From a virus, in the IMG/VR virus record IMGVR_UViG_3300047550_006186: a stretch of 25,444 bases of DNA. One strand, 5' to 3'. Numbering within the stretch: position 1 is the first letter of the stretch; the number at the start of each line of letters is the position of its first letter. Shown here in pieces: positions 1 through 25,444 of the stretch. The notes under the pieces were generated by a model. The model worked only from the letters and a program-made list of their open reading frames with translations, made no database searches and was not told the origin of the DNA. The translations under genes were made by a program, and so were the position numbers.

Positions 1-39
1 GGCGCACGGATGTGGTATATACGTGGCAAAAAGATGACA

Positions 40-230
40 AGTGAAATCAATCAATGGATGCAGGCCAACAACATCACCTGGCCCTGGCCAAGGGAAACCC
101 AGGTCCAATTTCTGCTCACCTGGGGTTAGTCTTTCGCTGCGCAAGCCTGTTGGGCTGACCCATTGGGGTCTGATGTCAGCCACTACGATCAAGCAGGAAG
201 CTGTTGGTGTTTAGACCAACAATAGTTCAC
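40..230 (+). mobile_element. Degenerate relic of IS200/IS605-family tnpB 3' end plus right-end (RE) hairpin (omegaRNA-like scaffold, no TnpB ORF)
   Basis: nt 170-230 GATGTCAGCCACTACGATCAAGCAGGAAGC...TAGTTCAC aligns with the reverse complement of the intact tnpB 3' end and RE at 6311-6400. Further upstream blocks (CATTGGGG, GCCTGT, ATCAATCAATGGA) align with gaps. No intact ORF. Confidence 0.6.
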
Positions 231-292
231 TGTGATCCAAAAAAAATTTCCGCGGCAGAAGGTAAATATAGTAGTTCAACCCCGGAGAGCCT

Positions 293-1465
293 ATGACACT
301 ATCGGTCAACATCCAAACCTACGGTGCCGTAGCTGATGCACAAACAGACAACAGCGCGATCTTCCAACAAGCTATTGACGATATCATCTCCCTGGGAGGT
401 GGAGTTCTCTACATACCAGCAGGCATTTATGCGTTGCATTCCCAGATCACAGCAACATGCAGCCAACAACAACATCTGACCATCAAAGGCGACGGGCGTT
501 ACGTGAGCGTGCTGAGGTTCATGCAGGACCAACAACTGGGAATCAGCATGATCAGCACCAGCCAGCAGGCCAACTATCTGCCCAATTTCGAGGTGCATGA
601 TCTGGGACTGGTCACCACGCAACCCAACGCAGGCACAGCCCTCAACATTAGCTATGCCATTGATCAAAACATTGAAAACACCGTCAACGTGCATGACGTT
701 CGCATTACCCAAGACCTTTACAGCCATCCTTTGGGCTACTGGACACAGGGCGTTTCCTGCACCAATGCCCGCAACGGCCGTATCCGCAATATGCACTTTT
801 ATGGCGAGCGTGATGCACAACCGCAAACACAATATGCCATACACCTGCAAAAACAATGCACCAGCTTTGTGATCAGCGACTGTTTGATCTTGGAAAGCCA
901 CACGGGCATCCTGGCCGAGGGCAGCACGGAAGGAGTGTACATACACAACACGGACGTGGTGGGAGTGCGCAAGGGTATCATTCATCAAGCTGATCAGGGG
1001 GCTGAACCGCAGCTGACCATCACTGACAGCCATGTGAATGCCAGCGAAACATGCATACACAGCAAGAACATCCAACAGGGCGTGATAGCCAACTGCTTGT
1101 TTTATGCTAACAGCTGGTTTGATGGCCCCAACTATCCCAGCTGGCAGGGCATCAAGTATGAGGGAGGATTTAATGCCTACAACAAAGTGCTGGGCTGCAC
1201 GTTCAGCAAGGAAGATCAGCGATACAATGACCAAACTGTGGGCATAGAGATCGTTGAGGGCAACAGCATGATCGTGGATGCCAACCAGTTTTTTGGCCCG
1301 GGCAACAATCCACTCACCTGGGGAGTGCTGGTGCAACCTGCTGCTTACAACATCAAGATCGGCGCCAGCAATTGTTACACCAACGTGGCCAATCCCAGCA
1401 GCATGCAGACACCTCTGACCTCATCCCCACAAAAACCATGGTGGCGCCGGCTGTTGTGGGGCTAG
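293..1465 (+). CDS. Right-handed beta-helix protein (pectate-lyase-3 / tailspike-like glycosidase fold)
   Basis: N-terminal YGAVADAQTDNSAIFQQAID...GGGVLYIPAGIYAL matches the Pectate_lyase_3 N-terminal signature (GAkGDGvTDDTaAiQ..A....gg.vyvPaGtY). ATG has GGAGAG upstream. No signal peptide. Confidence 0.7.
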   Translation: MTLSVNIQTYGAVADAQTDNSAIFQQAIDDIISLGGGVLYIPAGIYALHSQITATCSQQQHLTIKGDGRYVSVLRFMQDQQLGISMISTSQQANYLPNFEVHDLGLVTTQPNAGTALNISYAIDQNIENTVNVHDVRITQDLYSHPLGYWTQGVSCTNARNGRIRNMHFYGERDAQPQTQYAIHLQKQCTSFVISDCLILESHTGILAEGSTEGVYIHNTDVVGVRKGIIHQADQGAEPQLTITDSHVNASETCIHSKNIQQGVIANCLFYANSWFDGPNYPSWQGIKYEGGFNAYNKVLGCTFSKEDQRYNDQTVGIEIVEGNSMIVDANQFFGPGNNPLTWGVLVQPAAYNIKIGASNCYTNVANPSSMQTPLTSSPQKPWWRRLLWG

Positions 1466-2017
1466 ATCAAGCACAATTGCCACAATCAAACAAGGTTGTA
1501 CTTTGACAAACCTTGGTTCCCAGTCTAAACTTGTCTATTAGAACAATCAACATTTAACATGGCGGTGAATGGCTCCGTTGGCGGAAGGGATGGTAGTACC
1601 ATCAGGAACGCACAAAAATGGTATAGTTTGGTACCGACCGGGAAGCACCGCTGCCCACATGAGCATGAAATCTGCCAGTGCGAGCCCGGAATAGTCAGTC
1701 ACAGTTGGGAATGGACTGCTCAAATCATCTTGGGAATGTGATGCATTCCTAGAAATGGATCGCTCTGGCTGGCCATGGCCAACGATCAGGAATTCACAAG
1801 TCTCACAAGGCGCTTGTGAATTATACCGCTGTGAAAGTTTGATCTTTCAGATATCACACAACTTGATAGTGTCAAGAACAGGTACCGGACAACCGCCTGT
1901 TGTATTTGTCAAATACTGAGTGTGGCCTTGTGTCCTGATGCTGGCGTACCAAGCAGGATGGTTTATATCAACCCACATTTGTGTGGGAAGATATGGTCCA
2001 TCCACAGGCACCCAATG

Positions 2018-2356
2018 CTAAACCTGGTTCCACAATCTCAGTAAAATTCCAGCAAGTGCATTTGCTTCATTCTCAATATCACTGCCTGTGACACCATCTT
2101 CTGCTGTTAGTTCTCTAAATTCTGATTGTTTCCTGTGAATGAGCTCGTGGCACAGCGTCCTCAGGCAATCAGTTGGATGACGATCCTTGATACAAACCAC
2201 AATCTGTTGAGTGCGTGGGTCATAATATCCAAAGGTTTTCTGATGGCCATTTTGAATATCCTGGTTGACCAGTCTCACTCTTACTTTGCCTTCAATACCC
2301 AGACGGGGCTTGCACCAAACAACGAAATCGTGGCAAATTTTCTGATAGGGATTCAT
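2018..2356 (-). CDS. Small HExxH zincin-like protein (SprT-like fold suspected)
   Basis: 112-aa ORF with LCHELIHRKQ HExxH motif preceded by a beta-rich segment. Divergent from purM. Confidence 0.45.
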   Translation of the reverse strand: MNPYQKICHDFVVWCKPRLGIEGKVRVRLVNQDIQNGHQKTFGYYDPRTQQIVVCIKDRHPTDCLRTLCHELIHRKQSEFRELTAEDGVTGSDIENEANALAGILLRLWNQV

Positions 2357-2420
2357 GTGTGTATTTAAGACATATGGTATTCTTTTTGACTATAATACAC
2401 TAACAACCTACGAGATACTC

Positions 2421-3410
2421 ATGAGCAAAAAATATCAACAAGCAGGAGTGGACATTGACGCGGCTGAACAATTGGTCAAGTTGATCTCGCCTTTGGCCCA
2501 GTCTACCTACAAACCAGCAGTGATCACGGGGGTGGGTGGATTTGGTGCAGTGTTTGATCCACGTATGACTGGTTATGTGGATCCACTCATAGTCAGCAGC
2601 ACTGATGGGGTGGGCACCAAACTGCTGTTGGCAGCTCAAACAGGCATTTGGCAACACATTGGTGAGGATTTGGTGGCCATGTGTGTGAACGATCTGCTGG
2701 TACAAGGTGCAGAGCCTCAGTTTTTTCTGGATTATTATGCCACCAGTCGATTGGATACCACAGTTGCACAACAGGTGATTGGCAGCATTGCACATGCTTG
2801 TGTGTTGGCTGGATGTAGTTTGGTGGGCGGAGAATGTGCAGAAATGCCAGGTGTTTATTTGCCCAAAGACTGTGATATGGCTGGATTTGCTGTGGGATTT
2901 GTGGAAAGACCTCAATTGCTGCCAGCAAACATACAAGAGGGGGATCAATTGTTGGGATTGGCCAGCAGTGGATTTCACAGCAACGGATACAGTTTGATTC
3001 GCAAAATTGTCGCCAACATGGATCTGGAGCAACATTGCCCCTGGGCACCTTATCAAACATTGGCACAGGCACTCATGACACCCACACGAATTTATGTCAA
3101 GAGCGTCATTCCATTGGTCAAAGCCAACCTACTCAAAGGTGTGGCACATATTACTGGCGGAGGATTGTACAGCAATGTCATGCGTATTATTCCTGCACAT
3201 TTGGATGCCCAGATGGGTGTGAAAATTCCTGCTGCATTTTATTGGATGCAAAGCAAGGGGGAGATCACCACAGAGGAATTGTATCAAGTGTTCAACTGTG
3301 GAGTGGGTATGGTGTTGCTGGTCAGCCCAGATAATGTCACACAAGTCTCGGACCTATTGATAGAACAGGGCGAACAAGTAATGCAATTGGGAAAGGTGAT
3401 TGCCCGATGA
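2421..3410 (+). CDS. purM: Phosphoribosylformylglycinamidine cyclo-ligase (AIR synthetase)
   Basis: MSKKYQQAGVDIDAAE..., GVGGFGA, SSTDGVGTKL, DLVAMCVNDLLVQGAEPQFFLDYYAT and SGFHSNGYSL are near-identical to E. coli PurM motifs. Start placed at ATG 2421 by homology; the track ORF begins at 2355. Confidence 0.95.
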   Translation: MSKKYQQAGVDIDAAEQLVKLISPLAQSTYKPAVITGVGGFGAVFDPRMTGYVDPLIVSSTDGVGTKLLLAAQTGIWQHIGEDLVAMCVNDLLVQGAEPQFFLDYYATSRLDTTVAQQVIGSIAHACVLAGCSLVGGECAEMPGVYLPKDCDMAGFAVGFVERPQLLPANIQEGDQLLGLASSGFHSNGYSLIRKIVANMDLEQHCPWAPYQTLAQALMTPTRIYVKSVIPLVKANLLKGVAHITGGGLYSNVMRIIPAHLDAQMGVKIPAAFYWMQSKGEITTEELYQVFNCGVGMVLLVSPDNVTQVSDLLIEQGEQVMQLGKVIAR

Positions 3411-4996
3411 CCAGATTTATTTTTATCACAGGTGGTGTTGTCAGCAGTCTAGGCAAGGGTATTGTGGCTGCCAGCTTGGGCGCACTGCTGCAAGCTCATG
3501 GTTGGAGTGTGAGGATTAGAAAAATGGACCCCTATTTGAATGTGGATCCAGGCACCATGAGTCCTCTACAGCATGGGGAAGTGTTTGTCACACAAGATGG
3601 AGCAGAAACTGACCTGGACTTGGGCCACTATGAACGATTTACAGGCGTGCATGCCACACGCAAAGACAATATCACTGCGGGTAGAATTTATCAACAGGTG
3701 ATTGCCAGAGAACGACAGGGAGGATATTTGGGCGCAACGGTGCAGGTGATTCCTCACATAACAGATGCTATCAAAACTGCCATTGTGGAAGACACCACGC
3801 AGGAAGATTTTGTGATCTGTGAAATTGGTGGCACAGTGGGTGATATTGAGAGCTTGCCATTTTTGGAAGCCATCCGTCAGTTGGCCAACGAATTGGGCAC
3901 TGAACAGGTGATGTTTGTGCATGTGACTCTGCTGCCCTGGATAGAAACTGCTGGTGAACTCAAAACCAAACCCACTCAACACAGTGTGAGAACACTGTTG
4001 AGCTTGGGCATCAGCCCACACATGTTGGTTTGCCGAACTGACAGACCCATACCACTCAGTGAGCGCAAAAAGCTCAGTCTATTTTGTAATGTCAAGTCCA
4101 GTGCTGTCATAGAGGCCCAGAATGTCAGCAACATTTATTCAGCACCAGTTGTGTATATGCAGGCTGGCATGGACAAGGCTATATTTGAACATTTTGACAT
4201 CACCTACACTATGCCCTCTGTGGAAAATTGGCAAAATCTTATCAATCAAATTGAATCAAGACTACAATCTGTGACAATTGGTGTGGTGGGCAAATATGTC
4301 AACCTCAGGGACAGCTACAAGAGTTTGGCAGAAGCTTTGGAACACGGTGGCATTGCCAATGGATCACATGTGAATGTCCTATGGATTGATTGTGAGAAAA
4401 CCAATTTGGTGGACGATTTGCTGATGTGTGATGGTATTTTGGTGCCTGGTGGATTTGGTGCCAGAGGCATCAAGGGCAAGCTGGAGGCCATCACCCATGC
4501 TAGAACTCACAACAAACCATTTTTGGGCATCTGTTTGGGTATGCAATTGGCTGTGATTGAAGCTTTGCAGAGTGTGGGTCTCAAGGAGGTCAACAGCACA
4601 GAATTTGGCACATGTGGCCAGCCAGTGGTGGATATTTTGCCAGGACAAAATCAAACGCTGGGAGGCACAATGCGACTGGGCAACTATCCTGCCATCCTAG
4701 ACCCCACCAGCCTGGCCAAAAAAATCTACCAACAGAATCTTATTGAAGAACGGCACAGACACAGATATGAAGTGGTGCTCAATGCTCATACCCGACAAGA
4801 ACTGGATCAATTGGGCATGAAGGTCACTGGCACCAGTCCTGACCAAGTGTTGCCGGAAATTGTGGAAATACCCACTCATGCTTGGTTCATGGGAGTTCAA
4901 TTTCATCCAGAACTTACTAGCAAACCCTTGAATCCACATCCCATATTTGTTAGCTATATACAAGCTTGCATCAATCACAAGGAAAATCAAAGATGA
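3407..4996 (+). CDS. pyrG: CTP synthase
   Basis: FITGGVVSSLGKGI, DPYLNVDPGTMSP, QHGEVFVT.DGAETDLDLGHYERF, GGTVGDIESLPFLEAIRQ and a glutaminase domain (GICLGMQ, ERHRHRYE) are present. The ATG overlaps the purM stop (ATGA). Confidence 0.97.
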   Translation: MTRFIFITGGVVSSLGKGIVAASLGALLQAHGWSVRIRKMDPYLNVDPGTMSPLQHGEVFVTQDGAETDLDLGHYERFTGVHATRKDNITAGRIYQQVIARERQGGYLGATVQVIPHITDAIKTAIVEDTTQEDFVICEIGGTVGDIESLPFLEAIRQLANELGTEQVMFVHVTLLPWIETAGELKTKPTQHSVRTLLSLGISPHMLVCRTDRPIPLSERKKLSLFCNVKSSAVIEAQNVSNIYSAPVVYMQAGMDKAIFEHFDITYTMPSVENWQNLINQIESRLQSVTIGVVGKYVNLRDSYKSLAEALEHGGIANGSHVNVLWIDCEKTNLVDDLLMCDGILVPGGFGARGIKGKLEAITHARTHNKPFLGICLGMQLAVIEALQSVGLKEVNSTEFGTCGQPVVDILPGQNQTLGGTMRLGNYPAILDPTSLAKKIYQQNLIEERHRHRYEVVLNAHTRQELDQLGMKVTGTSPDQVLPEIVEIPTHAWFMGVQFHPELTSKPLNPHPIFVSYIQACINHKENQR

Positions 4997-5580
4997 CTAG
5001 AGTGAGCACAGCAGTATTCATAAGTGGTAGAGGCAGCAATCTGCAGAGTTTGCTAGCTGCACACAAACAACAGGATTATCCTGCTGAGATCAAACTGGTT
5101 GTGAGCAATCGTCGCCACGCACCGGGGTTGAATTTGGCCTACAAGGCTGGCATACCAACTGCTGTATTTGACAATAGCTGGTACGGCAAAAATAGACTGT
5201 TACAGGAGCAACACATACATGAATTTTTGGTCAAACAAAAAATTCAAATGATTGTGTTGGCTGGTTACATGAGAGTGCTCAGCGAAGATTTTGTGAACAA
5301 ATGGCAGGATAGAATTATCAATATTCATCCCAGCTTGTTGCCACTATATCCAGGCTTGCACACTCATCAACGAGTGTTGACAGCTGGCGATAGATATCAT
5401 GGTTGCACAGTGCATTGGGTCACGCCTGTGTTGGATGCTGGTCCCGTCATTGCTCAGGCTGTGGTGCCTGTGTTGGAGGGCGACACAGAGGATACCCTGG
5501 CAGCCAGAGTTTTGGAACAAGAGCACTTGATCTATCCTCAAGCTCTAGCTGTGGCTGCCCAAAAAATTCAACAAGCTTGA
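4993..5580 (+). CDS. purN: Phosphoribosylglycinamide formyltransferase
   Basis: ISGRGSNLQ, VLAGYMRVLS, NIHPSLLPLYPGLHTH and EDTLAARVLEQEH(L)IYP match PurN. The ATG at 4993 overlaps the pyrG stop (ATGA). Confidence 0.93.
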   Translation: MTRVSTAVFISGRGSNLQSLLAAHKQQDYPAEIKLVVSNRRHAPGLNLAYKAGIPTAVFDNSWYGKNRLLQEQHIHEFLVKQKIQMIVLAGYMRVLSEDFVNKWQDRIINIHPSLLPLYPGLHTHQRVLTAGDRYHGCTVHWVTPVLDAGPVIAQAVVPVLEGDTEDTLAARVLEQEHLIYPQALAVAAQKIQQA

Positions 5581-5630
5581 CATAAGACAGTTGTTTGTTA
5601 ATGGAAACCCGCAAGATTCAAAGATAGAAA

Positions 5631-5657
5631 CAGGGTATATGAAGTTCATACACCCTG
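5631..5657. terminator. Convergent hairpin between purN and a small minus-strand ORF
   Basis: CAGGGTATATGAA-G-TTCATACACCCTG, a 13-bp stem with one mismatch. The T-rich tract lies on the minus-strand side. Confidence 0.4.
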
Positions 5658-5662
5658 AGTGA

Positions 5663-5839
5663 TCACGTGGATGACTTTTTGCCAGTGGCGTTTTCAAACA
5701 CTTCCTTCATGGGGTGCATTTTCCAAGCTTCCATGGCAAAATCCTGTGTGGCTTTGAAAGCCTGATTGGTCACATCCACTGTTAGTCGGTTGATTGTGGT
5801 AACGTAATCAGTTACGCTTTGATAAAACTGTTGATACAT
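5663..5839 (-). CDS. Small hypothetical protein (58 aa), below the ORF-track length threshold
   Basis: Translated manually as MYQQFYQSVTDYVTTINRLTVDVTNQAFKATQDFAMEAWKMHPMKEVFENATGKKSST. It has a strong SD (AAGGAGGA) 5 nt upstream of the ATG and is followed by the hairpin at 5631-5657. Confidence 0.5.
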   Translation of the reverse strand: MYQQFYQSVTDYVTTINRLTVDVTNQAFKATQDFAMEAWKMHPMKEVFENATGKKSST

Positions 5840-5912
5840 GACATCCTCCTTGGTTTGTGTTACAATTATTTATGCTGCATTGCACAATTAAAGTCAAATA
5901 ACAGGGGCTGAC

Positions 5913-6314
5913 ATGGAAATATCAGATCTAAAAATAATATCAAACATGATCATCAACAGCAAAAAATGGTTTGGTGAGGATTGGCTGTGGGGCTCTCCAC
6001 ATACAGGTGCAATCAAATATCATGTGCCGTTGTGGGATTTGTACTTGACTAGAGAATATGTGAACGTGCCCAAGGGCAAGATCCATATGTTCGGTAGGAA
6101 ATTCTACAATGGCATCACCTATGTTCGATGGGAGTTTGCAACCGATTTAGGTATCGTGAACTACAAAGAGCTTGTTCATTGGACCACAAGTAGAGGATGG
6201 CAGTTATTTGCAGATGAACAAATTCTAGAGGAGATGGAATATGTGGGTGATTTGCAATCGTTTGAAAATGCTATCACTTGGTTCAAACTCATGAACACTC
6301 TTGACATTCCGTGA
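5913..6314 (+). CDS. Hypothetical protein (133 aa); its stop codon is supplied by the IS right end
   Basis: ORF without recognisable motifs. The TGA at 6312-6314 lies inside the terminal GTGAAC of the IS RE. Confidence 0.4.
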   Translation: MEISDLKIISNMIINSKKWFGEDWLWGSPHTGAIKYHVPLWDLYLTREYVNVPKGKIHMFGRKFYNGITYVRWEFATDLGIVNYKELVHWTTSRGWQLFADEQILEEMEYVGDLQSFENAITWFKLMNTLDIP

Positions 6315-6460
6315 ACTACCACGCCCTAAAGGGCTGTGGCTTCCTGCTTCATCGTAGTGGCTGACATCTCACCCCAATGAGTGAGAATATCTGCCACCAC
6401 ATCCACAGGCGCTTGGGGCAGTTCCTGCCCTGCATGATCTAGTGTCCATTGTTGATGTCC
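6295..6460 (-). ncRNA. Predicted TnpB omegaRNA (scaffold = tnpB 3' end plus RE; guide = ~16 nt flanking the RE)
   Basis: By analogy with characterised TnpB systems. Conserved blocks (AGGGCAGGAACTGCCC hairpin, CGCCTGTGGA, CATTGG, RE hairpin) are shared with two tnpB-less copies at 40-230 and 13600-13777. The predicted guide is the reverse complement of ~6295-6310. Confidence 0.45.
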
Positions 6461-7601
6461 CCAATTACAGATGTTCACTGCTGCATTTATGTCCCTGTGC
6501 TCAGTTACACCGCAATGATCACAATGATATTCTCTTTGATGGAGATCCATGTGACTTTTGCGTGCACCACATGCACTACAGGTCTTGCTACTGGGTAGCC
6601 ACTGATTGATCTTGACCAAATGATGGCCTTGGAGTTGACACTTGTAGGCTAATGCACCTGTCAGCATGGCCCAACCCGCATCAGCTATGCACTTGGCTGC
6701 GGGCTTGCTCTTGCGTCTCATCTCTTCAATTTTCAGTGTTTCAACACACACCAGGTCATGTGATTTGGTTATTCTCGCACTGGTCTGATGTATATGGTTT
6801 AATCTTTGGCAGCGAACCAGATCATGGGTTCTTGCCAGTCTTGTTTTTGCTTTTGTTCTATTCCTACTTGCTTTTTGTTTTCTCGATAGTTTGCGTTGTA
6901 GTAATTTGATACGTGATTGTTTTTTGGATAATGGCTTGGGATTTGCCACTAGCTCACCAGTTGATAGTGCCGTGAACTTGCTGTTGACATCCACACCCAC
7001 TGGATTGGCAATTTGATCAACCAATGGTAGTTCCAAGACATCAACCACAAAACTGGCATACCAGCCACGTGGTGTTTGAGTGACAGTCACACCCTTGAAT
7101 AGGGGTAGATGTCTGTGCAATACAATCTTGATATCACCAATCTTGGGTAGATATAACTTGTTGTTGTCAACTCTCACATTTTGTTGATATCTAAAGCTAA
7201 CAGGTGTTGTGTATTTGCTTTTGAACCGGGGAAAGCCAGCGCCTGTTTTCTTCATATTTTTCAGTGCTGTATCCAAGTCGCTTATGCTTTGTTGTAGTAC
7301 CTGACTGTAGGTATCTGATAACCACAGGTTGTTTTTCTTCAAATCAACCAATTGCTTGGCCATATCATTATACCAAACAAACTTTTTGGTCAATTGATAT
7401 TCATCAATGTTCACACGGAGGAAATGATTGTATAGATATCGCACTGCTCCGCCCGCAGAACGCATCTGTTGTTCCTGTTGTGGGGTTGGATAAATTCGAT
7501 ATCTGTATCGCAATTTCATATATCTATTTATATAATTCAGTCAATCGCCGCTATCCATCCAGGGGCTAAAGCGCCCTGGCTTTCCGCGGCGGGAGATAAT
7601 T
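6311..7601 (-). mobile_element. TnpB-only IS200/IS605-family (IS1341-type) insertion sequence, ~1.29 kb
   Basis: tnpB is flanked by an RE hairpin (6311-6353, GTGAACTACCACGCCCTAAAGGGCTGTGGCTTCCTGCTTCATC) and an LE (7546-7601, ...CTATCCATCCAGGGGCTAAAGCGCCCTGG CTTTCCGCGGCGGGAGATAAT). The same end sequences recur as solo copies elsewhere in the window. Confidence 0.85.
6326..7519 (-). CDS. tnpB: RNA-guided endonuclease TnpB (IS605 OrfB family)
   Basis: N-terminus MKLRYRYRIYPTPQQEQ, RuvC-I VGVDVNS, RuvC-II CVETLKIEEM, and a zinc finger CSACG...HCDHCG followed by RDINAAVNI (RuvC-III). The TAG stop lies inside the RE. Confidence 0.93.
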   Translation of the reverse strand: MKLRYRYRIYPTPQQEQQMRSAGGAVRYLYNHFLRVNIDEYQLTKKFVWYNDMAKQLVDLKKNNLWLSDTYSQVLQQSISDLDTALKNMKKTGAGFPRFKSKYTTPVSFRYQQNVRVDNNKLYLPKIGDIKIVLHRHLPLFKGVTVTQTPRGWYASFVVDVLELPLVDQIANPVGVDVNSKFTALSTGELVANPKPLSKKQSRIKLLQRKLSRKQKASRNRTKAKTRLARTHDLVRCQRLNHIHQTSARITKSHDLVCVETLKIEEMRRKSKPAAKCIADAGWAMLTGALAYKCQLQGHHLVKINQWLPSSKTCSACGARKSHMDLHQREYHCDHCGVTEHRDINAAVNICNWGHQQWTLDHAGQELPQAPVDVVADILTHWGEMSATTMKQEATAL

Positions 7602-7696
7602 CCAACGTTTAAATATCCACAGTGGACTATGACTGTAATCAACCCACTCTAAAAATTCTGCACAGTCATCAAACTCGCTCAAACAGGAGACAATTG

Positions 7697-8176
7697 ATGG
7701 CGAAATGGATTAGCACAAAAACTTATACGCAAATCGGGCCTGTGGCTTATCGTCAATGGAGGGCAGACAGTAACTGTAAATTTCTACATGGATATTCCCT
7801 CAGCTTTCATTTTGAGTTCGAAGCTGACACACTAGATGCCCGTAACTGGGTGATGGATTTTGGTGGATTGCGTCCATTGAAAGAGAAACTGGAAGAATGG
7901 TTCGATCATACGTTACTTTTGGCCTCAGATGATCCTCTATATGATGAAATCAAGAGATTGGGCGATCTGGGTCTAGCCAAAATAACAGAAGTTGAACGCA
8001 CTGGCTGTGAAGGTATTGCAGATTTCCTCTACAAATATATCAATGGAGTATTTTTGCCTCAATATGGTGCAGCAGAAGCTGCGAGGATTTGGTGCAGCAT
8101 GGTTCAAGTTCGCGAAACTGATGCAAATATGGCCATGAGAGTGGGACACCGCGAGGACAATGAAGAATTATTTTGA
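7697..8176 (+). CDS. queD: 6-carboxytetrahydropterin synthase / PTPS-family protein (QueD-like)
   Basis: CKFLHGYSLSFHFEF (Cys ... HGH-type motif), overall PTPS/QueD length and pattern. ATG 7697 is preceded by AGGAGA; the track ORF is extended upstream to 7622. Confidence 0.7.
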   Translation: MAKWISTKTYTQIGPVAYRQWRADSNCKFLHGYSLSFHFEFEADTLDARNWVMDFGGLRPLKEKLEEWFDHTLLLASDDPLYDEIKRLGDLGLAKITEVERTGCEGIADFLYKYINGVFLPQYGAAEAARIWCSMVQVRETDANMAMRVGHREDNEELF

Positions 8177-8226
8177 AGGTTGGGACCAATAGCAATTCCT
8201 GTTAGGAACGCCAACTGAAAAAAACA

Positions 8227-8254
8227 GTTGACACAAAATGGCTGTCAAGTATAA
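8227..8254 (+). promoter_or_regulatory. Sigma70-type promoter (TTGACA, 16-nt spacer, TATAAT)
   Basis: TTGACA at 8227-8232 and TATAAT at 8249-8254, about 34 nt upstream of the deaminase ATG. Confidence 0.6.
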
Positions 8255-8287
8255 TACTCGTGTTGTAACAAGAACACGGGTGTTTCT

Positions 8288-8731
8288 ATGAACACGGATG
8301 AGTCTGGTTGGTTGCCGGTGACTGAGCGCGATATCAAGATCATGGGTATTTTGCGCACCATGGCAGAAGATGTTGCACCAGTAGCCAATGCCAGACTGGC
8401 TGCTGCCGTTGCCATCCGTGGAAATATCATCAGTTTTGGTCACAACAGCCTGCGCAGCCATCCTTGGCATTTGCGCTGGGGCAAGAATCAGGACAGTGTC
8501 TATTGGCATGCGGAAACCAATGCCATCTACAACTTTCTCAAGCGTCGACAGCCAGAGGATCTCGAGAAGAGCACTTTGTATGTGGTGAGGGTCAAGAGGC
8601 CCAATGAAACCAGCCGGGATTGGATCTTGGGTATGTCCAAGCCCTGCAAGGGTTGTCAAAAGTGTATCATGGATTTTCAAATTCCACGAGTAGTCTACAG
8701 CACGGGCGACCAGGATTTTGTTTGCGAATAG
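8288..8731 (+). CDS. dCMP/cytidine deaminase-family zinc enzyme
   Basis: HAETNAI ... PCKGCQKCI, the canonical H(A/C)E ... PCxxC zinc-binding signature of the CMP/dCMP deaminase fold. Confidence 0.8.
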   Translation: MNTDESGWLPVTERDIKIMGILRTMAEDVAPVANARLAAAVAIRGNIISFGHNSLRSHPWHLRWGKNQDSVYWHAETNAIYNFLKRRQPEDLEKSTLYVVRVKRPNETSRDWILGMSKPCKGCQKCIMDFQIPRVVYSTGDQDFVCE

Positions 8732-8853
8732 GTAGTAGCTTTTCACCCAGGTGTCTACTGGATTCACTGCTGTTGACGCAAAGACACAACAGGCTTGCAA
8801 GGCGAAGGACTAAATAAACAAACAAACATTTGCAGACAACCTCAAGGAAAGAG

Positions 8854-9996
8854 ATGGTAACAGCAACCCTTACTCCACGTTATTACAGAGTGGAAATTGA
8901 TATGACTGCACCTGTGGATTGGACCACAGCTAGTGATGCCACCAACGCAGGTGCTATTGACAACACCACAGCAGAAAAATATAACCACACAGTTTTGATC
9001 ACTGGCACAATTGACAATCCCACTGTCACACAGTTCAAAACATTTTACATAAATGATGTGCTGATCACCTTCAGCAACACAACTATTGCAGATGTCATAA
9101 GCGATGTGAATGGTTTAACACCACAAACAGGTGTTTGGGCTGACAGTATTGTGGGTGATTGTTTGACCTTGCGCAATTGGGTTGGTAGAGAAGGTGAACC
9201 CATTTGGCTCAAGGAAGGTAATGGTGGCCTGGCAGAAGTGGGATTGACTGAAGATGTTTACCAATATTGGCCTTGTAATACAGGCACTGGGTTTACTGCA
9301 CCTGTGGTGGGCGAAGATATCATCATCAATGGTATCACAGTTGAGTGGACTGGTATCACCGCTGCCGCATGTGCTGCTGACATCAATGCACTCACCTGGA
9401 GCCACAATGTGGTTGCATATGTGGTGGGAGATGCCATGGTTCCCAACGAAACACTGCAACTTTGCAGTGTGAATGGTCAACCCTGGGTTTTGAATGATGG
9501 CAGCTCTGGAGTGGTGTCTGATATTGGATTTACTACTGGCAATTATGGTGGCACTCCTCTAACGTATGCACAAGCCATTGACAAAGAACGTGCCAACATG
9601 CGTTGGGACGCCATCGTCAACCATTTGGGTCTGTTGATCAGTCCAGTATTTTTGGGCATATATGACAAACAGGGAACTGTTGATGGAACAGTGCCTTTGG
9701 ATAGTTTGAGTTTTACTATTGCATATGACCGTGCAAATTATCTGGAAACAGAGGATGAAACCAGTCCTGGTGATTGGCTGAGGGGTGCAGATTGTATCAA
9801 AAGATTGATTGCCCGTGCCCTGATTGAAGACTCTACTGGAAATCAAGAGATTTTTGATCCATCTATCACAAATTTTGGCAGTCATTGTGCAAGAACCAAT
9901 CCCACACAGATTTTGCCTGTTACATCTGCCAAGTTGGGAACAGCAGTCACCAACATAGAGCCCAATCTTACTGTCACACAACTATTGCTCAATTAA
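8854..9996 (+). CDS. Hypothetical protein (~380 aa), no recognisable domain
   Basis: Long ORF with AAGGAAAGAG SD before ATG 8854. The track ORF begins with TTG at 8830. Confidence 0.5.
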   Translation: MVTATLTPRYYRVEIDMTAPVDWTTASDATNAGAIDNTTAEKYNHTVLITGTIDNPTVTQFKTFYINDVLITFSNTTIADVISDVNGLTPQTGVWADSIVGDCLTLRNWVGREGEPIWLKEGNGGLAEVGLTEDVYQYWPCNTGTGFTAPVVGEDIIINGITVEWTGITAAACAADINALTWSHNVVAYVVGDAMVPNETLQLCSVNGQPWVLNDGSSGVVSDIGFTTGNYGGTPLTYAQAIDKERANMRWDAIVNHLGLLISPVFLGIYDKQGTVDGTVPLDSLSFTIAYDRANYLETEDETSPGDWLRGADCIKRLIARALIEDSTGNQEIFDPSITNFGSHCARTNPTQILPVTSAKLGTAVTNIEPNLTVTQLLLN

Positions 9997-10058
9997 CCGT
10001 TGACAAAACTCATAGTGAACTTAAACTTGACCATATACAGCAAGGATATGGATCAACC

Positions 10059-10514
10059 ATGAGTTTTGATCAAAGTCAAATGTCTTATGGACATGTGGTA
10101 ACTTATCCTAGTGTGTGGTTACCACCCAGCAACACCAGCAAAATTATGCTGTTGTCATATAGTCAAGCACAGGTACATGACTTATTGGCATGTCTGCAAG
10201 AAAGATATTCAACTATAAACTGGGCATTTTATCTTGCTCCAGATAGCTCATATTGCGACATGGAAACCCTGGATTGGTTGTGGATAAATCAATATCACAT
10301 GCATGTGGTTGTGGGCAAGTGTGATCAAGCTGGCATTCTCTCCTTGTGGATGAGCATGCCACACAAGAATAAATTTCTGTTGCAAGGTTCACATACAGCT
10401 TCCAACACATTGGCAGAATTGGCTGGCTACAAATTATGGACAAACCATTTACATATGTGGGACTACATTGTGGACAATGACTATCATCATAGTTCGCACG
10501 GGCAACTGCCATGA
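10059..10514 (+). CDS. Hypothetical protein (151 aa) translationally coupled to clpX
   Basis: ATG 10059 is preceded by AAGGA, and the stop overlaps the clpX ATG (ATGA at 10511-10514). The track ORF is extended upstream to 9885 in a region that overlaps the previous gene. Confidence 0.45.
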   Translation: MSFDQSQMSYGHVVTYPSVWLPPSNTSKIMLLSYSQAQVHDLLACLQERYSTINWAFYLAPDSSYCDMETLDWLWINQYHMHVVVGKCDQAGILSLWMSMPHKNKFLLQGSHTASNTLAELAGYKLWTNHLHMWDYIVDNDYHHSSHGQLP

Positions 10515-11746
10515 CAGCCAATATCAAACTGGTACACATTTGTAATTTTTGTAACAAAAACAGCACACAAGTCCGAACACTAGTAAGTGGTAATGGAGTG
10601 TTTATTTGTAATGAATGTATTGAATTGTGCAACCAGGCATTGCAAGACCAGCAGACGGAAGCTAGACCTCCCTCTCAAAGTATTGCATGGACTCCCACGC
10701 AAGTGGTAGACTACTTGGACAAGCATGTGATTGGGCAGCAATTGGCCAAAAAAACACTGGGTGTGGCTATCTACAACCATCTCAAGAGGTTGAACTATCC
10801 ACAAGTGGATCAAGTGGTGTTGGACAAAAGTAATATTTTGATGATAGGCAGCAGTGGTGTGGGCAAGTCTCACATGGTGAGCACGTTGGCCAAAATTTTG
10901 GATGTGCCATTTGCTGTTGTGGATGCCACAAGTTTGAGCCAAACAGGATATGTGGGATTGGATCCAGAAGAATGTTTGGTAAGATTGTATCAGGCAGCAG
11001 ACAATAACATGGAATCTGCTGAAAAAGGCATTGTTTTCATTGATGAAATTGACAAAATTAGTCGCAAGAGTGGGGAAAATACCAGTACAACCCGTGATGT
11101 GAGCGGAGAAGGTGTGCAACAAGCATTGCTCAAAATTATAGAGGGTAGTATGGTCAAATTTCAACCCAACAGTGGTAGAAAAAACCCCAATGGCGAGTTT
11201 TTAACTATCAACACTCGCAACATATTGTTCATTTTGGGAGGCGCATTTGAAGGGCTACACAAATTGATCAGCAACCGATTGCAAGACACTTCCAGTCAAG
11301 TGGGATTCAACAGTCAACTGAAATTGGCCAACCAACAACTGGAATGGCAGTTGATACAACAGGTGGAAACTGAGGATCTTATCAATTATGGATTGATTCC
11401 TGAGTTGGTGGGTAGGATTCCTGTGATCTTGCCATTTGAAAATTTAGATTTGCATACACTGACAAGAATTCTTGTAGAGCCACAAAACAGCATTGTAGCT
11501 CAGTTCCAAAAACTGTTTGAACTGGAAGGTATTGATTTGGTTTTTGAATCTGCTGCGTTGACAGCTATTGCTCAACAAGTGCTGCAAAGCCAAACAGGGG
11601 CACGGGGTTTGAGAAGGGTGATTGAACGACTGTTGTTGAACAGTCAGTATCAAATTGTCAGTCTCAAGCAGCAACAGGTCAAACAACTGATAGTCACAGC
11701 CCAATGTGTGACAATGGGCGTAGAACCAAAAAAAGTAATTGACTGA
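10511..11746 (+). CDS. clpX: ATP-dependent Clp protease ATP-binding subunit ClpX (atypical Walker A)
   Basis: N-terminal C4 zinc finger HICNFCNK...[13 protein letters not shown]+ core [61 protein letters not shown]. The Walker A reads GSSGVGKS instead of the near-invariant GPTGSGKT. Confidence 0.9.
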
Positions 11747-12321
11747 TGAATCAAACACGCTATAACTCAAACATCCAAAACAACAAGGACTCAAAACAAA
11801 ACATGCGGGACTCAACAACCCTTGCCAATGACCGTATTCGAGTGCCACAAGTGAGATTGATCACAGAAGATGGTACAAACTTGGGTGTGGTCAACACTCG
11901 GGATGCTCTTGCAAGGGCACACAATCAAGGCCTGGATCTAGTGGCCATCAACACACAGGCTCAGCCAATGGTGGCCAAGATTCTTGACCTCAACAAACAT
12001 TTGTACGAACTCAAAAAAGCAGCCAAGGAACGTGCAAAACAAAGTCGCGAAAATCAAGTGGTCCTCAAGGAGGTGCAACTGCGACCTGTTACTGATGAAC
12101 ATGATATCCACATCAAGGCTCGCAATGCACGCGGTTTTTTGGATGATGGATGCAAGGTCAAAGTAGTAGTCAAATTCCGAGGCAGAGAGATGGCCTATCG
12201 AGAACTGGGCATGAGCGTAATCAATAACTTTTTACAAGCGGTGGGAGATCACAAATTGGAACGTGAACCTACCATTCAAGGCAACAGCATTCATGCACTG
12301 CTGATGCCTGTGACTAAGTGA
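11746..12321 (+). CDS. infC: Translation initiation factor IF-3
   Basis: NDRIRVPQVRLI.EDG..LGVV.T..AL..A...GLDLV ... AQPMVAKILD; C-domain VKFRGREMAYRELG. The ATG overlaps the clpX stop by 1 nt. Confidence 0.9.
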   Translation: MNQTRYNSNIQNNKDSKQNMRDSTTLANDRIRVPQVRLITEDGTNLGVVNTRDALARAHNQGLDLVAINTQAQPMVAKILDLNKHLYELKKAAKERAKQSRENQVVLKEVQLRPVTDEHDIHIKARNARGFLDDGCKVKVVVKFRGREMAYRELGMSVINNFLQAVGDHKLEREPTIQGNSIHALLMPVTK

Positions 12322-12322
12322 G

Positions 12323-12370
12323 TTGCCTTTAGGGCCTAAAGGCACCTGGTTTTCTGCGGCGGGAGATAAA
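12323..12370 (+). repeat. Solo IS left-end-like repeat (hairpin GCCTTTAGGGCCTAAAGGC plus CTGGTTTTCTGCGGCGGGAGATAAA)
   Basis: The 3' half matches the IS LE at 7575-7601 and the reverse complement of 14839-14867. A perfect 9-bp-stem hairpin sits directly after the infC stop, and the GGGAG of the repeat sits 12 nt before ATG 12378. Confidence 0.7.
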
Positions 12371-12377
12371 TAGCCCT

Positions 12378-13094
12378 ATGAAGATACAGGAATTATTGCA
12401 AATTGCGGAACAGGCTCGCCCAACAGAACTGGGCGACGCCTATTTTTATATTGATCGTAAATTGATTGACGTTGCTCCTCTACGCAACCACAGAGATTGG
12501 CTACTCAAACACCAGCAACAGTTGGATTTGCCCAGCTATATTCATGACAAACCTGCAAGAGCTCTTTGGGAAGCCTACAAAAAAGGAATCATCCGAATTG
12601 TGTGGGACAAGGGAGCCAAATGGAAAACTGGTGTGGGTCATGGACAGGGCAATGTGCTGTATTTGAACGGATTTGATCAGGTAGTTTGGACCAACATGAA
12701 ACCCATTCTGAATGAACCCAAATGGGCAGGGTTGATTGATAGTGTGGTTATTGAATACGTGCAGGATGTGGGAGGTAAACCCAATTGGTATCGCACAGAC
12801 ATATTCAAGGGAGGAGACATTGAAAGCCTCTATCGTGGCAAAAAGCCCCGCCGAGAGCTGGTTCCACCCAACGCCATCTATGGAGGAGAATCTGGAATAT
12901 CTAGGATCATGGAATTGAATCATGTTATGAATAGTATCAATGATCAACCAGGTAAGGTGTTGGAGATGTTTCACAACCATGTGATGAACAGTGGGTTTTA
13001 TGATCAATATAGGCATACACCCAAAAATGGATTCCATACATGGCCAGGTCATAACTATGATTGTTACATGGGCATGATGGAAAATCAAAAATAA
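12378..13094 (+). CDS. Hypothetical protein (238 aa)
   Basis: Clean ORF bracketed by the IS-end repeat with SD upstream and the rpsU promoter downstream. No motif recognised. Confidence 0.5.
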   Translation: MKIQELLQIAEQARPTELGDAYFYIDRKLIDVAPLRNHRDWLLKHQQQLDLPSYIHDKPARALWEAYKKGIIRIVWDKGAKWKTGVGHGQGNVLYLNGFDQVVWTNMKPILNEPKWAGLIDSVVIEYVQDVGGKPNWYRTDIFKGGDIESLYRGKKPRRELVPPNAIYGGESGISRIMELNHVMNSINDQPGKVLEMFHNHVMNSGFYDQYRHTPKNGFHTWPGHNYDCYMGMMENQK

Positions 13095-13096
13095 TT

Positions 13097-13125
13097 TTGA
13101 CAGTACAAACACATGTGTCTACAAT
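13097..13125 (+). promoter_or_regulatory. Sigma70-type promoter for rpsU (TTGACA, 17-nt spacer, TACAAT)
   Basis: TTGACA at 13097-13102, TACAAT at 13120-13125, and SD AGGAAGG 9 nt before ATG 13154. Confidence 0.65.
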
Positions 13126-13153
13126 CTGTGGGTAGATAGGAAGGTACTACAAA

Positions 13154-13384
13154 ATGGATGACAACTACAACTTTCACAAAAAAGGTTTGACTGTGAGAGT
13201 TATCAATGGCAATTTGGAAGGCGCCCTGAGTAGGCTCAAAAGATTGATGAATCAGGAAGGTGTCAACAAAGAATTGCGCAAGCGTAGGTTTTATGAAAAA
13301 CCCACTACCAAAAGGCGTCGAGAAAAGGCTGAGGCACGTATCCGTTGGCTACGCAAAAAAGCCACCTTGGATCCTTGGGCATAA
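13154..13384 (+). CDS. rpsU: 30S ribosomal protein S21
   Basis: RRFYEKPTTKRRREKAEA matches the S21 hallmark REFYEKPT(T/E)ERKR. 76 aa, basic. Confidence 0.9.
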   Translation: MDDNYNFHKKGLTVRVINGNLEGALSRLKRLMNQEGVNKELRKRRFYEKPTTKRRREKAEARIRWLRKKATLDPWA

Positions 13385-13473
13385 CTTCCCATAGGGAACA
13401 AGGGTCCAGATAACACGAATAGGAGGTGGCCCAAACTTGCCCACGACCCACGTTCCCCAAGGAAGTTTACGTT

Positions 13474-13516
13474 CAGCCGCTATCCATCCAGGGGACAAAG
13501 CGCCCTGGATGGATAG
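13474..13516. repeat. IS left-end-type palindrome (CTATCCATCCAGGGG-ACAAAG-CGCCCTGGATGGATAG)
   Basis: The left arm is identical to the IS LE at 7551-7580. Here it is completed to a 15/16-bp perfect hairpin. Confidence 0.7.
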
Positions 13517-13549
13517 AAACTTGTGATTAAATTATTTTTTTGATATATA

Positions 13550-13578
13550 TTGCATTTGTGTCAACCTCTATGTATAAA
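13550..13578 (+). promoter_or_regulatory. Sigma70-type promoter (TTGCAT, 17-nt spacer, TATAAA) driving the IS-derived RNA
   Basis: TTGCAT at 13550-13555, TATAAA at 13573-13578, with an AT-rich UP-like tract upstream. Confidence 0.5.
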
Positions 13579-13584
13579 CAATAT

Positions 13585-13810
13585 TAGTGATGTAGCAAGA
13601 GCCCCCACGGCTTGGGATATCCCGGTAGAGATACCGCAGAGACTAGGGCAGGAAGTGCCCTGAGTCCGTAAAAAAATATCGCCTGTGGACCGGAACACAC
13701 CAATGAATAAGCCCATTGGCTAAAGGTGAACTGGAATCTAGCAGGAAGCCACAGCCCTAGAGGGCGTGGTACTTCACAAAAGCGGTGATACAAATCACCG
13801 CTTTCTCTCT
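13585..13810 (+). ncRNA. Stand-alone omegaRNA-like (tnpB-3'/RE-derived) RNA with its own promoter and terminator, no TnpB ORF
   Basis: Blocks AGGGCAGGAAGTGCCC, CGCCTGTGGA, CATTGG and the RE GCAGGAAGCCACAGCCCTAGAGGGCGTGGTACTTCAC (13741-13777) are colinear with the intact tnpB 3' region. A hairpin follows at 13779-13804 (AAAGCGGTGAT-ACAA-ATCACCGCTTT) plus TCTCTCT. Confidence 0.45.
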
Positions 13811-13843
13811 AAATAGAGACGAACATTTTTGAGATAACACATT

Positions 13844-14884
13844 ATGAAACTACTTGATTTATTTGAAGACAATTCGATAACTACACTCGCTCCAGGAGAG
13901 AAACGAGTCAGGCTGGATCTCAAGATACGCAACTTGCAGGCTATTCAAAAGAAAATGAAGGAGCTCAGAGACAGTCTCTACAAAAGTATTGATCTCAAAT
14001 ATCAATTTACCAAGGATGCTGCTCTACAAGCAGCACTTGAGCAATTGGAAAAACGCATAGTTCTCAAACTGGATTATTTGGAAAAAATGAAATCCAGACC
14101 CACTACTGGTGTCCAAAAGATGTTTGCTATCCTGGACAGTGAATGCAGTGAGTTTTTGAAAGTATTCAAGGAAACACAAAAATTCCTATACAGAGGACTG
14201 AGAGATACTGTGAGTGTATTTGAAGGCAGAAGCAGAGAAGATCGCAGTCCCCAAGACAGTACAAATGAAATAAGTGAAAGATTTGATCAAGCTCTCAAAA
14301 ATGCTGGATTTAGTGCATTGCGCAGCAACAGCATTTTTACCACAACCAGCCTTGGGTTTGCTAGCACGTATGGGCACACGCTTTATTTGATCTTTCCCAA
14401 GAATGGCTTCCATTTCCTTTATACAAATACAAAAGATCTCATACTGAACGATTGGTCACTAATTGCTGATGTAAACGAAATGCGTGAATTCAAAGAAAAA
14501 TTGCGCAATTGGTTGGAAGCCAATGTGGAAGATTGGAAAAACACGGATATAGGCTATGGGGTCGAAAACGACACCTGGCAAACTATGTTCTGGATACTGC
14601 AACGTAATTTTGGGGAACTTGGAAACCCTTACAAGATTCCAGAAGAATTTAATGTGAATATTGAAGATTTTATCACTGATCAAGGGATCGTCAATAGTTT
14701 GGAACCCAAGCAAACTGATTTGGCAGAAGCCATGGTGGATGGTAGAGAAATTTTGATAAATGGAGAATATTGGGCTCTCAAAAGAGAGGATTGGATTGAC
14801 ATAATTGGCCAGCATTATATTGGCGATAATTATAATGAAATTATCTCCCGCCGCGGAAAACCAGGTGCCCGTCAGCTACAATGA
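13844..14884 (+). CDS. Hypothetical protein (346 aa); its C-terminal 15 codons are encoded by an IS-end repeat
   Basis: Long ORF with no recognised domain. The last codons (...ISRRGKPGARQLQ) run through the LE-like repeat at 14839-14867. Confidence 0.5.
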   Translation: MKLLDLFEDNSITTLAPGEKRVRLDLKIRNLQAIQKKMKELRDSLYKSIDLKYQFTKDAALQAALEQLEKRIVLKLDYLEKMKSRPTTGVQKMFAILDSECSEFLKVFKETQKFLYRGLRDTVSVFEGRSREDRSPQDSTNEISERFDQALKNAGFSALRSNSIFTTTSLGFASTYGHTLYLIFPKNGFHFLYTNTKDLILNDWSLIADVNEMREFKEKLRNWLEANVEDWKNTDIGYGVENDTWQTMFWILQRNFGELGNPYKIPEEFNVNIEDFITDQGIVNSLEPKQTDLAEAMVDGREILINGEYWALKREDWIDIIGQHYIGDNYNEIISRRGKPGARQLQ

Positions 14885-14925
14885 TGAAGCAGGAAGCCAC
14901 AGCCCTAGAGGGCGTAGTAGTTCAC
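14839..14925 (+). mobile_element. ~90-bp miniature LE-RE junction element (MITE-like derivative of the TnpB IS)
   Basis: AATTATCTCCCGCCGCGGAAAACCAGG is the reverse complement of the IS LE terminus. It is joined after ~17 nt to GATGAAGCAGGAAGCCACAGCCCTAGAGGGCGTAGTAGTTCAC, which is the RE in tnpB orientation. Confidence 0.7.
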
Positions 14926-14926
14926 T

Positions 14927-15577
14927 CTAGGAAGTTCTGTTCTGTGGTTGGCTATGTTTATCTATCCACTCTTGGGCAATTACACTGCTGGGTGGTTGTT
15001 TGATCCAACGTAGCACATGACGTTTCACGCTATCCAACTTGGGTCTGCTGCCGCTGTTGTCCACAAACCAATATTGGTCACCAAATAACTCAGCATAATG
15101 ACGCGCGTTGTCTTTCAAAGCTTGATATCTCTTGGTGACTTCCAGTTCAGGAACTTCTCTACCTGTCACCAGAGCTCTGCTAGCCACACGTTGTAGTGCT
15201 GTGTCCAGTGGGGTCCACACATGTATCATGCCCACATCATACCCCATCTGTTGCAATTGTTGTGTGGTTTCCTTGATACTGGGCAACCACCAAGCAGTGG
15301 TGTCCATGATAATACCCAATCTCAGATCAATATAGTTTGCCCGTTGTCTTCTCACAATGTCGCCATATTTTTGGTAATCACCCTCTCTGCCCATTTTGAG
15401 CCAGGCTGTACGAATCTCATCAGCATCCACAGTTTTTAGGCCCATGCCACCAAACAATTCACTACGCACTGTACTCTTGCCACTGCCGGGACTGCCAGCC
15501 ATAAACACAGCCTTGAAAATACCCCAGTCATGCACACCTTCTTCAAGGTCATGCTCATGTAAATCTTGATATCTCAT
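14927..15577 (-). CDS. P-loop kinase of the zeta-toxin / AAA_33 family
   Basis: Walker A AVFMAGSPGSGKST, DADEIR, and GY.VGMIHVWTPLDTALQRVASRALVTGREVPE fit the zeta-toxin/AAA_33 kinase pattern. The stop lies 1 nt from the mini-element. Confidence 0.6.
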   Translation of the reverse strand: MRYQDLHEHDLEEGVHDWGIFKAVFMAGSPGSGKSTVRSELFGGMGLKTVDADEIRTAWLKMGREGDYQKYGDIVRRQRANYIDLRLGIIMDTTAWWLPSIKETTQQLQQMGYDVGMIHVWTPLDTALQRVASRALVTGREVPELEVTKRYQALKDNARHYAELFGDQYWFVDNSGSRPKLDSVKRHVLRWIKQPPSSVIAQEWIDKHSQPQNRTS

Positions 15578-15601
15578 GCAGTTATTTATGGAGTCTCATG
15601 A

Positions 15602-15652
15602 TTGACATTTTTTGAAAATTAATCTAAATAAGAGTGTGGACATAGTGTCCAC
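15602..15652 (+). promoter_or_regulatory. ibpA promoter (TTGACA, 17-nt spacer, TAAATA) with a 17-bp inverted repeat at the predicted +1
   Basis: TTGACA at 15602-15607 and TAAATA at 15625-15630. The palindrome GTGGACA-TAG-TGTCCAC sits at 15636-15652. Confidence 0.5.
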
Positions 15653-15709
15653 TGTGGGTGCCTAGAGAGGGCTCACAAACAAAATCTCGCTTAAAAAAGG
15701 AGAATGAAC

Positions 15710-16186
15710 ATGAGAACAAACACTCTCACACTAGACAAATACATGGACCAAATGCTGCGAGACATGAACCGTTTTGCAGTGGGGTTTGAGCCCACATTCC
15801 GTGTGTTGGACAATATTCGCCACAACAGCAATCAGGGGTTCCCACCCTATGATTTGGAAAAGATTAGTGACAGCGAATATCGTTTGAACATGGCTGTGGC
15901 TGGATATGCTCAAGATGATTTGGAAATTACTGAGCATAATGGTGTGCTGACTGTTACAGGTCAGGCACACAATGACGACAATCGCACATATTTGCACAAA
16001 GGGATTGCTGGTAGAGGATTCACTCGCACGTTCTATTTGGATCAGTATGTGTATGTGGAAAGCAGCAGCTTGGCAAATGGGGTATTGACTATCCACTTCC
16101 GCAAAGAAGTGCCAGAAGCTCTCAAGCCTCGCAAAATTGCCATTGGCAATACTCAGCCATCACAGCTCAGCTCTTCAGTAGTGTAG
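15710..16186 (+). CDS. ibpA: Small heat-shock protein, Hsp20/IbpA family
   Basis: alpha-crystallin domain PPYDLEKISDSEYRLNMAVAGYAQDDLEITEHNGVLTVTG ... RTF.L. SD AAGGAG lies 7 nt before ATG 15710. Confidence 0.9.
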   Translation: MRTNTLTLDKYMDQMLRDMNRFAVGFEPTFRVLDNIRHNSNQGFPPYDLEKISDSEYRLNMAVAGYAQDDLEITEHNGVLTVTGQAHNDDNRTYLHKGIAGRGFTRTFYLDQYVYVESSSLANGVLTIHFRKEVPEALKPRKIAIGNTQPSQLSSSVV

Positions 16187-16193
16187 GACTGGC

Positions 16194-16231
16194 ATGAGTG
16201 CACAAATGTCATTTGTGCACTCATTTTTTTT
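16194..16231 (+). terminator. Rho-independent terminator after ibpA
   Basis: ATGAGTGCACAAATG / CATTTGTGCACTCAT perfect inverted repeat followed by T8. Confidence 0.8.
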
Positions 16232-16251
16232 GACTATAAGGAAATTCAGTT

Positions 16252-25444: not shown

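Follow-up and report, generated by a model that had tools for sequence, protein, structure and literature searches.

ISHp608 (IS608) of Helicobacter pylori carries tnpA followed by tnpB on the same strand, bordered by subterminal imperfect hairpins, and reportedly has the motifs AAAG and TTAC at its left end (LE) and GAAT and TCAA at its right end (RE). IS1341-type elements contain tnpB alone between ends of the IS200/IS605 type. In ISDra2, whose TAM is TTGAT, the omegaRNA sequence extends over the tnpB 3' end and RE, and the guide is derived from the flank. Structures of the ISDra2 TnpB-omegaRNA are available (PDB 8exa/8bf8/8h1j). Finally, the PATEs of Geobacillus stearothermophilus (Meers et al. 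2023) are protein-less derivatives with common LE and RE; those encoding an omegaRNA have already been interpreted as selfish passengers (Meers et al., 10.1101/2023.03.14.532601).

In the present study we analysed a 25,444-nt stretch of viral DNA (IMG/VR record IMGVR_UViG_3300047550_006186), referred to below as the window. Its minus strand carries a complete, tnpA-less IS608-like element of 1285 bp, LE to RE (6311..7595), delimited by copy comparison. This is very probably a non-autonomous, tnpA-deleted member of the IS605 group of the IS200/IS605 family, residing in a large aquatic phage genome. In the original prediction the locus was an intact IS200/IS605 element with TnpB as its only protein, ends that can be defined and a guide that can be predicted; this reading as a whole was borne out by the protein domains and catalytic residues, the ends defined over 60 loci, an autonomous relative, omegaRNA covariation and the signature of selection. 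The locus cleanly represents a kind already known, involving no new mechanism and leaving the workings of the family unchanged. The motifs TTAC 5' of LE, GAAAG 5' of the LE hairpin, GAAG 5' of the RE hairpin and TCAC at the RE end all resemble those of IS608. Unlike ISHp608, the window copy lacks tnpA and has a large aquatic phage, not a bacterium, as host; within the window TTAT is as frequent as TTAC, and the RE cleavage motif is TCAC instead of TCAA.

Both ends of the element were set by multi-copy comparison over 60 loci, which revealed that the flanks diverge directly after ...GTAGTTCAC (RE) and directly before TTAY|CTCCCGCCGCGG (LE). As predicted, the RE tip ends with GTTCAC, position 6311 being the last base of the element; the same terminus was found at more than 25 other viral-contig loci, each time with unrelated flanks. 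The opposite end had been placed at 7601, which is 6 nt too far, since the LE boundary obtained by copy comparison is 7595. LE is adjoined by the sequence TTAT (7596..7599, minus strand; ATAA on the plus strand), the putative TAM and TnpA target. The copies, whose collection had been proposed as a means of deriving the TAM beside LE, indeed yielded TTAT/TTAC: the tetranucleotide 5' of LE, compared in 14 distinct copies, was TTAC (nine), TTAT (four) or TGAC (one), i.e. TTAY in 13/14, including the window copies with TTAT (3/3). At the sequence level this TTAY target is that of IS608, and TnpB presumably uses it as a TAM. Neither flank (TTAT, GGAA) is duplicated, which, read together with the TTAY rule, points to insertion without target-site duplication.

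LE (7520..7595, minus strand) contains a subterminal imperfect hairpin at about 7547-7590, of the form GCCGC-GGAAAG-CCAGGGCGC-TTTA-GCCCCTGG-ATGGATA-GCGGC, whose stem changes are compensatory across L001-L007. Over about 70 nt, a single mismatch separates LE of the window copy from LE of the autonomous copy located in viral contig L031. The RE terminal module (6311..6348, minus strand) consists of AGCAGGAAG, followed by the hairpin CCAC(A)GCCC-UUUA-GGGCGUGG and by UAGUUCAC. It was identified in 29 distinct copies with unrelated flanks, some of them adjoining TnpBs that are only ~35% identical, and its stem also shows compensatory variants (GAGC/GCUC in L004, CUGUUGGUC/GACCAACAG in L006). As is typical of the IS200/IS605 family, LE and RE form bulged subterminal hairpins unlike each other, and there are no terminal inverted repeats.

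The tip of RE also provides the stop codon (TGA, 6312-6314) of a neighbouring 133-aa ORF located on the plus strand (5913..6314), in agreement with the prediction that this ORF borrows its stop from the RE terminus. The predicted junction of an element-free allele is ...GACATTCC|ATAATTCC..., and at such an empty site (...GACATTCC|ATAA...) the ORF would end at the same residue via TAA; the insertion would thus leave the 133-aa protein unchanged. No empty site was found (i) among viral or metagenome contigs with relatives of the 133-aa ORF, (ii) in searches with the junction 18-mer and 22-mer, (iii) by exact-protein look-up or (iv) by joined-flank BLAST of 17 elements against all collected loci. 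The single match to the junction 18-mer (L039) proved on inspection to be a chance match. For this reason the exact boundaries are based on comparing copies and on the analogy with IS608. The window insertion itself recurs in three or more independent metagenome assemblies (99.5% identity), suggesting that this copy may have become fixed and may not be mobile at present.

The tnpB gene (6326..7519, minus strand) encodes a protein of 397 aa, and its TAG stop codon (6326-6328) is located within the loop of the RE hairpin, in line with the predicted position of the stop inside RE. A Pfam search with this protein detected HTH_OrfB_IS605, OrfB_IS605 (RuvC) and Cas12f1-like_TNB (zinc ribbon), all three above the cut-offs, and the protein also matched PHROG 506 (E 7e-106). 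It aligned over its full length with ISDra2 TnpB (8bf8/8exa; phmmer, E 1.5e-48), with which it shares domain order, DED triad and zinc finger. Counted by hand along this alignment, D177 (GVD177VNS; codon 6989-6991), E260 (VE260TLK; 6740-6742) and D343 (HRD343INAA; 6491-6493), all encoded on the minus strand, correspond to D191, E278 and D361 of ISDra2, and the zinc finger C314xxC...C333xxC (C314/C317/C333/C336) is retained. The three RuvC motifs and the CxxC...CxxC finger noted earlier were thus recovered, and the careful alignment that had been suggested as a check for substituted catalytic residues showed none of the triad to be replaced. Comparison of the window tnpB with relatives 88-90% identical gave dN/dS values of 0.17-0.19; judged by these values, the protein is under purifying selection. 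The sequence is that of an intact RuvC nuclease gene, whose product is presumably an active nuclease. The system differs from ISDra2 in its probable TAM (TTAY, not TTGAT) and in the sequence of the omegaRNA.

No Y1 HUH TnpA was detected in the window copy or elsewhere in the 25-kb window. In L031, tnpA immediately precedes, on the same strand, a tnpB of 90% identity; its product contains the Y1_Tnp domain (6e-37) and has ISHp608 TnpA as the nearest relative (E 6e-36, about 46% identity), with the HUH and Tyr motifs aligned. Since L031 retains tnpA beside such a closely related tnpB, the window copy is a deletion derivative, having cleanly lost roughly 450 bp with tnpA. Its classification as an IS1341-type element without tnpA is consequently apt for gene content (tnpB alone), but not for ancestry, which leads, by a recent deletion of tnpA, to an IS605-group element. 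When the flanks of L031 were joined at TTAC| and |ATC, one reading frame was restored across a split ResIII-like ORF. An uninterrupted homologue of this ORF was absent from the phage collection and the viral contigs, and a search of 5.8 billion proteins returned only the protein itself.

The predicted omegaRNA scaffold (6311 to about 6490, minus strand) comprises the last ~55 codons of tnpB and RE, a layout resembling that of ISDra2, and draws support from folding, covariation and dS, which falls 1.5- to 6-fold across the last 52 tnpB codons, i.e. the region of overlap. Three helices are predicted, namely hairpin 1 (GGGCAG-GAA-CUGCCC), a closing helix (CCUGU/GCAGG) and the terminal RE hairpin, and the MFE z-score is -4.2. 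This three-helix core is 92% paired, a percentage somewhat inflated by the pairing-aware heuristic used to pick the hairpin-1 segments, with 11/20 pairs compensatory and 0/500 shuffles as good. The covariation supports the core as a putative structure, which is the extent of the claim, as between the strands of the closing helix the classes are not convincingly alignable. The omegaRNA is presumably expressed and processed. Scans for sigma-70 promoters and terminators revealed no signal exceeding background, either within the element or in 13100-13900.

The alignment of the minus-strand scaffold to omegaRNA covariance models, proposed as a check of the original prediction, gave no match to any curated omegaRNA model of Rfam at the gathering threshold. 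RAGATH-18 (RF03064) matched 6341-6409 below threshold, reaching 19.8 bits where the gathering cut-off is 44.9 (E 0.32 for 351 nt searched). In its closing helix and the bases beside it (CCUGUGGA...GAUGAAGCAGGAA), the sequence equals the full-length consensus of this motif, at the expected place and on the expected strand; however, the interior of the window scaffold differs, and a TnpA-type hairpin lies between the motif and the guide. Membership of RAGATH-18 was rejected, as the score is below the gathering threshold and only the closing helix is shared. RAGATH-18 has been described as the reRNA core of IS607 TnpBs rather than those of IS605 (PMC11061315). The flank 3' of RE contains the predicted 16-nt guide, 5'-GGAATGTCAAGAGTGT-3' (6295..6310, minus strand), which agrees with the earlier placement immediately left of 6311 and follows from the TnpB/omegaRNA architecture (Karvelis 2021, PMC8612924; Meers 2023). 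A second TAM-flanked match was found for none of the guides in the window or the 60 related loci.

TnpB relatives with at least 60% identity were found in metagenomic and viral contigs only, and a scan of bacterial genome contigs yielded relatives of no more than 36% identity. Megablast against the phages of GenBank gave no match, and neither the exact TnpB nor the exact 133-aa protein had a database entry. The two long contigs that were inspected are jumbo-phage-like (~410-420 kb), one of them with several copies of this TnpB lineage. As in other IS200/IS605 elements, copies of the same family occupy unrelated sites, those in jumbo-phage-like contigs included. In two of the loci (L006 and L007) tnpB is frameshifted.

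The window contains further members of the family. A 24-mer of the RE tip gave five matches in the window versus none expected in 100 shuffles; the other RE termini end at 230, 13777 and 14925 and lie in both arms of 18905-18940, all with different flanks. Of the five other copies reported in the original prediction, the five termini and their unrelated flanks were confirmed, but they are distributed over four loci and are not equivalent, being a mixture of mini-elements, fragments and a palindrome. Two are PATE-like, i.e. they have LE and RE without a protein gene, with LE incomplete in the window and complete in L013 and L016. The first is an omegaRNA-only mini-element of 307 nt (13471..13777, plus strand; TAM TTAC at 13467-13470), composed of a remodelled LE palindrome, an omegaRNA-like scaffold of ~190 nt and RE ending at 13777; its flank/guide AAAAGCGGTGATACAA (13778-13793) continues into a hairpin. 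It contains the promoter-like sequence TTGCAT (13550-13555)-N17-TATAAA (13573-13578), a call made solely from conservation over seven copies, as the motif breaks the rule of the promoter scanner at the last base of the -10 hexamer. These seven copies (from four viral contigs, one with three of them, and the window) form an omegaRNA-only class with different 3' flanks, conserved TTGCAT-N17-TATAAA/T, omegaRNA blocks common with the tnpB-linked copies and an obtainable consensus structure. The second mini-element (14845..14925, plus strand; TAM TTAT at 14841-14844) has 81 nt, comprising the first 25 nt of LE and the last ~56 nt of RE; it lacks the 3' half of the LE hairpin and contains the stop codon of ORF 13844-14884. 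Without the missing LE parts, neither mini-element is predicted to excise. PATE-like copies that keep the omegaRNA scaffold would need TnpB in trans. In contrast to the described PATEs, the window copies are phage-borne, the omegaRNA-only class has its own conserved promoter-like element, and in 13471-13777 a palindromic extension stands in place of the LE guide segment.

The window copy might instead be a fixed, immobile relic in a phage without tnpA, with tnpB intact only because the insertion is recent. The lack of tnpA in the window, the identical insertion in several samples and the failure to find an empty allele fit this view, as does decay within the family (the frameshifts in L006/L007 and the missing LE parts of the window mini-elements). 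We consider it unlikely, given that the dN/dS of 0.17-0.19 was obtained between copies at different sites and reflects long-term selection on the protein, that both ends are intact, with LE near-identical to that of the autonomous copy, and that this autonomous copy circulates in the same viral population, with many distinct insertion sites. Considerably less probable is recruitment of TnpB by the phage together with several independently transcribed guide RNAs acting in trans (its own omegaRNA and 13471-13777), in a proto-CRISPR-like arrangement. Such a multi-guide TnpB could serve homing or be used against competing phages or host DNA, and would resemble a halfway stage from a selfish IS to a CRISPR-like phage effector such as Cas12j. 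The seven omegaRNA-only elements with a conserved promoter-like motif and differing 3' flanks, three of them in one viral contig, might be taken in this sense, as might the presence of the lineage, once in multiple copies, on jumbo-phage-like contigs. Yet each guide is simply the local flank, with no second TAM-flanked match in the window and related loci, omegaRNA-encoding PATEs already have an interpretation as selfish passengers, and the remodelled LE of 13471-13777 fits decay equally with domestication.

The positions of 12331-12369, 14845-14925 and 18905-18940, at gene ends or between convergent genes, and the lack of an IS-like partner end at the palindrome 18905-18940, would suit phage regulatory elements (terminators) whose resemblance to the tnpB flanks is incidental. 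This reading, which we rejected, is highly improbable: the same LE and RE bracket tnpB or tnpA plus tnpB at unrelated sites in many contigs, TTAY precedes LE in all but one of the copies compared, the terminator scan was empty at the hairpin sites and no T-tract follows the hairpins. A TnpB-derived repressor of the TldR type, RNA-guided but nuclease-dead, has a probability close to nil. Domesticated TnpBs of this kind exist, some of them in prophages (PMC10705468), but here D177, E260, D343 and the zinc finger are present and match the catalytic residues of ISDra2 in the alignment, both transposon ends are preserved, and the flank of the element itself serves as the guide; this candidate was likewise rejected.

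For a non-autonomous IS608-like element, mobilisation would presumably occur in trans. A Y1 HUH TnpA (e.g. of the L031 type) would recognise the subterminal hairpins on the top (minus) strand and cut 3' of TTAY at LE and 3' of ...GTTCAC at RE; the resulting single-stranded circle would be inserted 3' of another TTAY with no target duplication, precise excision leaving the donor joint ...GGAATTAT|GGAATGTC... Transcription extending 16 nt beyond 6311 would place the guide GGAATGTCAAGAGTGT on the omegaRNA formed by the last ~55 tnpB codons and RE, and TnpB, in complex with this omegaRNA, would cleave the allele that lacks the element (5'-TTAT-GGAATGTCAAGAGTGT), produced by TnpA excision or brought by a co-infecting phage without the insertion. 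Recombinational repair from an element-bearing copy would then restore or spread the element, as in the homing model of Meers et al. (10.1101/2023.03.14.532601); PMC13565253 discusses such homing between phages that infect the same cell. With the heavy recombination of lytic phages during co-infection, RNA-guided homing without TnpA is plausible there. The locus represents an annotated natural TnpB system, with defined ends, TTAY as the probable TAM, a predicted 16-nt guide, an omegaRNA core backed by covariation and a cognate TnpA in a sister copy, and is suited to direct biochemical or genome-editing tests. More broadly, large aquatic phages appear to harbour an IS608-like 'ecosystem' of autonomous, tnpB-only and omegaRNA-only elements, mini-elements and palindromic derivatives.

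The remaining family sequences of the window are remnants. An LE-derived fragment (12331..12365, minus strand) is preceded by the TAM TTAT (12366-12369). A solo RE/omegaRNA 3' remnant (141..230, plus strand) represents a sister subfamily, its terminal stem CUGUUGGUG/ACCAACA being that of L006/L058, and is adjoined by a 15-nt LE start with TTAC (247-265, minus strand). Finally, 18905..18940 is a perfect 36-bp palindrome with no assignable strand, consisting of the RE tip and its own reverse complement; similar palindromes are also present in L021 and L026.

The ends of the element were placed by comparison with eight viral-contig loci whose TnpBs are 70–90% identical to that of the window, and with a further 30 stretches recovered by a 16-mer of the right-end (RE) tip, several of which were chance matches in unrelated sequence. 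The RE-tip 24-mer occurs five times in the window (zero expected), and looser patterns located RE termini at 230, 6311, 13777 and 14925 and in each arm of 18905–18940, with a different flank each time, which agrees with the original observation of five further copies of the terminus in unrelated surroundings. In the compared loci, 29 distinct REs finish in (G/C)TTCAC, beyond which the sequences are unrelated. At the left end (LE) similarity starts at CTCCCGCCGCGGAAAG, and collecting copies, as had been proposed, defined the transposon-adjacent motif (TAM): of the distinct copies, nine have TTAC as the four preceding bases, four have TTAT and one has TGAC. Since both boundaries are shared across copies, the tnpA-less element spans 6311–7595 (minus strand) and is flanked by the target/TAM TTAT (7596–7599, minus strand), with no target duplication. 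The RE terminus predicted at 6311 is thus retained, whereas the end coordinate 7601 overshoots the LE, which the copies put at 7595.

Each end carries an imperfect hairpin (LE, GCCGC-GGAAAG-CCAGGGCGC-TTTA-GCCCCTGG-ATGGATA-GCGGC; RE, GAAG-CCAC(A)GCCC-TTTA-GGGCGTGG-TAGTTCAC), whose stems vary in compensatory fashion among diverged copies (GAGC/GCTC in the related locus L004; CTGTTGGTC/GACCAACAG in L006 and L058, of a sister subfamily). The layout matches that of IS608, in which TTAC adjoins the LE, a purine-rich tetranucleotide precedes each hairpin on its 5' side, and a TCAx cleavage motif follows the RE hairpin after a few bases. The 16 nt past the RE, where the guide had been expected, read GGAATGTCAAGAGTGT on the minus strand and constitute the predicted guide. 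As also anticipated, the neighbouring 133-aa ORF takes its stop codon (TGA, 6312–6314) from the RE tip. At the predicted empty site (...GACATTCC|ATAA...) this ORF would end at the same residue via TAA, so the insertion is probably neutral for it. No empty allele of the insertion was found among relatives of this ORF in viral and metagenome contigs, or by junction k-mers, exact-protein look-up and BLAST of the joined flanks. Eight loci (L012, L017, L018, L019, L024, L025, L032 and L037) encode TnpBs only ~35% identical to that of the window, with a much shorter omegaRNA interior, and share with it an RE module of ~40 nt (GAAGCAGGAAGCC-hairpin-TAGTTCAC); a single TnpA-recognised end thus seems to serve unrelated TnpB cargoes.

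The tnpB ORF (6326–7519, minus strand) encodes 397 aa with three Pfam TnpB domains and aligns over its full length to ISDra2 TnpB (E 1.5e-48). The three RuvC motifs recognized previously were confirmed: counted along the alignment, D177 (GVDVNS), E260 (VETLK) and D343 (HRDINAA) correspond to D191, E278 and D361 of ISDra2 TnpB. The CxxC...CxxC zinc finger is likewise kept, and the stop codon (TAG, 6326–6328) lies, as had been stated, inside the RE, in the hairpin loop. Over the whole gene, dN/dS is 0.17–0.19. No Shine-Dalgarno sequence is present upstream of the start codon. Eight nt 5' of the ATG lies TATAAATA (7525–7535, minus strand; also in the related loci L001–L003), an octamer that is the T4 late-promoter consensus. 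The same T4-late-like octamer forms the −10 region of omegaRNA-only elements in two other loci (L016 and L033), which suggests that the phage late transcription machinery may drive the element.

The ancestry of the element is indicated by an autonomous copy on another viral contig (L031), whose tnpB is 90% identical to that of the window. Directly upstream of it, with a 4-nt overlap, lies a gene for a 143-aa Y1 transposase (Pfam Y1_Tnp, 6e-37), the closest solved relative of which is ISHp608 TnpA (E 6e-36); the HUH motif and catalytic Tyr of the two align. The two LEs are near-identical over ~70 nt, and in a global alignment the window copy differs from L031 by a single clean deletion of roughly 450 bp that removed tnpA and its leader. 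The designation "IS1341-type" therefore holds as a description of a tnpB-only element and fails for its ancestry, which is that of a tnpA-deleted IS605-group element. The autonomous copy lies inside a ResIII-helicase-like ORF (L031 1499–5680, IMGVR_UViG_3300047550_005931), split into ORFs of 492 and 331 aa. When the flanks are joined at TTAC| and |ATC (element removed TTAC|...CAC|), one continuous reading frame results, which supports the predicted element boundaries, modulo 3. No uninterrupted homologue of the split ORF was found in the phage collection, the viral contigs or a search of 5.8 billion proteins.

In the comparison with omegaRNA covariance models proposed originally, no Rfam family reached the gathering threshold over the element. 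A permissive scan gave a single match below that threshold, to the full RAGATH-18 model (19.8 bits, E 0.32; 6341–6409, minus strand), with which the element shares CCUGUGGA...GAUGAAGCAGGAA. RAGATH-18 forms the scaffold core in guide RNAs of IS607 TnpBs (PMC11061315); the likeness is meaningful but does not amount to membership. Folding of the last 160 nt gives a z-score of −4.2, and the predicted structure has three parts, namely hairpin 1 (GGGCAG-GAA-CUGCCC), a long stem-loop closed by CCUGU/GCAGG and the RE hairpin. Sixteen diverse copies were compared, among them TnpB lineages ~35% identical and the IS carried by Thermus phage YS40_Isch. In the three helices, 92% of cells pair and 11 of the 20 pairs have changed on both sides, in a test where hairpin 1 was located by a pairing-aware rule and the closing helix is invariant. 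None of 500 shuffles paired as well, and slid controls pair at 31–57%. TnpA recognition of the DNA hairpin could account just as well for the covariation seen in the terminal hairpin. Substitution rates appear to support the omegaRNA independently: synonymous divergence is 1.5- to 6-fold lower in the last 52 tnpB codons, the part of the gene that the RNA overlaps. A promoter scan gave no promoter for the tnpB-linked omegaRNA. In YS40_Isch (L054; MK257744.1, around 13670–13868) an annotated IS200/IS605 element has the same core and terminus (GGGCUGGAACGGCCC ... GCCUGUGGA ... AUGAAACAGGAAGC-hairpin-CAGUUCAC), so the core is conserved far outside the aquatic phage lineage.

The other copies in the window are not equivalent. 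That at 13471–13777 belongs to a class of ~300-nt protein-less, omegaRNA-only elements (seven copies, including three on one viral contig, each with a different 3' flank), composed of an LE, a conserved TTGCAT-N17-TATAAA/T, a predicted RNA of ~190 nt with omegaRNA blocks, and an RE. The LE is canonical, with TTAC, in the L013 and L016 copies; the window copy retains TTAC and carries a palindromic extension in place of the GGAAAG segment, and so may be immobile. Two hairpins follow its RE directly (13778–13822), first a strong one (AAAGCGGTGAT-ACAA-ATCACCGCTTT) and then a small one, so that the predicted 16-nt guide is half of a stem; the structure could end transcription or mask the guide. Palindrome-associated transposable elements that encode omegaRNAs and need TnpB from elsewhere, in trans, are known from earlier work (Meers et al., 10.1101/2023.03.14.532601).

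An 81-nt mini-element (14845–14925) is an LE-RE fusion lacking half of the LE hairpin. ORF 13844–14884 draws its last 13 codons and stop from it, and a zeta-toxin/AAA_33-like kinase ORF (14927–15577, minus strand) stops 2 nt from its RE tip. There are also an LE fragment (12331–12365) and a solo RE of the L006/L058 subfamily (141–230), adjoined by an inverted 15-nt LE start. The RE tip and its reverse complement form a perfect palindrome at 18905–18940; such perfect or near-perfect 36-bp palindromes recur in L021 (~3460–3495) and L026 (~6732–6767), and possible origins are snap-back synthesis or RE-RE joining by TnpA. The LE palindromes at 13476–13520 and in L010 resemble the same type of fold-back extension. 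Decay is seen elsewhere: tnpB of L006/L007 (L006 1869–3069) is a pseudogene with a frameshift near codon 100, and L005 (900–1190) has two REs tail to tail, 54 nt apart, the second belonging to an internally deleted tnpB remnant.

The overall reading of an intact TnpB-only IS200/IS605 element is thus upheld at the sequence level, with the LE corrected and the TAM defined. The published IS200/IS605 model is the best-supported account of its behaviour: TnpA, supplied in trans, would mediate single-strand "peel and paste" at TTAY, and TnpB-omegaRNA would cut the element-free allele TTAT+GGAATGTCAAGAGTGT, whereupon recombination would copy the element back; in a phage, a co-infecting genome without the element could likewise receive a copy (10.1101/2023.03.14.532601; PMC13565253). 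A defensive or offensive guide repertoire is disfavoured, since none of the six window guides has a second TAM-flanked match in the window and the related loci compared. The element is of a known IS200/IS605 kind and would not surprise a specialist; its phage background and its range of derivatives make it a useful natural test bed.

Many TnpB relatives at 60–92% identity were found among the 5.8 billion proteins, all of them metagenomic. Two long contigs that were inspected (409 and 419 kb) look like jumbo phages and have the same LE/RE and TTAC. Near TnpB, the 419-kb contig encodes T4 rIIB, a T4-type spanin, ClpP and a Pol III alpha fragment. The neighbours on the 409-kb JGI contig (Ga0645785_00068) are mostly hypothetical; it carries two sister-subfamily tnpB copies 1 kb apart (L058 8001–11480) and, according to the protein search, at least three TnpB paralogues. 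With one genome per bacterial species, no bacterial relative above 36% identity was found in a scan that detects close relatives only, and phage restriction of the lineage is therefore provisional.

The 25-kb window itself appears to come from a large aquatic phage. No near-identical phage is present in GenBank; Logan metagenome contigs from several runs match it at 99.5% identity and end exactly within the repeats (7566/7573 and 13604). Its CHASE2-cyclase shares ~40% identity with cyclases of Methylophilales phage Melnitz and 32% with the one in Pelagibacter phage HTVC008M. Nearly all ORFs are on the plus strand and include thymidylate kinase, dUTPase and dCMP deaminase, together with unusually many genes for translation and metabolism: ClpX, Hsp20, PurM, PurN, CTP synthase (PyrG), PTPS, and homologues of IF3 (11746–12321; IF3_N and IF3_C, PHROG 9787, E 2e-49) and ribosomal protein S21 (13154–13384).

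What the first reader, a model, noticed from the sequence alone, without database searches (positions are those of the whole stretch)
13474..13810. tnpB-less omegaRNA-like scaffold with its own sigma70 promoter and terminator
Between rpsU and the next gene lies an LE-type palindrome (13474-13516), then a near-consensus promoter (TTGCAT, 17-nt spacer, TATAAA at 13550-13578). About 190 nt follow that are colinear with the tnpB 3' end and RE of the intact IS. The shared blocks are the AGGGCAGGAA(C/G)TGCCC hairpin, CGCCTGTGGA, CATTGG and the RE hairpin. The intervening segments differ, which is consistent with stem-preserving drift. It ends in a hairpin-plus-T-rich terminator at 13779-13810. A second, more degraded tnpB-less copy sits at 40-230. 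Conserved scaffold blocks, a dedicated promoter and no nuclease gene together suggest a trans-acting guide RNA or a domesticated regulatory RNA derived from an omegaRNA. The only protein-coding alternative is a 69-aa antisense ORF with no start context.
Basis: partly seen in the sequence, partly recalled or inferred. Interest (0 to 1): 0.65.

Follow-up and report, generated by a model that had tools for sequence, protein, structure and literature searches.

The report
Gene-less transposon copy carrying guide RNA
The stretch after the phage's S21 gene is a protein-less derivative of the IS605-type transposon found 6 kb away; it keeps only the transposon ends, a likely promoter and the guide-RNA (omegaRNA) scaffold, which is a kind of element already described, found here in a large aquatic phage.

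Summary
The core observation holds. Window 13471-13777 is one copy of a discrete family of ~300-nt tnpB-less IS200/IS605 derivatives. I found six copies: the window plus five on three IMG/VR phage contigs. All share an LE remnant, TTGCAT-N16/17-TATAAA-like hexamers, a ~194-nt scaffold and the RE. Homology stops exactly at the RE end (TTCAC|), the flanks are unrelated, and every copy sits in an intergenic gap.

The scaffold maps onto the solved ISDra2 omegaRNA: stem 1 with a GGAA loop, stem 2 (CCUG/CAGG), a central hairpin and the RE hairpin. A pseudoknot joins the stem-1 loop to nucleotides -6..-3. That pseudoknot shows a compensatory change: GAAC/GUUC in every tnpB-linked copy with the usual loop, GAAG/CUUC in four of six tnpB-less copies. 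An intact TnpB with its D-E-D catalytic residues lies at 6326-7519.

Most likely this is a standalone omegaRNA element (PATE-like) that uses TnpB in trans against the unoccupied site, TTTAC + AAAAGCGGTGATACAA.

- The terminator hairpin is flanking DNA, not part of the element.
- The promoter alone is not better than chance.
- The "second copy" at 40-230 is mostly the 3' end of a gene; only ~145-230 is IS-derived.
- Nothing indicates a domesticated regulatory RNA.

Standalone omegaRNAs and omegaRNA-bearing PATEs are already in the literature, so this is a new member of a known kind.

The parts
13466..13470 (+). TTTAC, the transposon-adjacent motif (TAM) immediately 5' of the left end
   Evidence: LE 5' junctions of 17 copies read TTAY followed by (C/G/A)TCCCGCCGCGGAAAG. 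The window reads TTTAC|GTTCAGCCGC.
13471..13516 (+). Left end (LE) variant: GTTCAGCCGC followed by the LE hairpin extended to a perfect 14-bp-arm palindrome. The GGAAAG segment at the 5' foot of the hairpin is replaced by TATCCAT.
   Evidence: The hairpin loop occurs in both orientations in the same locus from other samples.
13517..13549 (+). AT-rich spacer derived from the LE interior (the TTTTTGA(A)T motif is shared with the IS). This is the least conserved part of the element.
   Evidence: Mean pairwise identity 0.66, against 0.91 for the scaffold.
13550..13578 (+). Promoter-like hexamers TTGCAT-17-TATAAA
   Evidence: The -35 hexamer is invariant in six of six copies. The -10 is TATAAA in four copies, TATAAT in L017 and TACTAA in L001, and it varies among alleles of this same locus. 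The consensus scan did not call it.
13584..13777 (+). omegaRNA-type scaffold ending at the right-end boundary TTCAC|. Sub-parts: stem 1 13645-13650/13656-13661 with loop GGAAG 13651-13655; stem 2 CCTG 13682-13685 / CAGG 13742-13745; central hairpin ~13690-13735; RE hairpin 13749-13757/13762-13769; pseudoknot partner CTTC 13772-13775.
   Evidence: Model R1 scores 225 bits here and 221-237 bits on the five other copies. Fold z-score -3.1. Structure counts. Mapping to the ISDra2 omegaRNA follows PMC10097598.
13778..13793 (+). Guide-equivalent flank AAAAGCGGTGATACAA. This is not part of the element.
   Evidence: Family homology ends at 13777 and the flanks are 0.28 identical. There is no other match in the window.
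13779..13804 (+). Flanking hairpin AAAGCGGTGAT-ACAA-ATCACCGCTTT, probably the resident terminator downstream of rpsU. It overlaps the guide-equivalent.
   Evidence: Read directly from the sequence. The terminator scan did not call it. It is absent after the other copies.
6311..7595 (-). Intact IS1341-type element (tnpB only; tnpB 6326-7519), preceded by TAM TTAT at 7596-7599. It is the candidate source of TnpB in trans.
   Evidence: Pfam HTH_OrfB_IS605, OrfB_IS605 and Cas12f1-like_TNB. E 1.5e-48 to ISDra2 TnpB. GVDVN, VETL and RDINAA align with the catalytic motifs of the top PDB hit (9yyg, an AI-designed nuclease, E 1.9e-55).

Best explanation
Window 13471-13777 is a non-autonomous IS200/IS605-family element: a PATE-like, 'standalone omegaRNA' element. 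It has lost tnpB and keeps the LE, a sigma70-like promoter, a complete omegaRNA scaffold and the RE.

Inferred mechanism:
1. The promoter starts transcription near 13585.
2. The transcript runs through the scaffold into the flank, so its 3' portion (AAAAGCGGTGATACAA...) serves as the guide.
3. TnpB made by full-length IS copies in the same phage genome (6326-7519) binds this RNA.
4. The complex cuts DNA that carries the unoccupied site, TTTAC followed by the guide sequence.
5. Homologous repair from an occupied copy then restores or spreads the element. The cut DNA could be a sister genome after excision, or a co-infecting relative that lacks the insertion.

Transposition to new sites needs a Y1 TnpA supplied in trans; none is in the window. 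This particular copy has probably lost the ability to be excised, because the GGAAAG segment 5' of the LE hairpin is replaced.

Shown: family membership, boundaries, multi-site distribution, retention of the omegaRNA architecture including a compensated pseudoknot, and an intact TnpB nearby.
Inferred: transcription, TnpB binding, cleavage, homing.
For: - The six copies share one architecture and so one origin. Scaffold identity is 0.91 and homology ends exactly at TTCAC| with unrelated flanks.
- Only IS-derived DNA is shared between the window and the contigs that carry the other copies.
- All copies lie in intergenic gaps, co-oriented with the neighbouring genes.
- The L002 copy has a full LE preceded by TTAC, and the window copy is preceded by TTTAC.
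- The architecture maps onto the solved ISDra2 omegaRNA. Over 14 sequences, 94% of cells are paired, against 37-47% when the partners are slid, and 9 pairs change on both sides.
- The pseudoknot pair is C-G in 7 tnpB-linked sequences of that alignment and G-C in 4 tnpB-less copies.
- A second lineage (L003) independently shows a promoter (TTGACT-17-TATGAT) placed directly upstream of a tnpB-less scaffold, with one compensatory change in stem 1.
- An in-frame deletion derivative (L006 10434-10808) keeps the same ~190-nt 3' segment.
- In the six copies the LE is rearranged, truncated or cut short at least four times, while the 228-nt promoter-scaffold-RE unit has no indel longer than 2 nt.
- TnpB retains its D-E-D residues and zinc finger.
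- Published work reports that standalone omegaRNAs function in trans with compatible effectors (PMC10691335) and that PATEs often encode omegaRNAs (PMC10055086).
Against: - There are no expression data.
- The promoter match is 9 of 12 without the -7 T, was not called by the scan, and its -10 differs among alleles of the same locus.
- Within the family there are no double compensatory changes, and about 8 of 60 predicted pairs are broken in some copy. The high conservation could therefore reflect recent spread.
- Two of six copies (L001, L002) have a G.G mismatch at the pseudoknot pair.
- The central hairpin and the 5' 60 nt differ from the co-resident TnpB's own omegaRNA, so compatibility with that TnpB is unproven.
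- No empty-site allele was found, and no tnpA was seen.
- In the window copy the guide is sequestered in the flanking hairpin.
Confidence: 0.6

Rival explanations
1. It is an inert miniature transposon relic: a MITE/PATE that spread recently through TnpA acting in trans. Its scaffold and 'promoter' are conserved only because the copies are young. No functional RNA is made.
For: - The copies differ by only 6-14%, similar to the 12-13% between full IS copies.
- There are no double compensatory changes within the family.
- The promoter is no better than chance by itself, and its -10 varies among alleles.
- The same genome holds gene-less IS debris with no scaffold at all, such as the mini LE-RE element 14845-14925 and solo ends at 12324-12369 and 18902-18943.
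Against: - Decay is uneven. The LE and the spacer are rearranged or only 0.66 identical, while the promoter-scaffold-RE unit has no sizeable indel in six of six copies.
- The scaffold differs extensively from tnpB-linked 3' ends, yet keeps every helix of the ISDra2-type architecture and a compensated pseudoknot pair.
- Three independent derivatives retain just the omegaRNA segment: this family, L003 and L006.
Confidence: 0.24
2. It is a mobile outward-reading promoter or 5' leader. The element is tolerated or selected because its promoter drives the gene immediately downstream, and the structured RNA is only a leader.
For: - In all six copies the element is co-oriented with the next gene. That gene starts 13-75 nt after the RE, with no terminator in five of the six.
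- The -35 hexamer is invariant.
Against: - In the window copy a hairpin with a short T-tract separates the element from the next gene.
- A leader role does not explain retention of the pseudoknot, stem 1 and stem 2 features specific to omegaRNAs.
- Co-orientation is expected anyway in a phage with co-directional genes and strand-specific IS605 insertion. That expectation comes from established knowledge, not a test here.
Confidence: 0.12
3. It encodes the 69-aa antisense protein (13584-13793, minus strand).
For: An open frame of 69 codons exists.
Against: - No Pfam hit.
- TTG start.
- The frame is broken by 1-nt indels or stops in L001, L002, L012 and L017.
Confidence: 0.01

Closest known systems
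Standalone omegaRNAs of OMEGA systems (Altae-Tran et al. 2021, as summarised in PMC10691335)
   Same: A mobilised omegaRNA locus with no adjacent effector or transposase, in a genome that also holds effector-containing loci. The guide is set by the flank just outside the transposon end. Such RNAs are reported to work in trans with compatible effectors.
   Different: - This one is a TnpB-type (ISDra2-like) scaffold in a T4-like aquatic phage.
- The tnpB body has been replaced by ~60 nt holding a sigma70-like promoter.
- Its function was not tested here.
PATEs (palindrome-associated transposable elements) of IS200/IS605, e.g. in Geobacillus stearothermophilus (Meers et al. 2023, PMC10055086)
   Same: A gene-less element bounded by an LE and RE related to those of resident IS605-family copies. 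Meers et al. state that PATEs 'often encode omegaRNAs' that need TnpB in trans.
   Different: - A dedicated promoter lies directly upstream of the scaffold.
- The 5' third of the scaffold has been remodelled into three small hairpins.
- The LE is variably damaged, so several copies are probably immobile.
ISDra2 TnpB omegaRNA (cryo-EM, PMC10097598)
   Same: - A stem-1 loop GGAA(N) pairs with -6..-3 (GUUC) next to the guide.
- Stem 2 is formed by about -36..-33.
- Stem 4 is the RE hairpin, with a UUUA loop at -20..-17 in the IS copies.
- The 5' extension is dispensable in ISDra2.
   Different: - The scaffold is longer (about 135 nt from stem 1 to the end, against 116).
- The TAM is TTAC-type rather than TTGAT.
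- The window copy has loop UAGA instead of UUUA.
- It is not embedded in a tnpB ORF.
TldR / nuclease-dead TnpB-derived RNA-guided regulators (PMC10705468)
   Same: A guide RNA derived from an omegaRNA and used outside a complete transposon.
   Different: - No nuclease-dead TnpB is present. The only TnpB here has intact D-E-D residues and sits in a normal IS.
- The guide matches only its own flank.

Membership tests
Non-autonomous IS200/IS605 element (PATE / standalone omegaRNA locus) | LE and RE with subterminal hairpins related to those of a resident IS605-family element | tested here: met
   13476-13508 is 94% identical to 7547-7579, and 13740-13777 is 92% identical to 6311-6348. LE junctions are aligned.
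Non-autonomous IS200/IS605 element (PATE / standalone omegaRNA locus) | No protein-coding gene inside | tested here: met
   Only a 69-aa antisense ORF is present. It has no Pfam hit and is frameshifted in other copies.
Non-autonomous IS200/IS605 element (PATE / standalone omegaRNA locus) | Several copies at different sites with sharp ends and a TAM 5' of the LE | tested here: met
   Six copies. Homology ends at TTCAC| and the flanks are 0.24-0.28 identical. TAM is TTAC or TTTAC.
Non-autonomous IS200/IS605 element (PATE / standalone omegaRNA locus) | Unoccupied (empty) site, or an excision product | tested here: inconclusive
   The exact-match scan for the flank found nothing. No homologous empty site was found among the fetched loci. 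All 8 rpsU contigs that were read, out of 15 carrying this S21, carry the element.
Non-autonomous IS200/IS605 element (PATE / standalone omegaRNA locus) | A Y1 TnpA available in trans | not tested
   No TnpA domain was seen among the ten window ORFs scanned. The host genome is unknown, and the closest TnpB in the genome collection is only 36% identical.
TnpB omegaRNA (ISDra2 type) | Scaffold abuts the RE boundary, so that the guide is the adjacent flank | tested here: met
   The scaffold ends at 13777, which is the RE end.
TnpB omegaRNA (ISDra2 type) | Stem 1 whose loop forms a pseudoknot with nucleotides -6..-3 | tested here: met
   Loop GGAAG 13651-13655 pairs with CUUC 13772-13775. The pair is C-G in 7 tnpB-linked sequences, G-C in 4 tnpB-less copies and mismatched in 2. 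This is a prediction by analogy with PMC10097598.
TnpB omegaRNA (ISDra2 type) | Stem 2, central stem 3 and stem 4 (RE hairpin) | tested here: met
   CCUG/CAGG is essentially invariant. Seven of nine RE hairpin pairs change on both sides. A central hairpin is present but with a different sequence.
TnpB omegaRNA (ISDra2 type) | Transcribed and bound by a TnpB, and supports TAM-dependent cleavage | not testable with these tools
   No transcriptome or biochemistry is available.
TnpB omegaRNA (ISDra2 type) | Match to a curated RNA family | tested here: not met
   No Rfam 15 family reaches its gathering score. The best sub-threshold hits are unrelated.
Sigma70-type promoter | TTGACA/TATAAT-like hexamers with 16-18 nt spacing and the invariant A2/T6 in the -10 | tested here: inconclusive
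   TTGCAT-17-TATAAA scores 9 of 12 with no T6 and was not called. Such matches occur at chance frequency. The -35 is invariant in six copies and L017 has TATAAT, but the -10 varies among alleles.
Intrinsic terminator belonging to the element | GC-rich hairpin plus a T-run inside the conserved unit | tested here: not met
   The hairpin lies in the flank. It was not called by the scan, and there is no counterpart after the other copies.
TldR-like domesticated guide system | Nuclease-dead TnpB homologue partnered with a guide that targets a promoter | tested here: not met
   TnpB has its D, E and D residues. The guide matches only its own flank.

The most novel reading that the evidence does not exclude
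In this T4-like aquatic phage lineage, promoter-driven standalone omegaRNAs have become fixed, no-longer-excisable guide genes. The phage's own TnpB would use them to cut co-infecting relatives that lack the insertion. That would be RNA-guided 'non-restorative homing' or marker exclusion, analogous to the free-standing homing endonucleases of T-even phages. It would also be a natural intermediate between a transposon-bound guide and a dedicated guide gene.
Probability: 0.15. Interest if true: 0.7.

Novelty: new member of a known kind. Interest (0 to 1): 0.38.

Why it matters
If the RNA is made and loaded into TnpB, this would be a clear natural case in which the guide-RNA module of a TnpB transposon has separated from the nuclease gene, gained its own promoter and spread on its own within phage genomes. 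That bears on two questions. One is how transposon guides became independent guide genes, the route proposed for tracrRNA and CRISPR origins. The other is whether phages use TnpB for homing between co-infecting genomes. The compact ~135-nt core, with a naturally varied pseudoknot, also gives a small comparative data set for engineering omegaRNAs. On present evidence, though, it is an expected variant of something already described.

Tried and rejected
- Rfam at gathering and E-value thresholds found nothing relevant.
- The metagenome scan with a 20-mer from the scaffold gave two chance hits inside an unrelated gene.
- Two of the hits in the viral scan with the 5' anchor were also chance (L015, L016).
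- A fourth anchor pattern found no further copies.
- The genome-contig scan with TnpB found nothing closer than 36% identity, so the host and any tnpA remain unknown.
- Searches for an empty site failed: an exact scan for the flank, BLAST and tblastx of all copy flanks against all loci, and a relatives search with the downstream 346-aa protein.
- DNA search against GenBank phages gave no match.
- Global identity to the IS 3' end against shuffles was not discriminating.
- An alternative pseudoknot between CCUGUGG and the RE hairpin arm was rejected, because L032/L033 (CCCGUGG with the type-2 hairpin) do not support it.
- The MFE 'closing helix' between the 5' UAGUGAUG and the 3' end was not adopted. 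It competes with the pseudoknot, and the 5' region is dispensable in ISDra2.
- Protein coding on either strand was rejected.
- Extending the genome by about 9 kb to the right and 1.2 kb to the left revealed no further family copy.

Full report
**Context**

The window is part of a large phage genome. It encodes ribosomal protein S21 (13154-13384) and an IF3-like protein, and the neighbouring genes called on matching contigs include ClpX-like, ClpS, HSP20, dUTPase and rIIB homologues. A 699-aa protein is ~40% identical to proteins of Methylophilales phage Melnitz and 32% to one of Pelagibacter phage HTVC008M. The window matches a 58-kb JGI contig from sample 3300042987.

An intact IS1341-type element lies on the minus strand at 6311-7595, preceded by TTAT. 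Its TnpB (6326-7519) has the three Pfam domains of the family and hits ISDra2 TnpB at E 1.5e-48. Its GVDVN, VETL and RDINAA motifs align with the catalytic D, E and D of the top PDB hit, an AI-designed nuclease.

**The observation**

Three points need qualifying.

- The hexamers TTGCAT-17-TATAAA were not called by the consensus scan, because the -10 lacks the T at position 6. Matches of that quality are no more frequent in this window than in shuffles.
- The hairpin at 13779-13804 was not called as a terminator.
- Overall identity of the 194 nt to the tnpB 3' end is barely above shuffled controls.

The homology therefore rests on ordered blocks: AGGGCAGGAA(G/C)TGCCC, CGCCTGTGGA, and the 38-nt RE at 92%. 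It also rests on a covariance-model hit of 34 bits (E 2e-7) on 6311-6481(-).

The 'second copy at 40-230' is mostly not one. Positions 1-126 are the open 3' end of a 247-aa gene. Only ~145-230 is an RE fragment of a sister IS type.

**What it is**

Pattern scans of IMG/VR with four different anchors recovered five more copies of the same tnpB-less unit on three phage contigs: L001 133-326, L002 10900-11095(-), L011 1911-2105(-), L012 9625-9819 and L017 4476-4669(-).

- All six share the same junction architecture: LE remnant, AT-rich spacer, TTGCAT-N16/17-TATAAA-like hexamers, a ~194-nt scaffold and the RE. They therefore descend from one ancestor that then spread.
- Homology stops exactly at ...GTA(C/G)TTCAC|. 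The 3' flanks are 0.28 identical, the scaffold 0.91, the promoter 0.85 and the LE-to-promoter spacer 0.66.
- Apart from IS-derived DNA, the window shares no nucleotide similarity with the stretches fetched from those contigs.
- The L002 copy has a complete LE preceded by TTAC. Seventeen LE junctions give TTAY|(C/G/A)TCCCGCCGCGGAAAG.
- In the window the junction is TTTAC|GTTCAGCCGC at 13466-13480, so the element spans 13471-13777.
- A covariance model of the six copies scores 221-237 bits on members and only 10-36 bits on tnpB-linked 3' ends. There are no intermediates, so this is a discrete family.
- All copies lie in intergenic gaps, co-oriented with both neighbours. The next gene starts 13-75 nt after the RE.
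- The antisense ORF is frameshifted in four copies.

**RNA architecture**

Both the candidate and the IS 3' end fold better than shuffles, with z-scores of -3.1 and -3.7. I compared them with the cryo-EM description of the ISDra2 omegaRNA (PMC10097598). That RNA has stem 1 with a loop that pairs with -6..-2 next to the guide (the pseudoknot), stem 2 formed by -35..-32, a dispensable stem 3b, and a stem 4 with a UUUA loop at -20..-17.

The same plan is present here:

| ISDra2 feature | Here |
|---|---|
| Stem 1 and its loop | Hairpin GGGCA-GGAAC-UGCCC |
| Stem 2 | CCUG/CAGG |
| Stem 3 | Central long hairpin |
| Stem 4 | RE hairpin, with UUUA at exactly -20..-17 in the IS copies |
| Pseudoknot | Loop GAAC complementary to GUUC at -6..-3 |

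On a 14-sequence alignment, 94% of cells pair, against 37-47% when the partners are slid, and 9 of 23 pairs change on both sides. Seven of those nine are in the RE hairpin, which is also needed as DNA by TnpA, so they do not discriminate between an RNA role and a DNA role.

The informative case is the pseudoknot. Every tnpB-linked copy has loop GGAAC (GGGAC in L030) together with G at -6. The tnpB-less family has loop GGAAG, with C at -6 in four copies (window, L011, L012, L017) and G at -6, a mismatch, in two (L001, L002). This is one covarying pair only, but it sits at the position predicted from a solved structure, and it has no obvious role in transposition.

Within the family there are no double compensatory changes, and about eight predicted pairs are broken somewhere. 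The central hairpin and the 5' 60 nt are not covarying versions of the IS sequence. They are different hairpins: three short ones, one with GNRA loops GAGA/GCAA.

**Independent parallels**

- L003 is a tnpB-less derivative of a different TnpB lineage (L005, L008, L010). It sits in GC-rich DNA and has TTGACT-17-TATGAT directly upstream of the scaffold, plus one compensatory change in stem 1.
- L006 10434-10808 is an in-frame deletion that keeps the first 46 and last 53 codons, which again preserves the ~190-nt 3' segment.

By contrast, the LE of the family is damaged repeatedly:

- It is replaced by a palindrome of downstream sequence in L001.
- It carries a 5-nt deletion in L017.
- It is truncated by another IS fragment in L012.
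- In the window, the GGAAAG 5' of the hairpin is replaced by TATCCAT, which extends the hairpin to a perfect palindrome.

By analogy with IS608, where the tetranucleotide at the 5' foot of the hairpin recognises the TTAC cleavage site (established knowledge, not tested here), the window copy is probably no longer excisable.

The same locus was recovered from many samples, always occupied. The contigs break inside the repeat, the hairpin loop appears in either orientation, and the -10 region is variable.

**Mechanism**

The best-supported reading (about 0.6) is a standalone omegaRNA element. Its RNA would be loaded by TnpB from full-length IS copies and would direct cleavage of the unoccupied site (TTTAC + AAAAGCGGTGATACAA), favouring retention or homing.

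The hairpin after 13777 is flanking DNA, most simply the resident terminator downstream of rpsU into which the element inserted. It is not part of the element, and the other copies read straight into the next gene.

Rivals:

- An inert, recently spread MITE (about 0.24).
- A mobile outward promoter or leader (about 0.12).
- A small antisense protein (about 0.01).

**Comparison with what is known**

Standalone omegaRNAs that are mobilised, lack an effector and work in trans have been reported (summarised in PMC10691335). Meers et al. state that PATEs often encode omegaRNAs that need TnpB in trans (PMC10055086). Homing into co-infecting phages is listed as a conceptual category in a 2026 review (PMC13565253). 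This locus is therefore a new member of a known kind. Its distinguishing details are the dedicated promoter that replaces tnpB, the remodelled 5' third, the phage setting and the probable immobilisation of some copies.

Noticed in passing
window 14845-14925 (TAM TTAT at 14841-14844): An 81-nt mini LE-RE element (26 nt of LE joined to 55 nt of RE, with no omegaRNA core) is inserted in the 3' end of ORF 13844-14884. It supplies that ORF's last 14 codons (ISRRGKPGARQLQ plus stop). The same arrangement is present in an independent assembly (L043/L046).
   Followed up: partly
window 18902-18943; 12324-12344; 13479-13516; L001 ~52-82: IS end hairpins have repeatedly been turned into long perfect palindromes. 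There is an RE 3' half plus its reverse complement at 18902-18943, an LE hairpin at 12324-12344 directly after the IF3-like gene, and the extended LE of the candidate. At the rpsU locus the loop is found in both orientations in different samples, which suggests flip-flop or template-switch events at these hairpins.
   Followed up: partly
L003 10650-10960: A second, unrelated tnpB-less lineage in a GC-rich viral contig has a strong TTGACT-17-TATGAT promoter in front of a ~125-nt scaffold. Its guide-side flank is a 31-nt tandem repeat, two copies at 96% (10898-10960).
   Followed up: partly
L006 10434-10808: An in-frame internal deletion derivative of the IS (codons 1-46 fused to 345-397) lies tail-to-tail, 54 nt from a full IS copy. 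It keeps the native 5' region and the whole omegaRNA segment.
   Followed up: no
L011 1731-1914 (minus strand), immediately 3' of the RE: The first ~90 nt after the RE, including the guide-equivalent and the start of the downstream gene, are tandemly duplicated at 96% identity.
   Followed up: no
L012 73-272: Another short gene-less element has the type-2 RE hairpin (CTGTTGG...CCAACAG). An upstream stretch, TTTCATTTGTGTGAAATCTATATACC, resembles the family's TTGCATTTGTGTTAACCTCTATGTATAAA promoter region. It has no stem-1 hairpin.
   Followed up: no
window 126-152 vs 8787-8813; L009 8802-8837: A 27-36-nt repeat (TTAGTC(T/C)TTCGC...GCAAGCCTGTTG) occurs just after gene ends in inverted orientation, and also on another phage contig at 94% identity. 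It may be another small mobile or terminator-like element.
   Followed up: no
L035-L043, L045 (contig ends): Independent assemblies from many samples break at the candidate element (around window 13500-13620 and 13741) or at the RE edge of the full IS (around window 6311). This shows the IS-derived sequences are multi-copy repeats in those populations. L037 shows a snap-back join at the LE palindrome, probably an assembly artefact.
   Followed up: partly
window 5913-6314 (+): A 133-aa ORF with no Pfam hit ends exactly at the RE boundary of the intact IS. It is called as 122 aa in L044/L045, so its stop or C-terminus may be set by the insertion.
   Followed up: no
window 19452-25302 and L046: This phage region encodes CsgF/CsgG-like, FecR-like, PA14 and CHASE2-guanylate cyclase proteins with internal GGCAA(C/T)AGCAACAGTGTGAC-type repeats (20554-20881, 22736-23111). 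This is an unusual cargo for a myophage.
   Followed up: no
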